From: Promethearchaeota archaeon
GTDB taxonomy: Archaea; Asgardarchaeota; Lokiarchaeia; Sigyniarchaeales; SOKP01
Length of the DNA stretch: 64,000 bases
Direction: 5' to 3'
Assembly (NCBI GenBank): GCA_030599585.1
Contig: JAUVNS010000001.1
Coordinates: 96,001-160,000 of the forward strand
Shown: positions 1-64,000 of the stretch, one piece after another
Position numbering within the stretch: position 1 is the stretch's first letter
How the letters are laid out: each line of letters starts with the position of its first letter
The notes under the pieces: model-generated
Databases searched by the model: none
What the model was told of the DNA's origin: nothing
The model's input: the letters and a program-made list of their open reading frames with translations, nothing else
Position numbers and translations under genes: made by a program

Positions 1-186
1 GAGACCTATATGCAAATGTATTTAACAACCTCATATGTTTTAACCGCCCCAGAAAAGACAAGTCAAGATGTAGTAAAGATTTTCAACGATCATGGAATGT
101 TTGCTGCTGTAATTGGAAGGATAAGGAATGAACAAGAATTAAATATTACTGACGGTCAAGATACAATTAAAGTTATAGAATTTTAA
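1..186 (+). CDS. 3' end of an AIR synthase (PurM-like) related protein, partial at window edge
   Basis: Open frame 1-186, ETYMQMYLTTSYVLTAPE...FNDHGMFAAVIGRI...IEF*; resembles the AIRS C-terminal domain. Confidence 0.55.
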   Translation, partial: ETYMQMYLTTSYVLTAPEKTSQDVVKIFNDHGMFAAVIGRIRNEQELNITDGQDTIKVIEF

Positions 187-274
187 TCTTCTAAGGTTTA
201 ATCTAATCGATAAGAAGTAAGCTATGAGAAACACCATTTATCCCACATCTAACGATAATTTTAGTTATTAGCCT

Positions 275-493
275 TTACTTAAGATCTGACAATCTAAAAA
301 TTTGTTTCGGAGTAATTGTATTACAAATAGGACACTGATAAACTAGTTTTTCATTTTTGGGCGTATGATGAATTAGTTCCATGATGTGTCCACAAGCTGG
401 GCAATATGTTGGAAAATCTTTTCGATGGGGGGTTAAAAAAAAATTTGGTTTAAATCTGTGTTTTGTTTCCATATAATAATAGTATGATTTCAT
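275..493 (-). CDS. small zinc-ribbon protein
   Basis: CPACG...CPIC pair in 72 aa. Confidence 0.55.
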   Translation of the reverse strand: MKSYYYYMETKHRFKPNFFLTPHRKDFPTYCPACGHIMELIHHTPKNEKLVYQCPICNTITPKQIFRLSDLK

Positions 494-658
494 GCATTTA
501 ACTTTTTGCTTTCGGTCATATGATGATCATTTTAGAACATTTGAAGATCAATAAATTCATTTTGAAAAATAATAATTTATTGGATACTTATCTTTCTAAT
601 AAAATAATAATATTCGAGCAATATTAGGAATTATAAAAAAACAAGATATTGAAATAAA

Positions 659-1219
659 ATGAGTTTTAATTTCAAAAATAAATTTAAGGGAACAATCTCT
701 ATTATTGGCACGAGTGACATCGAACCAAGAACAGAAGAGATAGCTATAGAATTAGGACGGTTATTAGCTATTAATAATTATGCCGTGGCGTGCGGGGGGT
801 TGTATGGTGTTATGGAAGCCGTTTGTAAGGGCGCTAAAAAAGAAGGTGGTTTTACTATAGGTATTATTCCTTACGAAGATAAGAGTCGAGCAAATGAGTT
901 TATAGATGTTGTAATACCAGTCCCTTTTTCTCAGGCTCGAAATATTGTTGTAGTATTGAGTGGTGATGCTTGTGTCGCTGTAGAAGGAAAGGCTGGGACT
1001 CTTTCTGAAATCTGTTTTGCTTGGATATATGGGAAACCTATTATTGCACTAACTGGTGAAATTCATGGGTGGTCTTCCAAAATGGCGGGAAAAAAAATCG
1101 ATGACAGGAGGAGTGATTCGATCTATGGAGCTACATCAGCTCAAGAAGTCGTTGACCGATTGAACGACATTTTTAAAACTAAACCCAATATCAAGTATAA
1201 GATGCCTACTGAATTTTAA
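659..1219 (+). CDS. LOG/SLOG family protein (TIGR00725-like)
   Basis: CGGLYGVMEAVCKGA, ARN, GKAGTLSEI motifs. Confidence 0.9.
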   Translation: MSFNFKNKFKGTISIIGTSDIEPRTEEIAIELGRLLAINNYAVACGGLYGVMEAVCKGAKKEGGFTIGIIPYEDKSRANEFIDVVIPVPFSQARNIVVVLSGDACVAVEGKAGTLSEICFAWIYGKPIIALTGEIHGWSSKMAGKKIDDRRSDSIYGATSAQEVVDRLNDIFKTKPNIKYKMPTEF

Positions 1220-1390
1220 ATAGGAATTTTTTTTCGATATTTTATCCAAAAATCATCCTTGAAAATAATATTAAACCATCAATATGCTATAGAGTATATA
1301 TAAGGTTAGGTTAATTTTATAAGAACGGGCTACATAAGAAACATAAGAATATATACTTGAAATTTTTTATCTAATACCGGTGAGATTATT

Positions 1391-2356
1391 TTGACAATTC
1401 AATTTTTAGATGAGAAAAAGAAAACAAAAGAATCCGTTAGCCCAAGTAAACTCCTTTTCACAGGATTGGACAATGCTGGAAAAACGACTATAATCCAAGG
1501 AATTCAGCGTGAGTTTTCGAAAATCGCGTTTCTCAAACCTACACGAGGTGCTCAGAGAAGAATTTTTGAATTTATGGGACGGGAAATTGCAGAATGGGAC
1601 CTCGGGGGACAGATAAGTTATCGAATCTCTTATTTGAAAAACCCTGGAAAGTATTTTGACGACACTGAGATCACTATTTATGTTATAGATGTTCAAAATC
1701 GTGTCAGGATTCCCGAAGCCCTTAGTTATCTAAAAGACGTAGTTGACCGGTTTAAAAAACTTGAAATAGCTCCACCAATATATGTGTTCCTCCATAAATA
1801 CGATCCCGCGCTAAGAAGAAATGCCCTAAACGAAATGAAGAATCTCGAAGTAGAAATTAAGGATAAAATAAAAAGAACCGTAGATTATAAGGAAATCTTT
1901 TATTACACGACATCTATTTATGATTTGCCGAGTATAATTAAAGCCATGTCCGAAATCCTGCTCAGTTTGTATCCGAAATCAGAATTAATTGAAAAAACTA
2001 TAATAGAATTTGGCAAAAAAACCTCTTCTGACGGAGTTGTACTTTTGGATGATAATTCTCTTATCGTTGGAAGCTATTATAAAGACGAGGAAATAAAGAA
2101 TCTCCTCACGGCGAGTACCCCTTATTTTTTGACTTTAAACGATTCATTTATCTTTACCGAAGTACAACCAGGACGCCAACATGAAGAAAATCACATGATT
2201 GTACAAAGATATGGAAGGAATTTTATCTTCAAACAACTTACATTTAAAGAGGGATCGAGTCCTTATTACATCCTTATGCTTAAGCAAGATACGAATATAA
2301 ATAAAGACGAAATTGAAACCTTTGCTAATCTCTTAAAACAAATTTTATATAGTTAA
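1391..2356 (+). CDS. Rag/Gtr-like small GTPase with C-terminal roadblock-like domain
   Basis: G1 GLDNAGKT, G3 WDLGGQ, Rag-type G4 HKYD and G5 TSIYD; about 125 aa C-terminal domain; TTG start. Confidence 0.85.
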   Translation: MTIQFLDEKKKTKESVSPSKLLFTGLDNAGKTTIIQGIQREFSKIAFLKPTRGAQRRIFEFMGREIAEWDLGGQISYRISYLKNPGKYFDDTEITIYVIDVQNRVRIPEALSYLKDVVDRFKKLEIAPPIYVFLHKYDPALRRNALNEMKNLEVEIKDKIKRTVDYKEIFYYTTSIYDLPSIIKAMSEILLSLYPKSELIEKTIIEFGKKTSSDGVVLLDDNSLIVGSYYKDEEIKNLLTASTPYFLTLNDSFIFTEVQPGRQHEENHMIVQRYGRNFIFKQLTFKEGSSPYYILMLKQDTNINKDEIETFANLLKQILYS

Positions 2357-2464
2357 CTTCTACTCTTTTTAAAACCTTTTTGTCAACATTAATAAAATCG
2401 AATTTATTTATTAGTACTATATATTGTCAAATCTTTCTAAGAGAAAATTTTCCTAATTTGATAA

Positions 2465-3550
2465 TTGGTCGAGGAGGTAAACACTGTGATAATCTGTTCT
2501 AATTGTGGGACTACTAACAATGAATCAGCAGGTAATATTTGTAGAAAGTGTGGAGCATTACTTCCGAGGTCACGTAGACCACCAAGAATGAGAATTGCTC
2601 CAAAGAAAAAAGAAATCTTAGAACCTCAGGGAGAAAAGACAAAGGTAAAAACAAAAACAAAAACAAAAAAAACTCCACAACCAGCTAAATCCCAGAAAAA
2701 ACCACCAGTTAAGAAGGAACAAACAAAACCTACAAGTTTGGATCTTCATGAAATCCCGAAAGTTAAAGCATTGAATAACGACCAAGTCGAAATTTCGGAA
2801 GATGATATAGATGAAGAGGAAATAATTGAAGATGATTTCGATGATGATTTAGACGATCTGGAAGAAGATACAGATTTTCTACAGGAAATTGCTCCACAAC
2901 CATTCAGAGGCTCGATAATTGCTGATAAAGGCGTTTATGGACAACCTAAACCAAAAAGAAAGGTTTCACGTTCTAAGTCCAAAAAAGGCATTCAAGACGG
3001 AGTTGGTTCCGAAAGCACTGAATCCAACCTTCTAAAGCAGAAACAATTGGAAGAAGATATGACTAAAGTGCTTTCATTCTTGTCAAAGAAAATTACTGTA
3101 AAACCCTTAAAACCAGTTAAAAAAGGGGTAAAAGCTTCATCAAAACCTAAAGATTCCATACCTCCCTCGAGTATGAACGAAATCTTGAAAGATTTGTTAA
3201 AATTAGACTTACACATTGAAGCGTCTGCGATTATTAAAAAAGATGGGACAATATTAGCCTCAGCTCTTAGTTCAAGGATTTCAGATTCCCTTTTTGCGAC
3301 AATTGCAGCCAACCTGTCAATGATGGGAGTGGATATAATTGAAGGGTTAAGTGCTGGAACCTTATTAAATATGTCTATAAGGGGCACTGATGGAGTACTA
3401 GACTTAGCGCCTATCAGCTTTAAAAACCTTCCTGGAGACGAGATGATCTTAATTATTTTTTCGCATCCCAAAATCAAGAGTGGAATAATACACTTCGCAG
3501 TCAGTATTGTAAAGAAACGAGTAAAGCAATATCTAGGTTTATCAAAATAA
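2465..3550 (+). CDS. zinc ribbon + basic/acidic low-complexity linker + roadblock/LC7 domain protein
   Basis: CSNC...CRKC at N-term; K/P-rich then D/E-rich blocks; IEASAIIKKDGTILASAL roadblock-like C-term. Confidence 0.8.
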   Translation: MVEEVNTVIICSNCGTTNNESAGNICRKCGALLPRSRRPPRMRIAPKKKEILEPQGEKTKVKTKTKTKKTPQPAKSQKKPPVKKEQTKPTSLDLHEIPKVKALNNDQVEISEDDIDEEEIIEDDFDDDLDDLEEDTDFLQEIAPQPFRGSIIADKGVYGQPKPKRKVSRSKSKKGIQDGVGSESTESNLLKQKQLEEDMTKVLSFLSKKITVKPLKPVKKGVKASSKPKDSIPPSSMNEILKDLLKLDLHIEASAIIKKDGTILASALSSRISDSLFATIAANLSMMGVDIIEGLSAGTLLNMSIRGTDGVLDLAPISFKNLPGDEMILIIFSHPKIKSGIIHFAVSIVKKRVKQYLGLSK

Positions 3551-3567
3551 AAATCGTGTTCTTAACA

Positions 3568-4365
3568 TCAATGTAACTGCTTTTGCACACTAATTTTTTC
3601 AACCGTGACTGTTTTAAAATATGGCAAATTTACTGATAGTTCTTGCAAAAACGAGTTCAAATTTACAATTGCCACAAGTGGGACTGAATTATCGTTAATT
3701 TTTATCCAATTTGATTCTACTGTAACCATAAGCGGAATTAGAGTAAATGGTAACCGTTTTTTATAGTTATAGCTTAATCCTAATATCTCTTGAATCATAT
3801 TCGACAGGATTTCTGGATTCTTTTTAAGGGCTTTTACTCGCTGATATTGTAAATTCGCAGCCTTGTTCATGGCGGAATAAGAATCTTTGCGCTTCCATTG
3901 TTTAGCGTCTATAACAAGTATATAGTTTTGATAAATCCCTATTACATCAATTTCGTATCGTTTTTGAGAAGTTTCATATTTTAACTCAGACTTATCTGAA
4001 AACCTATAATTTTTTATCACCTTATAATGATTTTGAGATAAAATTTCTTGAATTAGCGCTTCGAATCCGTCGTAGTTTAATAAATATGATAATTGGTTTA
4101 TATCTAAATCCAAGTAGTTGAAGCATCTCGTAATAAACGCAATTTTGTCAATTACAAGGTAAGGTATGTAATTCCCTTTTTGAATCGTGATAAATTCAAA
4201 TCCTTTTATAAAATCCAGGACTTCACATTTATCAAAAGTCTTAAAAAGATCAATATCAGAAAACTCAAACCACAATTCGGTGACTTCCGAATTCGATTCT
4301 TTAAGTAAGTCGTAAATATCTGAAAAGAAATGTTTAACTGATGAATAAGAAAAAGGATCGATCAT
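3568..4365 (-). CDS. PD-(D/E)xK nuclease-fold protein (NERD/Mrr-like)
   Basis: FEALIQEIL...YEIDVIG...IDAKQW motif. Confidence 0.75.
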   Translation of the reverse strand: MIDPFSYSSVKHFFSDIYDLLKESNSEVTELWFEFSDIDLFKTFDKCEVLDFIKGFEFITIQKGNYIPYLVIDKIAFITRCFNYLDLDINQLSYLLNYDGFEALIQEILSQNHYKVIKNYRFSDKSELKYETSQKRYEIDVIGIYQNYILVIDAKQWKRKDSYSAMNKAANLQYQRVKALKKNPEILSNMIQEILGLSYNYKKRLPFTLIPLMVTVESNWIKINDNSVPLVAIVNLNSFLQELSVNLPYFKTVTVEKISVQKQLH

Positions 4366-4463
4366 ATTCTAACTGAAGATGATGGTATAAAATAATATAA
4401 GGAGAGTATCGATATATTGATTAAATGAAGTATTTTGAGTTTATACTTTCTTTTATTAGAAAG

Positions 4464-4889
4464 CTAACTGGGCTCGTCAGGATTCTCAATAAGTTTTTTT
4501 ACTTCATTAAATTCGGTTAGAACTCCCTGATAAATAAATTCTTTTAGCTCGTTAATGTCTTGACACTCATCAATCTTCTCTTCTAAATCGTGATAAGGAA
4601 ACCCTATTCTTGTATTTTGTAGCCGAGCTATTTCAAAACCAAATTTTGAAAGAGTATAACTAACTAACTCTCTTATAAGAGGCGCTGTTAAAATTTTAAG
4701 GTTAGACGACGCTATAAAACGGAATACGTCAAGCGTCACCTTTTCAGCGTCCTTTTCAGAAAGACTCGTTTCTTTAACAAGCCTATCATAGATGCGATTG
4801 GGATCGAATTTGTTCTTCTTTACAATACCCTCCTTTTTATCTTTATAAAGGACTTCTGGAAACGATTGAATTATTTTTTCGTCAAACAT
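4464..4889 (-). CDS. stand-alone ATP-cone protein resembling the archaeal NrdD N-terminus (ORF track start 4946; ATG 4889 preferred)
   Basis: KFDPNRIYDRLVKET...LTAPLIRELV...NTRIGFPYHD. Confidence 0.75.
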   Translation of the reverse strand: MFDEKIIQSFPEVLYKDKKEGIVKKNKFDPNRIYDRLVKETSLSEKDAEKVTLDVFRFIASSNLKILTAPLIRELVSYTLSKFGFEIARLQNTRIGFPYHDLEEKIDECQDINELKEFIYQGVLTEFNEVKKLIENPDEPS

Positions 4890-5237
4890 TTTAGGAGTTT
4901 TAACTTTGATTTTAATGATTAAATTATAAAAAGAAATACTTTTCATTAAAGCCTATTATTAAATTTTTATTAATTCCCTTAAATGATACTGAAAAGATTT
5001 ACAGATAGCGATTTTGTACTTCATTTTATAATCGTTTTTGAGTAAAATTGAATAATAAAACTTGAATAAATTTATAAAAGGATTTCCTTTTGATATTAGT
5101 ATATTTATATAATATATTATTTTAAATGGTTTTATAAGAAATTAGGATAAAATAGGTTTATGATTATACTTAGAAGCAGTGTCTTTTTAGCTAACTTCTT
5201 TTAAATCTTAGATAGTAGCCAAGATTGTCGTAGGATT

Positions 5238-6650
5238 ATGTCAGAACAGAAAAATAGTATTATTAAATCAATAGTTTTAAGTTTATTTGACGACGATGGA
5301 CCCACCCCTAAGATTTACTGGCCTACAGCAATGGACGAATCGTCACGCTTGCTAATAGCGATGAAAACGATTTCGCTATTAATGGGGGATTCTGTGTATC
5401 AAAATGGAACTTCGTCAGATAGTGTTAATTATTTCGGCATATTACCTTTTCCAGATTTAAAATTGAACGGGTTGACATATTTCTTCTTAATTCTTGATCC
5501 GACGGCCAGAGGCAACGCTAAGGCAGCTACTATTACCGTTCTAATAAATGAAGACGATAGGGTTTTTTTCTACGAAAATATGAAGTATTTAAGAGTCATA
5601 ATAGATAAATCTGCGTCAAGAGTTCAATTAGCTAAAACGATGGAAGAAAACCAAACAATTATGGATGATTTAAAAGAAGAATTATTCAATTTTACTAGCG
5701 AGATAAAGGATCCCTTCCTAAATTTGAGACAAATCAAAATTCTTATGACAGGATTGGATCGAGCGGGAAAAACAAGTTTCTTGCATGCCGTTAAGCAAAG
5801 ATATAGTGAAATTATCAAAACTTTACCAACTAAGGGAGTCGCACGAAGCGAAGAAAAGATATTCGAAGAACAAAATTCTAAGATATCGCTTTGGGATTTA
5901 GGGGGGCAAAAGAAGTACAGAGATAAATTTATTGAACAAAGAAAAGTTTACCTCTACAACGTTGATCTACTTTATTATTTTATAGATATTCAAGATTCAG
6001 AAAGGATTTCGGAAGCAATTGAATTGTTTGAAACCGTCATCAATTCTCTTATCGAATTGGAAGAATTTCCCCCAATTGTTGTATGCCTCAATAAATTTGA
6101 TCCCGATATTAAAAATGCGAAGGAAATTAAAAAAAATATTAAAACTGTAAATGAAAACATTCATTTAATCTCTGAAAGGTTTTTTGTGAAGATTTTCCAG
6201 ACTTCTATCTTTGATCATTGGTCGTTAGTCTCAGCTTATTCCTACGGTTTATCGCAATTAAGCCCTAATAGGGAACTGTTTCAAAATCAATTAAAGCATT
6301 TTGCGAAGAAAATAAATTCCGATGCAATACTATTGCTCAACGAAAATGGAATTATCCTTTCAAATTTCTCTAAGCCTGGCATTTCTGAAAGGGTTTTTGA
6401 AATTTCTGCCCCTCACTTCCAAACATTGTATAAAACATTTAAGGAATTTAAAATACTTAAACAAGATTTTTTAATTTCATCTGGAATAACTTCTGAATCA
6501 AAGAAAATAATATTTAAAAGGATTCCTGTTGAGAAATATAACCTTTACCTACTTTTGTTCTTGGAAAAAGAGCTAAATATTGATAAAATAGATAAAAATT
6601 TACCTAAATTATCTAAAAACTTGAATGATTTAATCCAGACTTACATATAA
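5238..6650 (+). CDS. FLCN/SMCR8-like longin (uDENN) domain + Rag-like GTPase + roadblock-like domain fusion
   Basis: N-term FDDDGPTP and FFLILDPTARG; G1 GLDRAGKT, WDLGGQ, NKFD, TSIFD; C-term QLSPNRELFQNQLKHFAKKINSDAILL. Confidence 0.85.
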   Translation: MSEQKNSIIKSIVLSLFDDDGPTPKIYWPTAMDESSRLLIAMKTISLLMGDSVYQNGTSSDSVNYFGILPFPDLKLNGLTYFFLILDPTARGNAKAATITVLINEDDRVFFYENMKYLRVIIDKSASRVQLAKTMEENQTIMDDLKEELFNFTSEIKDPFLNLRQIKILMTGLDRAGKTSFLHAVKQRYSEIIKTLPTKGVARSEEKIFEEQNSKISLWDLGGQKKYRDKFIEQRKVYLYNVDLLYYFIDIQDSERISEAIELFETVINSLIELEEFPPIVVCLNKFDPDIKNAKEIKKNIKTVNENIHLISERFFVKIFQTSIFDHWSLVSAYSYGLSQLSPNRELFQNQLKHFAKKINSDAILLLNENGIILSNFSKPGISERVFEISAPHFQTLYKTFKEFKILKQDFLISSGITSESKKIIFKRIPVEKYNLYLLLFLEKELNIDKIDKNLPKLSKNLNDLIQTYI

Positions 6651-6983
6651 CTTTCCGCTAATTTGTATCACTCTTAATCCTGAATTCTTTTGACTTTACT
6701 TGATAGATTTTCTATGATGCTTTGGGTTGTGTCCCTTAGCATCTTTAAAATTATCTAATTCAATGTATATACTCCATAACATTAAGAAATTCATATAAAA
6801 CTATGAAGAATTATGATTAAAATCAAAAGAAAATAGCATCATAAATGAATAGTATAAAACATGGAGGTATCAAAAAAAGTGGAAAACCTGATTAAATACA
6901 TTTTCTATTTTTTCCTTTCGGCCTTGTTCTTCTCGTAATTGATTTTAAATTCACTTTTAATACTATATTAAAAAAAAATCCGG

Positions 6984-7023
6984 CGATTCTGGAGTAGTCC
7001 CTTTTGATGGGCAACAAGAATCG
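6984..7023. terminator. GC-rich bulged hairpin between convergent genes, possible bidirectional terminator
   Basis: CGATTCT(6984-6990)/AGAATCG(7017-7023) with inner CCC/GGG stem; A-run on the left, T-run on the right. Confidence 0.4.
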
Positions 7024-7038
7024 ACTTTTTGATATCTT

Positions 7039-7491
7039 TTATTTTTCTGGTTCAGCTCTAAACCTGTATTCTGCAACCCAAGATGTGTGAGCCTGAGAGA
7101 TAAGATTTTCAATTCGCTCTACAAACAATTTTTGCTTATCTTGAGCTTTACCATATTCATTTATGTTTGCTTTGAAGTAGTACTGCTCTTTTTTCAATAA
7201 TTCAGCAACCGATCTATAATTTACCCATTTTTCTTGAAATTTCAGAAATCTTATGGTTGGTGCTATAAAGGCTATAAGTATGGATGTAATCACGGAAAGA
7301 ACTCGCAAAATAGGGAATTCTTGGAAGATAATATCTATGATGATTAAAAGTGGAGTCATTGATGTTAAAGCAATTAAAGTTAATTGTAGAGTTGTATTCC
7401 AGTTTTTATTAAATCTAGCCTTGTTTTCATACCATTGTCTTTGATTTTCATATCTATCCTTTAAATATGTTTCAAATTCGTTATCGTTCAT
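7039..7491 (-). CDS. SLATT (DUF4231) two-TM protein
   Basis: YLKDRYENQRQWY, two TM helices, KFQEKWVNYRSVAELLKKE, LFVERIE. Confidence 0.85.
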   Translation of the reverse strand: MNDNEFETYLKDRYENQRQWYENKARFNKNWNTTLQLTLIALTSMTPLLIIIDIIFQEFPILRVLSVITSILIAFIAPTIRFLKFQEKWVNYRSVAELLKKEQYYFKANINEYGKAQDKQKLFVERIENLISQAHTSWVAEYRFRAEPEK

Positions 7492-7804
7492 TTTCGCTCA
7501 ATATATTATTATTTTTAAAAACAATTTGGAAATACTTTGATTAATTTAATTACTACATTTCATGATTTTTAACTTTTTATTAACTTGAACGATAGTAATT
7601 ATCACAAGCTAAGAAACATCCCGTTTCTATTTCATTAATAGATTAATTTTTTTTCTTAAACATTCAATATGGATATTAAGCAAAGCGTTTACTAAGAGAT
7701 TATAAATAGATTGAGATTTTGGGAGTGTAAATTTCTCATAGAGAGGCTTAATAAGGCGTGATTAAAACACACAAAATATCACAAACAAAATAAAAAGAAA
7801 AATT

Positions 7805-9124
7805 TTAATAGCCTGAAGCTTGTTCGTATAACCTTCTTTTTTTCCTACTCGATCTAATCAATAGAGTAACACCGATTATTACTACCCCAACAATAGATAC
7901 TATAACAATAATAATAATTAGGTCAGTGAAAAGCAAGTCTGTTTCTAATACTGTTATTTTAACTTCGTAGTTAAAAGAGTAAGCGTCGTGATCTGATGCA
8001 ACTGGAGATGGGATAAAGGGGAATTCTGAGGCATAATCGTATCCAGAGGAGGCACCGGGTATAAAAAACCACGCGCCAATGTTTAAGTTAAATCTTCTGT
8101 AATCAATTTTTTTATAGGAACTTCCTATTTGAGGTTCACACGCAATCCATCCTATTTCAGGGATATAGTATTCGACCCAAGCATGTCCTAAAAAGTTTGA
8201 GCTCCCACTGGAGGCCGCGGTGAATGTGAAAACCTCTCCTACTGCAGGATTGAATTCATCTTCAGAGACAATGAAAAAACCGGCTACTTTTCTTGCTGGA
8301 ATCCCTTGAATTCGCAATAGTGTAACCATTAAAGTAGAATATTCACTACAATCTCCTTTTTTGTTGTCAAAGGCCCAAGAGGCTCCTTTTTCTTCAGCAG
8401 GAAGAGTTCCATCGTATACTAAGTAATTGGATACATTTTCACAAATTTTCCTAGCTTTTTCTAACGGGTTATCAGAAGGAAGTACGATGCGATTTGAGGC
8501 GGTGATTAAATCAGGATCGTTTATATCGTAATAAGTTTCTGTATTATTACAATATAAATTAAACATTTCATCAGATGTGTCATAGCTTCCTATATCAGTA
8601 TCTCCTATGTTGCCAAAAGCGATTTCGTTCAGCTTTATAAGATATTTTTGACTAAGTGTAATTGTTTCAGAAGTACTCATAGCAGTAACATTAAATAGAT
8701 CATAGGTATTGTTGAATTTATCATGTGACCCCATTATAAGCGTATCGTATCCAGTTATAGAATTGTACAAGAGTTGAGCTTCTTGATATGGTGGAGTATA
8801 TTGGGTTATTGACGAATTAGGTTGTCTATTATTCAAACGTACAACTTTAAAATAATAATTTTGCGGAGTTATTCTCGTATGAGTGAAAGTATAGTTTATG
8901 TCTACTTGATATGTAATTCCTTGGTTGATTGAATAATTAGATACACCGTCAGTAGAGCTAACTGCGAGCTCATTGGTGATATTTAACGGGAATAGAACAA
9001 TTAATACTATTAATACTAGTTTGAATGCTTTCATGGTTGTGAGATCAATTAAATTATGTTTTGTATAGATATTATGAAAATCTCTATTTTTATTTGTTCT
9101 GGTATTTTTACTAAAGAAGAACAT
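7805..9124 (-). CDS. membrane-anchored transglutaminase-like protein (true start probably the internal ATG near 9034)
   Basis: GDCSEYSTL...GIPAR...GHAWVEYY...GWIACEP; signal peptide; C-terminal TM plus basic tail. Confidence 0.85.
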   Translation of the reverse strand: MFFFSKNTRTNKNRDFHNIYTKHNLIDLTTMKAFKLVLIVLIVLFPLNITNELAVSSTDGVSNYSINQGITYQVDINYTFTHTRITPQNYYFKVVRLNNRQPNSSITQYTPPYQEAQLLYNSITGYDTLIMGSHDKFNNTYDLFNVTAMSTSETITLSQKYLIKLNEIAFGNIGDTDIGSYDTSDEMFNLYCNNTETYYDINDPDLITASNRIVLPSDNPLEKARKICENVSNYLVYDGTLPAEEKGASWAFDNKKGDCSEYSTLMVTLLRIQGIPARKVAGFFIVSEDEFNPAVGEVFTFTAASSGSSNFLGHAWVEYYIPEIGWIACEPQIGSSYKKIDYRRFNLNIGAWFFIPGASSGYDYASEFPFIPSPVASDHDAYSFNYEVKITVLETDLLFTDLIIIIVIVSIVGVVIIGVTLLIRSSRKKRRLYEQASGY

Positions 9125-9189
9125 TATTAAGACAGAAATTTTATTATGTTAATAATTAAATTTTGAGCTACTACTAAGGGTAAGATACT

Positions 9190-9831
9190 ATTATCTACAA
9201 AATATTTCTAATTGATAGCGACAGTGGGATTTCACTTCTAGAAACTACTTTTAAGGAATTAAAATATAAAAACAATGGTAATAATGTTATACCCGGTTTT
9301 TTTAATGAAATAAATGAGATAATCGATAAAATTCAAGCTGCTATGGTTAAGGGTAAAAATAAAGATGATATGACTAGAATTGTCGAATCGGAAAATTCTA
9401 CAATTATTATTGTTTACCATCCTCCCTCAAGGATTTTATATTGCTCTATTTCTGATGCTGATGATGATATAGATAAATTAATTAATGTAATTCATAAAAT
9501 ATCTAGTAGGTTCTTTAAAAAACATCAATCGGACCTAGCATTATTTAGAACTACTTCAGAGAAATCGAGATTTCAGACGATTAAAACGGATATAGAAAAT
9601 ATATGTCAAGGGGGGCGTATAGCTGAAGTCTTTCCAAGATTACTCGTGGGCGAGAAAGTCTTGCCCAAAATCGTTTCAATGGGGATGATTGACGACGAGG
9701 ACCTTCAAGTTGCCTTGAAATGCACTGGAAAAACCTCACCCTTAAGAATAGCAAGGGAGTTAGCTAAATCTCGGAACGACGTAAATAGCATCTTAAAAAA
9801 ATTAGAACAGTTAGATATCGTTAATTTCTAA
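9190..9831 (+). CDS. longin domain + winged-helix protein; start extended to ATT 9190 (track: ATG 9343)
   Basis: Frame open from 9184; upstream codons read IIYKIFLIDSDSGISLLE, a longin beta1-beta2 pattern; C-term wHTH (IARELAKSRNDVNSILKKL). Confidence 0.7.
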   Translation: MIYKIFLIDSDSGISLLETTFKELKYKNNGNNVIPGFFNEINEIIDKIQAAMVKGKNKDDMTRIVESENSTIIIVYHPPSRILYCSISDADDDIDKLINVIHKISSRFFKKHQSDLALFRTTSEKSRFQTIKTDIENICQGGRIAEVFPRLLVGEKVLPKIVSMGMIDDEDLQVALKCTGKTSPLRIARELAKSRNDVNSILKKLEQLDIVNF

Positions 9832-9992
9832 GGTCATTATCATTCTAATCCTTACCTTGAGGTATAAAGGTATTACTAATTAATTTATTTTGTAAGTTAA
9901 ACAATCTATAAATTCGATAGTAAATAGAAAAAAATAAAAGGTTGTTATATTTATCTAAATTACCTTAGAATCAATTATGTGATGTTTAGATT

Positions 9993-10607
9993 ATGGAGAG
10001 TAATAAAAAAATTGTAGCAATGGTAACTTCACCCGCGAAAGACGCTCATAAGCGAAAAGCGAAAGGATTTTCTTTAGGAGAAATACAAGAAGCGGGAAAA
10101 ACTGTTGAATTACTAAGAAAATTGAATGTTGATGTTGATTTTTTCAGAAAATCTAAACATGAAAACAATATTGAAAAACTTAGAACACTAAAAGATACAG
10201 GCAAAAAAGCGAAAAAGAAGAAGCCATACGAGGCTAAAGAGAAGAAAAGGACGCCTTTTAAACCAAGAGTTTCAAAACCAGAAAAGAAACCAGCTAAAAA
10301 AGTTGTAGCCGAGAAACCAGCTAAACCAACTAAAGCCGCTAAAAAGGCACCTGCTCCCAAAAAAGAGAAAGTTAAAAAAGAAGCAAAAGCTATAAAGAAA
10401 GAGCTTCCAAAAGCTGAAACAACAGCGTTAACTTCCCTTTCGGGCTTGGGTCCTGCCACTGCCAAAAAATTTGAAGAACTTGGAGTAAATTGTGCTGAAG
10501 AGCTTGTGAAAGAAGATCCTGCTGAGCTGGCTAAACTGATTAAAGGGGTTTCGGAAGAAAGAATTAAAAATTGGATTAAAGAATGTAAAGAATTACAACA
10601 AGAATAA
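9993..10607 (+). CDS. rpl13e: 50S ribosomal protein L13e with K/A/P-rich linker and C-terminal HhH domain
   Basis: RKAKGFSLGEIQEAG...VDFFRKSKHENN L13e signature; LSGLGPATAKKFEELGV HhH. Confidence 0.8.
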   Translation: MESNKKIVAMVTSPAKDAHKRKAKGFSLGEIQEAGKTVELLRKLNVDVDFFRKSKHENNIEKLRTLKDTGKKAKKKKPYEAKEKKRTPFKPRVSKPEKKPAKKVVAEKPAKPTKAAKKAPAPKKEKVKKEAKAIKKELPKAETTALTSLSGLGPATAKKFEELGVNCAEELVKEDPAELAKLIKGVSEERIKNWIKECKELQQE

Positions 10608-10741
10608 TCCTATTTGTATATTATAATCAAGTTCTCCTTTTTTGCATATTTTTATGGAAAATAAAGGTTTTTATTATTGTAAACTATTTTTTTGATATAT
10701 TAATATCATTTTTTAAATTTCCTAAGGAAATCAGTCTAATA

Positions 10742-11236
10742 ATGGAGTATAATTACTATACCTACGAAAAAAAGGAAGCTAACATAACAGTTCATAAATT
10801 AGCTAAATGGTTTATAGAAGAGAAGTTTGAAGGAGACATAAATGAAGGATATATCTCATTCCACTCTCAAAACGATTACGATGAGTTTTACGGTGCTAAT
10901 GCAAAAATGGAGATTCACTGGGAGAAAAAAGAGAGGGCCGGTTTTTTTCATGGAAAAGAAGTTCAAAATTCTATCGAGCTTTATAGTTCAATTGGATTTG
11001 TAATTATAAAGAAGGAGAGCGATTGGCTCCTTAGTCACGAATTTGTTACATGGTTCGGACAAAGAACTAAAATGATGAGGAAAAGATATTATCGAGAAAA
11101 ATGTATCCATGGTATATTCTATTGTGATGTTACTGAGCGTCTAATTAATATTCATGTTAATGTTATTGATAAGCATTTTGATAATTTTAAACCATTCGTC
11201 ATTAAATCTCTCAGCACCATTATATGTCACGAATGA
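10742..11236 (+). CDS. hypothetical protein
   Basis: 164-aa ORF, no recognised motif. Confidence 0.6.
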   Translation: MEYNYYTYEKKEANITVHKLAKWFIEEKFEGDINEGYISFHSQNDYDEFYGANAKMEIHWEKKERAGFFHGKEVQNSIELYSSIGFVIIKKESDWLLSHEFVTWFGQRTKMMRKRYYREKCIHGIFYCDVTERLINIHVNVIDKHFDNFKPFVIKSLSTIICHE

Positions 11237-11262
11237 AGTAAATTATTATTGTTATAGCTTTT

Positions 11263-12012
11263 TTACCTTCTCGCTCTTTTTTTGGCCAAAATAAAAAAAT
11301 TGTCTTTTTTATTAGGACCTCCTCTCTTCTTCATTTCCATAATTATATACATTTGTAACAATTTTTTCAATTCTTTACGCGAAAAGAAGTGATAAAATCG
11401 ATTGTAAGTCAAATTCTCTTTTGAAATTGTCCAAGGGACAAATTTGTCTCCAAAATCCTCTAACCCAAGCTTGTTTTGAGTCATCCTATAGTGAGAACTA
11501 TACAATCTTTTGAACCAATCGCGAACGAAATAATAACGATATTTTTTTTGATATTTTCTCCAAAGGGTTAAAAAAAATAATCCATTATCTTTTAAAATTG
11601 CGTATATTTGCTTTACAACGTGATTACGACTCTGGATGTTTTTAATATGGTGGATAGCTGCGATAGAAAAGATATTATCTATTGCTTCTGGTCGGATTGG
11701 TATAGCGTTGATATCGCTTTGGATTAGTTCTATTGATCTCCGTTCTTTCATTGTATAATTATGTCCCGTTTTTAATCTATTGCGAGTTATTTTCAGAAAT
11801 TCTATGGAATTATCAATACCGATAAGTTTAATGTCAGACTGTAAGAAAATTTTAAAATTTCGCCCATTAGCACATCCTAAATCAATATTGTATCCATTAA
11901 AGGATACATCTTTTTGAATGAGCTCATCAAAAAACAATTTAAAATCCTTCCATGGATAAAATCGTTTTTTATGATAATCGAGTGCCAAAATATCGTAAAT
12001 TTTCTTACTCAT
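11263..12012 (-). CDS. class I SAM methyltransferase, Trm9/ALKBH8-like
   Basis: DLGCANGRN, SIAAIHHI, FVPW, RFYHFF. Confidence 0.8.
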   Translation of the reverse strand: MSKKIYDILALDYHKKRFYPWKDFKLFFDELIQKDVSFNGYNIDLGCANGRNFKIFLQSDIKLIGIDNSIEFLKITRNRLKTGHNYTMKERRSIELIQSDINAIPIRPEAIDNIFSIAAIHHIKNIQSRNHVVKQIYAILKDNGLFFLTLWRKYQKKYRYYFVRDWFKRLYSSHYRMTQNKLGLEDFGDKFVPWTISKENLTYNRFYHFFSRKELKKLLQMYIIMEMKKRGGPNKKDNFFILAKKRARR

Positions 12013-12112
12013 TGTTCGAAGTAATTTAATTTAATGTAAATTTATTTGTAATTAGTACTTTTAATTCAGATATTATTAAATATTTATAAGCACCGTAGAT
12101 TGGGGGATAATA

Positions 12113-13693
12113 ATGAATGAAATAGTGAACACTGTAAACAATATAGTAGATTTCTTGAACGATGATGTCTATAATTTATATAGGATTTATGAGTCTTATG
12201 TACGAGATCTCATTATTTCTAAAAACGTAAATATTTCAGCGATCATCGATAACGAAACGGAAGAAGAGATAAATGATACGATATTTCAAATTATATCTGC
12301 TACAAATTCTGCGTTCGTGACGATTGGAGTATCTAAAAATAAAATTATGTCTAATCAAGACCTATTCCAAAATGACTTTTTAAGTAAGAGAGATATTTTT
12401 ACAAATTATCTTTCATTTTTACAAGTTGGATTAAAAGAATACATCAATAAACATCTATTCGTAATAATTATAGAGTATATAATCGATGCTGAGGATAAAA
12501 TCCTTGAAAATTTGGATTTATTTGATTTATTACCTAGAAATTTCCTTAGCAACTTAAGAATCCTCAGAAAGAAATATGCGATATCTGAAGAGAGTAAGAA
12601 AAGATTTAACATTTTTTATAATGAAATTGATACTTATTTCAATCCGTCAAATTTAACATTTAAGAAATTTGATTTTGAAATTCAAGAACTTAAAGAAGAT
12701 TTATCTGAAGACGCTATCTTAAAACGCTTACAAGAAGCTCGCGTGGATAATATAGAGGCTCTCCAGCAACCCACACATCGAGAGCGGGGAGAAGGTAGTG
12801 CGTCTCAAATCGAATCCCAATCGCTTTTATCTAATTTTTTAGATTTTCCCGCTGTAAGCCACTCAATATTAGAAAAGATTAAAGTTGACGTAAAGCAGTT
12901 AATAAATTTTGTTAATTCCTCACCAGAATTTTTAGATTTAGAGAATCTCTTTTATAGCATTAATATTATTAAAATGTTAGGACTAAGAAATCAGCTCGAA
13001 CCGGGATACATTAAAAAAATCATGAGTAATTACATAAATGGAGGAGTCTTCAGCACAGGAAGGTATCACATTCCGAATCCGATGAGTGTTTTTTATGGAT
13101 TGTCAATTCTTCACGAATTAGATATGTTAAATGGTGAAATTATTGATCTATTAAATATAGAAATGTTCCTTGAAAATGAATTAAATAATTTTGTTCCTGA
13201 GAATATAATTCTACACTTTTTTACAATCCTATGCTTTAAGATGCTAGAAAAAACGGGAGGAATTATAACGGACAAGAAATATTTAATGGCACCGCTTGCA
13301 AAAGTAGATGTATTTAATTTGGAAGGATTTAAACCAGCTTCAGAAATTTTCTATTTTCTAGGACTTCTAAGTTTATTAGATAAGAATGTTAGTTTCAGCA
13401 ATTTTAGAGAACCTTATTTGAGTACGCTTAAAAATAAAATATCGTCTGACGGTTCTCTTAATGAAAACATTACAGAAACTGCTAGAGCGTTGTTGAGTTT
13501 ACAATTATTAGGTTTACAGGATAAAGAATTGAATATCATTTCGGGATTTTTAAATTTCTTGAATCAAAATGTAAATATGTTTAAAGATGAAAGTAATTTT
13601 ACTGAATTCGATTGGAAAAATAATAAGATTGCTTTTAAAATAGAACTACGGATGCTTTTTTGGGTATTACTTGCATTTTCTCAGTATTTCTAG
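12113..13693 (+). CDS. hypothetical protein with prenyltransferase/squalene-cyclase-like alpha-alpha repeats
   Basis: NGGVFS...PNPMSVFYGLSIL, SSDGSL...ETARALLSL. Confidence 0.5.
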   Translation: MNEIVNTVNNIVDFLNDDVYNLYRIYESYVRDLIISKNVNISAIIDNETEEEINDTIFQIISATNSAFVTIGVSKNKIMSNQDLFQNDFLSKRDIFTNYLSFLQVGLKEYINKHLFVIIIEYIIDAEDKILENLDLFDLLPRNFLSNLRILRKKYAISEESKKRFNIFYNEIDTYFNPSNLTFKKFDFEIQELKEDLSEDAILKRLQEARVDNIEALQQPTHRERGEGSASQIESQSLLSNFLDFPAVSHSILEKIKVDVKQLINFVNSSPEFLDLENLFYSINIIKMLGLRNQLEPGYIKKIMSNYINGGVFSTGRYHIPNPMSVFYGLSILHELDMLNGEIIDLLNIEMFLENELNNFVPENIILHFFTILCFKMLEKTGGIITDKKYLMAPLAKVDVFNLEGFKPASEIFYFLGLLSLLDKNVSFSNFREPYLSTLKNKISSDGSLNENITETARALLSLQLLGLQDKELNIISGFLNFLNQNVNMFKDESNFTEFDWKNNKIAFKIELRMLFWVLLAFSQYF

Positions 13694-13708
13694 TGTAGTT
13701 TAAAAAAT

Positions 13709-14320
13709 TTATTCTAAATTAAAAATAGTCATGATAAAATTCCTCGCTGAGGGTATAATCTGTTTATTTTTAACGCTATTATTCCATTTTTTAATTAATT
13801 GATTATTTTTCGATAAATCTTGTATGACTTTACGACCTAATTTAATCCATTGTTCTAAATTAATAGTTGGATATTCTTCACTTATACCTCTGCAATATTG
13901 AATCCCCTTATCAGTGTAAAATATGTTGATCTCGCTTGTTTTCTTATCTTTGCCTTTTTGAATTGTAAATGTAAAAGGAAAAGTCCTACAAAATCCGGGT
14001 CTAAAAGAATAAATAGAACATCTCTCTTTAGCTTCATCGTAAAAAAAACATTTCCCATTTAATCTCTTTTTCAAACCAGTAAATGCCATTCCTCTTTCAG
14101 TTTGTATAGGTGGAACCACCATTCGATCTATTTCTTTTTCAGAGGGCGCCTGATCAAATACATAAAAGCCTAGAATTTCAAGTACTTCATCGATAGTTAG
14201 ATTTAATCCATTCTTTATTCGAAGAACATCTATGTATGTCGTATTTACAAGCGTATTTAAATCGGTACAACAGTGACCACAGTGTACACATTCAAACTTA
14301 AAGTTATTATTAATACCCAT
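13709..14320 (-). CDS. YkgJ family CxxCxxCC cluster protein
   Basis: CVHCGHCC, CFFYD, CSIYSFRPGFCRTFPF. Confidence 0.9.
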   Translation of the reverse strand: MGINNNFKFECVHCGHCCTDLNTLVNTTYIDVLRIKNGLNLTIDEVLEILGFYVFDQAPSEKEIDRMVVPPIQTERGMAFTGLKKRLNGKCFFYDEAKERCSIYSFRPGFCRTFPFTFTIQKGKDKKTSEINIFYTDKGIQYCRGISEEYPTINLEQWIKLGRKVIQDLSKNNQLIKKWNNSVKNKQIIPSARNFIMTIFNLE

Positions 14321-14356
14321 AAGTAGCTAATAGAATGCGAAAAAAGTAATAAATAT

Positions 14357-17300
14357 TTATTTATTTGATGGTATAATAATTTGCTTGTTTATGAGAGTTT
14401 CTATTGCATCTATTATGAGATCTTGATTTTTTTCGTGTACCACTTCAAATATAGTCTCCAGATGAAATTCCTGCTTATTCTTAGCGATCGAGTATATTAC
14501 ATTTAAGATTCGTGTTTCCATCGAATTTAACTCGCTTTCTTTTCTTAATCTTGCAATAAACTTAGCATCGTTGATTTTAAAAGCGTCTTTATAATATAAC
14601 TCTACATATTTTGTTATGATAGGAGGTAATTGTGCTTCAAACTCATGAATTGCTCCGTCCCAGCTTTCTATTAGCTGTGAAAGATCGAACATGATTCCAA
14701 GAGACAAATCTGATATCAATTTCTTCAATCGGTCTGAAGCTTTTTCATTGAGTAAAAAAATCATTCGTAAATCTTGTCGGTCACAGATTAGGCAATAAAA
14801 ATATTTAAAATCTAATTCTAAAATCGTCCTACTACCATCCGAGTCATCAAGATTGGTTGAATCACCATCGACTTCCCTTTTACCTACCATTTCTTCTCCA
14901 ACTGTAATAATAGCTTGGATGAAGCCTGAAAAAAGTTCTTTTTTGTGCTTCTCTAAAATAGAATAACTTTTTGAATAGAGTGGAATGCCGCTATACCTGT
15001 GTATGGCCACAATAGCTTGAATGTTCTGGATATCTTTGAATCTTTGGGTTTTTGACAGTAAATCTGCTTCTTTTCTCCTTCTTCGTGGTAAAATCACGTA
15101 AGATCTCAAGCTTAATATTCCTAAAACACTTATAATCGCCACTGCAATAAAGAATATAATAAACATTAATAACACAGGAAATTCTGGTTCGCCAATTACC
15201 AAGAGAAATGAAGATTGCATCGATTTATAAAGAACATTTTCTGTTGAAATAATTAAAGACACCTTAAAACTTCCATGGATATTTTCTGGGATCTCAAGTT
15301 CAATTTCATAAATTCCATTTCCTACTTCTTCAAAATTACCTAATCCAAAGTCCCACGAATACGAGATTGTAGTATTCTCAATAGAAATGGCTGAAATAAG
15401 TTCAGTTAAATTAATTCTAATGACTAAAGAATTTCCAGCAAGACTTTCAATTGAATCTTGAAAATCAATAGTATCAACTTTCATTTCTATTTGATTAACT
15501 AAAATCTGAAAGTAAAAGGTTGAGGATGTGTAATTCGGATGTAGAAACCTAACATAAACAGAATTAATCCCCAAATCGAAATTAGCAAGATCACATACAA
15601 CAGATGTGTTATACCAATAGTTAGCAGTTTGAGTAAAATCTTGATTATAACTACCAATAGCAATAATGGCACTACCACCATCAAGAAAAACTTTTTCTAC
15701 ATTTGCGAGAGCTCTTATTGATAGAGAGAATACGTCATAATATGTGATTTGAATTAAACTATTCGCATCAATTTCTTGTGAATCTATATATAACGACAAA
15801 TTAACTGTTTCAGCGGTTATAAAAAATTGGAATGAAAAATAAGCTTCAGAATAATTAGCTTGCTCAAATTTAACAGATACAGTATTGATTCCTAATTCAA
15901 AGTTAGCTCCATCTATTACAATATCTGTAGAAAACCACGTGAGATAAGTTACATTTTCATTAATGTTAAAAGAAAACATTTCACCTATTATGGTTATATT
16001 TCCTCCGGAAAGAAAAATACCCTCTCCCATAGCATATGCTTGTGCAGCAATTGTTATATTCTCCTTAAGCATTACTTCAATTAGAGCGTTTTCGAGGATA
16101 GATTGACTATTGATTGATACGTTAAGTTGGACTGATTGTTCTCTAACTAATAATTGAAATGAAAAGTATGTTGTTGTATAATTTTGCTTTTCGAATTTAA
16201 TTGAAACGGTATTAATCCCTGAACTGAAATTTATCGCTGAAAAAGTTAAGGATAAATTATACCAATTGGCTCCATATTCAATGAAATTTGTAATATAAAA
16301 TTCGCTATTCCAAGAAATGTAAGCCTCATCAATGTAATTCGAATCAATCTCACCATAGACTCTCGCAGAGATTGTTATATTTTGTTTAAACATTACTTCA
16401 ACTAACTGATCTTCTGCAATTTGTTGAGAATTCAAGTATAATGAAAAATCGACCGATTGTTCTTCTACAAGTAGTTGAAAATAAAAGATTTCGTGTTGGA
16501 AATTATCTTTTATGAATTCTATTGCTATACTGTTTAATCCTGGAGTATAATTTGATGGCACTATTTGAATTGATGTATTATACCAATCTGCTCCTACCTC
16601 AATTAGAGTTCTATCTTGATCTCCACCTTGCCAAGTTATTAACGCTCCATTTACATAATCTGCTTCAATTGTTGCGAATGCTTTTGCTGAAATAGTAATG
16701 CTTTCCATATACATTATTTCAACTATCTCATTCTCCAAAATTGGTTGAGAATTGATAAATACAGACAGATCGACTGGTTGCTCATATACTAACAATTGGA
16801 AATAGAATATATCGGTTTGATATTTATCCATTTCAAACTGTATCCCAATTAAATTTAATCCAGGTGAGTAAATTGATGGATTAAATTGAATGGAAGTATT
16901 ATACCAAAAATTAGAATATTCGTTTAATGTCTGTTCATAACTATTGATTTTCCACGAGAAATTTCCTCCCGTTAAAAGATTGTCATCAATCAAGGCTCTA
17001 GCTTGAGTAGAGATGTTTATCTCTTCCATAAATATAACTTCAATTATTGAATTTCGATAAATTTCTACATTATCAATATAAGCAGTGATATTGACACTCT
17101 GTTCTACAATCTCAAATTGATATATGTGCGTTTGAGGTTCAAAAGAAGGAGCAGAAAAATTGAAGTTAAGCTGTTTTATACCTAAGTTATTAGTAAATGA
17201 AGTATCAAATTCAATATTATAATAACCACCCGGTAAATTTTCAATGCTATATAGGTCAGGATTTGATATATTAACACCTACAGTCGCTCCATCAATTCCT

Positions 17301-19870
17301 TCGCTATCTAATAGTGAATAATATCTAAATTCTATTGTGCTATTTGCGTGCAACTCTATATTATAATCAGACTGAAGTCGTTGCACGTTAGTTTCCTCTC
17401 CAAGGTTAATTTTCAAAGTCAAATTATAATCTAAGAACCCTACTTTTGAAGATTCAATTAAAATCTCATAAAAACCATTTGATCCTAATAATGAAGTATC
17501 TAAAATGGTCTCATAAATTCCAAAACCGGCTTCTACAAAATCTACTGTTCCTGAGGTCCAATTATAGGAAATTAATGCATTTAAAATAAAATCATTGTTA
17601 TCAGAATCTGTTAAATTTACTTGTACGGGTATAATATCTCCAATAAATGCGTCTGTTATGGAATCAGAAATGGCATCATTAGGTTTAAGAAGTGAGAATG
17701 AACTCTGATGTATAACTAAAAAACTAGCGTTTAATCCCCCTATAGAAGTGCCATTAGACCAAAAGAGCGTGTAATCATATTGTCCTCCAGTTGTATTTAA
17801 TGCATCAAAAAATAACTCAGAAAAGAACACGCTTCCATTTGACAAGGGTGAATTTACTTCTGAATACCACTGATTTCCTTCGGGATCAAATATCGTTAAG
17901 TTTACTTCTGTTGAACCAAGATTATTAGGAATTTCACCGCTGTAATTTACTTGAGTTTTAATTCGTGTTGATTCGCCGGTATTAAAACTGGTGTGTGTCC
18001 ATTCACCTTGTTTCAACATTTTTGTATTTGTTATATCGAGATAATTTGGAGAGGTCGCTTTAAATGACCACCAACCAGGATAAAGCGCATTTGTTTTATT
18101 AATTTTTAATAATAAATCGCCAATATTTCCGTTTTCAAATGGTCGAGAAAGAAGAGTTGGGTCTAGAGCGTAGAGAAACTCCCAATTTACAGGTTTATCA
18201 ATTATAAATTCAAAATCCGAATACTGAGAAGGCATGTAGAAATTATGTGAAAAATACCAATATACTGAGCCATTTTCTAAGATTTCATAAGAGATTCCTT
18301 CAACTATAGTTTGCCCTACCCTTGAAGTAGTTTCGTGATATCCATACAAAAAAGTGTCCAATTCAAAAGTAAGCGAAGGTGAACTTGTATTTGCGGTAAG
18401 AACTACAGGATTTACACCCCAATTCCCCGTAATATTTAACTCTGATTCTCCCCATTGGTCTCCTTGAGTAAGAGAATACCCGTTTAACGTAAGATTTATA
18501 TCGCTTTGACTTGAATTTGCGAGCGTAATAAGTACTAAAGATAAATTATCAAACCAAAAGAGTTGTTGGAATCGTTCATCAAAACCGGAATATGTTATTG
18601 TACCACCACTCATAATACCAACTGAGATATTAAACTCTTGATTATTTTGAATTTCTTCAAATAAGCTCGAAGTATTCGACCATAAGTCTAGATGTATTTC
18701 TCCAGTACTTAACCAAGTTCGCCTACCACTTCCATCACCAACAATATCCCCTAAACCTTTAGAGTAAATTTTTTTATTATTTATCTCACAATACAAAAAA
18801 TTTTCGTTAGAATCCATTGCGTATTCAGCATAGTAATCGAAACTTATATAACCATCAATAATTTGGCCTCGAGGAATAGTTATGTTTTGATAGATTTCTG
18901 AAAAGTCGTTTTCGTAATAAGATACCTCTATCCTTCCGTCTCTGGCGGGATTTCCTACTAAGCTGACATACATCGCTGTTTCATTTTCCATGGTAGAAGA
19001 ACCAAAATTACCTCCTATTGTAGCATTATCATATCCCCAATGATCGAAGCTATCATAGTATTCTATACCGTCATAGATATATTCGTAATAGTCAATATCG
19101 TAACCCCACCATTGAACCGATCCATCGGAATCCATAGTAATTTTTATATTTGTTGTTTTAATCCAAGGGCTAAAAAATGATGCTTTATTTCCTGTGTCAA
19201 CATATTGTAGTATGTTATTCTCATCGTAAAAACAAACTATGTCCCAATCTTCTTCTATTTCAAATCTGTCAAAATGAACTCGTATTAATGACGCATTATT
19301 TTGAGTTATTTCACTATGGATGTTTGCAGGAGTAGCAGGATCTCGAGATAAATCCGCGGTGTAATTATGTCGAGGCGGAGATGTGTCTGGAATATTTGTT
19401 AACGATACATTTACTCTATAAGTAGAAACTTCTGAGTAGTCGTTGTTTTTAACCCATTCTCTTGTATCTTGAATGTTTCGGATGTTTGTTTCTATTTTTG
19501 ATATCTCCCAATCATGAACATCGTCGAGAGTGTAATTAATTTCGAGTTCTTCCTGACTCGTTAAAGAAATTAGTTGATTATTTTCATATAAGTTACCGTA
19601 ATCTGTTATATTTAAAGATATTTCATTTCCTTCAAATAAAATTGAATCAGAATCGGCAAGTAAGGGTGACTGGGAATAATAATTAAAGTCGCTGTCTATT
19701 TTTTTAATATTTTTGGAATTTGGAATGAGAAAACTACTTGAAAGAAATATACCTAATATAATAATAAGATAGGCTATTCTCAGAACTAATGATTTTTTTA
19801 AAAGTGAATTATTAGAAACCTTTTTCATACTATCCCCTGTTGTTAAATAAAAAATAATTATAAAACTCAT
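14357..19870 (-). CDS. giant membrane protein: CUB-like domain, Ig-like repeats, TM, cytoplasmic longin + wHTH
   Basis: IRVHFDRFEIEEDWDIV...MDSDGSVQWWGY (CUB-like); 5 repeats of about 107 aa; TM then PRRRRK; IQAIVAIHRYSGIPLYSKSY...LFSGFIQAI (longin). Confidence 0.8.
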   Translation of the reverse strand: MSFIIIFYLTTGDSMKKVSNNSLLKKSLVLRIAYLIIILGIFLSSSFLIPNSKNIKKIDSDFNYYSQSPLLADSDSILFEGNEISLNITDYGNLYENNQLISLTSQEELEINYTLDDVHDWEISKIETNIRNIQDTREWVKNNDYSEVSTYRVNVSLTNIPDTSPPRHNYTADLSRDPATPANIHSEITQNNASLIRVHFDRFEIEEDWDIVCFYDENNILQYVDTGNKASFFSPWIKTTNIKITMDSDGSVQWWGYDIDYYEYIYDGIEYYDSFDHWGYDNATIGGNFGSSTMENETAMYVSLVGNPARDGRIEVSYYENDFSEIYQNITIPRGQIIDGYISFDYYAEYAMDSNENFLYCEINNKKIYSKGLGDIVGDGSGRRTWLSTGEIHLDLWSNTSSLFEEIQNNQEFNISVGIMSGGTITYSGFDERFQQLFWFDNLSLVLITLANSSQSDINLTLNGYSLTQGDQWGESELNITGNWGVNPVVLTANTSSPSLTFELDTFLYGYHETTSRVGQTIVEGISYEILENGSVYWYFSHNFYMPSQYSDFEFIIDKPVNWEFLYALDPTLLSRPFENGNIGDLLLKINKTNALYPGWWSFKATSPNYLDITNTKMLKQGEWTHTSFNTGESTRIKTQVNYSGEIPNNLGSTEVNLTIFDPEGNQWYSEVNSPLSNGSVFFSELFFDALNTTGGQYDYTLFWSNGTSIGGLNASFLVIHQSSFSLLKPNDAISDSITDAFIGDIIPVQVNLTDSDNNDFILNALISYNWTSGTVDFVEAGFGIYETILDTSLLGSNGFYEILIESSKVGFLDYNLTLKINLGEETNVQRLQSDYNIELHANSTIEFRYYSLLDSEGIDGATVGVNISNPDLYSIENLPGGYYNIEFDTSFTNNLGIKQLNFNFSAPSFEPQTHIYQFEIVEQSVNITAYIDNVEIYRNSIIEVIFMEEINISTQARALIDDNLLTGGNFSWKINSYEQTLNEYSNFWYNTSIQFNPSIYSPGLNLIGIQFEMDKYQTDIFYFQLLVYEQPVDLSVFINSQPILENEIVEIMYMESITISAKAFATIEADYVNGALITWQGGDQDRTLIEVGADWYNTSIQIVPSNYTPGLNSIAIEFIKDNFQHEIFYFQLLVEEQSVDFSLYLNSQQIAEDQLVEVMFKQNITISARVYGEIDSNYIDEAYISWNSEFYITNFIEYGANWYNLSLTFSAINFSSGINTVSIKFEKQNYTTTYFSFQLLVREQSVQLNVSINSQSILENALIEVMLKENITIAAQAYAMGEGIFLSGGNITIIGEMFSFNINENVTYLTWFSTDIVIDGANFELGINTVSVKFEQANYSEAYFSFQFFITAETVNLSLYIDSQEIDANSLIQITYYDVFSLSIRALANVEKVFLDGGSAIIAIGSYNQDFTQTANYWYNTSVVCDLANFDLGINSVYVRFLHPNYTSSTFYFQILVNQIEMKVDTIDFQDSIESLAGNSLVIRINLTELISAISIENTTISYSWDFGLGNFEEVGNGIYEIELEIPENIHGSFKVSLIISTENVLYKSMQSSFLLVIGEPEFPVLLMFIIFFIAVAIISVLGILSLRSYVILPRRRRKEADLLSKTQRFKDIQNIQAIVAIHRYSGIPLYSKSYSILEKHKKELFSGFIQAIITVGEEMVGKREVDGDSTNLDDSDGSRTILELDFKYFYCLICDRQDLRMIFLLNEKASDRLKKLISDLSLGIMFDLSQLIESWDGAIHEFEAQLPPIITKYVELYYKDAFKINDAKFIARLRKESELNSMETRILNVIYSIAKNKQEFHLETIFEVVHEKNQDLIIDAIETLINKQIIIPSNK
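15494..17102 (-). repeat. five tandem ~107-aa Ig-like protein repeats (boundaries approximate)
   Basis: Recurring QSVxxxxxIxSQxI...WYNTSI...GxNxxxIxF...YFQLLV unit. Confidence 0.8.
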
Positions 19871-19989
19871 AAAAAATAAAATTAATAAATTTAAGGGAAT
19901 ATAAAATGAATCTCTATTCGAAATTTACTTTTTAGGAGTTTTAAAGTTTAAATTTAAGGAGTTTATGAATAATTTGCCAATTCTATTAG

Positions 19990-20340
19990 CTAATTAGGTA
20001 TCTCATCGGCAAACTCCGTTTTGAGAAGTGAAATGTAAGACTTTTTTTCTATGTGGTCTAAGGAATTCACATTCGTCCCTCTGCTAGTATAAATATCTGG
20101 AGGATGTTCTTCAAATAATGAAAGAATGAGTAATATTGCATTTTTTACAAATTCTTTTCTACTCGTTTTTCTTTCTAAAACCTTCATTAATTCTATGAAT
20201 GATTTATTTTTCCATATTTCTATGGTTTCTTTATTTACGTTCGGATTCTGGAAGAATTCTATGATATTTGAGTAATATTCAAATTCAGAGGTATCGCAGT
20301 TGTTTGACTCATTCATAAGTTTTTGACCGTTGTTATACAT
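19990..20340 (-). CDS. hypothetical protein
   Basis: 116-aa ORF. Confidence 0.6.
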   Translation of the reverse strand: MYNNGQKLMNESNNCDTSEFEYYSNIIEFFQNPNVNKETIEIWKNKSFIELMKVLERKTSRKEFVKNAILLILSLFEEHPPDIYTSRGTNVNSLDHIEKKSYISLLKTEFADEIPN

Positions 20341-20567
20341 ATATAACCAAATTATTTGTTTTTAAATTCCATGAGAATCATGGTTTTTTGTTGCGACAAT
20401 CCGCACGTTAATTTTCCAAAAATTTATGGTTCTTGATAAAAATAACATCCATTATCGACAAGTAAGAATTTCAAGAAGAGTGTTATTTTCTTATGTATTA
20501 CGCTGATAATATCTCCCCTAAATGAGAAAAGTGAGTAAAAAGAGTTTAACAAGGGACAAGAATAATC

Positions 20568-21623
20568 CTATAGATTTTCAATTTCTGAAGGAATAAAACC
20601 AAAAGTGTCTAAGAAACGCTTTCGCACGTCTGAAATGTCATAAATTTGTGTTTGAGCACCACTAGTTTCTACAACGAAAGAGCCTACAGTTGAACCTAAA
20701 CGACAAGAATCTTGCAAACTCATATTAAGAATCATTCCAGACAAAAAGCCTGCGCGGTATCCATCCCCGGCACCTGTAGTGTCAATTACTTTATTCGGAT
20801 TCGAAATCGGAATTTCTATGGACTCTACTTTTCCAGATGGAGTTTTTGTTACAATTTCTGAACCCTCCGACCCCTTAGTTTTTACTATAGTACTAATATA
20901 CTCGAGTAAATCTGTTTCGTTCATCTCTGTCTTGCTCATAACTTGATTTATTTCGTACGTATTTCCTATAAGAAATTCAGATTTGGCTAAAATGCTCATT
21001 AAATTGTCTTTGGAGAATAAGGGAGTAATTTGTCCAGGGTCAAATATCATAGGAATACCTAACTCGCTTAATTGATCAGCAAAATTCTTCATTGCATCAA
21101 TACCTTGGGTAGAATTTATAGCATAGGCATATTGTTCAGGATTTTTAATCTTTCTCCGTAAATCTATATTTTTACCATCATCTAAAGCGCCCCCATGAAA
21201 AATAATCATTTGATTCGATTTCTCATCGTTTACAATGTAGCATGCTGCAGTAAACAGATCAATTTGAATATCTACATTCAAATCGATGTTTTGGAATTTT
21301 GTTATGTGATCTTTATAACCTAAGCTTTCGAAATCTTTACCAACCGAACCTAAGAGTGAGACGGGGGATATATTTAGTAATCCAAGGTTATACGCGATGT
21401 TTCCCGCAGTTCCGCCGAAATGCTGGATTCGGCTATTGGCAGTTACTGTGCTTTGGTATACTTTTTTCTCGTAATCAATAGACACAGCATTTACAAAATT
21501 CTCGTCAAATCCCATGATGTAATCGAAAGCAAGGGAACCCAATACTATTACTTTATCTCGTTTCATTTCAGTCTTTACCTTATACAAATTGAAGTAAATC
21601 GATAATATATTATTTTTACGCAT
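20568..21623 (-). CDS. PfkB family carbohydrate/nucleoside kinase
   Basis: GSLAFD, FGGTAGNIAY, DTTGAGDGYRAG. Confidence 0.9.
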   Translation of the reverse strand: MRKNNILSIYFNLYKVKTEMKRDKVIVLGSLAFDYIMGFDENFVNAVSIDYEKKVYQSTVTANSRIQHFGGTAGNIAYNLGLLNISPVSLLGSVGKDFESLGYKDHITKFQNIDLNVDIQIDLFTAACYIVNDEKSNQMIIFHGGALDDGKNIDLRRKIKNPEQYAYAINSTQGIDAMKNFADQLSELGIPMIFDPGQITPLFSKDNLMSILAKSEFLIGNTYEINQVMSKTEMNETDLLEYISTIVKTKGSEGSEIVTKTPSGKVESIEIPISNPNKVIDTTGAGDGYRAGFLSGMILNMSLQDSCRLGSTVGSFVVETSGAQTQIYDISDVRKRFLDTFGFIPSEIENL

Positions 21624-21687
21624 TAAATTTAGACTTTATGAAATAACAAACTACTAATAAAGAAATAAAATAAAAGAAAGGCTATTG

Positions 21688-21954
21688 TTACAAATTATCC
21701 AACGGTAAATCTAAATCTACTTCAGCAGATTTAAGCTTTTTCATGAATTCTACAGCCCCAACTTCATTTACCATTAATTCTAATAGATTTTCGTAGAGGT
21801 GCTCGATGTTATCCTGCCCGATTTGAAAGTATATATCTTCAGAGGGAAGAGTTATCTTAAAAATTTCATAAAGGCCTCGAATACAGTCTTTAATATTCTC
21901 AAAATTAATTAATGCCTTTTTCGTCGATTCGTAAACAATATCAGTTTTTTCCAT
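21688..21954 (-). CDS. small acidic hypothetical protein
   Basis: 88-aa ORF, helical pattern. Confidence 0.6.
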   Translation of the reverse strand: MEKTDIVYESTKKALINFENIKDCIRGLYEIFKITLPSEDIYFQIGQDNIEHLYENLLELMVNEVGAVEFMKKLKSAEVDLDLPLDNL

Positions 21955-22343
21955 TTTTAATTATTACCGCTTAAACTTGTTTCCCGTTGTATTAAAAGAA
22001 GAAATGAAGGCTTAAAAAATAGTTGTTATTTTGACAATTGCGTGACTAAAGAACAAATAACAAAGAATACAATACATCTTATATTATGTTTCAAGGCGGG
22101 CTAGTTCTCGTTTAAGAATATTTGGTAAAACTTTAGACAATCAAGTAATTAGCTATCGAAAACTAGTTTCATTCATAGTTTACATTCCCAAATTGATAAT
22201 AAGATATTTTATTTTTGTCTGTGCAAAAACCTTGCTTTAATTCCTAATAACCTAGATATAAATATTTTTAATTATTTTTTTTTATTATTCCGTATGCAAA
22301 AGAAAATGTAATTTTTTTTAACAAATTATAATAATTTTTCACC

Positions 22344-23393
22344 ATGAAGAAGCTAATTGATGCTGTAATATATACAGATGTTCACGATGAACTCGGTCCG
22401 AATCCCATTCTTTGGCTACCGCCAAATTTACCTGAATCTGTCAGAATGTTAGTAGGAATTAAAACTGTAACATTACTTACAGGTGACCAAGGGTCTGTAC
22501 CAGATTCGCTATTAATAATCCCTTTTCCTTCACTTAAATTAAAAGGATTAATTAGATATATAGAAAGAGAAGATGAAAGTAAAAGAGGAGGATTCGCAAG
22601 AAGTGCAATAACATTCTTGTTTAAAGAAACAGATGATGTGATTTTCTATAAATATATGGGTTATCTTAAAGCTCCCTTCGATGAAACTTCGAGAAAAATA
22701 ATTGAATTAGAGAACAACCATGCAGAAAGTTCAAAAATCTTTGAAGAGATTAAAATTTTACGAGATAGCGTCAGTGAATTACTAGATGATTTTAGAACTA
22801 AAGAAATAACTTCACCAGCATCAAAAGAATTTCCAGAAAAACGAGTTAAAGATGATAAAGTAGTAGATTATAGACTTAAACTCGTAATAGTTGGAGATCC
22901 TGGAGTAGGTAAGACATCTACCATACTAAGATTTACTGATAACGCGTTCTTAAGAACATATGTTCCAACACTTGGGGTATCCATTACTGAAAAATTATTT
23001 GATACCAAAAGCGGAGTAATAGAAACGATCTTATGGGACATCGCAGGACAAGCAAAATTTGAGACGATGAGAAGACATTTCTACCAAGGCTCTGAGGCGA
23101 TATTACTTATTTTTGATCTAACTAATAGAAATTCCTTTACAAGTATAAAATCGTGGTATCATGACGTTATGAAAAACATGGAGAAACATCACCACAAAAT
23201 GTCGGGTTATATTTTTGGAAATAAAAGTGATTTAATCGAACTACGAAAAGTTAAATTAGTTGAAGCTTTAGCTTTAGCTAAGGAATTGAATTTAAAATAC
23301 ATAGAAATATCTGCCCTAACTGGTAAAAATGTCGAATACGCTTTTTATGATATTGCCAACACAGTCGTAAAAATGCGTTTGAACAAACCTTAA
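22344..23393 (+). CDS. FLCN/SMCR8-like longin domain fused to Rab-like GTPase
   Basis: HDELGPNPILWLP, EDESKRGG; GDPGVGKT, YVPTLG, WDIAGQ, GNKSD, EISA. Confidence 0.85.
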   Translation: MKKLIDAVIYTDVHDELGPNPILWLPPNLPESVRMLVGIKTVTLLTGDQGSVPDSLLIIPFPSLKLKGLIRYIEREDESKRGGFARSAITFLFKETDDVIFYKYMGYLKAPFDETSRKIIELENNHAESSKIFEEIKILRDSVSELLDDFRTKEITSPASKEFPEKRVKDDKVVDYRLKLVIVGDPGVGKTSTILRFTDNAFLRTYVPTLGVSITEKLFDTKSGVIETILWDIAGQAKFETMRRHFYQGSEAILLIFDLTNRNSFTSIKSWYHDVMKNMEKHHHKMSGYIFGNKSDLIELRKVKLVEALALAKELNLKYIEISALTGKNVEYAFYDIANTVVKMRLNKP

Positions 23394-23404
23394 AGGTTAT
23401 AAAT

Positions 23405-23977
23405 ATGGATTTAGAAGAAGCAATAAATAAACGTAGAACAATTAGGAGATTTACTCAAGAAACTATTCCGAGCGAAATCTTAAAAAAATTAATCGATTAC
23501 GCTCGAATCGCTCCTGCTGGAAATAATATTCAATGCGTTGAATATGTAATCGTAGAATCTCCAGAAATGAGAGAAAAAATGTTTCCTTTAGTAAGATGGG
23601 CCGCATCGCTACCTAAAGAATTAAGAACTCCAGAAAGTGGTAGGGAACCAACAGCATATATAATCGTGCTAGTAAATACAAACATTAAAAAATCATATTA
23701 CGATTTTGACGTTGGAGCCGCAGTTGAGAACATATTACTCGGTGCTGTGACGTTTGGAATTGGAACGTGTTGGATGGGTTCAATAAAAGGAGATAAAATA
23801 AGAGTATTACTTGACATTCCTGATTTTTACGAAATTAAACATGTGATTAGTCTAGGGTACCCTGACGAGACATCTGTGATTGAACCGTATAAAGAGTCTT
23901 TTAAATATTGGAAAGAAGGAAACGAAATGCACATCCCAAAACGAAAGTTGGAAAGCCTTATTTTAAAGGTGGTATAA
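23405..23977 (+). CDS. nitroreductase family protein
   Basis: AINKRRTIRRF, APAGNNIQ, GIGTCWMG, LGYP. Confidence 0.9.
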   Translation: MDLEEAINKRRTIRRFTQETIPSEILKKLIDYARIAPAGNNIQCVEYVIVESPEMREKMFPLVRWAASLPKELRTPESGREPTAYIIVLVNTNIKKSYYDFDVGAAVENILLGAVTFGIGTCWMGSIKGDKIRVLLDIPDFYEIKHVISLGYPDETSVIEPYKESFKYWKEGNEMHIPKRKLESLILKVV

Positions 23978-24365
23978 AAGAGAGTAATAGTAATGAATTT
24001 TGCCCTCCTCCTACTCTCTCTTAATTAAATTACTTAAATAACAACTGTTTAGAGCGTTAAATACCCCACCCATAGATTTTTGTCATAAAATCTATAAAAT
24101 AGATATTGATTATGAAAATATAAGTGTTATTCCCCAGAATTGAGGAAAATTTTCCTGCGTCACTTAGATTGTCCTCAATCATGGAGAAAAATTTAGTTAT
24201 TCTCTAAATTTACGCCTTGGTTCTCATTTTTTATCAAAAAGTCTGCTAAATGAGTCGGATTTGTTAATCATCTTAACATTAAATTTATATTCAATTAAGG
24301 TCATTTAATATTTACGCTAAATAATTTTATATGAATAAATATTTACAATTTGTTGCAAGATAAAT

Positions 24366-24917
24366 ATGTCAAATCAAAAAAATGAAAAAAAAATGGTAAC
24401 CTTGGTTAGTCCACTGTCAATGAGAGAGTTTGAGGCTTTATTGATAATTTTAAAAAACGATGGGGAGGAATTAGCAGTTTTAAAAGCTGCAATCGATGCG
24501 AGATTTAAACTTGGGAGTAGAACTAAAGGGTACGATTATATAAGAAATCTGTGCACTAAGAATTTCACCGTTAAAAAAATTTCTGATCCAGTTGCTGGCA
24601 GGAAGAGAATCGTGAGAATTTTTGTAGAAAAAAAAGTAAGGAGTGAATACGAGAGATTAATCTTGCCCACAGTGAAAAATTTAAATGAATCGATAAAAAA
24701 ACTTTCCAAGGATTACATGGAAGAGATTAAAGAAGAAGAAAAACTAATGGAGAAATTTAGAACCTATACAGAAACTATTCTTAAGGGTATCAATCATGTA
24801 TTGGAGGATACACCGACAAGAAATTATACTCAAAAGAAACTTGAAAGAAAAATAGAGGATACGATCTGGCGTTATTTTCGCGCGGAAATGTTAAAAATTG
24901 AAATGTTTTCAAAATAA
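24366..24917 (+). CDS. hypothetical protein, possible winged-helix regulator
   Basis: LSMREFEALLIIL...YDYIRNLC...RKRIVRI is MarR-like by eye. Confidence 0.45.
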   Translation: MSNQKNEKKMVTLVSPLSMREFEALLIILKNDGEELAVLKAAIDARFKLGSRTKGYDYIRNLCTKNFTVKKISDPVAGRKRIVRIFVEKKVRSEYERLILPTVKNLNESIKKLSKDYMEEIKEEEKLMEKFRTYTETILKGINHVLEDTPTRNYTQKKLERKIEDTIWRYFRAEMLKIEMFSK

Positions 24918-24962
24918 AAACGCTGTAGGGTCGATAGAAAATATATAGGGAATATATTGGAT

Positions 24963-24981
24963 AAAGTCATAACATTTAAAA
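24963..24981 (+). promoter_or_regulatory. BRE/TATA-like box, copy 1
   Basis: AAAGTCATAACATTTAAAA, 23 nt before TTG 25005. Confidence 0.7.
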
Positions 24982-25004
24982 ATTCATAAATTCATGTATA
25001 TGCA

Positions 25005-25727
25005 TTGCTATTTCAAAATGAAATTATTGTAAGATTAATTGCTGCATCAGTGCTTCAAGTATGGCCGATTTTTTACTTATCTTATTTCACATATAGATTA
25101 CTAAGGCGAGCTAAAAATCGTTCAACTTATATTTTGAGTGCTTATTTCGTAACAACAGCACTTGCTTATTTTCTTGCCACTCTTTCAATTTTTTTAACAA
25201 ATACGCCCTTTGCTTACATCATTTATGTGCTTTCAATTTATGTTTTTGTTTTTAGTTATAGTTTTTTAATAAATTTTAGCTGGTTACTTACTCGACTAGA
25301 TGAAAAACCACACTATACAAAGCTTTATTTAAGAATAATTTTCTACGCGATCTTATCACTCTATGTTATTGTAATTAGTATTCCATTTAATGGTATAGCC
25401 TTAGATGCAAGTACTGGATGGACACCTAATTACAGTTGGCTCTTTCTTGTTTTTAGTTGGATTTATTTCTTGATTTTATTAATTATTCCACAAATATATT
25501 TCTCGTTTAAAATTTTAAAAGTATATGAGGGAGTTGTCCTCAAGAAGAGATTAAATTCATTTATATTTAGTGTCTTTCTATCTTTGTCATTGGCTATTTC
25601 GCTATTCTTGTATCACACATGGATTGAAAATCTAATTTTCAGGACATTTCATATTTTTCTGGGGCTAGTATTTGGGATATCAGCTGCATATTTAATATAC
25701 AAGGGATTCGGGAAGCAACTGGAATAA
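25005..25727 (+). CDS. 7-TM membrane protein, paralog 1
   Basis: Seven hydrophobic segments; AKNRSTY, GWxPxYSW, IPQ, YKGFGK. Confidence 0.85.
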   Translation: MLFQNEIIVRLIAASVLQVWPIFYLSYFTYRLLRRAKNRSTYILSAYFVTTALAYFLATLSIFLTNTPFAYIIYVLSIYVFVFSYSFLINFSWLLTRLDEKPHYTKLYLRIIFYAILSLYVIVISIPFNGIALDASTGWTPNYSWLFLVFSWIYFLILLIIPQIYFSFKILKVYEGVVLKKRLNSFIFSVFLSLSLAISLFLYHTWIENLIFRTFHIFLGLVFGISAAYLIYKGFGKQLE

Positions 25728-25825
25728 AAAATAATGAACATTTCCTGACCTTTAATTTATTATATTTATCTCCCAAATAACTTAGAAACCATTATAATAG
25801 AAAAGATATAAGACCTCTATGGAAT

Positions 25826-25844
25826 AAAGTCAAAACATTTAAAA
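25826..25844 (+). promoter_or_regulatory. BRE/TATA-like box, copy 2
   Basis: AAAGTCAAAACATTTAAAA. Confidence 0.65.
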
Positions 25845-25872
25845 AATCATGCACTTTTTTGTATACAATGCG

Positions 25873-26595
25873 TTGCTGTTTCAAAATGAATTTTTTGTCA
25901 GATTAATTGTTGTTTCAGTTTTTCAAATATGGCCTGTTGTTTACGGGTCATATTTCGCCTATAAGTTATTAAAGCGGGCTAAAAATCGCTCTACTTATAC
26001 AATGAGTGGCTATTTTATAACCACTGCTCTTACTTATTTTCTTGCAACGATTTCAACATTTTTGGTAAATACACCCTTTTCTTACATTCTTTACGTGATT
26101 TCAATTTATGTGTTTGTTTTTAGCTATAGTTTTGCAATAAATTTTAGCTGGCTTCTTACTAGACTTGATGAAAAATCGTGTAATACTAAATTTTACTTAA
26201 GAACAACTCTTTACGCAATCTTATCACTATATGTTCTATTGGTTGCCATTCCTTTTAACGGCATAACCTTAAATGCGAGTACTGGTTGGATTCCTACTTA
26301 TAGTTGGTTCTTTCTTGGCATTAGTTGGACTTACTTCTTGATTTTTTTAATTATTCCACAAATATATCTCTCGTTTAAAATTTTGAAAGTATACGAGGGT
26401 GTTGCTCTTAAACATAGATTAAATATGTTTCTAATTAGCGTATTGTTAGTGATGGTGTTGGCAGTTTTTATGTTATTATATAACACATGGACTGAAAATG
26501 TAATTTTCCGGACATTTTACGTTTTTATAATGCCGGAATTAGGTGTATTTGCCGCTTATTTCGTCTACAAAGGATTCGGAAAGATGCTAGATTAA
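25873..26595 (+). CDS. 7-TM membrane protein, paralog 2 (start reassigned to TTG 25873; track 25849)
   Basis: Aligns with paralogs from (L)LFQNE; ATG 25849 lies only 4 nt after the TATA box. Confidence 0.85.
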   Translation: MLFQNEFFVRLIVVSVFQIWPVVYGSYFAYKLLKRAKNRSTYTMSGYFITTALTYFLATISTFLVNTPFSYILYVISIYVFVFSYSFAINFSWLLTRLDEKSCNTKFYLRTTLYAILSLYVLLVAIPFNGITLNASTGWIPTYSWFFLGISWTYFLIFLIIPQIYLSFKILKVYEGVALKHRLNMFLISVLLVMVLAVFMLLYNTWTENVIFRTFYVFIMPELGVFAAYFVYKGFGKMLD

Positions 26596-26745
26596 TGAAT
26601 AATGTTAATTTCTTCGATATTATATTGTAATTTCTGTGAAAACCTTTGCCTCTTCAACGGTAACCATCCTAATCTATACACAGAAAATAATGAGATGGAA
26701 AAAATGCTGGAGTTTTGATAGAATATATATTCAGAATTATATAAA

Positions 26746-26764
26746 AAAGTCATAACCTTTAAAA
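26746..26764 (+). promoter_or_regulatory. BRE/TATA-like box, copy 3
   Basis: AAAGTCATAACCTTTAAAA. Confidence 0.7.
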
Positions 26765-26787
26765 AAACAAAAAGTCATGTATATTTA

Positions 26788-27519
26788 TTGTTATTTCAAA
26801 ACGAATTTATTGTCAGATTAATTGTTGTTTCAGTTTTTCAAATATGGCCAATTTTCTACGCGTCGTATTTCGCCTTTAAATTACTAAAGCGCGCTAAAAA
26901 TCGTTCGACTTATACGTTAAGTAGTTTTTTCATTTTAACAGCTCTTACTTATTTTCTTGCTTCACTTTCAACTTTTTTAGTCGCTACGCCTTTGTTTACC
27001 TTTACTCACATTATTTATGTGCTTTCAATTTACACGCTTATCTTTAGCTATAGTTTTTTAATAAATTTTAGCTGGTTACTTACTAAACTTGATGAAAAAA
27101 CATGCCCTACTAAATTTTACTTAAGAGCAATTCTTTATGCGATTTTATCTCTATATGTTTTAGTGATTGCGATTCCGTTTCACGGTATAACCTTAAGTGC
27201 AAGCACTGGGTGGATACCTGTTTACAGCTGGTTCTTTCTTGGTTTTAGTTGGACTTTTATCTTGATTTTTTTTATTATTCCACAAGTATTTTTATCTTTA
27301 AAAATTGTGAAAATATATGAAGGCATTGTCCTCAGGAGAAGATTAAATCTTTTTCTAATAAGTGTGTTTTTGGGATTGTTAATACCCATTTTTGTATTCT
27401 TATATCACGCTATGCCTGAAAATATAGTTTTCAGGACATTTTATCTTTTAACAATGCCGGAAGTAGGAGTATATGCTGCTTATTTAATATATAAAGGATT
27501 CGGGAAGGAACTGGATTAA
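26788..27519 (+). CDS. 7-TM membrane protein, paralog 3
   Basis: Same motifs as paralog 1; TTG start. Confidence 0.85.
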   Translation: MLFQNEFIVRLIVVSVFQIWPIFYASYFAFKLLKRAKNRSTYTLSSFFILTALTYFLASLSTFLVATPLFTFTHIIYVLSIYTLIFSYSFLINFSWLLTKLDEKTCPTKFYLRAILYAILSLYVLVIAIPFHGITLSASTGWIPVYSWFFLGFSWTFILIFFIIPQVFLSLKIVKIYEGIVLRRRLNLFLISVFLGLLIPIFVFLYHAMPENIVFRTFYLLTMPEVGVYAAYLIYKGFGKELD

Positions 27520-27612
27520 AAAATAACGATTAATCAATCAATACACAAGAAATTTTGTATTATAAAAAAACGCTGGAGATTTAATAGAATAAAAATAAGG
27601 AACATATAGAAA

Positions 27613-27631
27613 AGAGTCATAACATTTAAAA
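27613..27631 (+). promoter_or_regulatory. BRE/TATA-like box, copy 4
   Basis: AGAGTCATAACATTTAAAA. Confidence 0.7.
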
Positions 27632-27655
27632 ATTCATACACTGAATTATGATACA

Positions 27656-28387
27656 TTGCTATTTCAAAACGAATTTATTGTCAGATTAATTGTTGTTTCA
27701 GTTTTTCAGATATGGCCAATTTTTTACTCGTCCTATTTCGCCTATAAATTACTCAAGCGAGCTAAAAATCGTTCTACTTATACTTTGAGTAGTTTTTTCA
27801 TACTTACCGCTCTTACTTATTTTCTTGCAACAGTTTCAACTTTTTTAGTAGCTACTCCTTTGTTTTCCTTTACTTACATCATTTATGTGCTTTCAATCTA
27901 CACGCTTATATTTAGTTATAGTATTCTAATAAATTTTAGTTGGTTACTTATTAATCTTGATAAAAAAGCATCTTCCACTAAATTTTACTTAAGAATTGCT
28001 TTTTATGCGATCTTATCACTCTATGTTCTTATAATTGCTATTCCATTTAATGGAGTGATCTTAAATGCGAGTATTGGTTGGATTCCTCAATACAGTTGGT
28101 TCATGCTTGGTTTTAGTTGGGTTTTTATCTTGATTTTTTTAATTATCCCTCAAATATATTTCTCGTTTAAAATTATGAAAGTATACGAGGGTGTTGTCCT
28201 CAAGAAAAGATTAAATTTATTTATTTTTAGCGTATTTTTGGGATTCCTAATCCCCATTTTTCTCTTCGTATATCACGCAATGCCTGAAAATGTAATTTTT
28301 AGGACGAGTTATTTTTTAACACTGCCAGGAGTAGGAGTAGTGGCTGCTTATTTAGTATACAAAGGATTCGGGAAGGAACTGGATTAA
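27656..28387 (+). CDS. 7-TM membrane protein, paralog 4
   Basis: Closest to paralog 3; TTG start. Confidence 0.85.
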   Translation: MLFQNEFIVRLIVVSVFQIWPIFYSSYFAYKLLKRAKNRSTYTLSSFFILTALTYFLATVSTFLVATPLFSFTYIIYVLSIYTLIFSYSILINFSWLLINLDKKASSTKFYLRIAFYAILSLYVLIIAIPFNGVILNASIGWIPQYSWFMLGFSWVFILIFLIIPQIYFSFKIMKVYEGVVLKKRLNLFIFSVFLGFLIPIFLFVYHAMPENVIFRTSYFLTLPGVGVVAAYLVYKGFGKELD

Positions 28388-28421
28388 TAAATCTGATGAT
28401 TTTCTAATTGTTATAAGAACT

Positions 28422-29132
28422 CTAAAGATATTTTAAAGCTAATTCGGTCGATTCTCGAGCTTCGTCCACGCTGACCATACCTATTGTAGTGCAGCAGATG
28501 TTATGCTTAGAAATGTACTCATAAGCTTTTTTAGGGTTCAATTTACCGGCTGCTAGCGTTTTCATTCCAATAAAGTGATGATCTTTATGGTTATTTACTT
28601 GATTTTCAAGCTCTTTTTGATTCCCCATTAAATACCCCCGAGCGTTAAATGGAATTAAAAACGCTTTTACATTAGGAAGGTTTTCGAAAGCGTATTCCAA
28701 GGTAGAAACGGGATTATGCGCAGCTATTCCGGGTATTATTCCCATTGACTCAATCTCAGCAATAAATTTCTCTAATTTCTCATCTTTTTTATCCGCGACC
28801 ATTCCGTGGGCAAAAACTATTTTAGCTCCAAGTTCAGCTAATTCTTTAATGAGAGGATCAGGTCCCGGAAAAGTAGACCCCGTAATGACAAAGTCGCTAT
28901 GAGTTTCAACCATTATTTTAGCTGCATTGGTGATTTTTCCACCCGGGATTAATTGTATTCCGCGACCCCCTACTTCATAAGACGCTTCCAGTATCTCTAA
29001 CACAGCTTCCGCGTTATTTAAGAATTTTCTTCGGTATACACGCGCATTCTTTCCGAATTGGGAAGCTCCAAAGAATGGTGAGGTCCCTACCGATACTATC
29101 GGTATTTCCTGGCCTTCGATTTTACAAAATAT
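28422..29132 (-). CDS. aldo/keto-reductase-like TIM-barrel protein; start extended to ATA 29132 (track: GTG 29003)
   Basis: IGMKTLAAG, TIGMVS AKR-like motifs; upstream frame reads IFCKIEGQEIPIVSVGTSPFFGASQFG; GGTG SD at 29141-29144. Confidence 0.7.
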   Translation of the reverse strand: MFCKIEGQEIPIVSVGTSPFFGASQFGKNARVYRRKFLNNAEAVLEILEASYEVGGRGIQLIPGGKITNAAKIMVETHSDFVITGSTFPGPDPLIKELAELGAKIVFAHGMVADKKDEKLEKFIAEIESMGIIPGIAAHNPVSTLEYAFENLPNVKAFLIPFNARGYLMGNQKELENQVNNHKDHHFIGMKTLAAGKLNPKKAYEYISKHNICCTTIGMVSVDEARESTELALKYL

Positions 29133-29268
29133 GATCTCTACACCTTTTTATTTAGGCTTTTAAACCAAAATTCTTCAAATAATAAAACTTTTATGAGATT
29201 TAATTAATAACTTCAGATAAATACTAACTATAAAATAAAATTATAAAAATGATTCAATTTGATGAGAA

Positions 29269-31092
29269 ATGACAGACCCTAAAGCTATAGAAAACAATCC
29301 TTTTAAAGAGTTAGGTGAAATTCCAGAAAAAAAATACGCCGATGGATATATAGTTGATTCGACATATATAACCGTAAGAGAGGGCGTTAAAATTGCTGCT
29401 ACTATCTGTCTCCCGAAGGGACTTTCCATAGATACTAAAATTCCTACAGTGTTAACGCAAACGAGGTATTGGAGAGCAATGGAATTACGAATTCCTTTTA
29501 GGTGGGTTCTTGATAGTATGGTGCCTAATACTCCAAACCCGGAGGTTATTACTAGTCGAGGTTACGCACTTATTTATACTGATGTCAGAGGAACTGGGGC
29601 ATCAGATGGTACTCGGGTAGTTCCGTTTTCTGAAGAAGAGATCATGGACGGTTCTGATGTAATTGATTGGATAATATCTCAGCCTTGGTCAGATGGAAAC
29701 GTCGTATCTAAAGGTATTTCGTATACTGGAACTACAGCGGAGTTATTTGCTAAGAATAATCACAGCGCAATAAAAGCGGTTGTACCGGGACATGGTTTCT
29801 GGGATCCTTACACAGATGTCGCATTTCCAGGTGGATGTTTCGACCATGCCTTTATGCAATTATGGTCATTTTTAGGGAAGAATTTAGATTTAAATAGTCC
29901 TAAAGTCTTCAGACAATTAATGCCCGGAGTTTGGTTACTTGCAAAAGGTGTAAAACCTGTAAAAAGCGACAACGACCTAAAATTATTACAAGATGCTATA
30001 AAACAACATAAATCAAATAAATATGTTTACGAGCATACGCTAACTAGGGATTTTCGCGACGACAAGCTTCCTGATGGCACCGTTTTTGACGATCTTAGTA
30101 TATTTGCTCGAAAAGAAAAGATTGAAAGTTCAAACATTCCAATGTTGGCTTGGTGTTCGTGGTTAGATTCTGGTTATGGAGACGCAATTGTTAATCGATT
30201 TATGAATACATCTACTTCTCAAATTGCTATTTTGGGCGATTGGAGCCACGGAGCTGGCTACCCTGCAAACCAGTTTTTTCCTAATCGGACTTTCGTAACT
30301 CCGACTCCTGAAGATAAGGTTCACGCATGGATTAATTTCTTCGATAAATGCGTATATGGCGATGGAATACAAGGAAAAACTATATATTATTATACTCTAG
30401 CGGAAGAAAAATGGAAGAAGTCGAATGTTTGGCCCCCTAAAGGGCACTTTTATCAAAAATGGTATTTTTCAGAAAACAATTCGCTAATAAGAGAAGAACC
30501 TAAGGAAAATACTGGATCCGACGATTACAAAGTAAATTACCGGGCTACAACCGGACGGAATAATAGATGGTGGGCGCTTTTAGGTTTGCCTATAACATAT
30601 TATAACAGAAACAAAATCGATGAGAAGTTGTTATGTTATACAAGCAAACCTTTCGAATCTGATACAGTAATCACCGGTCAAATAATTGCATGTCTTTATT
30701 TATCCTCCACCCACAAAGATGGTGCTATTTTCGCTTATTTTGAGGATGTTGATGAGAGTGGTAATGTTACATATATTACCGATGGAGAGTTCCGACCACT
30801 CCACAGAAAAATTCTAACAGATGAGCCACCGTATAAAATGTTAATTCCTTACCATAGTTATAAAAAAGAAGATTCTGCGCCTTTAATTCCAGGAGAGATA
30901 ACTGAGGTTAAGTTTGGGTTCCATGTAACTTCAGTTCTTATTAAAAAAGGACATAAAATTAAAATTGCCATTGCTGGAGCCGATAAAGATACATTTATAC
31001 GTTATCCTGCAGAGGGAAGGCCTACGATTACTATTTCTCGAAATAAAGACTTTCCGTCTTATATTGAACTTCCAATTATAAAGAAGGAGTAA
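29269..31092 (+). CDS. CocE/NonD family serine hydrolase
   Basis: TRYWR, DVRGTGASDG, GISYTG nucleophile elbow, GDWSHG. Confidence 0.9.
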   Translation: MTDPKAIENNPFKELGEIPEKKYADGYIVDSTYITVREGVKIAATICLPKGLSIDTKIPTVLTQTRYWRAMELRIPFRWVLDSMVPNTPNPEVITSRGYALIYTDVRGTGASDGTRVVPFSEEEIMDGSDVIDWIISQPWSDGNVVSKGISYTGTTAELFAKNNHSAIKAVVPGHGFWDPYTDVAFPGGCFDHAFMQLWSFLGKNLDLNSPKVFRQLMPGVWLLAKGVKPVKSDNDLKLLQDAIKQHKSNKYVYEHTLTRDFRDDKLPDGTVFDDLSIFARKEKIESSNIPMLAWCSWLDSGYGDAIVNRFMNTSTSQIAILGDWSHGAGYPANQFFPNRTFVTPTPEDKVHAWINFFDKCVYGDGIQGKTIYYYTLAEEKWKKSNVWPPKGHFYQKWYFSENNSLIREEPKENTGSDDYKVNYRATTGRNNRWWALLGLPITYYNRNKIDEKLLCYTSKPFESDTVITGQIIACLYLSSTHKDGAIFAYFEDVDESGNVTYITDGEFRPLHRKILTDEPPYKMLIPYHSYKKEDSAPLIPGEITEVKFGFHVTSVLIKKGHKIKIAIAGADKDTFIRYPAEGRPTITISRNKDFPSYIELPIIKKE

Positions 31093-31109
31093 ATTAACTC
31101 GTTAAATAG

Positions 31110-31478
31110 GTGATAAAAAAAATGGAAGAAATTTTACAACGGTTAAAAGGTATGTTAAAAGAAGCGACGGTAATAAAATCTGATGCAACAAAATTTGAAA
31201 TAACTATTACTATAGTTAAAAAAATTCACGGTAATGTGGCAGAGCCTGATGAAATCATCGTAATGTTAAAAATGTACGGTGGATTGAGGGAAGATATCCC
31301 TATGGAAGTAGATATCGATAACGATGCTCAAAATATCACGCTAAAATTCCAGAGCGAAGAGGATTTCATAAAAGTCGCAAAAATAATGGAAACATTATGG
31401 GATAACGCTGTAGATATGCTTACTTCAGCCATGGAAGGCGATATAAGTCGTATTAAAGATATTCCGAAAATTGATTAG
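31110..31478 (+). CDS. hypothetical protein
   Basis: 122-aa ORF. Confidence 0.6.
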   Translation: MIKKMEEILQRLKGMLKEATVIKSDATKFEITITIVKKIHGNVAEPDEIIVMLKMYGGLREDIPMEVDIDNDAQNITLKFQSEEDFIKVAKIMETLWDNAVDMLTSAMEGDISRIKDIPKID

Positions 31479-31520
31479 ATAGTTAAAAAATAAATTATTT
31501 TTATTCTTTTTTTTCTTGTT

Positions 31521-32519
31521 TTAAATCGTGATATGATCTAAGTGGTCTTTTCTAAATTGAATGTTTTTTTTTAAAGTAGAAAAGAAATCTGATAGGTCGA
31601 TATTTCCGCCGCTTATTATAATTCCAATCCTTTTATTTTTAATTAAAGGTGACTCTATGTTACCGCTCAATATACCTGCCAAAGGCACTGCTCCTGAAGG
31701 TTCTACAACAAGTTTCATGCGTTCCCAATAGAATTTCATAGCGTCAATTATCTGTTCCTCTGTAACTGTAATTATATCATCTACAAATTCCTTAATTATA
31801 GGAAATGTTTTTTCTCCTACTGAAGTCCTTAAACCGTCCGCAATTGTGTTCGGATTTTCTACGGGAACCCTTTTCCCTAGTTGAAACGAGCGAAACGCAT
31901 CGTCAGCATTCTTAGGCTCCACGCCTATAACTTTAATTCGGGGATTTATTCCTTTTGCTGCAATTGAACATCCACTAATCAATCCACCACCACCTACGGG
32001 AACGAGTAATAGATCAATTCTATTTACAGCACGGACTAATTCATACGCCGTTGTTCCAGCTCCAAAAATTACGTGATAATCATCGAAAGGGTGAACGAGT
32101 TTATACGAGTATTTTTGAACTAATTCTTCTGCCATTTTTTCTCGATCTCCAGGGTTATTGCCGCATAAAACAACTTCTGCCCCATAACCTTGCGTAGCCT
32201 GGATTTTCGAGGGCGTAGCGTTATTAGGCATTACTATAGTAGCTTTCGTTTGTAAAATTTGAGCTACTAATGCTACTGCTTGAGCAAAATTTCCTGAAGA
32301 ATGGGCAATAATTCCTTTTTTTCTTTCTAGAGAAGCTAAGTGGCTAATAGAGTTCCAAGCACCTCTGAACTTAAAAGAACCCGTCCGTTGGAAGTTCTCA
32401 CACTTAATTACTACTCTCTTAGCGCCTGTTATGGAATCTAATGTCCTACTTGTCATAATAGGGGTCTTTTTTGCTACATCAGAGACAACTCTAGCAGCAT
32501 TTTTTATGTTTTTAAAAAT
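31521..32519 (-). CDS. PLP-dependent threonine ammonia-lyase/serine racemase; start extended to about 32519 (track 32456)
   Basis: KCENFQRTGSFKFRGA, SSGN, PVGGGGL, SGGN; upstream IFKNIKNAARVVSDVAKKTPI is the usual N-terminal helix + TP motif. Confidence 0.9.
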   Translation of the reverse strand: MFKNIKNAARVVSDVAKKTPIMTSRTLDSITGAKRVVIKCENFQRTGSFKFRGAWNSISHLASLERKKGIIAHSSGNFAQAVALVAQILQTKATIVMPNNATPSKIQATQGYGAEVVLCGNNPGDREKMAEELVQKYSYKLVHPFDDYHVIFGAGTTAYELVRAVNRIDLLLVPVGGGGLISGCSIAAKGINPRIKVIGVEPKNADDAFRSFQLGKRVPVENPNTIADGLRTSVGEKTFPIIKEFVDDIITVTEEQIIDAMKFYWERMKLVVEPSGAVPLAGILSGNIESPLIKNKRIGIIISGGNIDLSDFFSTLKKNIQFRKDHLDHITI

Positions 32520-32687
32520 CGTTTTCAGCTCCTTGTGTATGAAATATGATCTTAATCTATGTATGTTAAAGTTTCTAATACATTTCTTTTTGATGGCATA
32601 TAAAATGTGTGTAATCTTAAAAAAAATCTCATATTGATTAAGTTCGAGGGGAAAATTATATATAAAAAAGTAGCTAATACGATTATT

Positions 32688-32726
32688 ATGCCATATGTAG
32701 AACTTGATAAAGGATACATTATTTAG
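32688..32726 (+). pseudogene. 5' stub of a gene (MPYVELDKGYII*), alpha/beta-hydrolase-like start
   Basis: ATG about 20 nt after TTATATATAAAA; stops after 12 codons. Confidence 0.35.
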
Positions 32727-32811
32727 AAAAAGCTTTTAGTACATAATCCTTGAATGGAACATGTAGCGGCGTTAGCTCAATGCTTTCGATTTTAAATCTC
32801 ATATCTAACAT
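32719..32811 (-). pseudogene. 5' stub resembling an enolase-superfamily (mandelate racemase-like) N-terminus
   Basis: MLDMRFKIESIELTPLHVPFKDYVLKAFSK*. Confidence 0.45.
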
Positions 32812-32944
32812 AAGCTTGAATTAAATAAAGGAATTTAACAAGATTTAGATAATAGGTTTTAATTTTTATTCTTTTTTGAAAAAATATAAATTTACATTAT
32901 TTAAGAGATAATATAATTTCTTGTTATCTCTACGAAGGTTCTTT

Positions 32945-34675
32945 TTAAATGTGGTTAAGGCCACAATTAGTACAGAAATTGCTTTGTTTTTTAGAAAGAA
33001 AGCCACAATTGGGACATATCTTATGTGACTTTAAAGCTTTCTTTATTTCTATTACGAGATCGAAAAAATCTCGGGAATACGGATTTAGACGACTCTTGAT
33101 TAAAAAAATAGCTTCATAAAATTTTTTTTGATCAAAATAGATTCTTGCCAAAGAATGTTTGGCTTTGTCGGAATTTATATCAATTTCCAGTGCTTTCTTA
33201 AAGAATTTCATTGCCATTTCGAGATTTTCTTTTCCGTAAAACGCATATCCCATGTACAAGCGTCCTAAAAAGTGTTTAGGAATGAGTTCTAATATTTTAT
33301 TGCAAATAGTAGTAGCTTTGTCATATTCCTTATTCTTAATATAAATATATGCAAGACTCAACTTTATTATATTTGAATAGGGATTAAGTGCTAGAGCCAT
33401 ATTGATTGCTCTTTTTGCCCTATCTAATTCTTTGGCATTCGCATGATATATTCCTAAAAGCTCCCATGCATTTTCATCGGTTCTGTTAAAATTTATCCAC
33501 TTTTCACACAAGTAAATAGCCTTTTGATACCTCCTCCTTCTATTATAAACAATACTTAAAAATTTAAAAGAGTAAATACTCTTTTGGAAACATTTAATTG
33601 CCTTATAATATTGCCCCTTAACTAAGTAAATTTGGCCTATGATTAAGTATATGTAATCATGTCGTACCTTTGGATTAGTACGTTTCAATTTTATTAAAAG
33701 ATTCATTGCCAAATCATAATCACCAGTGCTGATATAAATTAGGATCTTATTAATGATCAAATTATTATGATTTTTGAAACGTACCAAGCCACGTATTGTT
33801 GTATCCATCGCATTTGTAAATTCATACTTTTCAATATAAAGCTTACCTAGCCAAACATATACGCTAGAAGGAATCTTCCTTTTAGCTACAAATTTGAGAG
33901 CTTTATCATAAGATTCCTTAGCTTCTATATATCTTCCCATGCTTGCATGAACAAAACCCCTATTTACATAATATTGGGCTACTTCGGGATGCTTTTTGAC
34001 TAATTTTTCGCTGAGCGTTATTGCTTTATCGAACTTATTCAAATTAATGTACAAAAGAAGAATATAAGAATATATATCCGTTATATATCTATGGGATGGA
34101 TCGATTGTTACTAATTTCTTCAAAAACTTTAATGCTTTTCTATTTTGATTAAGTCTCATGTATGAGTGCGCTAAATAATCTAGTGCATCTACATTTTGAG
34201 AATCTTCTTTCAATATCAGATTAAATATTTCTATAGCCTTCTCGAACTGGATGTTATTAAAAAATTTGATTGCAGACTCTCTTGGATGAGAAATGAATAT
34301 AAGTTTTCTGCAATTTGGGCAATACACATCTTCTCGTGTTAGTTCTTGGTCACAATATATGCAATGCTTCGTTGATATGAGAACCTTCGTAGCCATAATA
34401 TCTCCTGCTTTTCGTAGTTTTTTAAGGAGAAGAAATGCAAAATGTTTATCGAGAAGTTCAAGAGAGTAGTTGTTTTCTGCCCATGCTTGTAAGGCAGAGC
34501 AATGGCCCCAAAAATTAGTTTCTGGAGTAATAAGGGTTGGTTCATGAGTTGCAAGTTCCATTAATTTTAGGTGTTTGCACTGCGTAAACACATCATTTCT
34601 TATGTAAATATTGGTTTTTCCTTCCTCGAGTTTGAGAGTGAGATACTCGTTTACTTTGAATTCAGTCATGATCAA
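32945..34675 (-). CDS. TPR protein with Lokiarchaeia-type N-terminal domain and two zinc ribbons
   Basis: EFKVNEYLTLKLE...FWGHCSALQAWAENNY; CIYC..CPNC; about 11 TPR-like repeats; C-term CPNC..CTNC. Confidence 0.85.
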   Translation of the reverse strand: MIMTEFKVNEYLTLKLEEGKTNIYIRNDVFTQCKHLKLMELATHEPTLITPETNFWGHCSALQAWAENNYSLELLDKHFAFLLLKKLRKAGDIMATKVLISTKHCIYCDQELTREDVYCPNCRKLIFISHPRESAIKFFNNIQFEKAIEIFNLILKEDSQNVDALDYLAHSYMRLNQNRKALKFLKKLVTIDPSHRYITDIYSYILLLYINLNKFDKAITLSEKLVKKHPEVAQYYVNRGFVHASMGRYIEAKESYDKALKFVAKRKIPSSVYVWLGKLYIEKYEFTNAMDTTIRGLVRFKNHNNLIINKILIYISTGDYDLAMNLLIKLKRTNPKVRHDYIYLIIGQIYLVKGQYYKAIKCFQKSIYSFKFLSIVYNRRRRYQKAIYLCEKWINFNRTDENAWELLGIYHANAKELDRAKRAINMALALNPYSNIIKLSLAYIYIKNKEYDKATTICNKILELIPKHFLGRLYMGYAFYGKENLEMAMKFFKKALEIDINSDKAKHSLARIYFDQKKFYEAIFLIKSRLNPYSRDFFDLVIEIKKALKSHKICPNCGFLSKKQSNFCTNCGLNHI

Positions 34676-34753
34676 AATGGAGTTTGTCTTAATACTATCT
34701 TAGATATAATTCAATAAAAACTTTTAATTATGTTCGAAAAAATTAAATGCGAA

Positions 34754-35449
34754 TTAGATAAAAATAATTTTCTCGAAAAGAAAATAGAAAAAGGATGCGC
34801 TCCCAAGATACAATAGCATTACACCAAAAGCAGCTATAATTAGCATTAAGTATTGTTTATTTTTTGTCTTTTGAAAATAATAAAATGTGCTTAGACCGAG
34901 TATTATTTCAGGTATAATTATGTAGACTGCTAAATGATCGAAAATCAGAGTGACATTTTGAGGATACCACGATTGCAGCATCCACATAGATTGCTCAGAA
35001 AACCCAAAAATCGCCAATGAAATTAATCCTACGGCAATAAGGGTTTTACAGGGAGAATATTTTTCTTGTAGCTTCAAGCCAATGAAACAAATCAAAAATA
35101 AAGGGATAACCCATAATCCTGCCATATACCCCGAAACAGTGCCAATTTTAAAAAGCCCATCATCTGGAAAGACTAATATGTTTAACTGAGCCGATAAGAA
35201 CCAATCTGGCCATATTTGGAATAAACTAATTAAAAACACAAAAACCCATAGTTTTATCCATTCATTATATTTTCGGAACAATCCTACTAATAGAATCAGT
35301 AAATTATAACTAGCTACAAGTATAAACAATTTAATCCCTATAGCGATTGGGATTGGTATTAATAAAACAGCCAAGCACAAACTTATGAAAATAAGATGAA
35401 CTATAATAAAATCCCTAGTCGATTTTTCTGTATTTGCGTTTTTCACCAT
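34754..35449 (-). CDS. multi-pass membrane protein (DUF6989-like)
   Basis: About 7 TM; PDWFLS...LVFP...YMAGLWVIP. Confidence 0.65.
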   Translation of the reverse strand: MVKNANTEKSTRDFIIVHLIFISLCLAVLLIPIPIAIGIKLFILVASYNLLILLVGLFRKYNEWIKLWVFVFLISLFQIWPDWFLSAQLNILVFPDDGLFKIGTVSGYMAGLWVIPLFLICFIGLKLQEKYSPCKTLIAVGLISLAIFGFSEQSMWMLQSWYPQNVTLIFDHLAVYIIIPEIILGLSTFYYFQKTKNKQYLMLIIAAFGVMLLYLGSASFFYFLFEKIIFI

Positions 35450-35526
35450 AATATTACCAATATTAAAGAAATATATATACTTTTAAAATTTTAAACTTTC
35501 AATAAACATAAAAACTTTAAAAAAAA

Positions 35527-36366
35527 GTGGAATTTATGGGAATTGATGTAAAAAAGTTAAGAGAAGACTTCAAAGAGCCTTACGAACTGGTTAACACTTC
35601 TGATGGAATAACATTATTTTTAAGAAAATGGGAAACCCAGAGTCCATCAAATAAGGCTATACTAATTTTTCACGGAATTACCGCTTACAGTGAACCGTAT
35701 GAAATGTTCGCTAATGCAATCTCAAAAACAGGATTTACTGTTGTTGGATTAGATTTAAGAGGTCATGGGTTATCTGACGGTATTAGGGGCGATTATCCGA
35801 GTAAAGAGAGGTTAATAAACGATCTTGTAGAAACCATAGCGTATCTAAAAAAACAATACAGTACGCTATTGCTATTTGGACACAGTCTAGGAGTCCTTAC
35901 CGCTTTTATAACAAAAAAAAATAGTACTGAAAAAATTGATGGGTTAATTTTATTGAGCGCCGGCAAAACTGTTAATCCTGGAGTTTACAAGAGTCCTTCA
36001 GTTCTACAGAAATTAAAAATACTAATTAGTTCGATCTTTCGCCCTAGCAAACCTGTGATAAATTATTATCGAGAGGGTATTTCAGGCTTAGACGATCCGC
36101 TATTCAATTTTAAATATACGTTACGATTTATGAGGCTAGTAAGTTTTCAAGATTTAGACTTTTCAGAAGAAATAGAATGCCCGGTAATTCTTGGTGTTGG
36201 AGAGCACGATGAAATATTCTCTGTAGAATCAGCTCAATCACTGCTTGATGAAATTCCTTCCAATGATAAAAAATTCTTTGTTATGGCTGGTGCTAAGCAT
36301 GCTGTTGAATTTTCTGAAGAAGTTTTCAAAGACATCAAATCTTGGTTGAGTGCTAAATTCTCATGA
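35527..36366 (+). CDS. alpha/beta hydrolase (lysophospholipase/monoacylglycerol lipase-like)
   Basis: HGITAYS, DLRGHGLS, GHSLG, D and AKH. Confidence 0.9.
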   Translation: MEFMGIDVKKLREDFKEPYELVNTSDGITLFLRKWETQSPSNKAILIFHGITAYSEPYEMFANAISKTGFTVVGLDLRGHGLSDGIRGDYPSKERLINDLVETIAYLKKQYSTLLLFGHSLGVLTAFITKKNSTEKIDGLILLSAGKTVNPGVYKSPSVLQKLKILISSIFRPSKPVINYYREGISGLDDPLFNFKYTLRFMRLVSFQDLDFSEEIECPVILGVGEHDEIFSVESAQSLLDEIPSNDKKFFVMAGAKHAVEFSEEVFKDIKSWLSAKFS

Positions 36367-36399
36367 AAAAATTAAAGTAATTGATTAAGGTGTTTTTGT

Positions 36400-37251
36400 A
36401 TGGCAAAGGAAATTAAAAGGATTGGAATTGTTGGAGCTGGTTTTACCGGAAAACAGATAGCAGCTCAAACTGCTTTAAACGATTTTGTTGTGGATGTTTA
36501 TGATATTGACCCAAAAGTTTTAGAAGGCGCTGAAAAATACATAAGCGGTGTTCTAAAACGAAAAAATAAGATGGATTCAATCCAAAAAGTTTCATACTAT
36601 TCAGATCTAGATAAAGCGTTAGAGGATGTTGATCTCGTGGTTGAAGCAGTTCCAGAAAATCTTGAGTTAAAAAAGAAAATTTTTTCCCAGATTGATAGTA
36701 TCGCACCTGTCCACACAATAATAGGGACAAATAGTTCTTCATATCCTGTTTCAAAAATCGAGTCTGCGGTTAAAAGGAAAGATAAAGTTTTAAATTTGCA
36801 TTTTTATCCACCTATTCCTACGCGCCCAATGGTAGACATTATGGCTGGCTCTGAAACAAGCCAAGAAACTTTTGAAAAAGGGAAGCAGTGGATAATAGAT
36901 ATTAAATGTGAACCCCTCGTGGTTAAAAAAGAGTGTTTAGGATTTGTTTTCAATAGAGTCTGGCACGCCGTAAAAAAAGAATGCTTAAAAATTTGGGACG
37001 GAGGATACGCCGATATAGAAACAGTTGATACTGCGTGGAAAATTTTTACAGGGATGAAAATGGGGCCATTTACTATGATGGATGGTATCGGATTAGATGT
37101 TGCTTATGCAGTAGAAATGTCTTATTATGAAGCGAGTGGAGACCCAAATGATAAACCACCTGATGCGCTTAAAGAGCTGGTAGAAAATGGGGATTTGGGT
37201 ATGAAAACGGGAAAAGGATTTTACACTTTTAGAAGAAGAAGAAAGAAATAG
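36400..37251 (+). CDS. 3-hydroxyacyl-CoA dehydrogenase family protein
   Basis: GAGFTG, EAVPENLELKK, TNSSS, GFVFNR, MGPF, GMKTGKGFY. Confidence 0.9.
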   Translation: MAKEIKRIGIVGAGFTGKQIAAQTALNDFVVDVYDIDPKVLEGAEKYISGVLKRKNKMDSIQKVSYYSDLDKALEDVDLVVEAVPENLELKKKIFSQIDSIAPVHTIIGTNSSSYPVSKIESAVKRKDKVLNLHFYPPIPTRPMVDIMAGSETSQETFEKGKQWIIDIKCEPLVVKKECLGFVFNRVWHAVKKECLKIWDGGYADIETVDTAWKIFTGMKMGPFTMMDGIGLDVAYAVEMSYYEASGDPNDKPPDALKELVENGDLGMKTGKGFYTFRRRRKK

Positions 37252-37265
37252 CTTTTTTTATATTA

Positions 37266-38198
37266 TCAATTTAAAAGTAAAATTAAGATCCAGATAAGAC
37301 CAAAACTAATTATTATCGTAAGATTTACAACCATCGTGACTAATTTTTGGTCGTAACCATTTTCTACAGAAAAGGGGATAACAGCAAGACCCACTGGAAG
37401 GATCAAGGAGAGACAAATAATTATTCTAAATAAATGGTTGAATATGGTTGGTGGCAATAAGAAAAATAAGGTTAACCCTACCAGAAGGCCTATGCCATAT
37501 CTTAATACTAAAACCTTGATTATTGAAATCCATTCCGCTTTTCCAAATTTAAAGTGAAGAAAGACCCCTAACAATAACAACGCTAAAGCTGAATTCGCCC
37601 GTGCTAATATATCTAATAGTTCAGAGAAAAAACTTGGTATTACAAATCCCGAGAAATTAATAATTAAGGCAACAATATAGCTTAATATAGGAGCAGATCT
37701 AACTATTCTCTTTAAAATGTATTTAACATTAATCTTAACAACATTTTCTTGATTTTTTGGAGAATAAATAGTTGACATAATATAACATACTATAAATATC
37801 GTAAAGGCGTTTCCTGCGTCAACGAGAGCGATATATTGCATACCTGGTTGACCCCAAATGCCTTCTACTAAAGGGAAAAAAAAATTCGCTACATTGAACC
37901 CTATCATTGTCATAATCATAGCTCCTTTTATGTTAGAAGGATGTTTTCGAAAAACTAATAACGCAAGAAATGTCATAAAAAAGCCAAAAACTACGCTGAT
38001 TAAAGGTAAAAGAACCAAGGACAGTTCAAATTGAATAGTTGTCGTAACTTGAAGAATTACAGCTGGAAGAGTGATGTTAAAGATAATTTTAGCAATTGTA
38101 TCTCCATCAGTTTCTTTTAAGATGTTTAATTTTTTAACTAAATAACCAATAGCGACAATCGAGATTGATAGTAAAAAAATTACATTTACGTCTGTCAT
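37266..38198 (-). CDS. AEC (auxin efflux carrier) family transporter
   Basis: 10 TM; FNITLPAVI, GFNVANFFFP. Confidence 0.85.
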   Translation of the reverse strand: MTDVNVIFLLSISIVAIGYLVKKLNILKETDGDTIAKIIFNITLPAVILQVTTTIQFELSLVLLPLISVVFGFFMTFLALLVFRKHPSNIKGAMIMTMIGFNVANFFFPLVEGIWGQPGMQYIALVDAGNAFTIFIVCYIMSTIYSPKNQENVVKINVKYILKRIVRSAPILSYIVALIINFSGFVIPSFFSELLDILARANSALALLLLGVFLHFKFGKAEWISIIKVLVLRYGIGLLVGLTLFFLLPPTIFNHLFRIIICLSLILPVGLAVIPFSVENGYDQKLVTMVVNLTIIISFGLIWILILLLN

Positions 38199-38309
38199 GC
38201 TCGCTTATTTTTGGTCTTGTTTAATTGGTAGTTATAATATTTAAAATAATTAAATAATTATCTAACTTGTTTTAATAATATATAGAATTATTATAATTGC
38301 TGAGGATAA

Positions 38310-39224
38310 ATGAAACCTAACCTATTAACAAACAAAAAAGTTATAATCACCGCTGCTATTACGGGTGGAATTCACGGTAAATGGGCTAATCCATGTTTAC
38401 CATTAACTGCTGAAGAGCAAGCGCAGGACGCTTTAGAATGTTATGAAGCGGGGGCATCTATTGTTCATATCCATGTTCGTGGAGATGATGGTCAAAATAC
38501 TCCTGATTTAAGCTATTACGGTAAAACCGTCAAACAAATTGGGGAAATATGTCCTATGATTAGACAAATAGGAAACGGCATTGGTGCGCAAGTCGTTGAA
38601 CATAAATTCACAACTAAGTCTGGCAAAAGAAGAACTACAACCGAAATTGTCCAACCTTCGTTAGAAGAACGGTTAAATCTTCTCAATATAGATCCTGAAC
38701 CTGAGATGCACACTATTAACGCCGGATCGTTTGAATTTAGAACGCCTTATGGAGGGTCTTTGTTCAAAAACCCGCAAGATTTCAATCGCAAATACATCAA
38801 AAGATGCAATAAAAAAGGTTTTGGCATAGAAATCGAAGTATACGATTCAAGTCACATTACTAATGTGTTAGAATTTGTCGAAACGGGATTGTTAAACCCT
38901 CCCTTACATTTTAGCTTAGTCTTAGGAATTAAAGGGGGCGCTGAAGCTAACCCCGCTAATTTGTTACACATGATTGATCAATTACCAGAAGGTTCAACAT
39001 GGCAAGTTGTAACAGTCGGTAAATTCAATTTACGAACGACTGTAATGGCAATGTGTATGGGAGGAAACGTACGAACTGGTTTAGAAGATACTATTTATTA
39101 TGGAAAAGGCGAGTTAGCTCAGAATAACGCACAATTGGTCAAACGAATGGTTAGAATAGCTAAGGAAATCGGAAGAGAAGTCGCAACAGTCGATGAAGCT
39201 AAGGAAATTTTAGGAATAATGTAA
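38310..39224 (+). CDS. beta-keto acid cleavage enzyme (BKACE/Kce, DUF849)
   Basis: IITAAITG, AGASIVHIHVR, GGNVRTGLED, NAQLV. Confidence 0.9.
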   Translation: MKPNLLTNKKVIITAAITGGIHGKWANPCLPLTAEEQAQDALECYEAGASIVHIHVRGDDGQNTPDLSYYGKTVKQIGEICPMIRQIGNGIGAQVVEHKFTTKSGKRRTTTEIVQPSLEERLNLLNIDPEPEMHTINAGSFEFRTPYGGSLFKNPQDFNRKYIKRCNKKGFGIEIEVYDSSHITNVLEFVETGLLNPPLHFSLVLGIKGGAEANPANLLHMIDQLPEGSTWQVVTVGKFNLRTTVMAMCMGGNVRTGLEDTIYYGKGELAQNNAQLVKRMVRIAKEIGREVATVDEAKEILGIM

Positions 39225-39323
39225 AATGCGTTGGAATTATTCAACGTGACTTATTTTTTAGACATAAAAGTATTTTCACACTAACATTTATTAATTGAAG
39301 TTAGATCACAATATATAGCACTA

Positions 39324-39779
39324 TTGAGAGTGAATTTGATGAGTAGAAAAAAAATAACTTGGTTTGGATTTAACTTAACACAAGCGCAATCTGTATCCTT
39401 ATTTATATTATCAATTGCAGGACTCTTCATTTCAACATTTTTGTTTATGTCAATATTGTATCCGTTACTTATGAACATGATATTTTACGATCCCTATTAT
39501 TACCCTCCAGAAGATGATTATATGATAATGATGCTTTTTAGCATGCTTCCTTATATGTTTGTCTTATGTGGCGTATTTGTAATTAGTCTTTATTCCTTGA
39601 TTCGTTGCAGAAAAATTGCCAAATATTACTCTACTTCAATTGATCCTGTAATAGAACAGAAACCAAAATCTTCTTATACCAAAGTACCACCGAAATCCAT
39701 TGCCCAATTTTGTTCTAACTGTGGAGAAATGAAGAAAGGCTATGAAAAATTTTGTACTAATTGTGGGCACCAAGCATAA
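39324..39779 (+). CDS. two-TM protein with C-terminal zinc ribbon
   Basis: 2 TM; FCSNCG...FCTNCG. Confidence 0.75.
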   Translation: MRVNLMSRKKITWFGFNLTQAQSVSLFILSIAGLFISTFLFMSILYPLLMNMIFYDPYYYPPEDDYMIMMLFSMLPYMFVLCGVFVISLYSLIRCRKIAKYYSTSIDPVIEQKPKSSYTKVPPKSIAQFCSNCGEMKKGYEKFCTNCGHQA

Positions 39780-39823
39780 TATCAAAAAAAATAATAAAAA
39801 AATAAAAATAGGTTACTTTAAGC

Positions 39824-41230
39824 TCAGATTTTTTTCAATTCTTCTCTTATGCGTTCAAGTCTTTCTCCATGTAAACCATAATATTTCATGGCTAGAAGTC
39901 CAATTACAAGTGCGATACTAGGAAAGATAACCATTATAGCTTTCAGACCCAAAATAACTAAACCTGGGTCTGCAGGTAAGGGAATAAATTGTTTGTCCCA
40001 ACCTATATTTCCAAACATTAAGCCAATAGTTAAAATGACTAAGATTATTGAGATTCTATGAATAAATGCGTTAATTCCATAAAAGCTAGCAGATCGTTTA
40101 ACTCCAAATTTAACTGCGTCTTCGTCTATAACATCAGCGTGCAAAATGTCTACGTAAAACAATGCCCCTGACAATGGAAATCCTTGAAGTGCTATAAGAA
40201 GAATAAATGCGATTTGAAACGCTTCTCCAGTTATAAATAGGAATGGAAACAGCGTACAAATCCAAATTCCTAATGTTATCATGAAAGCTTTTCGCATTCC
40301 GTATTTAAAGCCAAGCTTTTTGTGAATTGGCATGACAAGGGCAGCAATGATAAAAGCTAACATTAGCGATATCCCGACTATAAGCGAGCCCCCTCCTGCA
40401 AAAAGAGAACCTCCTATAACGTATTTAGCGTAAATGGGAATAATCATAGGTAAAATGCTAAAACAGTACCAAACCGCAGTATTTGCTACAACGAATTTTA
40501 CAAATGTTTTATTTGTCAATGTAATTTTCATTGATTGAAAAAACGATGGTCTTTTTTCGAAGTCTTCCGCTTTTTCTACTTTTTCTTCAATCCCCTTCAA
40601 AAGAAACGGTATTGAGATTAAAAGCGTAAAAGCTGCTACGACGATCGCCATTATAAAATATTCGTTTTTAGCGACGGGAATTGCGGCGGTTTCTGGAACT
40701 AAATCGGTAATAAATATCATAGGAATAAGTGAGCTTAATATTAAGCCAACTACAGTTAGCGCTTTTATAATTAAATTAGTAGAAGCTCTCTGTTTCATAT
40801 TTGGGAACATTTCTGGGAAAAGAGCGTTCACGTTTACGTCAAACATAGTATAGAAGAACTCAAAGATAACAATCGTTGATAAAAAGTAAATAAACTCTAG
40901 CATTTTATCGCTTGAAGTGAAAGGCACGTAGAACATTAAAACCACCATAATGCATAACGGAATTATCGAAATCAGTAGATAAAACTTTCTCTTTCCCAAC
41001 TTTCCTCTATGCTTCGTCCTTTCTGAGAGTGCTCCGAGCATAGGGTCGTTAATTGCGTTCCATATACCCCATAAAACGTAGGTAATTATCATTAGAGTCA
41101 ATGGAATTTCGATGACTGTAAAATAGAAGGTAAAAATCAAGAATTGAAAGATTTGGTAAGTAAGCTGATCCGGAAATGCACTAAGCCCAAAAAGGAATTT
41201 CTTCTTAAATGTTAATTTCTCTTCACTCAT
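39824..41230 (-). CDS. MFS transporter, GPH/MelB-like
   Basis: WNAINDPMLGALSERT...GKRK; ADVIDED. Confidence 0.9.
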   Translation of the reverse strand: MSEEKLTFKKKFLFGLSAFPDQLTYQIFQFLIFTFYFTVIEIPLTLMIITYVLWGIWNAINDPMLGALSERTKHRGKLGKRKFYLLISIIPLCIMVVLMFYVPFTSSDKMLEFIYFLSTIVIFEFFYTMFDVNVNALFPEMFPNMKQRASTNLIIKALTVVGLILSSLIPMIFITDLVPETAAIPVAKNEYFIMAIVVAAFTLLISIPFLLKGIEEKVEKAEDFEKRPSFFQSMKITLTNKTFVKFVVANTAVWYCFSILPMIIPIYAKYVIGGSLFAGGGSLIVGISLMLAFIIAALVMPIHKKLGFKYGMRKAFMITLGIWICTLFPFLFITGEAFQIAFILLIALQGFPLSGALFYVDILHADVIDEDAVKFGVKRSASFYGINAFIHRISIILVILTIGLMFGNIGWDKQFIPLPADPGLVILGLKAIMVIFPSIALVIGLLAMKYYGLHGERLERIREELKKI

Positions 41231-41537
41231 TTTTAATACCTAAATTCTAATTAAATTTTAATTGAGTTTGATTACATTATATTTTATTTAAAATTATGCT
41301 TAATTAAAGTCAAAGAGGAGTTCTTAAAAGGTTAACTCAGAAATTCTATTCCAATGATGTTCAATCGCATCATTTCTTACATCTAAGTTTAATTAGATTT
41401 AATTTGGTTAAAAACTACAAACAATCAATATCAAATGCTGTTTTATAATAAATGAAACAAATATTTTAAAACATGGAATTTATATTTTTTAATATTACAT
41501 ATTAAAAAACTAATTTAATAAATAGAGAAGAAAAACG

Positions 41538-42335
41538 ATGAAAATTGTTGATATTGAAGGTGTAGGAGAAAAATATGCAAAGACACTTGGAAAAGCTACG
41601 ATTGCAAATGTAGAAGACTTGATACCGTTGAAATGGAGTGAAATTAAAGAACTTGCTAATACAACTAGTATTTCTTTAAAATTACTCGAAAAATGGCAAG
41701 ATCAAGCAGAATTAATGGTAATTAAAGGTGTAGGTCCTGAATATTCAGAAGTTCTAAATAAAATTGGTATTGATTCTACAAGAGAACTTGCTTATCGAAA
41801 TCCTAAGAATACATTAGATAGCATTGTTAAGTTTGATAAGGAGCAACCTGATGTTATTAGAAAAATACCAAGAGTTGAAGATATTGAGGATTGGATTAAC
41901 AAGGCAAAAGAACTGAATAATGTGAAGAAAACTAAAACAATACCTAAGGAAACCCCGATTATTGAGATCGAGGGAATCGGTAAAAAATATGGAAAAACTA
42001 TGGAAACTGCAGGATATCTCGACGTTGAAAGTTTAATAGGATTAGATAGAGATGCAATCAAAAAACTAGCCGAGAAAACAAAGATTTCAGAAAAATTACT
42101 CGATAAGTGGGCAGAACACGCTGATTTAATGAGAATTGACGGTGTAGGTCCAGAATATGCTGAAGTAATTAATGAAATTGGAATTGATTCAGTTAAAGAA
42201 TTTGCTCAACGTAATCCGAGTAATACTCTAGAACGCATAGCGAAATTAGATAAAGAGAAACCTGACATGTTTAGAAAACCTCCAACTTTAGGTATGATTG
42301 AAGATTGGATTGAGCAAGCTAAAAAAATTAAATAA
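41538..42335 (+). CDS. tandem DUF4332 (HhH) protein
   Basis: Two repeats of IEGxG...LMxIxGVGPEYxE...ExWIxxAK. Confidence 0.85.
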   Translation: MKIVDIEGVGEKYAKTLGKATIANVEDLIPLKWSEIKELANTTSISLKLLEKWQDQAELMVIKGVGPEYSEVLNKIGIDSTRELAYRNPKNTLDSIVKFDKEQPDVIRKIPRVEDIEDWINKAKELNNVKKTKTIPKETPIIEIEGIGKKYGKTMETAGYLDVESLIGLDRDAIKKLAEKTKISEKLLDKWAEHADLMRIDGVGPEYAEVINEIGIDSVKEFAQRNPSNTLERIAKLDKEKPDMFRKPPTLGMIEDWIEQAKKIK

Positions 42336-42416
42336 CTATTTCTATAATACATTTTTCTTTTTTTTATATAAAACATATTTGTTTCTATAAGCTAAATAAA
42401 GGAGTTTACTTAAAAA

Positions 42417-43001
42417 ATGGCGGATTTAAATTTAGATGTAACGTATTTTGAAAAGGGAGGATCTCAAAATACACAGAGGGCTTTGGAAATAGCAAAAAAA
42501 TACGCAGATCAATTTGGTATAAAGGATATCGTCATCGCCAGCACCACAGGAGCATCTGCTGAAAAAGCTGCAGAAATTTTTGACCCAAAGGATTACAATA
42601 TAATGATTGTGACCCACGCCTACTACTTTGTCAACAGTACAACAAGACAAGAATTTCCTGAGGAAAAATTGAATAATCTTAAGGAACTTGGCTTAAACTT
42701 TCATATTGGGACACATTCAATGAGTGGCATTGAAAGAGGAATACGATTGAAAAAAGAAGCTTGGCAATTTGTCGATTTATTAGCTAAGATGTTAGGATAC
42801 CACTTCAGTCAGGGCGTTAAAGTATGCATAGAGATATCAGCAACAATTTGCGATGCAGGACTAATCCCCGACCTTGAAAGAGACATAATCGCAGTCGGGG
42901 GCACTGGAAGAGGTGCTGATACAGTTTGTTTAATTAAACCTGCACCAACAAGCGATTTTAAGAATCTTCGAGTAAAAGCAATATTAGCTAAACCTCTATA
43001 A
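42417..43001 (+). CDS. pyruvate kinase C-terminal (alpha/beta) domain-like protein
   Basis: YFEKGGSQNT, VIASTTG, QGVKVCIEI, DAGLIP, GGTGRGADT. Confidence 0.85.
   Translation: MADLNLDVTYFEKGGSQNTQRALEIAKKYADQFGIKDIVIASTTGASAEKAAEIFDPKDYNIMIVTHAYYFVNSTTRQEFPEEKLNNLKELGLNFHIGTHSMSGIERGIRLKKEAWQFVDLLAKMLGYHFSQGVKVCIEISATICDAGLIPDLERDIIAVGGTGRGADTVCLIKPAPTSDFKNLRVKAILAKPL
42969..43001 (+). repeat. 33-bp direct repeat, left copy (3' end of PK_C-like gene)
   Basis: 31/33 identical to 44011-44043. Confidence 0.85.
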
Positions 43002-43007
43002 AAAGCA

Positions 43008-43161
43008 ATTTTTAGTTTTTGCAATACCATTTCTTTATGTTCGTGAAAAACAGAAAAAAAGTAAAAGACCTCCTGTAGGTAAATTAATCGGTAATACTTT
43101 TAAGCAGCTAGGCAGTACATTTAAAGACATTAGAAAACATAAGTCAATGTTAATCTTTATT
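43008..43161 (+). pseudogene. diverged internal fragment of the MFS gene at 45632-47041
   Basis: Matches 46264-46417; 11 differences in the first 47 codons, 9 synonymous. Confidence 0.9.
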
Positions 43162-43275
43162 AATATACTTCCATTCAGATATTCTTCTTTTTTAATAATT
43201 ATTAAAACAACACATCACATTGAGATGAAGTGATATTCTGCTTCTTTTTAAAAAAAAAAAGAATAAAATTTTGAT

Positions 43276-43830
43276 TTATAGATATGTTTGTATGAATAAA
43301 ATTGTATCATCAATTCTGTTATCGCCCGTGTTATCGCCAGTAGCTGCTCGAATGGAAAATTCGTAATCTCCAGCAGCTAAACCCGAAATAGAATATTGAA
43401 GTGAGACCATACGAAGGCTATCTTCTGCTTCCGAGTTTACTTCTCCAACATATGCATATGGTGCGGGTATTGCCGTACCATTTTGATATATTAAACTCTG
43501 AATCCATTCATAAACTCCAGAATTATCTATTGTATATTTTGCATTAAAGGAGATATATACAGATTCACTTGTATTTACAGTAATAACTATCTGCATATTC
43601 GTGAGGGTGGTAAAAGTGGGTTGTTGTGAAGGCGTTTGGGATGTTAAATACTCCGCATACCATATCTCTTGCACTATATTTCCTTCTCCTGTGGGTGATG
43701 TGGGTGATGTGGTTGATGTGGGGATGAGATTGTTAAAGTATATGAAAGAAAAACCTCCAAAACCCAATCCACTAATAGCTAATATAAATGCTAAAATGGC
43801 AATACCTCTTCCAGTTCTTGTTTTACCCAT
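43276..43830 (-). CDS. N-terminally anchored surface protein: TM, Thr/Pro linker, beta-sandwich (BclA/C1q-like by eye)
   Basis: IAILAFILAISGLGFGG TM; PTSTTSPTSPT; beta-rich domain ending GLAAGDYEFSIR. Confidence 0.7.
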   Translation of the reverse strand: MGKTRTGRGIAILAFILAISGLGFGGFSFIYFNNLIPTSTTSPTSPTGEGNIVQEIWYAEYLTSQTPSQQPTFTTLTNMQIVITVNTSESVYISFNAKYTIDNSGVYEWIQSLIYQNGTAIPAPYAYVGEVNSEAEDSLRMVSLQYSISGLAAGDYEFSIRAATGDNTGDNRIDDTILFIQTYL

Positions 43831-44010
43831 ATTGTCAATACCTCGTTTTTAAATAAGATTTTTTAAATTAAATGCTATTATTATTTTTTATTCTATTTAA
43901 TTTATTAAATCTTCTAACTTATTTCCTTTTATGTAAAAAAAGTGAATCCAAGTGATATATTGTGATAATGGTTGGGATTATTGGCGGAACAGGGATTGTA
44001 TTAATATTCA

Positions 44011-44043
44011 CGAGTAAAAGCAATACTTGCTAAACCTCTATAA
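44011..44043 (+). repeat. 33-bp direct repeat, right copy
   Basis: CGAGTAAAAGCAATACTTGCTAAACCTCTATAA, encodes RVKAILAKPL*. Confidence 0.85.
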
Positions 44044-44099
44044 TTAATTCTAATATATTTCTTAAATAGAAGTAAGATGTAGCCTTACTACTATATAGA

Positions 44100-45218
44100 T
44101 TAGGGTGCGTTTTTTACTTTCTTTCTCATTTTATTTATTTTTTCTTCAATTTTTATTGCAGATTTTAAACTCAATTTGCTTAGTGCCACTTTTAACGAAG
44201 CTTTCCAACCCCAACTTTTATATATCTGACGTAGAATCAAGCTAAATATAACGAAAGTTAATAGGGAGGCAATCCAAATTTGAATGAGGTCTAACCTTTT
44301 GTAAAAAATAAAATATAAGAAATTATGCCCTAGAAAAACTGTAAAGGAGTAGTACGAGAAGTAAAAAAAAACGCGGTAACTTTTCTTGGTTTTAAAAACA
44401 TTATATTCTTCTAAAGTTATTAAAATTAGTAGTATTATCAAATCAATGCCTAATGTATATATTAACCAAGAAAAACTACTCCTAACAAGAAAATTTGGAA
44501 AATTGAATAATATTCCAAATGAAATTAGCGATAAACTTATGCCGCCTATGGGGAACCACATCTTTTTTTTAATCATTTTCCTTCTATGTACGAGATTTTT
44601 ATTTTTATTTAAATCATTTATGATATCTCCAACAATAGTTCCAAAAAGAAAGAAAGGAAAAAATAATAAAACAGGATCTTGACTAAAGTCGTTATAAAAA
44701 ATGTGATATAATACACCTTGAAGATTTTCTTGATTTTGAAATGGAATAAAAGTAAAATACATAAATTGGCTAATAAGCCATATAGAAAAACCAATCGCGA
44801 TTCTAGACTTCTTTGAAAACTTTAATAAAGGCCAAGATATAAGTAACGAAAATGCAGCAGTCATTAAGACAAACCAAGTCCAAATCCACGATAAATTAGA
44901 TATCGTTAAAGCAATAGCCAAGTTATAAATTATTGCTATTATTAATAGAAAAGAAGCTCGAAGATAATAAGAGAGTTTTACCCTTGTGTAACTTATATCT
45001 TTTAATATTTCAACTCTATGCATGCGGTTTCGATATGACAATGCGACACTTACTCCAGAAATAAATAAAAAACCCGAAGCCCCAATTGGATCTATAATAC
45101 CTACGGTATTAGTTTGTAACCAATCACCACCACTAAACCACCAATCAATTAGGTGAGTTAAAAACATATAACTCATACACATGCCACGAAAAATGTCAAT
45201 ACTTTTAAATCTCTGCAT
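44100..45218 (-). CDS. heparan-alpha-glucosaminide N-acetyltransferase-like (DUF1624) membrane acyltransferase
   Basis: RFKSIDIFRG...H, FLFISGVS, SFTVFLGH; about 10 TM. Confidence 0.85.
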   Translation of the reverse strand: MQRFKSIDIFRGMCMSYMFLTHLIDWWFSGGDWLQTNTVGIIDPIGASGFLFISGVSVALSYRNRMHRVEILKDISYTRVKLSYYLRASFLLIIAIIYNLAIALTISNLSWIWTWFVLMTAAFSLLISWPLLKFSKKSRIAIGFSIWLISQFMYFTFIPFQNQENLQGVLYHIFYNDFSQDPVLLFFPFFLFGTIVGDIINDLNKNKNLVHRRKMIKKKMWFPIGGISLSLISFGILFNFPNFLVRSSFSWLIYTLGIDLIILLILITLEEYNVFKTKKSYRVFFYFSYYSFTVFLGHNFLYFIFYKRLDLIQIWIASLLTFVIFSLILRQIYKSWGWKASLKVALSKLSLKSAIKIEEKINKMRKKVKNAP

Positions 45219-45242
45219 TTTCCTATTGATTAATATTCCATA

Positions 45243-45435
45243 CTATTTATGAATTTTTACTTTTTCTAACCTTTTGGCTAAACCTGAGCTCAATCTTCTT
45301 CCAAATAGCACTTTAATAGAAAGAAATGAGAGGTTTCTCTCTTTTTGATTTTGTATTCGAAAAACATCAAAAATAACCTCTCCTATAATGGTACTTCTTA
45401 AAACAAAGCTGAAATAGTGAGGCAATGGGATGCAT
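45243..45435 (-). pseudogene. internally deleted remnant of a paralog of the downstream acyltransferase
   Basis: YFSFVLRSTIIGEVIFD ~ FFPFFLFGTIVGDIIND, joined to LSIKVLFGRRLSSGLAKRLEK ~ ASLKVALSKLSLKSAIKIEEK. Confidence 0.6.
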
Positions 45436-45631
45436 CTATAGAGTTATATAAGATATAATATAGAATCCCAGTAATATTATTTTGCCCTTGGTATAAAAAG
45501 TGTGAGTCTAAATTTCTTCTTTTTATTTTTTGAAGGCTTTGAAGAAATCTGAATCCGTTGACACAAAATTTATAAGAATATGGATTACAAAATCTATCAA
45601 TTAAAATTATCTATATATAAAAATGATTTAA

Positions 45632-47041
45632 ATGTCGTTAGATATTAAAAACGAAGAAATTGAAGTAGAAACTATAACAACTAAGCGCAATGTGTTTTTT
45701 TGGGCGATGTACGATTTAGCTAATACGATTTATTCCATGGTTATTGTCAGTCTAATAATTAATCGTTATATACTGGTGATAGGCCAAGCCGAATACGGAA
45801 TGTCTTATGGTGAAGCTAACTTTCTCTTTGGTGTAGTTGCCTTTGTTATGCAGATAGCAATAGCAATCTGTATACCTTTTTTAGGAGCGCTGAGTGATAA
45901 TGTAGGAAAGCGTAAACCATTTGTTATAAGCTTAACAGGGATAATCATTCTCTTTGCCGGGCTATTGGGATTTTCCCATGATCTTACATTAGTTTTCTTG
46001 TTTTTTATTATTGCAAATGTTTCTTATCAATTTAGTTTAATGTTCTATGACGCAATGCTTCCATTTATTGCTAAAAGGGAAGATCTTGGAAAGGTTGCTG
46101 GTTTTGGAGTCGCGTGGGGCTACTTTGGTACGATTATTTCTCTCTTTATCATGATGCCTTTAATCCTTGGACCATTGGGGGACATGAATTCTGATCCTTC
46201 ACAAGGTCCAATCGTATATGGCTATGCTGGTGATTGGTTCACATTTGTCTTACCCATGATTCTATTTTTAGTTTTTGCAATACCATTTCTTTACGTTCGT
46301 GAAAAGCAGAAGAAAGGTAAAAGACCTCCAGTAGGGAAGTTAATCGGTAATACTTTTAAGCAGTTAGGTAGTACATTTAAAGAGATTAGAAAACATAAAT
46401 CAATGATTATTTTCATTATTGGTTACTTCTTTGTTGCTGATGTTGCTAATGTCATAGTTCTTTATATGACTCCACTTGTTACTGATGGGTTAGTTATTGG
46501 AACTGGGGGAACTTCATCTACATTTTATGCCATACTTTTTATAATAATTGCCACATTTTCTGCCGTGGTTTTTACTTATTTCGTTGGAAAGTTTGGTGAA
46601 AAATACGGAGCAAAGAAAACATTTTACCTCGTAGGGACTTTATGGGCTGTTGCACTAATAATTGGAGTTATATTAGTATTTACAACACCGTCCATCGAAG
46701 TTGGCGCAAATATCCCTTTTATATTTAGCCTTATTATGGGAGTGGTAGCCGGACCAGCTCTGGGAGGAACATGGACAGCACAACGAATCATGGTAATTGA
46801 GCTTGCTCCTAAAGAAAAGTTCGGAGAGTTTTTTGGTTTTTCAAAGTTAAGCGGAAAACTATCTTCAGCATTAGGGCCATTAGTTTGGGGTACTGTTATG
46901 TTAACTTACGATGTAATAGGCAAGGCAGCATATGGTTGGGCAATGATATCTGTAGGTATTATATTGGCATTAGGCATCTTTATCCTAAGCTTCGTCCAAA
47001 AAGAGAATAATAATGATTTAGTGTTAAAACAAGCGCGATAA
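45632..47041 (+). CDS. MFS transporter, UMF1/Atg22-like
   Basis: WAMYDLANT, GALSDNVGKRK, FYDAMLP, GEFFGF...GK. Confidence 0.9.
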   Translation: MSLDIKNEEIEVETITTKRNVFFWAMYDLANTIYSMVIVSLIINRYILVIGQAEYGMSYGEANFLFGVVAFVMQIAIAICIPFLGALSDNVGKRKPFVISLTGIIILFAGLLGFSHDLTLVFLFFIIANVSYQFSLMFYDAMLPFIAKREDLGKVAGFGVAWGYFGTIISLFIMMPLILGPLGDMNSDPSQGPIVYGYAGDWFTFVLPMILFLVFAIPFLYVREKQKKGKRPPVGKLIGNTFKQLGSTFKEIRKHKSMIIFIIGYFFVADVANVIVLYMTPLVTDGLVIGTGGTSSTFYAILFIIIATFSAVVFTYFVGKFGEKYGAKKTFYLVGTLWAVALIIGVILVFTTPSIEVGANIPFIFSLIMGVVAGPALGGTWTAQRIMVIELAPKEKFGEFFGFSKLSGKLSSALGPLVWGTVMLTYDVIGKAAYGWAMISVGIILALGIFILSFVQKENNNDLVLKQAR

Positions 47042-47146
47042 GGAAATACTTATAACCTTTTTTTTTATTTTTTTAAACTGATAGCAATTCAACTTTAGCT
47101 CAACAGATACTAAAAAGATAATAAGAAAAAGATAAAAAAAGAAATT

Positions 47147-48334
47147 TTAAATTATATCTAATTTTTTTCCAACTTTTTCAATGGAAGCTAGCGCCAAGTT
47201 TAAATCTTCTTTAGTTAACAAGGCGTTCATCTGAACTCGAATCCTTGACAATTCTCTTGCGACCATAGGGAAGACTATTGGTGTGCCATAGATATTTTCT
47301 TCTTCGAACAAGATTCTTGCGAGTTCTTGAGCTTTACCAGGATCGCCAATAATCAAAGGAATGATTGGCGTTTCTGATCTACCAGTGTCGTATCCCATAC
47401 TTTGAACTTCTTTCTTGAAATAGTTAGTGTGTTCCCAGACTGCTTTAAAGTGTTGAGGTTCGTTTTCAACAACTTCTATTGAAGCGATGTTAGCTGCTAC
47501 TATTCCAGGTGGATGAGCAGTGCTTAACAAATATGTTCTACTTTTGTTCGTACAGAATTCAATCAAGTCTTTAGAACCAGCGACGGTGCCGCCAAACACT
47601 CCGAATCCTTTGCTCATTGAGCCTCCTTCCACGTGAACTTTTCCTTGTAAATTAAAATGTGCAACGATACCTTTACCTTCTCCAAGAATGCCTTCTCCAT
47701 GGCAATCATCCACGAAAACCATAGCTCCAAAATCTTCCGCTACGCCTACAATCTTATCTAAAGGAGCCATGTCTCCATCCATGCTAAAAACTCCATCAGT
47801 AATGATGCAAATTCTTCTAGCTCCACCTTTTTCAGCTTCTTTTAATTGTTTTTCTAAATCTGAAATATCTCTATGTTTAAAAATAACCCGTTTCGCACCG
47901 GATAACCTAACGCCATCAATAATAGAACCGTGGTTTAATTCATCTGAGACAACTATGTCGGGCTTTCCAACCAACATCGGAATTAATCCCGAGTTTACTG
48001 CAAATCCTGTCTGACATAAGAGCGATGCTTCGACTTCTTTATATTTCGCAAATTTTTCTTGAAATTCACGGGTTAAATCAAAACTCCCAGCAATAACTGG
48101 AACTGCCCCTGCTCCTGCCCCATATTTTTTAGTGGCGTCAATTGCTGCCTGAATAATTTTTGGATGTGTAGCTAATCCCAAATAATTATTTGTATTAAGC
48201 ATCAATACTTCTTTTCCATTTACAATGCAATGTGGCTTAGAACCTCCTTCTAAATATCGAATAACCCATTCAAGATTGTTGCCTCTCAATTCGGTCATAT
48301 CCTCCTTAAGAAAAGCAACTGGATCTCTCTTCAT
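47147..48334 (-). CDS. kbl: glycine C-acetyltransferase (2-amino-3-ketobutyrate CoA ligase)
   Basis: NNYLGLA, SDELNHGSIIDG, TDGVFSMDGD, DDCHG, SMSK; divergent from a tdh-like gene. Confidence 0.8.
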   Translation of the reverse strand: MKRDPVAFLKEDMTELRGNNLEWVIRYLEGGSKPHCIVNGKEVLMLNTNNYLGLATHPKIIQAAIDATKKYGAGAGAVPVIAGSFDLTREFQEKFAKYKEVEASLLCQTGFAVNSGLIPMLVGKPDIVVSDELNHGSIIDGVRLSGAKRVIFKHRDISDLEKQLKEAEKGGARRICIITDGVFSMDGDMAPLDKIVGVAEDFGAMVFVDDCHGEGILGEGKGIVAHFNLQGKVHVEGGSMSKGFGVFGGTVAGSKDLIEFCTNKSRTYLLSTAHPPGIVAANIASIEVVENEPQHFKAVWEHTNYFKKEVQSMGYDTGRSETPIIPLIIGDPGKAQELARILFEEENIYGTPIVFPMVARELSRIRVQMNALLTKEDLNLALASIEKVGKKLDII

Positions 48335-48522
48335 ATGTTCATATCACCTTAAATTTTTTTGAATCATGTGTAAATTAATAAATTAAGTCTATTTAGAAAC
48401 CTATATTAGTTTTTGCTATAAGAAATAAAAGGGGTTCAAAGTGGGAGAAAAATGGATAAACCTTTTTTAATTGGGTGAATTATGAACTTCATTATTGTTA
48501 CTAAGAATTATGAACATGAAAA

Positions 48523-49485
48523 TTGATGAATATGAGTAGAAAAAGAAAAATACTTGTAATAGGCAGCGCTGGTCAGATCGGCTCTGAACTAGTTCCTGCG
48601 TTAAGAACAAAGTACGGTGGAGAAAACGTAATAGCTACTGGTAGAAGAACTCCACTTCCCGATGCTATTAAAAATTCGGGACCAGTAATCTACTTAGATG
48701 CACTAGATAAGGATTCTATTGCAAAAGTTATCTTCGAATATGAAATCGATACTATCTTTCACATGGCTTCAATTTTATCTGCTACCGGAGAAAAAATACC
48801 TCAAACAGCTTGGGATATAAATTTAAATGGTTTAATTAATGTTTTGGAAGTTGCGAGAAGTTATAAAATTGATAGAGTCATTTGGCCTAGCTCCATAGCG
48901 GCTTTTGGTCCTACAACTCCCCGAGAGAATACACCTAATATTACGGTGCTACAACCGACTACGATGTATGGGATAACCAAAGTAGCGGGAGAACTTCTTG
49001 CAGAATATTACTATAATAAGTATAACTTAGATATAAGATCGATGAGATTACCGGGAATAATTAGCAGTGAAACTTTGCCAGGTGGCGGAACCACGGACTA
49101 CGCTGTGGAGATTTTTTACGAAGCTATTAAAAATAAACAATATACTTGCTTTCTAAAGGAAGATACAGTATTACCTATGTTGTATATGCCGGATTGTAGC
49201 AAATGTATGATAGACCTTCTAGAAGCAGACAATTCAAAATTAAAACGCCGAGTTTACAATTTAACAGGAATAAGTTTTTCTGCTGGTGAGATCGCAGCCG
49301 AGATCAAGAAACATATACCCGAATTCAAAATTGATTATAAGCCAGATTTCAGACAAGCAATAGCCGATTCTTGGCCTAAAACGATTGACGATTCGCTTGC
49401 TCGAGAAGAATGGGGCTGGAACCCTGAGTACGACCTTGAATCTATGACAAAAGATATGATCGATATTTTAAGTAAAAGATTGTAA
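48523..49485 (+). CDS. tdh: L-threonine 3-dehydrogenase (SDR/GalE-like)
   Basis: GSAGQIG, LSATGE, PSSIAAFG, MYGITK, PGGGTTDYAV. Confidence 0.85.
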   Translation: MMNMSRKRKILVIGSAGQIGSELVPALRTKYGGENVIATGRRTPLPDAIKNSGPVIYLDALDKDSIAKVIFEYEIDTIFHMASILSATGEKIPQTAWDINLNGLINVLEVARSYKIDRVIWPSSIAAFGPTTPRENTPNITVLQPTTMYGITKVAGELLAEYYYNKYNLDIRSMRLPGIISSETLPGGGTTDYAVEIFYEAIKNKQYTCFLKEDTVLPMLYMPDCSKCMIDLLEADNSKLKRRVYNLTGISFSAGEIAAEIKKHIPEFKIDYKPDFRQAIADSWPKTIDDSLAREEWGWNPEYDLESMTKDMIDILSKRL

Positions 49486-49552
49486 AAGTTATAAATCATA
49501 ATTCCTATTTTCTTTTTGATAATTTGTTATATTTACTAGCGAATTTTGTTAA

Positions 49553-50335
49553 GTGAGATATATAATGAAAATTGTATTTCATAAAAGATATTATAATTCA
49601 AGTTACGCAATGGATCCTGCGGCAGCTCCCGGGCGATTAGAAGGAATAGTCGATATTCTATCGAAAAACAAAGAGTACGTGTTTATCGAACCAAAACCTG
49701 CTATAAAAGAGGATATATTAAGAGCTCATACTGAACGACACTTTGAATATATTGAGCGTAATCCTTTACTGTTGGAGCTCGCATCTTTAGCTGCTGGAGG
49801 CGCAATTTTAGCTGCAGAAGAAGCTTACGATGGAAATCCTACTTTTGCTGTTATTCGACCTCCTGGTCATCACGCATCAGCAGACTCTTGTTGGGGTTTC
49901 TGCTACTTCAATAATATAAGCGTAAGCCTATTAAAACTGTTCTCAGAGGGTAAAATTAAATCAGCCTTCGTTCTCGATTTCGATTTGCACACAGGTGATG
50001 GTAACATCAATATCTTAAGCTTTAAAGAAGAAAGTTTTCGAGTAAAGATTCTCAATCCCGATTCAAGCGGAAGAACAGGTTATATTAAAGAAGTTAAGAA
50101 CTACATGGAAGAATTAGATAATATAGATATTTTTGTGGCTTCAGCTGGTTTTGATCAAGGAATTGATGATTGGGGTCATCTTTTATATCCTGAAGATTAT
50201 GATGATTTAGGGCTATTAATGAAAGAATATTCTGAAAAGCTATGCGAAGGGCGGAGATATGCGCTATTAGAGGGTGGTTATAATCACGATGCATTACCTA
50301 AAAATGTGAACTCTTTCTGTACAGGGTTTAAATAA
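49553..50335 (+). CDS. histone deacetylase family protein
   Basis: RPPGHHA, GFCYFNN, DFDLHTGDG, SAGFD, LEGGY. Confidence 0.9.
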   Translation: MRYIMKIVFHKRYYNSSYAMDPAAAPGRLEGIVDILSKNKEYVFIEPKPAIKEDILRAHTERHFEYIERNPLLLELASLAAGGAILAAEEAYDGNPTFAVIRPPGHHASADSCWGFCYFNNISVSLLKLFSEGKIKSAFVLDFDLHTGDGNINILSFKEESFRVKILNPDSSGRTGYIKEVKNYMEELDNIDIFVASAGFDQGIDDWGHLLYPEDYDDLGLLMKEYSEKLCEGRRYALLEGGYNHDALPKNVNSFCTGFK

Positions 50336-50363
50336 AAAAAATGATACTTAAACTTGGATTATA

Positions 50364-51491
50364 CTACTTCCCTTTGAAGTAATCTAGCACTTTTTTAAGA
50401 CAGAGGTATGAACTTTGATTCTTGGTAACGTCACAAATAGTCGTATAGTTAACAAAAATCATGTGTTTTACCCCTGTTTTAAAATATTTTTCTACTTTCT
50501 CAATTATTTCATCGGGTGTGCCATTTAAAAAATTATCTTTGCACATCTTCATTGGAATTTTCTCATATGCTTCCAATAGTGTCTTTTTGTCGTATTTCGT
50601 TGGAATAAAATCATAGATACCATTAAAGTTTTCACCTAACGGATGTGAGATACCATAACTCTGAAAATATTCACTTGACCCTACTAGCAGTTGATTTTTA
50701 GCAAGGGGGCTTGCGAGCATTTTATCGCATTCCTCCCTTTTTTCATCTATTATTACCGGCAACGAAATACCCGGGGTTATCTCATCTGGATTCCGCCCTA
50801 CATTTTTGGCATGATTTTGAATTTTTTCTAAACTCTCTTTATAATCATCTAGATTAATACTCCAAGGCAACCAACCATCTCCCAGTTTTCCTGTCAATTC
50901 TAGCATTTGAGGACCATGAGCACCAACCCATATAGGAGGAGCCTTATTTTTTCTGTAGGGTTTTAGTGAAAGGACCGCATCATTTAATTTCCAAAATTTG
51001 CCATCAAAATCTACTTTTTTATCGTGTTTCCATAAAAGTTTTATAATTTTAATCGATTCTTCTAGTCTACTAACAGGTTTTTCCCATTTAATCCCGTATG
51101 GTGTGACATTTTCTCCCTCTCCAAATCCAATCCCAAGAATTATCCTTCCTTTTGAAATGTGATCTAAAGTTATGATTAAGTGAGCAAGTAATGCCGGATG
51201 ATGTCGAAAAGTCTCAGTAACTGCAGTTCCTATACTAACTTTTTTGGTGTTATTTGCTATGATTGCCATTACAGGAAAAATGTTATACGAATCATGCGGG
51301 TTTTTGATAACTGATGCGATGTTTACAATATTTGGAGTCCAGATTGCATCTGGAAACCAACTCATAATATGATCTGGAACCCATAGAGAATCAAAACCAG
51401 CTTTCTCATACATTTTTGTCGTTTTAATTCCGTTTTCAAAAGGAGGAGTATATGTATTAAATATTCCTATCTTTACTTCACTAATATCCAT
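50364..51491 (-). CDS. LLM-class flavin/F420-dependent oxidoreductase
   Basis: AGFDSLWVPDH, TLDHISKGRIILGIG, PPIWVGAHGP, GDGWLP. Confidence 0.9.
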   Translation of the reverse strand: MDISEVKIGIFNTYTPPFENGIKTTKMYEKAGFDSLWVPDHIMSWFPDAIWTPNIVNIASVIKNPHDSYNIFPVMAIIANNTKKVSIGTAVTETFRHHPALLAHLIITLDHISKGRIILGIGFGEGENVTPYGIKWEKPVSRLEESIKIIKLLWKHDKKVDFDGKFWKLNDAVLSLKPYRKNKAPPIWVGAHGPQMLELTGKLGDGWLPWSINLDDYKESLEKIQNHAKNVGRNPDEITPGISLPVIIDEKREECDKMLASPLAKNQLLVGSSEYFQSYGISHPLGENFNGIYDFIPTKYDKKTLLEAYEKIPMKMCKDNFLNGTPDEIIEKVEKYFKTGVKHMIFVNYTTICDVTKNQSSYLCLKKVLDYFKGK

Positions 51492-51654
51492 TTGATAACC
51501 TCAAATCTTTTTTTGGATTAATTAAATTTCAATTAAGAGATAATAGGATTTAAAGATTTACAAAAATGTGAAAGGCATTTTATTTAAAGGATATTTTTAT
51601 ATTGAAGATTAAAAGAATTTTTTTCTCATTTTCTTTAAAATTAGAATAAAAAAA

Positions 51655-51784
51655 TTAATGTATTTGATAGAAATGTTCTTCAAATTCAGGCTTGCCCTGA
51701 TACTTCTGCATGAAGATCAACGGGGCCTTTTCGATGTTCTTAAAAAGATAAGAAGGTGCTCTGATTCTTGCTTGTCTTAGAGCG
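51655..51784 (-). repeat. 130-bp direct repeat of the DUF362 gene 3' end (partner 54636-54765)
   Basis: 6 mismatches; 86-nt identical core at 51661-51746. Confidence 0.95.
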
Positions 51785-51923
51785 GTGTTGCGCCACAGTT
51801 GAGATATTGCCCATCATACACCACCAGGTTGCGCGCTATTCGCGTCACTACGGTAGTGGTACCTTAAATATGTATCCTTCGGTTCAATGTACCACTAACT
51901 ACGTTCTGCTGAAGTGTCACAAC
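51784..51923 (-). other. GC-rich structured non-coding element (MITE/IS end or ncRNA)
   Basis: Imperfect terminal IR 51787-51796/51914-51923; perfect 9-bp IR 51854-51862/51889-51897; CGCG hairpin. Confidence 0.5.
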
Positions 51924-52005
51924 TAAATGTTTGAATTGTTCTGTCAAGGATTTGAATAGAAACAAAGTAGATATATAAATTGGATTATCCTATGTTGACG
52001 AAGTA

Positions 52006-52638
52006 TCATCGATAATTTTCTTTAGATTTATAAATCAATTCAGCCATTTTCTGGAAGACTGCTTTTACATTTTCTCCAGTAAGAGCTGATGTCTCAAAAT
52101 AGGGTGCATTTAATTTCTCACCTAAATGTTCACCCATAGGTAAAATAATTTTCCTTTCTTCTTTTAGATGTGACTTATTTCCGATTAATATTCTAGGTAT
52201 TCCACTTAATCCATACTTGACAGCTGCGCTATACCAGTTGTTAATATTACTAAATGTACTTGAGCGCGTGATATCAAATACTAGAAGCATGCCATCGGCC
52301 CCATTGAAATATGGACGGTGGAGCATGTAGAATTGAGGTTGTCCCGCGATATTCCAAAACACTAATGTAACTGTGGCATTGTAATCGTTCAGTTCGATTG
52401 TTTCTTTTAAAATTTCAACACCAACCGTTGGCAGATAATTTGCTTCAAATTTATCTGTAGCAAATCTAGAAAGAAGGTCCACTTTTCCGACAGCAGGATC
52501 TCCTATAACAATAACTTTATAAATTGCTTCAAGTCTCCCTTTAAAAGCTATTTTTCCTTCTTTTCGTTCTAAATCGCTCATGTGTTTTATGATGTTTTCG
52601 AATTTGGAATAATGAAATATTTTTGAATGAATTAACAA
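52006..52638 (-). CDS. Rab-like GTPase with degenerate G motifs (probable pseudo-GTPase); start probably ATG 52581
   Basis: GDPAVGKVD, WNIAGQ, GNKSH, ETSA. Confidence 0.85.
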   Translation of the reverse strand: MLIHSKIFHYSKFENIIKHMSDLERKEGKIAFKGRLEAIYKVIVIGDPAVGKVDLLSRFATDKFEANYLPTVGVEILKETIELNDYNATVTLVFWNIAGQPQFYMLHRPYFNGADGMLLVFDITRSSTFSNINNWYSAAVKYGLSGIPRILIGNKSHLKEERKIILPMGEHLGEKLNAPYFETSALTGENVKAVFQKMAELIYKSKENYR

Positions 52639-52652
52639 AAAAAATAAAGAAT

Positions 52653-53279
52653 TTAAAATTTCCTTGATTTTCCTTTCATATCGAAATTCGCTACAACTCC
52701 ACTTCTATTCTTGAACTCCCAATTTCTATCAAAATCATTATAGTTCCAGAAATGAGTGTTGCATATTTTTAAATCTGAAATATACAAACCGAATATAGAA
52801 TTTTCAAGTCTTTGAGGATTTTTTCCATCGAGTCCTGGAGTATAGGATAATTTCATTTCTCCGTAAGGCATAGTAATGTGGAAAGTATTTCCCTCTTGAT
52901 TAAAATTAATATCCACATATTTTATTCCTAAAACTTTCGATAGAATCATCCCATCCTGAATTTTATTAGTAAAAAAAGGTTCTAAATATTTCCTTTGTTC
53001 TTCAGTAGTTTTATCGCTTATATACACCCCTCCTTCTCCGCCTTTACTCATTACATCAGCAGCTTTATTAGAATATAAATCAATTACATGAATTGCCATT
53101 ACACCGCCGATATCAACATCACCTATTTTTCCTTCGTCATATTGGAATAATTGAAATGATTTACAAGGAGTTTCTCTGTCTCTTCCAAAATAAAACGAGC
53201 AATGCCCTTCTGCTGCGCATGCCTCATACCATCTACCTTTTGCACTCCAACTAATTCTTTCTTTTACTTCTTTAGACAT
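52653..53279 (-). CDS. DUF1326 family protein
   Basis: WSAKGRWYEAC...C...C, DEGKIGDVDIGG, YISDKTTEEQR. Confidence 0.75.
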   Translation of the reverse strand: MSKEVKERISWSAKGRWYEACAAEGHCSFYFGRDRETPCKSFQLFQYDEGKIGDVDIGGVMAIHVIDLYSNKAADVMSKGGEGGVYISDKTTEEQRKYLEPFFTNKIQDGMILSKVLGIKYVDINFNQEGNTFHITMPYGEMKLSYTPGLDGKNPQRLENSIFGLYISDLKICNTHFWNYNDFDRNWEFKNRSGVVANFDMKGKSRKF

Positions 53280-53536
53280 TATTTCACACCTCTATCTTTA
53301 CAAATTTATAATAATTATAATTTTTATTTAACGGTAAATAAAGCTTTTCATGAGAAAAGAACTTAAAATCATATTTAATATTTTTGACTCCTTTGTCTAA
53401 ATATGTGTTTTAAAATTTATGGATAGAAACGGGAATATAAATAAAATTTAATTTATTTGACAAAAAAGTAAATACTTATATTTGATGAAATAGAAAATAA
53501 GTAGTATCCAATTTTAATTAAGGATGTCGAATAAAA

Positions 53537-54241
53537 ATGAATAAATCTAAATTAACAAACAATATTTTTCTGTTCATTATATTTTCACTATTCTTTTCAA
53601 ATATCGTCGCAATTGGCTATTCTAACGAAGTAGGAATAACAGATGGTATGTATATTAAACATTTTCTTACTCAACATTCACATCTGGATGGGTGGCCAAC
53701 AACACTCACTTTTTCTAAGACTTCAGATGATCTCTTTCATGTTACCTGGAGATGGGAATCTCCTAGCGATATGGGTAGTGGTCATTGGGATGTAACTATC
53801 AGCACTAATATTGTATCAAATATGGATAATTTTGGTCCTCCTGATGATTCTCATAATGGGTGTTGGATTTACATTAATGCTTCCCTTAATGATCAAATTA
53901 TAATGTATAATCACCCTAAGGAATCATATACTGGAGATGGAGACACTGTATATAATATTACTGGTGAATACAGTATTACTGGTGGCACGATGGATGTTTC
54001 TATGGAGGTTTGGGAATTAGAAGATGCTTTTGGGAGTGTGCTTTGGTATGAAAAAAGTAAAGGATTTCTTGTAAATGGCACAAATCGCTATAATGCATAT
54101 TGGGAGAAATATGAATTTATTGAGACTAATGCCTTCAGTAGTCCAGAAGGGGGGATTCCAGGATATAATTACTTTTTTCTATTTGGTTTGTTATTAGTAA
54201 GTGCAATAGTTATATTAAAAAATAAATCAATTAGGGAATAA
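53537..54241 (+). CDS. secreted/surface protein with IPGY-type (Loki-CTERM-like) C-terminal anchor
   Basis: Signal peptide; LWYEKSKGFLV; GGIPGY + TM + basic tail. Confidence 0.8.
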   Translation: MNKSKLTNNIFLFIIFSLFFSNIVAIGYSNEVGITDGMYIKHFLTQHSHLDGWPTTLTFSKTSDDLFHVTWRWESPSDMGSGHWDVTISTNIVSNMDNFGPPDDSHNGCWIYINASLNDQIIMYNHPKESYTGDGDTVYNITGEYSITGGTMDVSMEVWELEDAFGSVLWYEKSKGFLVNGTNRYNAYWEKYEFIETNAFSSPEGGIPGYNYFFLFGLLLVSAIVILKNKSIRE

Positions 54242-54321
54242 AATTATAATATAAACCTCAAAATAGCAATTCGCATGTCAAAAGTAGAAGAAAGACCACG
54301 CTATAAATAGTTTTTTTGTTT

Positions 54322-54498
54322 TTAATTTTTTATCACTTCTTTGATTTTTGTCGATGATTTAACGCTTGATTTCGTTTTTTTCACTTTAATTTCAACAAAA
54401 GCAGTGACAGGGATTAAAATTCCAATTGGAATTATTAATGTCATTATGATTACGAATGTATTAGCTGAATTGAGATCGGTATCACCTTGATTATTTGT
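54322..54498 (-). pseudogene. orphan 3' end of a surface-protein gene (TM anchor + basic tail)
   Basis: TNNQGDTDLNSANTFVIIMTLIIPIGILIPVTAFVEIKVKKTK...KN*, preceded in frame by a stop. Confidence 0.5.
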
Positions 54499-54635
54499 CT
54501 ATATGTATGTTTATAATTCTTTCTCATTTGAAAGGGGTGAATATTACAAATAGAAAAAAAAGATGAAAAGAAAGATAATAACCCTTTATTTGTTTAATCC
54601 CTAAATTTTAAGTAGTAGGCGGTTAAAGAAGAAAG

Positions 54636-55976
54636 TTAATTTATTTGATAGAAATGTTCTTCAAATTCAGGCTTGCCCTGATACTTCTGCATGAAGATCA
54701 ACGGGGCCTTTTCGATGTTCTTAAAAATATACGAGGGTGCTCTGATTCCTGCTTGCCTTAGAGCGTCTTGTATTTGATTAACTTCAGGTGGGCATCCTTC
54801 AATTGCGATCGCTTCTTTAATATTTGGATGGTCCTTGCGCTTATTGATGATGCATTGTCCAAGCAATATTGTTTTATTCTTCCCCTCAGAAGGTTCCATG
54901 ATTTTTCCAGTAAGTACTTCTACATTGTCAAAATCTTTACCCTTCCACGCTGATTTAATTGCTATAAGTAAAACTGCATTATAAAAACTACAATAAGTAC
55001 ATATAGTTTCATCATATTTTGGATAACTTAGCCCTCCAATACCCGCTTTTGCGTAAGTAAGAGGTAACGTATTATTATTTTTGTAGATATAATCCCATCC
55101 ATGAAGCACTGCAAGATCTTCTATGCTTTCTCCTTTGACATCAATATCTGATAAATCTAATGGACGATTTCTGTCCTTAGCTGCTTGTACTAAATGTGGA
55201 ACAGCAGTAGGAGATATGCCTAATAAACTAGAACCCACCATATCCGCGGAGAGCATGTTTTTGGAAGCAACTATTATATCGCTTCTATGAGCTTTACCGT
55301 CAAAAGATGGACCTCGTTCAAGTGTATAAATCCCATCAATGATTGTAAGACCAAGCGGTGCTTTATCTGCAAGGTGTGACACATTATAATGTAAGGTGTA
55401 TTTGGGATCGTCCCCATGGAACTTTTTACGCGAGGGAATATTTATCAAGCCTTTCAGATTTTTTAACCCTAAACTAACAACGCATTGCGCGTGAGTTTTA
55501 AGAACAGGAACATCAATTAAAAAATCTGAATGAAGCATATCTGCATTCATTTTTGCGGATACCCCTTCTGCTAACTCTACTTTTTCAAATGGTCGTTGAA
55601 AAATATCGTATACTTTTACACCATATCGTTTCTTAAGAATATTGTATCCAAGCTTTTCGAATGCATCTTTAGATGTTTCTCTATCTTTTGGGCTTTCAGT
55701 GACTATTCCTTCTCCGATAGTAATGTCAGTTACACCATGCTCTTTTAACAATATTAAAATTTCCTCCATTACGCTCGAAGTTGTAAGCATACCCCATTTA
55801 GGAAAGTCACAATGCCTATTCCAATAAACCAAATTAGGTTTTATGAAAACCTTTGCGTTAGGATCAAGTTTTTCAAATCCATTTACAAGTTTGACAGCTT
55901 TACGAACAGAATCTTTTTCCTTTTCATATTTTACTATAGATACACTCGATTTACTCATATATAAACATCTTTTCAT
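54636..55976 (-). CDS. DUF362 domain protein
   Basis: VFIKPNL, IGEG, VPVLKTH, SLGLKNLKG, IIDGI; C-term CTYC, GQC, GCPP. Confidence 0.9.
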   Translation of the reverse strand: MKRCLYMSKSSVSIVKYEKEKDSVRKAVKLVNGFEKLDPNAKVFIKPNLVYWNRHCDFPKWGMLTTSSVMEEILILLKEHGVTDITIGEGIVTESPKDRETSKDAFEKLGYNILKKRYGVKVYDIFQRPFEKVELAEGVSAKMNADMLHSDFLIDVPVLKTHAQCVVSLGLKNLKGLINIPSRKKFHGDDPKYTLHYNVSHLADKAPLGLTIIDGIYTLERGPSFDGKAHRSDIIVASKNMLSADMVGSSLLGISPTAVPHLVQAAKDRNRPLDLSDIDVKGESIEDLAVLHGWDYIYKNNNTLPLTYAKAGIGGLSYPKYDETICTYCSFYNAVLLIAIKSAWKGKDFDNVEVLTGKIMEPSEGKNKTILLGQCIINKRKDHPNIKEAIAIEGCPPEVNQIQDALRQAGIRAPSYIFKNIEKAPLIFMQKYQGKPEFEEHFYQIN

Positions 55977-56042
55977 TAATTAAAAATTATTAGGAAAATG
56001 AATATTAACTATTTTAAAAATTAAATTGTTTTAGAAATAATT

Positions 56043-56588
56043 TTATTCTTTTGCTTTGTTTTCCCAGTCTTCTCTTAGGATTGCCATTATTATTTCGTCG
56101 TGATACTTACCGTTGTGATACCACGCTTGCCTTTTCCTACCTTCTTCAACAAATTCTACTTTTCGGTATGTTTTAAAAGCGCGAGTATTAAATTCGTAGA
56201 CACTCAATTCGATCCTATTCATATTTAATGTGTTAAAACCATATTCTACCAACATTTCCATCGCTTCTGTTCCAAATCCTTTGTTATGATATACTTTCTC
56301 TCCAATAGTAATACCGCACGAACACGCTCTATTTTTGTTGTTTATATCTTGAATCGCGCAATTTCCAATTATTTTATCCTGATCTTCTTCATCAATTATC
56401 TGAATAGAAAAATATACAGAATCTTCTCTAGTTTTAAGATTACTGAACCATTCTTCTTCCCAGTCTCTCGTCATTGGTTTATATATCGTTAAATATTGCG
56501 TAATTTCTGGATCGTTAAACCACTTTAGAAAATGATCTATGTGTTTCCTTTCAAGGGGAGCTAACTTAATTCTCTTTCCTTTTAACAT
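56043..56588 (-). CDS. RimJ/RimL GNAT acetyltransferase
   Basis: WFNDPEI, GKGFGTEA-like NKGFGTEA, LNMNRIEL, EEGRKR. Confidence 0.9.
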   Translation of the reverse strand: MLKGKRIKLAPLERKHIDHFLKWFNDPEITQYLTIYKPMTRDWEEEWFSNLKTREDSVYFSIQIIDEEDQDKIIGNCAIQDINNKNRACSCGITIGEKVYHNKGFGTEAMEMLVEYGFNTLNMNRIELSVYEFNTRAFKTYRKVEFVEEGRKRQAWYHNGKYHDEIIMAILREDWENKAKE

Positions 56589-56659
56589 AAAAACTAGGAT
56601 TACAGCAAAAATTAAAAAATTAACGATTTAAGAATGATTTACTGAAGAAAAAGATAAAA

Positions 56660-59524
56660 TTAGAAATAAATATCTGATCTTCTTGCCATGTATTTGACGA
56701 ATTCAAAGGAAACTATACAGATCAACGAAATCAAAAAGCACACTAACCAATCTAATCCCGTAAGGAACATAAATCTAAAGTTTAAGCCCCAATCAGCTAG
56801 TGTTACTTGGACTCCTGGAATATATATGAGAGCTATAAGTAGTGCAAATAAAAAACCAATTAGAGCATACATGAAACGCGTACTGTCTTCTTTTATGCTT
56901 AGAATTAACGATTTGTTTGGTCTACGAATTTGTAAAACTAAAAATGATTCGCAGAAGAAAATCGTCACCATTAACATTGTAAGGGTTTTAGCTTCATTTA
57001 GAGAAATTCCACTTCCATCTGGGAATGTGAGGGGAGAAAACAAATAAGCTTCGTTTAAATCTCCGAAATCGATAACAGAAACTTCAGGACCTAAAAGTGT
57101 CATGAAGTAGACAACGATCATGCTAGTCGCTAATAACGCTCCAAATATAAACATAAGAATAACAGTATTTTTCGATAAGATTTCTTCCTCGTCGTGTGGT
57201 TTCTGCTTCATTAAATCTTTAGAATTACGATCGAAAGTAAGAATTAAGCCCGGAAATATGTGAACCGTTATTGAGAGGAAAATCCATTGGTAATAGAATG
57301 CGTCGTCTAAAAAGTAGGGGAAATCTAAAATAACAGATAAAATAAATTGAAAAATGCCTTCAAAAACATTTATACAGATATAGAAAAATACCACTGCTCT
57401 GATGCGAGCAAAAATACCACGTCCTTGTTCGATGCCCGTAACAATTGATGTAAAAGAATCGTCGCTTATTACCATATCACTAGCTTCTTTCGCAACATCA
57501 GTTCCTTGAATACCCATAGCTATTCCTGCATCTGCTAAATTTAAAGCTAGGGCATCGTTAACTCCATCACCGGTCATTGCTACAACCTGATTAGCTTCCT
57601 GGTACCTTTCGATTATGTCTTGTTTATGCTCTGGAGATACTCGAGCAAACACTTTAATTCTGCTAAAATCAAAAAAGGATTTAATTTTCTTTATGTTTTT
57701 ACCTTCTAATACAATTTCTTCTTTGTTTTTAATAATAGATATTTGTCGGGCGATAGCCTGTGCCGTGGTGGGAGAATCTCCAGTGATCATTACTACCTCC
57801 ACCCCTGCGTTGTGACATTGCTCAACGCTTTCTTTTACGCCTTCCCGGGGAGGATCTAGGATCGTTACAAACCCAATGTATATCATATCTGACTCGCACA
57901 ACTTTCTACTTTTCTCGTCTTCTGGTGGAAGAGCATCTAGTTTCTTATAGCATAAACTTAAAATTCTATATCCTTGTTCTGCGTAGAAATCAGAAATCTT
58001 TAAAACCTTGTCTTTTATTTCGTCTGTAAATTCTAACTCTTGGTCTTTGTATAAGACTTTTTGACAAAGTGGAATCAAAATTTCGCTTGCTCCTTTAGTA
58101 AATGAAAAGAATTTACCCTTTTTTTTATAAACTTTAGTCATTCTTTTAACTTTTGAATCAAAAGGATGCTCTTTAATGTACTCAAAATCTTCTAAGAGAT
58201 AATCTCCCATTCCTTTTTGAAAAAGAACCATCAAAGCTCCCTCAGTTGGAGAACCAATTACTTTCCAGTTATTAATTATTTTACCAGATATTTCAATCTC
58301 ATTTTTTACCAAAGCTGAGTTATTGTTCAAAAATCCTGAAGTTAAAAGTAGCTTGAGTTGAGGATGATCATCAATGTGTTTCACAAAAACAGAATTTTTC
58401 GGATCGTCGACTAGTATAATGTCCCCATCAGGACTATAACCGCTACCAGAGACGTTATATGTAGAACCATTTGTCCAGACATGTTGAATTGACATTTGAT
58501 TTCTTGTTAATGTGCCAGTTTTGTCCGAACAGACTACGCTTACTCGACCTAAACTATCTACTGAGGCGAGATTTCTGATGATAACCCCATGGCGTGCCAT
58601 AGCTACAACGCCCGTTAATAAAATAATTGTTACAAGGAGAGGTATGTTGATAGGAAGGAGATCCATGGCAGAATTAAGACTCTTGACTATATCTAACTCA
58701 CCTGTAGCGCCCCAAAGAATCATGAGAATAATAAACCAAAATCCGATAACGATTAACCCTAACCACTTTCCAAAATTATTCATTTTTTCTCGAATTGGAA
58801 TCTCACTTGTTCCTGCGTCTTCTAAACCTTGAGAAATTTTTCCTATTTCGGTATCCCTTCCAGTTTTTGCTGCTATTGCTGTTGAATTACCAGTAGCGAT
58901 AAAAGTTCCGTAAAACACCATATTGAATCGTTCAGCGATGGCCACATCTTCGTTTTTTATTACGGTACCATCATGAACTTTTCTGACAGGTTCAGATTCT
59001 CCCGTTAAACTGGATTCGTTAACTTCTAAGTTTGAGGATTGAATTATTCTTCCATCAGCAGGTATTCGATCACCTTGCTTCAAGACTAATAAATCGCCCA
59101 CAACTACATTTTTGGTGTTAATATCCTCCTTTTGACCATTTCTTATTACAGTGGTTGTGGGTGCCGTCATTTCTCGTAGTGCGCTTAATTTTTTTGTTGC
59201 TCTATATTGCTGTATGATTGCAACTATACAATTGAGCGCTACTATGCCTAGAGTTAGCATGACGAATATTAAATTTCCTTCACCCATTGTGATTGCTGCT
59301 AAAAACAGAATCAACGAGGCGAAAAGATAAATAACTATTAACCAATTAAATAAAGGAGCGAGATAAATTTTGATAAATCCTTTAGAAGCTTTCGGAATCT
59401 CGTTAAATCCGTAAAGTTCAAGCCGTTTTTGCGCTTCTTCACTTGTTAATCCATCAGTTGAGTTAGTTTGAAATTTTTTGTAGATTTGATCTAACTCCAT
59501 ATTGTAGTAGATTTCTTCCACCAT
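56660..59524 (-). CDS. P-type ATPase, P2-like scaffold with atypical TM ion-binding residues
   Basis: TGES, DKTGT, KGA, DPPR, TGD, GDGVND; TM4 PINIP. Confidence 0.95.
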   Translation of the reverse strand: MVEEIYYNMELDQIYKKFQTNSTDGLTSEEAQKRLELYGFNEIPKASKGFIKIYLAPLFNWLIVIYLFASLILFLAAITMGEGNLIFVMLTLGIVALNCIVAIIQQYRATKKLSALREMTAPTTTVIRNGQKEDINTKNVVVGDLLVLKQGDRIPADGRIIQSSNLEVNESSLTGESEPVRKVHDGTVIKNEDVAIAERFNMVFYGTFIATGNSTAIAAKTGRDTEIGKISQGLEDAGTSEIPIREKMNNFGKWLGLIVIGFWFIILMILWGATGELDIVKSLNSAMDLLPINIPLLVTIILLTGVVAMARHGVIIRNLASVDSLGRVSVVCSDKTGTLTRNQMSIQHVWTNGSTYNVSGSGYSPDGDIILVDDPKNSVFVKHIDDHPQLKLLLTSGFLNNNSALVKNEIEISGKIINNWKVIGSPTEGALMVLFQKGMGDYLLEDFEYIKEHPFDSKVKRMTKVYKKKGKFFSFTKGASEILIPLCQKVLYKDQELEFTDEIKDKVLKISDFYAEQGYRILSLCYKKLDALPPEDEKSRKLCESDMIYIGFVTILDPPREGVKESVEQCHNAGVEVVMITGDSPTTAQAIARQISIIKNKEEIVLEGKNIKKIKSFFDFSRIKVFARVSPEHKQDIIERYQEANQVVAMTGDGVNDALALNLADAGIAMGIQGTDVAKEASDMVISDDSFTSIVTGIEQGRGIFARIRAVVFFYICINVFEGIFQFILSVILDFPYFLDDAFYYQWIFLSITVHIFPGLILTFDRNSKDLMKQKPHDEEEILSKNTVILMFIFGALLATSMIVVYFMTLLGPEVSVIDFGDLNEAYLFSPLTFPDGSGISLNEAKTLTMLMVTIFFCESFLVLQIRRPNKSLILSIKEDSTRFMYALIGFLFALLIALIYIPGVQVTLADWGLNFRFMFLTGLDWLVCFLISLICIVSFEFVKYMARRSDIYF

Positions 59525-59854
59525 TAGCCATTCTCCCGGGACTTATATCTTAATTTTGATTTTATGATAAAAAATAATTTATAATAAATACACAATAGAA
59601 ATTCTTGTTTTTATTCTATAGTATTTTTGTTAATAAAAATAGTTATTAAAGATACTTTAAAAAAATAATAGAAAAGATTCAAAAATACGAATTAGGATGG
59701 AAAATAAGATCGAATTATTTGATTGGACTTTCTTTTTTGTCTTTCTTTTTCAGACCATAAAATAATTTATCAAGATGTATTTTTATTTTATAGTATTTTT
59801 ATTTATTAAAATGAGCTAGTAACAATAAAATTAGTATTCAAGCTAATAATGGTA

Positions 59855-60394
59855 TTATTTCCATTTTTCATTTAAATCCTTTCTAGTTAAATTCCCTACT
59901 TGTTCTACAGCATAACGAACAAAATTACAGCATTTTTTTTCCCACACATTATTTTTCACATACTCTCTTATATTTAGACTTGTATTAACACCACAGATTT
60001 CTTCACAACTTAACGAACCAAATTGATTTTCAAATTTAGTAGCAAATCTTACTGCTTTTGCATAGATTTTTGGAACTTCGCTAGACTTAGCTTTTTCTTG
60101 ACCTCCCATAATGATACCCATCGCAGCTATACCTCCACCTACTGCACCACACGCGCCTTTCCAATTATTCTTACTAGTATAAGAAGCAAGACCACTAAAA
60201 GGAATCGCGAGATTATTGAAATAGTAACTTTTTAAAACATCACTTTCAAGCACATCTAATATACTCGTAAAGGTTAATGCTGCACAACTATTTCCTGGAT
60301 CTTTCCCTAAAGGGACGAGAGTCTCCTTTAACTCCTCTACTTTTTCTTTAAATTTAGTGCGATAATCTGTTTGTTTAATATTTGTCTCGTTCAT
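59855..60394 (-). CDS. C-GCAxxG-C-C family putative redox protein
   Basis: NSCAA, ACGAVGG, FGSLSCEEICG, KKCC. Confidence 0.85.
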   Translation of the reverse strand: MNETNIKQTDYRTKFKEKVEELKETLVPLGKDPGNSCAALTFTSILDVLESDVLKSYYFNNLAIPFSGLASYTSKNNWKGACGAVGGGIAAMGIIMGGQEKAKSSEVPKIYAKAVRFATKFENQFGSLSCEEICGVNTSLNIREYVKNNVWEKKCCNFVRYAVEQVGNLTRKDLNEKWK

Positions 60395-60448
60395 AATTAA
60401 GAAATTTATGAGTTTTAATTTATAAAGTTTACCCCTAATTTAAATAAA

Positions 60449-63316
60449 TTAGAAAACAATTTTCTTAGCTCTAGCGAAATACTTGAAAATTTCGATCCCA
60501 ATTATACCTGGCAGCGCGAGTAAAATACACATAATCCAATCAGTTCCACTCAAAAAGAGAAAGTTGATTTGTAGATCTAAACCGAATTCATCGTTTATAT
60601 AAAAATTAACGGCATTTGAAAATAACACGAATAAGACGTGTAAAGCGAGAGTAAATAAGCTTATTACGAGTAAAGTTAGCGAAAATTCGCTTTTAAGGCT
60701 TTTGAAAAGTGATTTGTTAGGCCGTCTGAACGTCCAGATGAATGTAGTTTCAACAATGTAGATCGTAGTGATAAACATAGTTCTTGCTTTTTGTGCTAAC
60801 AATTCGGGTTGCGTTGATCCAACAGGTATATAACTAATAGAAGAATTAAGATTCCATTCATTTAACGGAATTGCACCTCCTAATGTAAGTTGAAGAACTA
60901 ATACCAAACCGATTCCCATCAATAACGCTTGTATCACCAACATAATCCACATATTCTTGTTTAATAGTTGTTCCTCGTCTCTGGGATGTTCTTTCATCAC
61001 ATCTGTTGGATGTTTATCTATCACTAGAGCTAAAGCAGGTAAAGAATGAACGATTGCGTAGATGTAAATGTGTTGCCACTCTGAGCTAAACAATTCAAAT
61101 AATGGGACAAACTCATACGCAAAAAAAATAACGGATTCCATTAGATTTAAGCAGATAAAAAAGAATATTATGGTTCGAATTCTCGCAAATAATCCACGAC
61201 CAATTTTTACACCCCTAACTATGGATGTGAAGTTATCGTCGCTAACAACCATATCAGCAGTTTCTTTAGCAACATCAGTACCCATAATACCCATAGCTAT
61301 ACCTGCATTCGCTAGTTTTAAAGCTAGAGCGTCGTTAATACCATCCCCCGTCATCGCACAGATGTGATTCGCTGACTGATACTTTTCTATAATTATCTCT
61401 TTATCTGAAGGATTGACTCGTGCAAATACAGACACTTTATTGAAATTTTTATCGTTTAAATCGTTAATTTCTGAACCTTCTACGACTAAATCCCCTTCCT
61501 TGTAAATTCTCATTTGAGCTGCAATAGTTTTGGCAGTAGCTGGATGATCGCCTGTGATCATTGAAATCTTGATACCGGCTGATTCACATTCCTCTACTGA
61601 TGCTTTCACTCCCGGTTTAGGAGGGTCTAATATTGAAACAAAACCTAAGAAGACGAGATCATTTTCAACTTTTTGTCTTTTAAAATCTTGTTCATCCTCG
61701 ATTTTCCGATATCCAATAGCCAAGGTTCGATATCCTTGGTTCGCACGAGTTTGAATGTTCTCGATTAAGAGTTTTTTTGATTTTTCAGTTAATGTTTCTT
61801 CTACACCATTTATTTCAATTTTGTTTGTTATATCTAAGATCCTCTCCGGTGCTCCTTTCGAGAATGCTATAGTCTTAGTATCATCTGTATTAAGTTTACA
61901 CACAGTTGTCATCCGCTTAACTTCAGAATTAAACGAAAACTCCTTCAATATTGCGTATTTATTTTTCACATCATAAGGAATGTATCCCGCCTTTTCAGCT
62001 AACACTAATAAAGAAGCTTCTGTTGGCGAACCTAACGCTTTTCTTACGGCTATTTCCTTTGATTCTCTTAATTGAACTTTAACATCTTCATATACTAATT
62101 TAGCGTTATTATTTAAGACGCTTGAATCAATGAATTTGGTAAATGTAGGATTTTCCTTGAAGCTTATTTCCTTTCCATTTTCAAGAATAATTCCTTCAGG
62201 ATCATATCCTGAGCCAGTAACTTGGTATTCGTTGTTGTTTATCCATAATCTTTCAACGGTCATCTCGTTTTTAGTAATGGTTCCCGTCTTATCTGAACAA
62301 ATTACCGATACGCGCCCAAGAGATTCAATTGCTGACAAATTTTTTATAATTACTCCACTTTGAGCCATATTAAGTACCCCTGTAACGAGAACGAGAGTTG
62401 TCAATAAAGGTAGGTTAATAGGCATAATTCCCATTGATCTTAGAATAGAAGATATAATTGCATCTCTTATATTATCACCAAAAAATAGACCTTCTAACCC
62501 TAAAATGGAAAATTTATACACAATTAAGACGATTAGGTAAATGATAACTATCGTTCCAAGGATATACCCTAACCTATTTAGTTTTCTTGTTAGCGGAATG
62601 TCTTCGATACTTCCCATATCATTAAGTTGATTTGAAATTTTACCAATCTCAGTATTAAGGCCAGTTCCAGCGATAAGTGCTTTTCCTCTACCAGTATTTA
62701 TGTAAGTCCCCATGAACACCATATTGCTTTGTTTCTGAATGGGTAATTCTCTATCTTTTAGTGTCTTATTGTTTTTCTCTACCGGCTCGCTCTCCCCGGT
62801 GAGTGGAGCCTCGTCAACAGTTAAATTGGTTGACTCAATAATTCTCGCATCTGCACCGATTTTATCTCCTTGTTCTAATAAAATAATATCCCCTGGAACT
62901 AGTTCTTTGGTAGGAATCTCAAATTGAATTCCGTCTCGTAAAACAACCGTTTTTAAAGCGGCAATTTGCCTTAAAGCGTCTAATGCTTTTCGAGCTCTAT
63001 ATTGTTGAGTTATTACGGTTATTGAATTAATAACTACAACTGTAAAAGTAATGATTGTTGATGTTAGATCTCCGAGTATTATAACAATTACTGCTGAAAT
63101 AATCAGTATTATTATTAAAAAATTGAAAATTGGTGCTAAATAGATTTTCCAAAGAGATGCTTTAATTTTTGGTAATTCATTAAAGCCATATTTGATGTAT
63201 TTTTCCTCTATTTCAGAAGTTTTTAAACCATTGTTAGAATCTGTTTGAAATTTTGAAATTAAAGCATCAATTGGCTGGAAATATGGTTTATCAGAACGAA
63301 TTAGGGTTTGATTCAT
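60449..63316 (-). CDS. P-type ATPase paralog, atypical TM residues
   Basis: TGES, DKTGT, KGAPE, DPPK, TGD, GDGIND; TM4 PINLP. Confidence 0.95.
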   Translation of the reverse strand: MNQTLIRSDKPYFQPIDALISKFQTDSNNGLKTSEIEEKYIKYGFNELPKIKASLWKIYLAPIFNFLIIILIISAVIVIILGDLTSTIITFTVVVINSITVITQQYRARKALDALRQIAALKTVVLRDGIQFEIPTKELVPGDIILLEQGDKIGADARIIESTNLTVDEAPLTGESEPVEKNNKTLKDRELPIQKQSNMVFMGTYINTGRGKALIAGTGLNTEIGKISNQLNDMGSIEDIPLTRKLNRLGYILGTIVIIYLIVLIVYKFSILGLEGLFFGDNIRDAIISSILRSMGIMPINLPLLTTLVLVTGVLNMAQSGVIIKNLSAIESLGRVSVICSDKTGTITKNEMTVERLWINNNEYQVTGSGYDPEGIILENGKEISFKENPTFTKFIDSSVLNNNAKLVYEDVKVQLRESKEIAVRKALGSPTEASLLVLAEKAGYIPYDVKNKYAILKEFSFNSEVKRMTTVCKLNTDDTKTIAFSKGAPERILDITNKIEINGVEETLTEKSKKLLIENIQTRANQGYRTLAIGYRKIEDEQDFKRQKVENDLVFLGFVSILDPPKPGVKASVEECESAGIKISMITGDHPATAKTIAAQMRIYKEGDLVVEGSEINDLNDKNFNKVSVFARVNPSDKEIIIEKYQSANHICAMTGDGINDALALKLANAGIAMGIMGTDVAKETADMVVSDDNFTSIVRGVKIGRGLFARIRTIIFFFICLNLMESVIFFAYEFVPLFELFSSEWQHIYIYAIVHSLPALALVIDKHPTDVMKEHPRDEEQLLNKNMWIMLVIQALLMGIGLVLVLQLTLGGAIPLNEWNLNSSISYIPVGSTQPELLAQKARTMFITTIYIVETTFIWTFRRPNKSLFKSLKSEFSLTLLVISLFTLALHVLFVLFSNAVNFYINDEFGLDLQINFLFLSGTDWIMCILLALPGIIGIEIFKYFARAKKIVF

Positions 63317-63421
63317 CTCAGTATCATTCTCAATTTACGAATGTATCAAAATTTAATAAATATTGATTTAAACATTTTTAATTATATAATTTTTTCTCTA
63401 AAACAAAGTTAACTGTTATAA

Positions 63422-64000
63422 TTAGAGATTAAATTCGGATGGATCTCCTAATATATCAATTAATATGTGATATTTTTTCCTAATTGTTGTACTCGAAAAT
63501 CTGCTTGTTTGTTCAACAATACTTTGAGTAAAAATCTTGCGATTATCTAAAGATTGTCCAATGTAATAGATTAATCCTGCGGTAAAAGCCTTGTAGTTCA
63601 TGTTTAGGATTTGCTCGTAATTAATTTTCAGTAAAATTTTAGCTGCAATTAATTGCAATTCCAACTTTAATTTGGTGTAATCTGACTCGCTGGAGAAGTG
63701 TTGTTTGACGTGTTCAAAATTGATATTGTTTAAATCCTTTTGAAATAAAATTTTAATTTTATTCTTTATATCTTCTTCTAGATTTTCTGCGTTTTTATAT
63801 CCTTTCAGCCTTTTCTCCGTTCTTTTGACTTTGAGCATTGCATTTGCGAGCATCTTTTTGTTTATCTTGTGCCCTAACTCCTTAGATGCTTTGATGAAAT
63901 CTTCAATCCTCACATTTGTAGTTTCTTTTATTTCCATCCAAATGATTGCCAGAAAGATGATTACCATATTTTCATAAGTCTGTCTATGATATTTGTTATA
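63422..64000 (-). CDS. TFB/TFIIB-like cyclin-fold protein, 5' end outside the window
   Basis: AGLIYY...FTQSIVEQTSRFSSTTIRKKY resembles the TFB second cyclin repeat; frame open to 64000. Confidence 0.6.
   Translation of the reverse strand, partial: YNKYHRQTYENMVIIFLAIIWMEIKETTNVRIEDFIKASKELGHKINKKMLANAMLKVKRTEKRLKGYKNAENLEEDIKNKIKILFQKDLNNINFEHVKQHFSSESDYTKLKLELQLIAAKILLKINYEQILNMNYKAFTAGLIYYIGQSLDNRKIFTQSIVEQTSRFSSTTIRKKYHILIDILGDPSEFNL

Follow-up and report, generated by a model that had tools for sequence, protein, structure and literature searches.

A possible conserved Lokiarchaeial neighbourhood of Rag/Gtr-family GTPase paralogues, one with a putative built-in folliculin-type GAP finger

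In a window of 64,000 nucleotides from a Promethearchaeota archaeon (Lokiarchaeia, Sigyniarchaeales, SOKP01; GCA_030599585.1, JAUVNS010000001.1 positions 96,001-160,000), we identified a locus that we read, with confidence a little short of even, as a conserved Lokiarchaeial neighbourhood of paralogous Rag/Gtr-family GTPases, one of which (RAG2) carries a built-in folliculin-type GAP finger, and not as a one-to-one ancestor of the RagA/RagC-Ragulator-FLCN system. The majority of its components have been reported before, their architectures having been described in Tran 2024 and Traffic 2025. The locus comprises RAG1 (ORF 1391-2356), ZnRB (ORF 2465-3550), and RAG2 (ORF 5238-6650), and a third Rag-like paralogue, the longin-GTPase RAG3, lies outside the window, 853 nt upstream. 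An earlier note on this DNA had described two Rag-type GTPases with C-terminal roadblock domains and a roadblock protein between them; Pfam, profiles, and models bear this out, and the Rag strings that it quoted are present in the translations where it placed them. The clustering of Rag-like genes exceeds chance: 3 of the 13 PF04670 matches above 60 bits in the 4.85-Mb genome fall within ~9 kb at the locus, and we estimate that chance would give ~0.17 pairs within 5.3 kb.

RAG2 (5238..6650, + strand) is a longin-GTPase-roadblock ("LGR") protein according to Pfam, AF2 models, and Foldseek and VIA matches, with a longin at residues ~9-131, a helical linker at 135-156, a G domain from 165 to ~330 (motifs GLDRAGKT, WDLGGQ, and NKFD), and a roadblock at ~340-470. 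It matches Pfam Gtr1_RagA at 94.7 bits over residues 167-374 (cut-off 22 bits), its orthologue profile (A1) aligns RagA through the C-terminal domain (162-440 to 25-301), and ~310 columns of its AF2 model superpose on RagA/Gtr1 at a TM of 0.69-0.71, depending on the target. Against Pfam Folliculin it scores 17.2 bits, under the 23.3 cut-off, and FLCN is out of reach of sequence profiles. The AF2 model of the longin (pLDDT 87.5) matches Lst4, C9orf72-SMCR8, FLCN, and NPRL2 at Z 12-13.4, as against 9.1-9.3 for SNARE longins, and the Foldseek ranking agrees; among eukaryotic systems, the longin-domain GAP complexes FLCN-FNIP (Lst7-Lst4), GATOR1 NPRL2-NPRL3, and C9orf72-SMCR8 have the closest folds, and the best structural match of all is 8yqg, a dimeric Loki longin domain.

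Two motifs accompany this fold. A GP pair (G21-P22; 5298..5303, + strand) at the start of strand beta2 is invariant in 26/26 RAG2 and RAG3 longins, and a candidate arginine finger, D87-x-x-A90-R91-G92 (5496..5513, + strand; R91 codon 5508-5510), sits in the beta4-beta5 hairpin according to the secondary structure of the model. D87, A90, R91, and G92, together with the GP motif, are unchanged in 20/20 RAG2 orthologues that range from 30 to 93% identity. FLCN, NPRL2, and SMCR8 have likewise been described as having a GP before beta2 and a conserved hairpin arginine, and the candidate R91 may correspond to FLCN R164, NPRL2 R78, and SMCR8 R147. Fold and conservation together support placing the modelled RAG2 N-terminus among the "GAP-longins" of FLCN, NPRL2, and SMCR8, its invariant arginine being a candidate catalytic residue; the FLCN-like domain that the earlier note placed on this gene is a folliculin-class longin. 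The DENN domain of eukaryotic longin-GAP proteins is absent from RAG2, whose GAP activity is putative.

The same motifs have precedents in Asgard archaea. By the definition used in PMC12290439 (Traffic 2025), the GP motif is specific to GAP longins, which are defined by the GP and arginine motifs together, and both were already seen there in free-standing Asgard Folliculin/SMCR8-type longins at the same secondary-structure positions as in RAG2. Those longins are separate proteins, whereas RAG2 links its own covalently to a Rag-like GTPase; for the free-standing longins the GTPase partner was posed as an open question, to which the RAG2 fusion suggests an answer. The architecture is also shared with proteins of 'Ca. 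Prometheoarchaeum syntrophicum' MK-D1, for which the available sections of Tran et al. 2024 (PMC10933270) describe longin-GTPase-roadblock proteins, with the GTPase fused between longin and roadblock, and GTPase-roadblock "Rag-like" proteins. LGR-type proteins were modelled there as dimers via their longin and roadblock domains, and one operon pair, which need not correspond to RAG1/RAG2, as a Gtr1/Gtr2-like heterodimer. Those sections make no mention of a GAP-type arginine, of a GP motif in the fused longin, or of a RAG neighbourhood.

RAG3 completes the comparison with eukaryotic longin-GAP complexes. Its longin keeps the GP and has no conserved arginine at the arginine-finger site, so that RAG2 with the arginine and RAG3 without it resemble catalytic and non-catalytic subunits, as with SMCR8 and C9orf72. 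A tree built on the G and roadblock domains groups RAG2 with RAG3 on one side of a 99/98 split, apart from RAG1 and the other paralogues. Judged from this tree, the closest paralogue of RAG2 is RAG3, not RAG1; mutual identity among the three is only 32-34%. We hypothesize that each GTPase dimerises via its roadblock domain, that RAG2 also dimerises via its longin, pairing either with a second copy of itself or with RAG3, the sister that lacks the arginine, and that the longin arginine would speed GTP hydrolysis on a G domain in the same assembly. A further likeness lies in the target class, since eukaryotic longin-GAP complexes act on Rag or Arf GTPases; those complexes act as separate proteins, whereas RAG2, in which longin, Rag-like GTPase, and roadblock are fused in cis, may represent a built-in form of the longin-GAP/Rag pairing. 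Its output would be something other than TORC1 signalling. In family f4 and genus g16 no clear RAG3 orthologue was found and the RAG2 arginine is kept, so a RAG2:RAG3 pair cannot be universal.

RAG1 (1391..2356, + strand) begins at TTG 1391 with GGTGA upstream and matches Pfam Gtr1_RagA at 93.5 bits over residues 20-234 (cut-off 22 bits). A G domain at residues ~20-190 (P-loop GLDNAGKT, WDLGGQ, and HKYD) is followed by a C-terminal roadblock at ~195-321, and its orthologue profile (A2) aligns Gtr1 through the C-terminal domain (11-299 to 5-297). RAG1 also matches PDB entry 8yl2 with an E of 1.6e-87 over residues 10-318. This entry, titled 'Homo Tetrameric RagA-like small GTPase from Asgard Lokiarchaeota (LokiRagO)', contains GTP, was released 2025-09-10, and shares the G domain and roadblock; no paper on it was found in our literature search. 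Its sequence matches, at 100% identity, the gene that occupies the RAG1 position in another genome (L032:11932-12954, - strand, in G022), which has the order RAG1-NERD-RAG2, belongs to another family of the order, and has no ZnRB gene between the two GTPases. That gene is ~46% identical to RAG1, and by position and sequence RAG1 is the syntenic orthologue of LokiRagO, beside which LokiRagM (8zla/9m28) is also among the closest known structures.

These observations bear on the earlier note's model, in which RAG1 and RAG2 form a roadblock heterodimer, the longin of RAG2 supplies, through its arginine, GAP activity on RAG1 in trans, and ZnRB docks the pair in the manner of a LAMTOR. We regard this model as improbable. 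Eukaryotic Rags are heterodimers, whereas the RAG1 orthologue was deposited as a homo-tetramer with GTP, self-associating without a partner, and it is RAG3, not RAG1, that is the sister of RAG2. In some genera RAG1 lies far from RAG2 (88 kb in G011, 60 kb in G013, separate contigs in G001), yet still ~6 kb from RAG3. In favour of the heterodimer is G008, where RAG1, ZnRB, and RAG2 are contiguous and co-directional with gaps of 120 and 54 bp. A search there gave no clear RAG3 orthologue, and switch I and the DxxGQ motif are lost from RAG2 while GP and ARG are kept, so that in this genome action in trans fits better than a cis effect on the G domain of RAG2 itself. Linkage also speaks for it: in >60 genomes of family f1 (12 genera) the orthologues of RAG1 and RAG2 share a contig and a strand at 3-11 kb from each other, and in genus g20 the distance is ~1 kb. 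Most relatives keep the genes linked, as the note had expected of other Lokiarchaeia.

ZnRB (2465..3550, + strand) bears on the adaptor part of this model. Weak Pfam Zn_ribbon and Robl_LC7 matches, the orthologue alignment, and PDB roadblock matches delineate an N-terminal CxxC...CxxC zinc ribbon, a disordered linker of ~200 residues that is basic and then acidic with short conserved motifs, and a roadblock in the last ~125 residues (3173-3547); the true start is likely GTG 2486, preceded by GGAGGT. The whole protein scores 18.5 against Robl_LC7, under the cut-off of 23, but 5/11 orthologue C-termini match (best E 1.2e-5), and a search with the ZnRB profile recovers Roadblock/LC7 proteins of solved structure (7f8m, E 5.5e-8; 7yh1, E 5e-6; also 9jue). 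Where present in the fetched loci, ZnRB always adjoins RAG1. A check of four more distant genomes (G022, G011, G032, and G013), covering genera g20, g13, and g19 and family f4, which retain both GTPases, gave no ZnRB orthologue, which argues against an obligatory LAMTOR-like adaptor; the zinc ribbon and long linker also set it apart from LAMTORs. We propose for ZnRB, encoded immediately after RAG1, the role of a lineage-restricted accessory protein with a zinc ribbon and a roadblock domain.

Nor does the proposed RagC-like versus RagA-like division of RAG1 and RAG2 hold. Orthologue profiles of RAG1 and RAG2 score 73/62 and 94.5/84 bits against RagA/Gtr1 and 49/47 and 53.6/52.7 bits against RagC/Gtr2, both being nearer the former. 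The RagA motif given in the earlier note agrees with PDB RagA, but RagA in that alignment has HKMD, which rules out HKxD as a RagC signature; this G4 motif, as in eukaryotic Rags, occurs in RAG1 and in RAG2 orthologues of families f2-f4. What the locus shares with RagA/B-RagC/D (Gtr1-Gtr2) is PF04670, a G domain with C-terminal roadblock, and roadblock proteins nearby, and in the literature both eukaryotic Rag lineages group together, nested among Asgard RagGtr proteins. A nutrient switch finds little footing, as the genome (estimated 100% complete) yielded no PI3K/TOR-type kinase domain and the genes on either side have functions unrelated to those of the GTPases at the locus.

The remaining alternative, unlikely but to be taken seriously, is that RAG1, RAG2, RAG3, and ZnRB are independent switches with other partners, held together by inherited gene order, the RAG2 arginine being structural or serving another class (ArfR, Rab-like). 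The RAG3 / RAG1 / ZnRB / RAG2 block is kept throughout family f1 and in some members of f2. The whole ~25-kb block is syntenic across the order, including functionally unrelated genes (MtrH-like, AIR-synthase-like, transglutaminase-like, and methyltransferase), so RAG linkage may partly be inherited gene order. The low identity among RAG1-3 is consistent with this alternative, as are the ~13 strong Rag-like paralogues, the several free roadblock and longin proteins, and, in the available sections of Tran et al. 2024 (PMC10933270), MK-D1 GTPase genes that generally lie outside operons with roadblock/longin genes. Against it, three strong Rag-like genes with a roadblock and a further longin-like gene are unlikely to cluster by chance, the clustering persists at 30-45% protein identity, and the joining of a GAP-class longin and a Rag-like G domain in one polypeptide itself argues for a functional link.

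RAG1/ZnRB and RAG2 are separated by opposite-strand genes, NERD and often NrdD, so that they form no operon in this genome, which likewise favours independent switches. The NERD-domain gene (3568..4365, - strand; Pfam NERD 29 bits) occupies this position in 15/20 fetched loci (L031-L050), including family f2. Beside it lies a 160-aa ATP-cone-like ORF (4464..4946, - strand; weak match, 16.8 bits), at whose position other genera encode an anaerobic ribonucleotide reductase NrdD of ~600 aa (e.g. L044:9488-11317, NRDD 203.7 bits plus ATP-cone). A small longin-like gene conserved downstream in the same block (9343..9831, + strand) has no Pfam match and has same-position orthologues in 14 loci. Directly upstream of RAG1, as genomic context, is a conserved SLOG/LOG-like gene (TIGR00725; 659..1219, + strand; Pfam LDcluster4 139 bits, NCBIfam TIGR00725 125.5 bits) that is syntenic in L039, L040, L041, L045, L047, L048, and L049.

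Two Rag-family GTPases that each end in a roadblock domain lie within the window, as the earlier note had proposed. RAG1 (1391-2356, forward strand, 321 aa) and RAG2 (5238-6650, forward strand, 470 aa) contain in translation the strings quoted for them, and their G domains match Pfam Gtr1_RagA (PF04670) at 93.5 and 94.7 bits, respectively, against a cut-off of 22. Orthologue profiles of both can be aligned with yeast Gtr1, human RagA and RagC through the C-terminal roadblock domains (CRDs), and an AF2 model of RAG2 (mean pLDDT 73.6) superposes on RagA/Gtr1 chains over ~310 columns. The CRD that follows the G domain of RAG1 is also supported by a full-length match to a solved protein, PDB 8yl2 (E 1.6e-87). 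The genome (4.85 Mb, Promethearchaeota/Lokiarchaeia), in which the window spans C20:96001-160000, holds 13 strong PF04670 matches, three of which fall within ~9 kb at this locus; the third gene here is RAG3, a 507-aa longin-GTPase-roadblock protein on the minus strand that ends 853 nt before the window. A homologue search with RAG2 returned close orthologues, 72-94% identical among the matches listed and annotated as Promethearchaeota or Lokiarchaeota, and no eukaryotic sequences; the proteins are named 'ADP-ribosylation factor-like protein', 'small GTP-binding protein' or 'hypothetical'.

The solved relative of RAG1 was released on 2025-09-10 under the title 'Homo Tetrameric RagA-like small GTPase from Asgard Lokiarchaeota (LokiRagO) in complex with GTP', and it is 100% identical to the product of the gene at the RAG1 position in a related genome, G022, where the order is RAG1-NERD-RAG2. 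The PDB title thus shows this RAG1 orthologue to be homo-oligomeric and, since it was deposited as a homo-tetramer, it self-associates without a second Rag, in contrast to the obligate heterodimers of eukaryotic Rags. A literature search for 8YL2 or LokiRag found no paper describing the structure. A second RAG1-type gene occurs on another contig of the window's own genome (C32:9426-10391, forward strand); it is 51% identical and nests in the RAG1 clade of family f1, and is therefore a within-family duplicate. It has a further Rag-like gene at a distance of 10 kb (C32:20342-21286).

Eukaryotic Rag and Arf GTPases are regulated by the longin-domain GAP complexes FLCN-FNIP, GATOR1 and C9orf72-SMCR8, and the catalytic arginine fingers are FLCN R164, NPRL2 R78 and SMCR8 R147. 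When residues 9-131 of RAG2 were modelled alone (pLDDT 87.5), they gave a longin fold with a long helix after it, and with 8yqg, a dimeric Loki longin domain, as the best match (Z 18.7). VIA Z scores were 13.4 for Lst4, 13.3 for C9orf72-SMCR8, 12.8 for FLCN (8dhb_J) and 12.0 for NPRL2, as against only 9.1-9.3 for the SNARE longins VAMP7, Ykt6 and Sec22b; Foldseek matches to the GAP-longin/uDENN group had E values of 2.5e-4 to 1.4e-3. Among the eukaryotic structures compared, the modelled fold is nearest to this group. All 26 RAG2 and RAG3 longins share an unchanged GP motif (G21-P22), with beta2 beginning at residue 21 in the model. A second motif, D-x-x-A-R-G (D87, A90, R91 and G92), is invariant across all 20 RAG2 orthologues, which span 30-93% identity, and its arginine sits in the beta4-beta5 hairpin of the modelled domain. 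Model and motif together suggest that R91 may be the equivalent of the FLCN, NPRL2 and SMCR8 arginines.

The earlier note had called this domain FLCN-like, and the nearness of its fold to GAP longins and its GP motif bear that out. The Pfam Folliculin model (PF11704), however, scores 17.2 bits, below its cut-off of 23.3, and the longin is followed by the GTPase and roadblock parts with no DENN domain. A search of the PDB with a profile of the RAG2 longin gave 8yqg, the Loki longin (E 0.0011), and nothing else, missing FLCN, NPRL2 and SMCR8; the folliculin link is therefore one of structure plus motifs. A GP motif together with an arginine finger makes up the signature of GAP longins, and both are present in free-standing Asgard longins (PMC12290439, 2025), in a study that leaves open which GTPases those longins serve and makes no mention of fusions. 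The longin-GTPase-roadblock architecture itself was described by Tran et al. 2024 (PMC10933270) in passages that make no mention of the GP or arginine motifs.

RAG1, RAG2 and RAG3 are pairwise 32-34% identical. In a tree of G and roadblock domains from archaeal sequences alone, a 99/98 split separates RAG2 and RAG3 from RAG1 and other paralogues; RAG1 (100/99) and RAG3 (100/97) form clean orthogroups. Their low identity, and the fact that each is an order-wide orthogroup, led us to reject a recent tandem duplication. A division of the pair into a RagC-like RAG1 and a RagA-like RAG2 had been suggested earlier. The RAG1 orthologue profile scores 73/62 bits to RagA/Gtr1 vs 49/47 to RagC/Gtr2, and the RAG2 profile 94.5/84 vs 53.6/52.7, such that both are nearer to RagA/Gtr1, whereas a eukaryotic Rag heterodimer joins one subunit of each type. 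The G4 motif reads HKYD in RAG1, NKFD in RAG2 of this genome and HKxD in RAG2 orthologues of the families f2-f4; HKxD was rejected as a RagC marker because RagA itself carries HKMD. Both eukaryotic Rag lineages are nested among Asgard RagGtr proteins (Vargova et al.). Judged by the PDB profile scores and by the phylogeny of Vargova et al., the proposed split is therefore unsupported, and the locus does not map one to one onto RagA/RagC.

Beyond what is shown here, namely membership in the Rag family, the order of the domains, the conserved motifs and the synteny, we infer an assembly in which the roadblock domains would dimerise, the longin domains of RAG2 and RAG3 would do so as well, and the RAG2 arginine would be a GAP finger built into the protein and directed at a G domain of the same assembly. 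The RAG3 longin keeps the GP motif and has no conserved arginine, and this arginine-less protein beside RAG2 echoes C9orf72 beside SMCR8. We tentatively favour an arginine acting within a RAG2:RAG3 or RAG2:RAG2 dimer, with a confidence that stops somewhat short of even.

The earlier note paired RAG1 with RAG2, with the arginine acting in trans, a reading that we consider unlikely. Complex prediction for full-length RAG1 and RAG2 with two GTP and two Mg, made from our own alignments and run with no controls, gave ipSAE values of 0.23 and 0.07, where the mark is 0.32, and counts neither for nor against the pairing; the use of full-length chains with ligands, and not of the roadblock domains alone, probably cost this prediction sensitivity. 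What speaks for action in trans is a natural variant in the related genome G008, where RAG1, ZnRB (the zinc-ribbon and roadblock protein encoded between the two GTPases) and RAG2 are contiguous and co-directional. The RAG2 orthologue there (L050:11797-13161, forward strand) is degenerate in switch I and G3, with WDYKPK vs WDLGGQ and hence no DxxGQ, whereas its P-loop, HKFD, GP motif and ARG motif are all kept; it occupies a long branch of the tree. It looks like a pseudo-GTPase with the candidate GAP finger retained. The accompanying RAG1 orthologue (L050:9567-10532, forward strand) retains P-loop and WDLGGQ intact, and its open frame of 321 codons contains no ATG, GTG or TTG 5' of the P-loop, which hints at a start on a non-canonical codon or at a sequencing error.

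Gene order was rebuilt in 20 loci from four families of the order. The conserved block runs MtrH-like, RAG3 (minus), AIR-synthase-like, SLOG, RAG1, ZnRB, NERD (minus), NrdD or an ATP-cone remnant, RAG2, transglutaminase-like (minus), small longin-like, L13e-HhH and onwards. In family f1, as seen in more than 60 genomes of 12 genera, RAG1 and RAG2 share a single contig and strand at a distance of 3-11 kb, and in genus g20 they are ~1 kb apart with NERD alone between them. Elsewhere the distance is 10.8 kb (G032), 60 kb (G013) or 88 kb (G011), or the two lie on separate contigs (G001); RAG1 is still ~6 kb from RAG3 in G011 and G001, and no clear RAG3 orthologue was found in family f4 or genus g16. 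Many genes of the block are functionally unrelated to these GTPases. Its conserved members include a transglutaminase-core protein (7805-9124, reverse strand, 79.8 bits) and an MtrH-like methyltransferase (L051:6675-7613, forward strand, 198 bits), and the block is therefore not functionally uniform. Independent switches that owe their proximity only to inherited gene order are an explanation that we regard as fairly unlikely, though we place it ahead of the RAG1:RAG2 trans reading.

In ZnRB (2465-3550, forward strand), a CxxC...CxxC zinc ribbon is joined by a long linker, first basic and then acidic, to a C-terminal roadblock domain; its start is likely the GTG at 2486, with GGAGGT in front. 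In 5 of 11 orthologues this last domain is recognised by Robl_LC7, and solved roadblock proteins match it at E 5.5e-8, in agreement with the earlier description of a roadblock protein between the two GTPases. The further proposal of a LAMTOR-like adaptor holds for the fold, since a roadblock-fold subunit is common to ZnRB and Ragulator/LAMTOR (EGO), but not for co-occurrence. The Ragulator scaffold co-occurs with its Rag pair, whereas ZnRB orthologues were found in f1 and G008 only (G008 at E 1e-44) and not in G022, G011, G032 or G013, all of which carry RAG1 and RAG2 and offer only distant roadblock proteins of ~125 aa (E 1e-7 to 1e-10). Ragulator binds the CRDs of Rags, and its lipidated subunit LAMTOR1 acts as membrane anchor; ZnRB differs in having a zinc ribbon and charged linker in place of such an anchor.

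A bolder form of the trans reading would make the RAG2 longin arginine a true GAP finger on RAG1 in a roadblock-mediated hetero-oligomer tethered by ZnRB, ancestral to FLCN/GATOR1 and Ragulator by fission. We hold this to be improbable; its best hint is the G008 locus, because the genes are contiguous there, the RAG2 G domain has decayed and the arginine is intact. If true, a Rag, longin-GAP and roadblock-scaffold module would predate eukaryotes, with separate FLCN or GATOR1 and Ragulator proteins arising later by fission. The role as a nutrient switch proposed in the earlier note found no backing: no feature of the locus hints at the sensing of amino acids, and a PI3K/TOR-type kinase domain (PF00454), in contrast to the TORC1 pathway with TOR kinase as effector, had no match in this genome (completeness estimate 100%).

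Asgard RagGtr GTPases, longin-GTPase-roadblock proteins, LokiRagO and Asgard GAP-type longins are all published kinds. What may be new is the explicit reading of RAG2 as a Rag-like GTPase that carries a GAP-signature longin, the neighbourhood that unites it across the order with a twin devoid of the arginine, an orthologue of LokiRagO and a roadblock protein bearing a zinc ribbon, and the G008 variant. A GAP-class longin covalently fused to a Rag-family GTPase, and conserved in one neighbourhood with that twin, a RagA-like paralogue of solved structure and the roadblock protein, offers a "Rosetta-stone" hint that the longin-GAP/Rag pairing is older than eukaryotes, and the soluble, partly crystallised protein set allows a direct test of that pairing.

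A 349-aa protein at 22344-23393 (forward strand; C20:118344-119393 on the contig), 31-36% identical to the RAG2 longin in its N-terminal part, is a further longin-fused GTPase within the window, and a similar protein is encoded before the window (C20:84183-85220, reverse strand). The small longin-like gene at 9343-9831 (forward strand) is conserved, with 162 aa from the first canonical start here and in locus L049 and 176-226 aa in the other mapped genera. The ORF at 4464-4946 (reverse strand, 160 aa) matches only the N-terminal ATP-cone part of the ~600-aa anaerobic ribonucleotide reductase NrdD, which is full-length at this position in L043, L044, L045 and L048; with a 94% identical copy in L049, it is a conserved short form or a remnant in this genus. 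Between RAG2 and the transglutaminase-like gene lies a SLATT/DUF4231 two-TM effector gene (7039-7491, reverse strand; Pfam DUF4231 64.8 bits, SLATT_1 59.5 bits); none of the 20 related loci that were mapped gave a match to it. SLOG and SLATT are known to act as partners in conflict systems, but the SLOG gene here (659-1219, forward strand; LDcluster4/TIGR00725), conserved upstream of RAG1, is 6 kb away from the SLATT gene.

Follow-up and report, generated by a model that had tools for sequence, protein, structure and literature searches.

Folliculin (FLCN), GATOR1 and C9orf72-SMCR8 are disease-linked regulators of the lysosomal Rag and Arf GTPases, and their catalytic arginines are R164 of FLCN, R78 of NPRL2 and R147 of SMCR8. 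A GP motif that lies before strand b2, beside the arginine finger, has been described in FLCN, NPRL2, SMCR8 and C9orf72; it is absent from FNIP2, NPRL3, adaptins, TRAPP and DENND proteins, and is specific to longins of the GTPase-activating protein (GAP) type (PMC12290439, Traffic 2025). The same work reports that some Asgard longins carry both GP and Arg ('Folliculin/SMCR8-type'), proposes that these are homologous to the eukaryotic GAP longins, and asks which archaeal GTPases they serve. In DENN GAPs the predicted catalytic Arg is situated between b4 and b5 of the longin subdomain (bioRxiv 10.64898/2026.01.05.697756). In-vitro tests of longin GAPs have involved Arf GTPases as substrates, with Rag substrates cited there, and one in-vitro study found SMCR8-C9orf72 to be without activity towards either Rab1a or Rab7.

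Fusions of longin domains to small GTPases have been described separately. Tran 2024 (PMC10933270) defined LG and LGR small GTPases in Ca. Prometheoarchaeum syntrophicum MK-D1, with LG/LGR forms in a Rag/Arf-like group and one protein labelled 'LG' (WP_147663426.1) inside the MK-D1 Rab clade of Supplementary Fig. 5; Lokiarchaeum fusions were noted in 2016, when five Loki longins were described as fused to Arf-like GTPases (PMC4917890, citing Klinger 2016). In PMC10933270 and PMC4917890 the longin is not classed as GAP-type and GP and Arg do not figure, the conclusion being only that the GTPases 'may require GAPs'. A literature search found no paper joining longin-GTPase fusions with GP/Arg GAP-type longins.

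Here we describe a gene, ORF 22344-23393 (numbered, as are all positions, within the 64,000-nucleotide stretch of DNA analysed, hereafter the window), whose product is probably a Lokiarchaeia two-domain signalling protein, comprising a GAP-type longin, a linker of about 20 residues and a Rab-like GTPase with complete motifs. It has the Asgard 'LG' layout, i.e. an N-terminal longin followed by a small GTPase on one polypeptide, an architecture shared with the MK-D1 LG/LGR proteins and the Lokiarchaeum fusions, and it carries both of the motifs seen in the Asgard longins of PMC12290439, in a matching structural arrangement. Whereas that work mentions no GTPase fusion, the partner here is on the same polypeptide and, across the family, is mostly Rab-like. 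FLCN, NPRL2 and SMCR8 provide the nearest longin fold, and in common with them the protein has GP where b2 begins and a conserved Arg in the adjacent hairpin loop; unlike them, it has a bare longin of 156 aa, without DENN or another C-terminal module, covalently fused to a GTPase that is Rab-like rather than Rag or Arf. The monomeric DENN GAPs Avl9 and DENND6A place their catalytic Arg in the b4-b5 loop, the same loop as R81 of the present protein, but contain full DENN domains and act on Arf/Arl GTPases from which they are separate.

Results

Domain organisation and the Rab-like GTPase

The features of ORF 22344-23393, and the related longin of a second gene in the window, are collected in Table 1. 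The ORF list contains no ORF of 60 aa or more that overlaps the gene. Genes for a PfkB kinase and a nitroreductase adjoin it and provide no functional context, and a scan of the locus for sigma-70 promoters and terminators was uninformative, the host being an archaeon.

Table 1. Positions of the features discussed in the text, on the forward (+) strand of the window.
Feature	Position	Strand	Basis or remark
Longin - linker - Rab-like GTPase gene	22344..23393	+	349 aa plus stop; ORF list
N-terminal longin domain, residues 1-156	22344..22811	+	AF2 model, fold matches
GP motif, G18-P19, start of strand b2	22395..22400	+	AF2 model, conservation
R81-G82-G83, b4-b5 hairpin loop, candidate arginine finger	22584..22592	+	AF2 model, conservation
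Linker, residues 157-176	22812..22871	+	Conserved F163-P164 at nt 22830-22835
Rab-like small GTPase domain, residues 177-342	22872..23369	+	Pfam Ras 1e-44, PDB matches
P-loop of the GTPase domain	22893-22919	+	G1 GDPGVGKTS
G3 of the GTPase domain	23037-23051	+	DIAGQ
G4 of the GTPase domain	23220-23231	+	NKSD
G5 of the GTPase domain	23310-23318	+	SAL
Homologous longin domain of the Rag-like longin-GTPase-roadblock gene (ORF 5238-6650)	5238..5729	+	BLASTP

The C-terminal half matches Pfam PF00071 (Ras) with 152.4 bits against a cut-off of 21.6, and G1, switch I (T208), G3 (as WDIAGQ), G4 and G5 are all intact, with residues that are nearly invariant in 120 close homologues. Of the 60 best relatives of this domain in the PDB, nearly all are Rabs or the yeast orthologues Ypt1/Sec4, headed by Rab1a (4.4e-33) and then Rab8A, Rab26, Rab43 and Rab10; a Thorarchaeota Rab is also among the matches (6.8e-30). 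The assignment of the fused GTPase as Rab-type with intact motifs, made in the first-pass annotation from the sequence, is therefore upheld. The G domain has its own Gln236, and unaided hydrolysis is possible. The C-terminal Cys that is prenylated in eukaryotic Rabs is absent, the protein ending ...VVKMRLNKP, as has been reported for Asgard Rab-like proteins. A Pfam scan of the ORF detected no DENN domain, the longin being followed instead by the Ras-family GTPase.

The longin domain and its structural neighbours

An AF2 model of residues 1-160, built with a 136-sequence alignment of family members, has longin topology and high confidence (pLDDT 95.5, pTM 0.90), with strands b1 (7-14), b2 (18-25), b3 (57-61), b4 (66-76) and b5 (84-94), helix a1 (31-46) and two long helices, a2 (95-124) and a3 (129-156). 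The helical tail is of low complexity, and the genome is AT-rich. In longins the strand order of the sheet is 2-1-5-4-3, and one end of it carries both the b1-b2 and the b4-b5 hairpin loop; from this topology, G18-P19 is inferred to adjoin the R81 loop.

The best solved match of the model is 8yqg (Z 18.9, rmsd 2.0, 144 residues aligned), the longin of a Lokiarchaeota Roadblock-Longin protein. It is a member of this Asgard longin family (profile E 1.7e-14 to 9.4e-24) and GP is present, but the longin is placed after a roadblock domain instead of before a GTPase, and there is no Arg at the R81 position. Its PDB title describes the longin as dimeric; a literature search found no paper for the entry, and nothing usable for LokiRagO or LokiRagM. 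Ranks 2-18 are all subunits of longin-GAP complexes (Z 10.0-14.7), comprising K. lactis Lst4 (14.3-14.7), chains of the FLCN-FNIP2 complex (12.0-13.1) and of C9orf72-SMCR8 (10.2-12.7), GATOR1 (10.0-12.2) and SEA (10.6-10.9). The first longin from outside the GAP complexes is that of DENND1A (Z 9.8; DENND1A/B together span 9.6-9.8), and BLOC-3, sedlin, TRAPP, Mon1-Ccz1, Ykt6 and Sec22 score 9.3 or lower. Foldseek returned the longin-GAP chains in the same order (E 2.6e-5 to 3e-2). The GAP-complex longins are thus the nearest fold class, by a margin over other longins that is small but in a ranking that is consistent.

Residues 1..160 of the model align to 21..200-202 of the C9orf72 chains, a range that would place G18 at about residue 38 of C9orf72, the GP site according to PMC12290439. 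Residues 4..160 align to 6..169 of GATOR1 chains, taken as NPRL2. This range would place R81 within about 5 residues of Arg78, the catalytic residue of NPRL2.

Sequence profiles reach less far. When PDB sequences were searched with HMMs from two alignments of the N-domain, only 8yqg and coiled-coil noise were recovered, with no FLCN, NPRL2 or SMCR8. The Pfam Folliculin profile (PF11704) matches 6 of 30 family N-domains (best 1.3e-6), as well as P0215 (2.7e-5, 24.5 bits against a cut-off of 23.3); it matches the whole ORF 5238 protein weakly and below the cut-off (0.0046, 17.2 bits), and the N-domain of ORF 22344-23393 has no Pfam match at E 1 or better. The ESM Atlas yielded no more than a weak pointer, one Asgard cluster in which 19% of members carry NPR2 (score 0.88).

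One longin family with several partners

The longin domain recurs in ORF 5238-6650, whose GTPase is Gtr1/RagA-like (Pfam Gtr1_RagA 7e-27) and is followed by a roadblock-like C-terminal region. BLASTP aligns the two N-domains with 34% identity over 157 aa (E 2e-25; full-length proteins, 4e-27), pairing G18-P19 with G21-P22 and R81 with R91 of ORF 5238. The motifs on which the likeness had originally been proposed are all present, both in ORF 22344-23393 (ELGPNPILWLP, KTVTLLTGD, PFPSLKLKGL, DESKRGG with its R as residue 81, and DDVIFYKYM) and, as the quoted counterparts KTISLLMGD, PFPDLKLNGL and DRVFFYENM, in ORF 5238, and the N-terminal ~160 aa common to both proteins do represent one homologous longin family.

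Searched exhaustively with HMMER, a set of 1.8 billion cluster representatives yielded 146 clusters at 50% identity, and a word-indexed search gave the 120 closer homologues, almost all of 344-358 aa with longin + Ras-family architecture and labelled by source as Lokiarchaeota or Promethearchaeota, with a few Hod-, Odin- or Hermodarchaeota. When the representatives were sorted according to the similarity of their C-terminal regions to the GTPase domains of ORFs 22344 and 5238, longin + Rab-like proved the majority architecture (~80 representatives), and about nine were longin + Rag-like, usually with a roadblock domain. Five have an N-terminal extension of ~113 aa like that of 8yqg, and other C-termini include a TrmB winged helix-turn-helix (longin-TrmB wHTH, P0220) and a Rab followed by TIR (longin-Rab-TIR, P0137). 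The survey of fusions across Asgard archaea that the first-pass annotation had suggested thus finds the family on at least two GTPase classes and several non-GTPase partners; what can safely be said is that a single longin family has become joined to partners of at least five kinds.

Of 400 genomes of the phylum, 233 contain a match to the longin family; for the taxonomic family to which the organism belongs the figure is 132 of 134, and no sampled genome of its order or class is without one. Five genomes from other Asgard classes contain GP/RG longins in short ORFs (152-173 aa), mid-sized proteins and giant ORFs, and in the stretches examined in these genomes none has a GTPase on the same ORF. 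The longin module is thus ancient and widely distributed among Asgard archaea, and the GTPase fusions belong mainly to Lokiarchaeia.

The history of the fusions was addressed with a quick IQ-TREE tree of the longin domain (108 rows, 150 columns). The Rag-fused longins form one clade (SH-aLRT 98), nested in a well-supported group of 27 rows together with roadblock-longin, longin-TrmB and seven Rab-fused sequences; the remaining 81 rows are nearly all Rab-fused. Constraining every Rab-fused longin to a single group costs 48.7 log-likelihood units, yet the resulting tree is not rejected (p-AU 0.09). Since the Rag-fused longins are a single clade and the Rab-together tree survives this test, each GTPase fusion may have had a single origin, and the longin tree does not call for repeated exchanges between Rab and Rag. 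The earlier description of a portable cassette shuffled onto different GTPase classes consequently holds for portability, given the several partners, whilst shuffling itself is only weakly supported.

Conservation and co-loss of the GP motif and Arg81

Conservation of the arginine across the family, named in the first-pass annotation as a test of its proposal, is borne out. Among representatives at 50% identity R81 is kept in 112 of 128 (87.5%) and G82 in 106 of 127, with G18 in 119 of 134 and P19 in 116 of 135 (89 and 86%); among the close homologues GP is present in 119/119, R81 in 119/120 (the exception being one Lys) and G82 in 120/120. Lys replaces Arg81 in some orthologues (G201, G222, P0070).

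The two motifs tend to be kept or lost together, 93 representatives having both, 16 neither, six Arg only and three GP only; the corresponding Fisher p of 2.6e-12 ignores relatedness and is not readable as a probability. A phylogenetically independent test of the association was not significant, having only two independent pairs on supported branches and hence no power. A single clade of all double-loss sequences is rejected (p-AU 0.005), indicating that GP and Arg have been lost together at least twice independently. The copies without GP and R retain a fully intact GTPase.

In the linker, F163-P164 is present in 117 of the 120 close homologues and the remaining residues are variable. Amongst longin-Rab representatives that are GP+/R+, F is kept in 44/49 and P in 41/49, against 5/14 and 6/14, respectively, in the GP-/R- class. 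This retention of F163-P164 alongside GP and R is a hint that the linker docks rather than merely tethers.

Paralogues in the same genome

The genome contains five genes of the longin family, every one fused to a GTPase. A paralogue 33 kb upstream on the same contig, at 84.2-85.2 kb of contig C20, is 47% identical to ORF 22344 and has both GP and Arg, as has the Rag-type ORF 5238; another Rag-type gene, a short way upstream of the window, keeps GP without Arg, and a third Rab-type copy, at 149.0-150.1 kb of contig C34, has lost both. In a sister genus the orthologues of ORF 22344 and of its R+ paralogue adjoin in the same direction, ~160 nt apart, and in one genome of the same genus they are codirectional and ~1.6 kb apart; the pair thus arose by tandem duplication. 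Clear orthologues of the R- Rab-type copy are confined to its own genus, with identity falling from 88% to 43%. We considered whether this GP-/R- paralogue might be an ancient FNIP-like non-catalytic partner and rejected the idea, as its orthologues are own-genus only and the GP-/R- forms are not one clade.

Discussion

LG architectures (Tran 2024) and GP/Arg Asgard longins (Traffic 2025) were each known; here we find the two joined in one protein, with the Rab-like class as the majority. Arg81 is a candidate arginine finger for the Rab-like domain to which the longin is fused, working either in cis or between the chains of a longin dimer; we take this to be the likeliest reading, at about even odds. 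On this proposal the longin domain would dimerise, with itself or with a paralogue, like its closest solved relative 8yqg, and the b4-b5 loop, with the GP motif beside it, would present Arg81 to a Rab-like nucleotide pocket in the same chain or in the other member of the dimer. The protein would in this way contain its own means of GTP hydrolysis, gated by docking of the domains, with no need of a separate GAP, and copies without GP and Arg, e.g. the contig C34 paralogue, would be GTPases without the catalytic face. The more specific view, that the longin-Rab fusion constitutes a self-contained GAP-GTPase unit in which a folliculin-type arginine finger is brought to a Rab-type switch in cis or in a dimer, we hold tentatively and consider somewhat doubtful. 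The pairing of FLCN with Rag and of SMCR8 with Arf/Rab offers a parallel to the Rag- and Rab-fused longins, as had been suggested at the outset, in the sense of an analogy.

These proposals have to be weighed against other explanations of the same observations. That the N-terminal likeness is a product of chance or composition, or that the ORF is not a real gene, is so improbable as to be negligible, given the E of 2e-25 for the N-domains alone and a family of 146 clusters, with 120 close homologues conserved in length and motifs, that is found in 132/134 genomes. A more serious alternative is that the longin is a non-catalytic platform for dimerisation, localisation or partner binding, or is GEF-like in the manner of TRAPP, Mon1-Ccz1, DENN and Ragulator, the conserved Arg-Gly being structural or ligand-binding and not an arginine finger. 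Most longin and roadblock platforms are indeed GEFs or scaffolds (PMC10933270), 8yqg has GP without Arg and is nevertheless a stable dimer, the copies without GP and R have intact GTPases, some orthologues substitute Lys for Arg81, and the gap in Z between GAP longins (10.0 or more) and the GEF longin of DENND1 (9.8) is small. GP together with an Arg in the b4-b5 loop is, however, the reported signature of GAP-type and not of GEF-type longins, and both motifs are under strong purifying selection (119/120) and tend to vanish together. We regard a platform or GEF-like role as unlikely.

It is also conceivable, although we judge it distinctly unlikely, that the longin is a true GAP for another, free-standing small GTPase, with the fused Rab-like domain serving to target or gate it in a GAP cascade. 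Candidate substrates would not be scarce, there being 58 Ras-family matches in the genome, most of them in ORFs of 175-230 aa, and all eukaryotic longin GAPs act in trans. The family occurs, moreover, on TrmB wHTH and roadblock proteins, in giant proteins and in short ORFs of 152-173 aa, and for longins without a fused GTPase any substrate must be a separate protein. Against action in trans by the present protein are the fusion of all five copies in this genome to a GTPase and the linker FP, whose conservation tracks GP and R and suggests a defined intramolecular arrangement.

The gene structure of these Lokiarchaeia proteins suggests an answer to the question raised in PMC12290439 of which GTPases the GP/Arg longins serve, namely mostly Rab-like ones, with the Rag-like partners in a separate clade. 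Were the self-contained reading of the longin-Rab fusion true, no earlier longin GAP would have been directed at a Rab-like GTPase, and the fusion would be maybe a surviving image of the first coupling of a longin GAP to its GTPase, later split in eukaryotes into the separate subunits of FLCN-Rag, GATOR1-Rag and SMCR8-Arf. As a soluble, single-chain system of 349 aa, the protein makes the arginine-finger hypothesis testable by one point mutation; if that hypothesis is true, longin GAP activity would predate eukaryotes and would not originally have been limited to Rag and Arf.

Genomic context of the longin-Rab gene

Four of the five longin-GTPase genes of the source genome whose longin is of the GP/Arg type, i.e. 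related to that carrying the G18-P19 motif and Arg81, the candidate arginine finger, lie within 35 kb of contig C20 (Table). Comparison of loci L011-L016, from genomes G201, G194, G222, G205, G183 and G260, showed that the orthologues of the longin-Rab gene and of its Arg-containing Rab-type paralogue adjoin in the same orientation in other genomes. In the sister genus the two are tandem genes with a gap of ~160 nt, and in G260, of the same genus as the source, this gap is ~1.6 kb; in the source genome itself the two genes are 33 kb apart on opposite strands. Arg81 is replaced by Lys in the longin-Rab orthologues of G201 and G222.

Downstream, a nitroreductase-family gene begins 11 nt past the longin-Rab stop codon, and the two genes may be co-transcribed. 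Upstream lie, both divergent, a PfkB kinase gene and an 88-aa ORF for which no family match was found.

Table. Positions of the longin-GTPase genes, the linker motif and related features
Feature	Location	Strand	Evidence or remark
Longin-GTPase cluster	Source genome (G000), 84-119 kb of contig C20, covering window 1-23400 and the 12 kb that precede the window		four genes
L002 (Rab-type paralogue, Arg present)	contig C20 84.2-85.2 kb		cluster member
L009 (Rag-type, GP kept, without Arg)	contig C20 93.6-95.1 kb		cluster member
ORF 5238 (Rag-like) and ORF 22344 (longin-Rab)	inside window		other two cluster members
F163-P164, Phe-Pro dipeptide in longin-GTPase linker	window 22830-22835	+	conservation among homologues
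Nitroreductase-family gene	window 23405-23977	+	PF00881, 8.5e-23
Longin matches in giant frames of G071 (examples)	C10:124942-125376; C35:22108; C8:38615

Longins in other arrangements

Among database proteins, a longin of this family is also found in a longin-Rab-TIR protein (P0137, 525 aa; TIR_2 match 7e-19) and fused to a TrmB winged helix (P0220, 518 aa; TrmB match 1e-12). Genome G071, from another Asgard class, contains matches to GP/RG-type longins within open frames of giant size (2985-10069 aa), and G117 carries three longin genes side by side (C1:639-642 kb), all three with the GP and ARG motifs. The 1996-aa protein P0216, in which 17 separate stretches match query residues 70-122 (the b4-b5-a2 region), gave no match to the longin family HMM, and is a repeat protein.

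A Phe-Pro motif in the linker

The longin-GTPase linker is variable in sequence apart from a Phe-Pro dipeptide, F163-P164. In counts that ignore relatedness, this is present in 117/120 close homologues of the longin-Rab gene and in ~90% of longin-Rab proteins that keep both GP and Arg, whereas copies lacking both motifs retain it in only ~40% of cases. On this pattern of conservation, F163-P164 may be a docking motif.

Follow-up and report, generated by a model that had tools for sequence, protein, structure and literature searches.

A 64,000-nucleotide stretch of an Asgard archaeal genome, referred to below as the window, carries a Rab-like gene in which three nucleotide-binding motifs are altered. 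This raises the question of whether such a gene still encodes a functional protein and, if it does, whether that protein works as a nucleotide switch, in some other way, or as the cargo of a mobile element.

The degenerate Rab-like coding sequence occupies window positions 52006..52581 on the minus strand and encodes a protein of 191 aa from an ATG start. The original prediction placed the gene at 52006-52638. An open reading frame of that extent does exist on the minus strand in the mechanical listing, but the TTG at 52638 is a mere extension of it: all close homologues are 190-191 aa long and begin with MSD.ERKEG, and the true start is consequently the ATG at 52581. The assignment as a degenerate Rab-like paralogue rests on the DNA reading, the Pfam match, the homologue lengths and the AF2 model. 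The protein matched Pfam Ras (PF00071) with an E-value of 3.8e-43 over profile positions 1-161 of 162. Its closest sequence match in the PDB was the Thorarchaeota Rab 7EZB (E-value 1.9e-36), and Sec4, Rab3 and Rab1 were also matched. The AF2 model (pLDDT 79) showed the strand and helix order of small GTPases, with six strands and five helices, and Foldseek matched it to Rab structures with a probability of 1.00, the best being Thorarchaeota Rab, Rab11 and Rab25. The protein ends in Lys-Glu-Asn-Tyr-Arg without a cysteine and thus lacks the geranylgeranylation motif of eukaryotic Rabs. Names attached to its close homologues are Promethearchaeota, Lokiarchaeota, Hermodarchaeota and Thorarchaeota. 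Judged by sequence, the window protein is a descendant of the Asgard Rab-like GTPases. The host genome is a 4.85-Mb assembly with 77 Ras-family matches; among its roughly 45 well-aligned Ras-family genes, the window gene is the only one that is non-canonical in G1, G3 and G4 jointly.

The three substitutions named in the original prediction (GKT to GKV, WD to WN and NKxD to NKSH) were all read directly in the DNA, and the frame and the YLPTVG, AGQPQF and ETSA motifs, described there as intact, are all present. In the P-loop (G1; residues 27-35, GDPAVGKVD; 52477..52503, minus strand), residue 34 is threonine in 99% of normal copies and valine here (codon GTG, 52480-52482). A fourth change, absent from the original prediction, lies beside it: Asp replaces Ser at residue 35 (GKVD vs GKTS). 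In G3 (residues 76-81, WNIAGQ; 52339..52356, minus strand) Asp77 is replaced by Asn (codon AAT, 52351-52353), with Gly80 and Gln81 kept, and in G4 (residues 135-138, NKSH; 52168..52179, minus strand) Asp138 is replaced by His (codon CAT, 52168-52170); both positions are Asp in all normal copies. Switch I/G2 (residues 49-54, YLPTVG; 52420..52437, minus strand) keeps Thr52, and G5 (residues 163-166, ETSA; 52084..52095, minus strand) is intact in the window copy. Measured against the motifs of a working switch, the protein departs from GxxxxGK[S/T] in G1 (GDPAVGKV), from DxxG in G3 (NIAG) and from [N/T]KxD in G4 (NKSH), failing three of the five tests, and agrees with the G2 threonine (Thr52) and the SA of G5 (ETSA).

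The family from which this copy departs is widespread and uniform. Of the 134 other genomes from the host's taxonomic family, 109 contain it, most of them once only, with 60-83% identity. Canonical GKT/S, WD and NKxD motifs were present in 94 of the best 120 database proteins, these 94 being invariant at the motifs, and nearly all copies extracted from genomes were also canonical in G1, G3 and G4. The intact paralogue sought after the original prediction is present in the same genome (G000:C26:8164-8733), is 77% identical to the window copy and carries GKTS, WDIAGQ and GNKVD. It lies in a deeply conserved cluster, shared across genera, in which a PUA-domain gene and the Rab-like GTPase are followed by a 212-aa coiled-coil gene and a divergently oriented 296-aa longin::Arf-like GTPase. 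The 296-aa protein consists of an N-terminal domain followed by an Arf-like GTPase. Folded alone, the N-terminal domain gave a pLDDT of 81 and a strand-strand-helix-strand-strand-strand-helix order, and its fold matches were the longin domains of AP sigma, COPI zeta, Sec22b and VAMP7 and the roadblock proteins LAMTOR and MglB. The cluster merits study in its own right, as a probable physical pair of GTPases encoded together with a coiled-coil protein.

Other unusual members of the family were also observed. Four genomes (G241, G247, G242 and G233; loci L041, L042, L045 and L048) carry tandem second Rab-like copies with WEVAGQ in G3 (Asp to Glu) and otherwise normal motifs. In five others (G257, G236, G237, G263 and G238; L066-L071), Rab-like paralogues lie inside long proteins of 290-880 aa, to which N-terminal domains, transmembrane tails at the C-terminus or a further, strongly degenerate Rab-like domain are added; G3 or G4 is eroded in several of them. 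No natural fusion of the Rab-like family to the longin::Arf-like protein was found, the long forms of these five genomes carrying other parts at their N- or C-terminus.

An origin of the window gene as a recent within-genome duplicate of the intact copy was considered and rejected, as its dS is 1.14 to that copy and 0.43-0.56 to the orthologues of the G268 group. This difference indicates that the window copy arose in, or was exchanged with, the neighbouring G268-group lineage.

The altered copy has relatives. Eleven further database clusters (P0002-5, 7, 8, 10, 18, 21, 86 and 109) group with the window protein, and the degenerate groups are nested (SH-aLRT 94-99) within the subclade that comprises the normal orthologues of G268, G231, G244, G248 and G253. 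The protein tree was inferred quickly under LG+G4, and the codon tree deviates from it in detail, so recombination within the degenerate clade is possible. Among the twelve members, P0021 and P0010 have only WN changed and P0008 only G1, P0007 combines the G1 change and WN with Gln81Arg, the window copy and P0002-5 combine G1, WN and NKxH, and P0018, P0086 and P0109 have Glu or Lys in G1 and Arg before the switch I Thr. Clade members have Val, Leu, Met, Glu or Lys at residue 34, Asn occupies the G3 position in 10 of 12 members and His the G4 position in 8 of 12. Pro51, retained in the window copy, is Ser or Arg in most members, and Ala166 is Ile or Thr in half of them. The order of losses, as read from these sequences, is WN first, the G1 Thr next and NKxH last, with intermediates surviving among close relatives. 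Thus, the substitutions are not private to the window copy but recur stepwise in other genomes, although the triple change was absent from all 58 other extracted copies (all matches in 41 congeners plus eight copies from other genera).

A second, separate clade (P0071, P0092, P0098, P0114, P0120 and others) retains GKT and WD and carries NKxH together with ETS[T/E/N]. The restriction of its changes to the base-contact motifs hints at an altered base specificity there, and the presence of NKxH in this clade means that the G4 Asp-to-His change arose at least twice.

All ten members of the degenerate clade for which DNA was available, each from an independent contig, have an intact frame of 190-191 codons with no stop or frameshift, at dS values of up to 0.58. 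The maximum-likelihood omega (GY+F3X4, IQ-TREE, a single value per data set) was 0.245 for the degenerate clade, 0.103 for the five nearest normal orthologues and 0.059 for 19 normal copies. Pairwise Nei-Gojobori medians were 0.21 for the clade and 0.11 for normal pairs of similar dS. Four separate pairs each departed significantly from neutrality (p = 1e-5 to 1.5e-13), with a non-synonymous share far below the neutral expectation. The dN/dS comparison thus points to purifying selection on a gene that is not decaying. Since the clade omega is similar to that of the neighbouring accessory DUF1326 gene (0.14-0.32), the value shows that the gene is selected but not for what. We consider it very probable that the window gene encodes a selected, functional protein.

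The distribution of changes along the protein is more informative. We preset 14 pocket positions (Gly27, Gly32, Lys33, Thr34 and Ser35; Thr52; Asp77, Gly80 and Gln81; Asn135, Lys136 and Asp138; Ser165 and Ala166). These sites account for 0 of 243 inferred changes in the 19 normal copies and for 16 of 124 in the degenerate clade, or 1.14 changes per site versus 0.61 elsewhere (binomial p = 0.02), which makes the pocket the class of sites with the highest rate of change in the clade. This indicates that the constraint on Mg2+ and base contacts was released or reversed while the remainder of the protein was kept. No site in the protein changes more often than position 34, the G1 Thr, with six changes among ten clade sequences, and of the five residues at which P0007 and P0008 differ, four fall within G motifs. 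The clade is changed at ten positions whose invariance among normal copies is 95% or more; five of them (34, 35, 77, 138 and 166) are in G motifs or beside the P-loop, and position 51, preceding the switch I Thr, is also among the ten. Lys33, Thr52, Gly80, Asn135, Lys136 and Ser165 are invariant in the clade.

Taken together, the best explanation, to which we assign a probability of about 0.5, is that the window gene is a young, lineage-specific Rab-like paralogue that has given up key residues of its nucleotide pocket and acts through inherited protein contacts. The residues that hold Mg2+ (G1 Thr and G3 Asp) and the guanine-reading G4 Asp have been lost, together with the G5 Ala in relatives, whereas purifying selection has kept the Rab fold, the interswitch/switch II surface and an N-terminal extension specific to the family. 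Cycling between Mg-GTP and GDP states has most likely ceased in such a protein; from the motif pattern we regard the loss of normal Mg-GTP switching as likely. Instead, it would most likely use the contacts inherited from the normal copy. It could bind the longin domain of the longin::Arf-like GTPase, serving either as a decoy that competes independently of nucleotide or as a fixed subunit. Retained fold, lost motifs and purifying selection occur together here, and on these features the protein is classed as a putative pseudoGTPase in the broad sense, of any class.

The docking proposal was modelled with the degenerate copy, the longin::Arf-like GTPase and the coiled-coil protein of the normal cluster. 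The complex model scored 0.62, compared with 0.15 for the best of three controls. In calibration, 58 of 80 solved complexes and 2 of 110 mismatched pairs attained this score, counts that are only a rough guide because our own alignments and three chains were used. Runs agreed in at least 92% of contacts, with a partner pLDDT of at least 78. Confident predicted contacts involved residues 12-17, 29-46 and 100-118 on the longin side and, on the GTPase side, the N-terminal extension (11-22), the interswitch (53-59 and 72-76) and switch II (86-96). Within the clade, identity to the normal consensus is 0.83 at the predicted interface, 0.84 in the rest of the protein and 0.73 in the pocket. With 77% identity to the probable true partner, and with GTPase-longin/roadblock complexes already solved, the pass may reflect likeness or model memory; what the model indicates is that the degenerate copy resembles the normal binder, not binding itself. 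The conservation of switch II and interswitch, together with the docking model, fits a decoy or scaffold role. Action on the longin partner is accordingly proposed tentatively, at somewhat less than even odds.

The main rival explanation is that the protein still binds nucleotide but in an altered way (weakly or without Mg, locked in a GDP-like state, or with another base) and serves as a re-tuned switch or sensor. The six clade-invariant residues listed above make some residual nucleotide binding possible. The re-emergence of NKxH in the second clade, alongside ETS[T/E/N], is more suggestive of selection acting on the base pocket than of simple loss, and the G4 His and the G5 Ile/Thr both face the base. 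IFT22/RABL5 reportedly binds GTP despite atypical G4 and G5 motifs. However, residue 34 takes Val, Leu, Met, Glu or Lys without preference, as abandonment of the Mg site predicts; furthermore, an acidic residue now follows the P-loop Lys-x, and three independent contacts were lost together. We consider a retained but altered nucleotide chemistry possible, though on balance rather unlikely.

A more elaborate proposal concerns a second longin::Arf-like gene of the same genome (G000:C50:16659-18143; L119:4657-6147), which codes for a 496-aa protein extended at its C-terminus by a roadblock domain and follows a 293-aa coiled-coil/zinc-ribbon gene. Within the genus (42 congeners), this type was found only in the present genome. 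Its P-loop reads GKND. Non-canonical P-loops occur in 30 of its best 120 relatives, 26 of them GKxD (variants GK[S/E/N/T/R/G/Q]D), and some of these relatives have WN or NNQD; the shift from GKT[S/T] to GKxD is the same acidic change as in the degenerate Rab-like clade. In the longin domain of this type, the predicted GTPase-binding face has 0.68-0.73 identity to the normal consensus versus 0.81-0.83 for the rest of the domain, the values for the copy of the present genome being 0.73 and 0.83, whereas face and rest are alike in normal longin copies (0.88 and 0.90). A parallel arrangement was seen in genome G234 (L061, G234:C38:95000-106000), in which a tandem duplication beside the normal cluster includes an extra longin::Arf-like copy with the P-loop GKEE and two extra Rab-like copies with GKSE/NKSH/ETSE and GKTS/NKTH/ETSE. 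These observations suggest two degenerate paralogues working as a pair: the degenerate Rab-like protein and the second longin::Arf-like protein could form a nucleotide-blind "shadow" two-GTPase module, with a complex of its own that is kept apart from the working pair. A general tendency of the two GTPases to be duplicated together found no support, since a second longin::Arf-like match was found only in G000, G234 and G247, three of the 11 genomes with extra Rab-like copies; in G247, the extra Rab-like and second longin::Arf-like copies are unlinked. Among the metagenomes looked up, a single one (JGI 3300033141) was common to both degenerate families, too weak a co-occurrence to be used. We hold the shadow module to be doubtful. 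If true, it would represent a natural GTPase pair becoming a fixed scaffold in the archaeal lineage nearest eukaryotes.

A different account of the gene starts from its surroundings. The gene order in the window is HDAC, a luciferase-like gene, a 42-aa DUF362 fragment, a GC-rich element, the GTPase, DUF1326, a 234-aa gene with no Pfam match, and DUF362. The fragment is the left copy of a direct repeat of 140 nt (51645..51784; 94% identity) and represents a displaced DUF362 3' end; the right copy (54626..54765) is the genuine 3' end of DUF362 (54636..55976, minus strand). With a repeat spacing of 2981, the repeat bounds a 2981-bp segment that holds the window gene, so the "islet" of the original prediction is a real structure. 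The degenerate gene was absent from all 41 congeneric species genomes searched, in which the flanking genes are present; thus, both flanking direct repeats at a gene 3' end and a patchy distribution, as looked for in an island, were found. Beyond this, the claim that the islet carries accessory cargo fared less well: the open reading frames within 51645-54765 are the GTPase, DUF1326 and the 234-aa protein, with no integrase, transposase or other mobility gene; base composition is not deviant (GC content 0.313 at 52001-54000 versus 0.28-0.37 across the window); and in 10 environmental relatives the gene occupies one fixed chromosomal position beside HDAC. Scans of the window for tRNA genes and Rfam families gave no matches.

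At the left junction of the segment lies the GC-rich element, of about 157 nt (51784-51940), also without an Rfam or tRNA match. Copies of it were found elsewhere in the genome at C21:277250-277406 (98%) and C21:277489-277648 (74%), with pieces on C21, C16 (96%), C32, C34, C39 and C12.

The same site recurs outside this genome. In environmental contigs with enough flank, the GTPase gene ends 46-50 bp from the end of a converging HDAC-family gene, and it usually follows DUF1326. In the present genome, a luciferase-like monooxygenase gene (50364-51491) and the DUF362 fragment stand between the two, and in one contig (L081) the genes are arranged as DUF362, luciferase-like gene, GTPase. HDAC directly adjoins DUF1326, with the GTPase absent, in G242, G231, G254 and G246, and tblastn at E-values up to 1e-3 detected no GTPase remnant between the two genes in these four genomes. 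Other congeners have the luciferase-like gene or DUF362 after HDAC. From these gene orders, the HDAC-DUF362 interval is evidently a variable spot in this genus. The DUF1326 gene itself (52653..53279, minus strand; assigned from Pfam and the loci of relatives) is the usual but not obligatory co-oriented upstream neighbour. As an obligate partner of the GTPase it was rejected, because it stands beside HDAC without the GTPase in the same four genomes and is replaced by an 82-aa ORF in L114 and L116.

The locus could accordingly be read as a small integrase-less mobile islet from a related strain, with the window gene as cargo that interferes with the GTPase signalling of the recipient to the benefit of the element. 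The repeat around the segment, the other genomic copies of the left-junction element, the absence of the gene from 41 congeners that have its flanking genes, and the lower dS to normal genes of the G268 group (0.43-0.56) than to the normal copy of its own genome (1.14) all agree with such transfer. The segment, however, has no mobility gene and a window-like GC content, and the gene keeps one position beside HDAC in 10 metagenome contigs. Moreover, its dS against shared relatives (0.28-0.54) is similar to that of the flanking genes. The fixed position and the matching dS fit ordinary chromosomal inheritance with inter-strain recombination, and a mobile islet is in our judgement quite improbable.

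A functionless duplicate on its way to a pseudogene, which would agree with an omega 2.4 times that of the nearest normal orthologues and with the loss of formerly invariant residues, is hardly credible given an omega of 0.245, p-values of at most 1e-5 against neutrality in each of four separate pairs, ten independently sampled genes without stop or frameshift, and the conservation of non-pocket and predicted-interface residues; neutral decay with unique substitutions, named in the original prediction as its possible refutation, is contradicted by this omega and by the recurrence of the substitutions in relatives.

We return to the preferred reading, a paralogue with a degenerate pocket acting through protein contacts, and compare it with known systems. 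Longin and roadblock domains are paired with small GTPases in SRX-SRbeta, MglB-MglA, Ragulator-Rag and Mon1-Ccz1-Rab7. The modelled contact resembles these pairs in placing the first longin helix and the sheet edge on the interswitch and switch II of the GTPase. It differs from them in that the longin domain and an Arf-like GTPase of its own form a single polypeptide and that the N-terminal extension of the Rab-like protein joins the predicted contact.

Laboratory dominant-negative alleles offer a second comparison. They include Ras S17N and the Rab Ser/Thr-to-Asn changes in G1, and Ras D119N and Rab5 D136N in G4; substitutions corresponding to those at Ras S17 and D119 are a classical way to obtain alleles that are poor in nucleotide and sequester regulators. 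The window protein is altered at the equivalent positions, those of the Mg2+-binding hydroxyl and the guanine-reading Asp, and shares its cell with a wild-type copy. In contrast to the laboratory alleles, its changes are natural, fixed and combined with Asp to Asn in G3. The intact copy in the same cell and the S17/D119-type changes favour a natural competitor or a fixed, switch-less subunit.

Among archaeal proteins, the closest characterized relative is the Thorarchaeota Rab (7EZB/7EZD/7EZE; PMC10933270), which shares the Rab-like core, the short form and the lack of a C-terminal prenylation cysteine, a lack general to Asgard Rab-like proteins (PMC10933270). Thor-Rab has canonical G motifs and binds GDP and GTP-gamma-S with Mg2+ (Tran et al. 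2024, PMC10933270), whereas the window protein is without the G1 Thr, the G3 Asp and the G4 Asp.

Class i eukaryotic pseudoGTPases include the N-terminal domain of AAGAB, CENP-M and the pG1 and pG2 domains of p190RhoGAP (PMC12490416, PMC5593906). The window protein resembles them in its GTPase fold, its replaced G-motif residues, the selection acting on it and a presumed role in protein-protein contacts. The AAGAB pseudoGTPase domain, moreover, binds a longin-fold protein, AP sigma (PMC12490416, PMC5593906), and the AAGAB-AP sigma complex 9DDT was among the fold matches of the N-terminal domain of the longin::Arf-like partner. No paper on archaeal pseudoGTPases was found in the literature library searched. 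The eukaryotic examples are ancient and have nearly all motifs erased; the putative pseudoGTPase of the window, as judged from its sequence, is young (dS of about 0.45 from a working orthologue), stand-alone and archaeal, has extant intermediates, and, unlike them, keeps Lys33, Thr52, Asn135 and Lys136.

The degenerate copy is thus probably a "dead" GTPase that works by partner binding and not by switching. PseudoGTPases have been known mostly as ancient eukaryotic proteins of untraceable origin; what is new here is a young, stand-alone case whose parent and intermediates are still present. With parent, intermediates and end state all extant among close relatives of one Asgard genus, the order of losses, the biochemistry and the binding surface become directly testable with a few recombinant proteins.

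Follow-up and report, generated by a model that had tools for sequence, protein, structure and literature searches.

Two P2-type ATPases of an Asgard archaeon belong to a distinct clade with histidine in TM6 and probably pump a small ion other than Ca2+

We analyzed two genes for P2-type ATPases, P0001 and P0002, in the window (a 64,000-nucleotide stretch of a contig from a Promethearchaeota archaeon). Both open reading frames are intact (Table 1), and across the full length of the two proteins the identity is 42%. Both matched all five P-type domains of Pfam above the cut-offs (E1-E2_ATPase, Hydrolase, Cation_ATPase, Cation_ATPase_N, and Cation_ATPase_C), the last two being the N- and C-terminal cation-ATPase domains, PF00690 and PF00689. 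TIGR01494, the model for the P-type ATPase superfamily, gave 268-301 bits (cut-off, 62). The catalytic motifs TGES, DKTGT, KGA, DPPR or DPPK, TGD, and GDGxND were complete in P0001 and P0002, and the KGA motif of the N domain was unbroken (KGASE and KGAPE in the two pumps). Both genes are under strong purifying selection: dN/dS relative to the orthologues in a genome of the same genus was 0.09 and 0.08.

Table 1. Genes, motifs, and membrane ion-site residues of the two pumps (positions in the window)
Feature	Position	Strand	Description
P0001 gene	56660..59524	minus	Intact ORF; 954-aa P2-type ATPase; main orthologue line of the Asgard subfamily with His in TM6
P0002 gene	60449..63316	minus	Intact ORF; 955-aa paralogue; other subclade of the same family
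AT-rich intergenic region upstream of P0001	59525..59854	minus	Proximal ~130 bp conserved with same-genus genome
DKTGT phosphorylation motif, P0001 (D334)	58511..58525	minus	Motif in translation
DKTGT phosphorylation motif, P0002 (D342)	62279..62293	minus	Motif in translation
Hinge GDGVNDALAL, P0001	57542..57571	minus	Leu where Pro is usual; family signature
TM4 PINIP, P0001	58640..58654	minus	I292 at SERCA E309 position, N293 at G310 position; unwound part of TM4
TM4 PINLP, P0002	62408..62422	minus	Translation of coordinates
TM5 INVFE, P0001	57359..57373	minus	N719, E722 = SERCA N768, E771
TM5 LNLME, P0002	61136..61150	minus	
TM6 QWIFLSITVHIFPG, P0001	57248..57289	minus	H755 at SERCA D800 position
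TM6 QHIYIYAIVHSLPA, P0002	61034..61075	minus	His at D800 position
TM8 FFCESF, P0001	56942..56959	minus	E859 = SERCA E908
TM8 YIVETT, P0002	60743..60760	minus	

We found that the ligands of site I, as defined in SERCA, are present (N719, E722, and E859 in P0001 and their equivalents in P0002). The site II ligands E309, N796, and D800 are absent; their positions hold Ile, Ser, and His in P0001 and Ile, Tyr, and His in P0002. I292 aligns with the gating Glu of Listeria LMCA1, and H755 with its TM6 Asp. A sequence-only reading of this DNA had described an intact catalytic core in both proteins, PINIP and PINLP in TM4, a His in TM6, and retained N..E in TM5 and Glu in TM8. The motif and domain matches confirmed the first of these, and translation reproduced each of the membrane motifs. 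An AlphaFold2 model of P0001 (pLDDT 81) contained ten long helices, the P2 fold, with the TM4 helix interrupted between residues 287 and 293, at the motif.

The two pumps belong to a monophyletic clade (100% SH-aLRT). We placed the clade with a rooted tree (IQ-TREE, LG+C20) in which the P1B pumps of the same genome were the outgroup, and HMM scores and structure-based identities took the place of eukaryotic P2B, P2D, P4, and P5 references. The family fell within P2, among prokaryotic PEGLP pumps, and a support of 99 separated P2 from P3A plus P3B. The archaeal P3A references that scored above cut-off (L142-L146) formed a separate clade with bacterial P3B, apart from the family. Inside the family clade, P0001 clustered with P0126. 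P0002 clustered with P0140, P0138, and P0142, whose own clusters carry the names Promethearchaeota and Helarchaeota.

Both pumps, like the clade as a whole, scored below every curated NCBIfam cut-off for P2A/B/C/D, P3, and P4/P5. The best model was the PMR1/SPCA type (TIGR01522; 469 bits for P0001 and 445 for P0002; cut-off, 798). The SERCA type (TIGR01116; cut-off, 703) gave 430 and 449 bits, and canonical Ca-type neighbors scored 633-786 bits with the P2A models. The P3A model (TIGR01647; cut-off, 615) gave 339 and 344 bits. Among sequence matches the best was LMCA1 (414 bits), then SPCA1 (375 bits) and SERCA (332 bits). Foldseek searches with the P0001 model gave SERCA, SPCA, and the Na,K- and H,K-ATPases as top matches, and structure-based identity was 26-30% with P2 pumps, 22-23% with P3, 17-19% with P4, and 17-20% with P5. 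The ESM Atlas returned the protein's own cluster and generic P-type clusters, and nothing else. No account of the family turned up in the literature that could be searched. The proposal of a distinct subfamily without the Ca2+ ligand set was thus upheld by the monophyly and the scores below all curated cut-offs, and the pair apparently represents an undescribed, large branch of the calcium-pump class.

We found that the residue changes seen in the pair extend across the family. We compared 32 clade representatives at 50% identity with canonical relatives. The TM6 D800 position, Asp in 100% of the canonical relatives, is His in 31 of these 32 representatives. The E309 position changes from Glu (100%) to Ile (74%), with Val, Phe, Trp, Leu, or Met in other family members, and the G310 position from Gly (92%) to Asn (93%). 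The conserved TM4 residue is therefore the Asn and not the Ile; the E309 position is merely hydrophobic. The N796 position, 95% Asn in canonical pumps, is Tyr, Phe, or Val. Three further changes lie in TM1 and TM2 (family numbering): position 57 in TM1 goes from Gln (90%) to Pro (87%), position 106 in TM2 from Glu (93%) to Gln (87%), and position 110 from Glu (89%) to mostly Gln. In the family, TM5 keeps its Asn (90%) and its Glu (100%). The TM8 Glu occurs in 96% of the family versus 38% of the canonical relatives. Within the site and around TM1/TM2, acidic residues are systematically neutralized.

These changes set the family apart from the P2A Ca2+/Mn2+-ATPases, i.e., LMCA1 (PDB 6zhf/9euq), human SPCA1 (8iwp/7yag), and SERCA1/2. 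The two groups share domain order, the 10-TM fold, TGES, DKTGT, and KGA, the N- and C-terminal cation-ATPase domains, the N..E of TM5, and the TM8 Glu. In contrast to P2A, the family has Ile, Val, Phe, or Trp for the TM4 Glu, Asn for the next Gly, Tyr, Phe, or Val for the TM6 Asn, His for the TM6 Asp, Gln for the TM2 Glu residues (106 and 110), and Leu for the hinge Pro.

The residue pattern of the pair is not due to chance. The motif is conserved throughout the family and, together with the low dN/dS (0.08-0.09), this supports the earlier suggestion that the shared substitutions are under selection. Replacement of four canonical ion ligands and of the hinge Pro by Leu might instead be taken to mean that the proteins are non-transporting or uncoupled ATPases, e.g., a sensor or regulator with no cargo site. 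We consider this very improbable. The representatives are only 35-54% identical to each other, yet the remaining polar residues of the site are invariant or nearly so; the purifying selection is strong, and the catalytic motifs are all intact.

The sequence-only reading had also proposed that the pumps are flippase-like, possibly intermediates between P2 and P4, and had taken Ile at the E309 position as a hallmark of P4. This part of its interpretation was not supported; the part that made the pair a distinct, selected subfamily with a non-Ca2+ ligand set was. The likeness to P4 pumps (Drs2p, ATP8A1, and Neo1) lies in the E309 position, which is Ile in both, and in the small polar residue after it. 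A hydrophobic E309 position is not specific to P4, because archaeal P3A pumps that score above the TIGR01647 cut-off read PVALP. P4 pumps have DGET in the A domain, a Lys in TM5, and no buried Glu, and the P4A pumps require a CDC50 partner. The extra Asp of the A-domain motif is specific to P4 (PMC10654040). In contrast, both of our pumps, the family members from other Asgard genomes, and most representatives have TGES; TM5 has no such Lys, and a pair of buried Glu is retained. The P4 model (TIGR01652; cut-off, 431) gave 107 and 120 bits for the pair and 89-123 across the family, and ordinary Ca-type pumps scored 91-105. We searched the organism's own genome for CDC50 (PF03381; E up to 1) and found no match; the control genomes were also without a match, and there was no positive control. 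Of the flippase hallmarks tested, those of the A domain, of TM5, of the P4 model score, and of the identity with P4 structures fail; at the TM4 position both pumps have the Ile of P4, and Val, Phe, Trp, Leu, or Met also occur there in the family.

A related alternative is that the pumps transport lipids or organic cations, sharing descent with P4 flippases or P5B polyamine pumps or having converged on them. TM4 reads P-I-N-[IL] in the pair, and PISIP or PITIP, near the PISL of P4, occurs in a few family members; site II is hydrophobic; and the host lineage is the nearest archaeal relative of eukaryotes. In its strongest form, this alternative would make the clade a prokaryotic stem or close cousin of P4/P5 that already transports an organic cation or a lipid head group via the hydrophobic site II, with P-I-[NS] inherited and not convergent. 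We regard both the general and the stronger form as highly unlikely, the latter judged with a tree confined to P2, P3, and P1B pumps. Against them stand the A-domain, TM5, and buried-Glu differences, the P4 scores and the empty CDC50 search described above, the lower structure-based identity with P4 and P5 than with P2, and the nesting of the clade among prokaryotic PEGLP pumps. The P5 model (TIGR01657; cut-off, 618) gave 248 and 241 bits for the pair and 198-248 for the family, and the P5 motif PP(E/A)LP is absent, a single Pro preceding the TM4 motif in both pumps.

The family occurred in about 60% of the Asgard genomes sampled (90 of 151). It was absent from all 473 genomes sampled in three further phyla, which did not include the Thermoproteota (TACK). 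With the family profile, members scored at least ~1000 bits and other proteins at most ~910. One family representative bears the MAG label 'Korarchaeota'. A search of contigs with the generic patterns DKTGT and GDGxND gave 80 loci; all were ordinary PEGLP pumps (family, 0/80), and they were used as named references only.

The gene neighborhood gave no hint of the substrate, nor did upstream RNA elements. Across 20 loci from 12 Asgard families, the conserved neighbor was a tandem paralogue, the genes often being paired, and no other gene partner was conserved phylum-wide. An unannotated upstream gene of ~320 amino acids is conserved, but within the window's own GTDB family only. The C_GCAxxG_C_C gene that lies between the two pumps was rejected as a partner because it is missing from the genome of the same genus. 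The proximal ~130 bp of the intergenic region upstream of P0001 is conserved in that genome, and P0001 therefore probably has its own promoter. An Rfam scan of positions 54000-64000 (E up to 1) gave no match.

The pumps might still transport Ca2+ (or Mg2+) through an altered single site, as in the public annotation. Their nearest characterized relatives are Ca2+ pumps, with LMCA1 ahead of SPCA1 and SERCA, and the equivalents of N768, E771, and E908 are retained. However, a canonical Ca-type P2A pump (C35) with the PEGL and N..TD motifs is already encoded in the same genome, and E309, N796, and D800 are gone from the pair although the alignment shows them kept in LMCA1, a known single-site Ca2+ pump. 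SPCA, also a single-site Ca2+ pump, keeps their equivalents. CorA and CNNM were not found in the organism's own genome, a point in favor of this reading. The genome does contain a split MgtE, and CorA co-occurs with the family across the 151 Asgard genomes and is not replaced by it (f1, 19/25; f7, 22/26; f12, 19/19). We dropped the Mg2+ hypothesis on these grounds.

Relatives of the P6 and P3B types are ion importers. Like the Asgard family, the P6 pumps, including Mycobacterium CtpE, which functions in Ca2+ uptake (PMC5615198, PMC10654040), branched off among prokaryotes and have another residue in place of the TM6 Asp of Ca2+ pumps. They are thus a precedent for a new specificity or direction arising from such a change. 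CtpE has Ile instead of the TM6 Asp and still moves Ca2+ (PMC10654040), a point in favor of Ca2+ as the cargo of our pair. As described in PMC10654040, P6 pumps have PEGL, the TM6 Ile, and no N-domain Lys, whereas PxNxP, His, and KGA are found in the Asgard family. Taking the evidence on both sides together, we think it improbable that the pair pumps Ca2+ or Mg2+. Another small ion is the probable cargo of the two proteins, and they are probably not forerunners of eukaryotic lipid flippases.

Our tentative best explanation, to which we give somewhat less than an even chance, is that each protein pumps a small low-charge cation, either H+ or some monovalent ion, from a single site and descends from two-site ancestors that resembled Ca2+ pumps. 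Such a pump would go through the usual E1/E2 phosphoenzyme cycle, with phosphorylation on D334 (P0001) or D342 (P0002) and dephosphorylation via the TGES loop. Site II would be plugged by Ile, Val, Phe, or Trp at the E309 position and by Tyr, Phe, or Val at the N796 position. Site I would be rebuilt from the Asn and Glu of TM5, the Glu of TM8, the new Asn of TM4, and the His of TM6. Two acidic side chains (E309 and D800) are lost and the TM2 Glu residues are mostly Gln; by this indirect argument from charge, the most likely cargo would be one small cation of low charge. The His could be a ligand or, as a built-in counterion, could pair with the glutamates in E2, a role that would parallel those of the Arg in P3A proton pumps and the His in P1B-4 pumps.

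Several features of other P-type families are consistent with such a low-charge-cation pump. The P3A H+-ATPases (plant AHA2, PDB 5ksd; fungal Pma1; and archaeal P3A pumps of methanogens) rely on one buried acid-base site and need no counter-ion, a likeness to the family that we propose. They also share the hydrophobic E309 position, as in the PVALP of the archaeal members, and the P3A structure match (VIA Z 28.6) was level with SERCA. The two groups differ in that P3A pumps use a TM6 Asp as proton acceptor together with a TM5 Arg, whereas the family has His in TM6 and its acidic residues on TM5 and TM8. P1B-4 pumps (sCoaT type) have a TM6 His beside a Glu, described as an internal counterion, and built-in counterions, including this His, are established in other P-type families (PMC10654040). 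P1B-4 pumps differ from the family in their 8-TM architecture and the SPC of TM4, and are unrelated to it within the superfamily.

The main rival to the low-charge-cation reading is that the pair exports a transition metal (Mn2+, Fe2+, Co2+, Ni2+, or Zn2+), with one ion held by the TM6 His, the TM5 and TM8 Glu, and the Asn residues. Sediment-dwelling anaerobes are exposed to high Fe2+ or Mn2+. An invariant set of one His, two carboxylates, and two amides would provide good ligands for a divalent metal, and the best NCBIfam model, PMR1/SPCA, is of a type that transports Ca2+ and Mn2+. The PMR1 score, however, is well under the cut-off (469 vs 798 bits). Of the genome's P-type pumps, the two P1B pumps both carry CPC motifs (Cu/Zn type), and no P1B-4-like Fe/Co pump was seen, which counts in favor of this rival. 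In contrast, the change from Glu to Gln in TM2 (106 and 110) is the opposite of a preference for divalent cations, Cys and Met ligands are missing, neither terminus carries a metal-binding domain, and no metal regulator or riboswitch lies close by. We consider metal export possible but unlikely.

The clade is large and old, and its members are publicly annotated as Ca2+-transporting ATPases. According to a review of the field, one P-type family (P6) has been added since 1998, and more are expected from prokaryotes (PMC10654040). In an analysis of the Asgard transportome, P2-type pumps were taken as evidence for Ca2+ signaling (PMC7997004). That analysis did not split the clade from canonical Ca2+ pumps and so may have counted such genes. 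If the clade does pump another substrate, inferences about Ca2+ signaling in Asgard archaea would need revision. At present, the pump pair has no bearing on the origin of eukaryotic flippases. With its His, two Glu, and two Asn, and with site II plugged, the proposed rebuilt site would be a natural experiment in the evolution of ion specificity on the SERCA scaffold, and perhaps also one that shows how a built-in counterion evolves.

P0001 and P0002, the paired P-type ATPases, are encoded on contig C20 of an Asgard archaeal genome (G000) with a low GC content in the window (~32%), and their nearest public proteins carry Lokiarchaeota or Promethearchaeota labels. Both genes are long ORFs with five of five P-type Pfam domains, and the two proteins are 42% identical over their full length. 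The catalytic set is complete in each (TGES, DKTGT, KGA, DPPR/K, TGD, GDGxND). Translation gave PINIP and PINLP in TM4 at the positions where the sequence-only reading had placed them, and the TM5, TM6 and TM8 strings matched its wording. In an alignment to Listeria LMCA1, I292 was opposite the gating Glu and H755 was opposite the TM6 Asp. Compared with their orthologues in a same-genus genome, dN/dS was 0.09 for P0001 and 0.08 for P0002. This is a real and conserved feature on which selection acts. Synonymous divergence from the orthologues in that same-genus genome (L116) was 0.57 for P0001 and 1.52 for P0002, despite the adjacency of the genes; one copy may have undergone recombination or replacement.

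Features of the pump locus and loci cited for comparison
Feature	Coordinates	Strand	Remark
GNAT acetyltransferase gene and DUF362 gene	54636-55976 and 56043-56588	minus	downstream of P0001, same strand
P0001	56660-59524	minus	954 aa
21-bp AT-rich box, two copies	59608-59628 and 59780-59800		
C_GCAxxG_C_C gene (putative redox-active)	59855-60394	minus	179 aa; between P0002 and P0001
P0002	60449-63316	minus	955 aa
ORF upstream of P0002	63422-64000 (cut by window end)	minus	317-339 aa in related genomes
Two adjacent short MgtE-domain ORFs	C20:175208-176148		185 and 203 aa; ~15 kb past window end
Loci with within-family variants	L130:7020-9947; L131:6992-9961		
Representatives with within-family variants			P0137, P0149, P0163

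We found that the residue pattern of the pair defines a family. Among the best 150 matches in 1.84 billion representatives (50% identity), 43 had TM4 P-[IVFWLM]-N-x-[PVI], TM5 xNxxE, the TM6 His, the TM8 Glu, and the hinge GDGVNDALAL; the remainder were ordinary PEGLP / N..TD pumps. In an alignment of 30 family sequences (35-54% identical to P0001), P291, E722, Q746 and H755 were invariant, and N293, N719, P758 and E859 were at least 90% conserved. Contrast with 94 canonical relatives identified family-specific positions in TM1 (Y54, and P57, canonically Q), TM2 (Q106, canonically E in 93%), TM4 (N293, canonically G; L296, L297, T304), the hinge (L659, canonically P), TM6 (H755, canonically D), and after TM8 (R868). 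The TM8 Glu was present in 96% of the family versus 38% of canonical relatives (56% Gln there). In TM4 it was the Asn that was conserved, and the E309 position (SERCA numbering) was only hydrophobic (Ile in 74%, also Phe, Val, Trp, Leu and Met). Some members had the TM4 variants PITIP, PISIP, PIMIP, PVSIP or PWSFP. Gln replaced the TM6 His in representative P0149, and the TM8 Glu was missing in P0139 and L132.

Phylogenetic analyses placed the family within P2. In a 134-row FastTree phylogeny with the genome's own P1B pumps as outgroup, the family was a single clade (support 100) of 32 representatives, 31 with the TM6 His, embedded among prokaryotic PEGLP pumps. The two proteins of the pair, P0001 and P0002, fell in separate subclades, indicating that the duplication is old. 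An IQ-TREE phylogeny (LG+C20 PMSF) added archaeal P3A pumps over the TIGR01647 cut-off, bacterial P3B pumps over the TIGR01524 cut-off, and two P2C-like archaeal or bacterial pumps. In that tree too, the family was monophyletic (100) within P2, with no settled sister there, and P2 split from P3A plus P3B at 99. The best NCBIfam models for P0001 and P0002 were PMR1, SERCA and IID (430-470 bits, each under its cut-off), followed by P3A (~340 bits) and P5 (~245). The sequence-only reading of the pair as a distinct subfamily, and not a Ca pump, is supported.

That reading had also proposed a flippase-like intermediate between P2 and P4, which found no support. P4 scores were 107-120 bits. On P2A models, ordinary Ca-type neighbours reached 633-786 bits, against 91-105 when scored with the P4 model, indicating that the family diverged from P2A without a shift towards P4. 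An AlphaFold2 model (pLDDT 81, pTM 0.75) had ten long helices and a TM4 break exactly at residues 288-292. Its best 50 Foldseek matches were only SERCA, SPCA, and Na,K- or H,K-ATPases, and structure-based identity, in a search against representatives, was 26-30% for P2, 22-23% for P3A and P3B, and 17-20% for P4 and P5. A lipid transporter or P4-like pump is very improbable: it is suggested by one residue only, at the E309 position of TM4, a residue type that P3A pumps share, and it fails on DGET and the TM5 Lys (both missing), buried acids, HMM score and structure-based identity.

Judging from family membership, the catalytic cycle would follow from the intact motifs. Relative to a two-site Ca2+ ancestor, site II is plugged, with a hydrophobic residue at the E309 position and an aromatic or aliphatic one at the N796 position. 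Site I is retained (N768, E771, E908) and joined by the new TM4 Asn, and D800, the ligand shared by both sites, is replaced by His. Conserved TM2 glutamates are replaced by Gln at family positions 106 and 110, which we take to belong to the region of cytoplasmic entry. Altogether, as many as four negative charges are lost. We tentatively favor a single site for a small low-charge cation, H+ or a monovalent ion, with His as ligand or built-in counterion. As a counterion, His would pair with the glutamates, analogous to the Arg in P3A pumps and the His in P1B-4 pumps, described as built-in counterions (PMC10654040). Chief among the alternatives is a transition-metal pump, because His and two carboxylates would make a good Mn, Fe, Zn, Co or Ni site; we consider it rather unlikely.

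We rate a modified Ca2+ or Mg2+ pump below a transition-metal pump, and as improbable overall. The genome already has a canonical Ca pump: of its five P-type ATPases, P0001 and P0002 aside, one is a P2A pump of the Ca type (contig C35; motifs PEGL and N..TD) and two are P1B pumps of the CPC type. No CorA or CNNM Mg2+ transporter was detectable in the whole genome. CorA was present in 97 of 151 sampled Asgard genomes and, across the phylum, was found alongside the family, not in its place.

Besides the tandem paralogue, no neighbour was conserved phylum-wide among the compared Asgard loci, and no Rfam elements were found near the pumps. The tandem arrangement recurred in the window's GTDB family and one other family. 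The C_GCAxxG_C_C gene was between the pumps only in the window's genome; at L116 it was missing and the pumps were ~200 bp apart. The 21-bp box reads AAAAATACTATA[A/G]AATAAAAA on the coding strand. L116 had a single box, upstream of the P0001 orthologue. In the window the second copy comes after the C_GCAxxG_C_C gene, an arrangement suggestive of a small insertion with duplication of promoter-proximal sequence. The ORF upstream of P0002, whose versions in related genomes had no Pfam match, was conserved beside the pair only within the window's GTDB family. The GNAT gene also followed the pair in the same-genus genome but not in remoter relatives.

A profile from the family alignment separated members (at least 1018 bits) from every other tested pump (at most 911 bits). 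Family-grade matches occurred in 90/151 sampled Asgard genomes (52 of the 72 of high quality) and in 12 of 27 GTDB families. By this profile, the family was absent from 121, 201 and 151 genomes of three other phyla (containing, in order, a DPANN-sized archaeal MAG, an Anaerolinea MAG and a Methanobacterium MAG); TACK archaea were not sampled. Named members of family clusters were Promethearchaeota, Helarchaeota and Odinarchaeota, with one cluster labelled Korarchaeota; close homologues also carried Loki-, Hod-, Hermod-, Heimdall- and Thorarchaeota labels. Genomes usually had one copy, and two in tandem were typical of the window's GTDB family. Five family-grade copies were spread over separate contigs in G094, a genome from the same order as the window's, suggesting a lineage-specific expansion.

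In full-text searches of the literature we found no description of the family. Public annotations label its members 'Ca2+-transporting ATPase' or 'cation-translocating P-type ATPase', and an analysis of the Asgard transportome assigns the P2-type pumps of Asgard archaea by orthology to a putative Ca2+-ATPase, TC 3.A.3.2.21 (PMC7997004). A 2023 review of the field lists P1-P6 and calls prokaryotic diversity still undescribed (PMC10654040). The kind of pump is known, and the family is a new subfamily of it.
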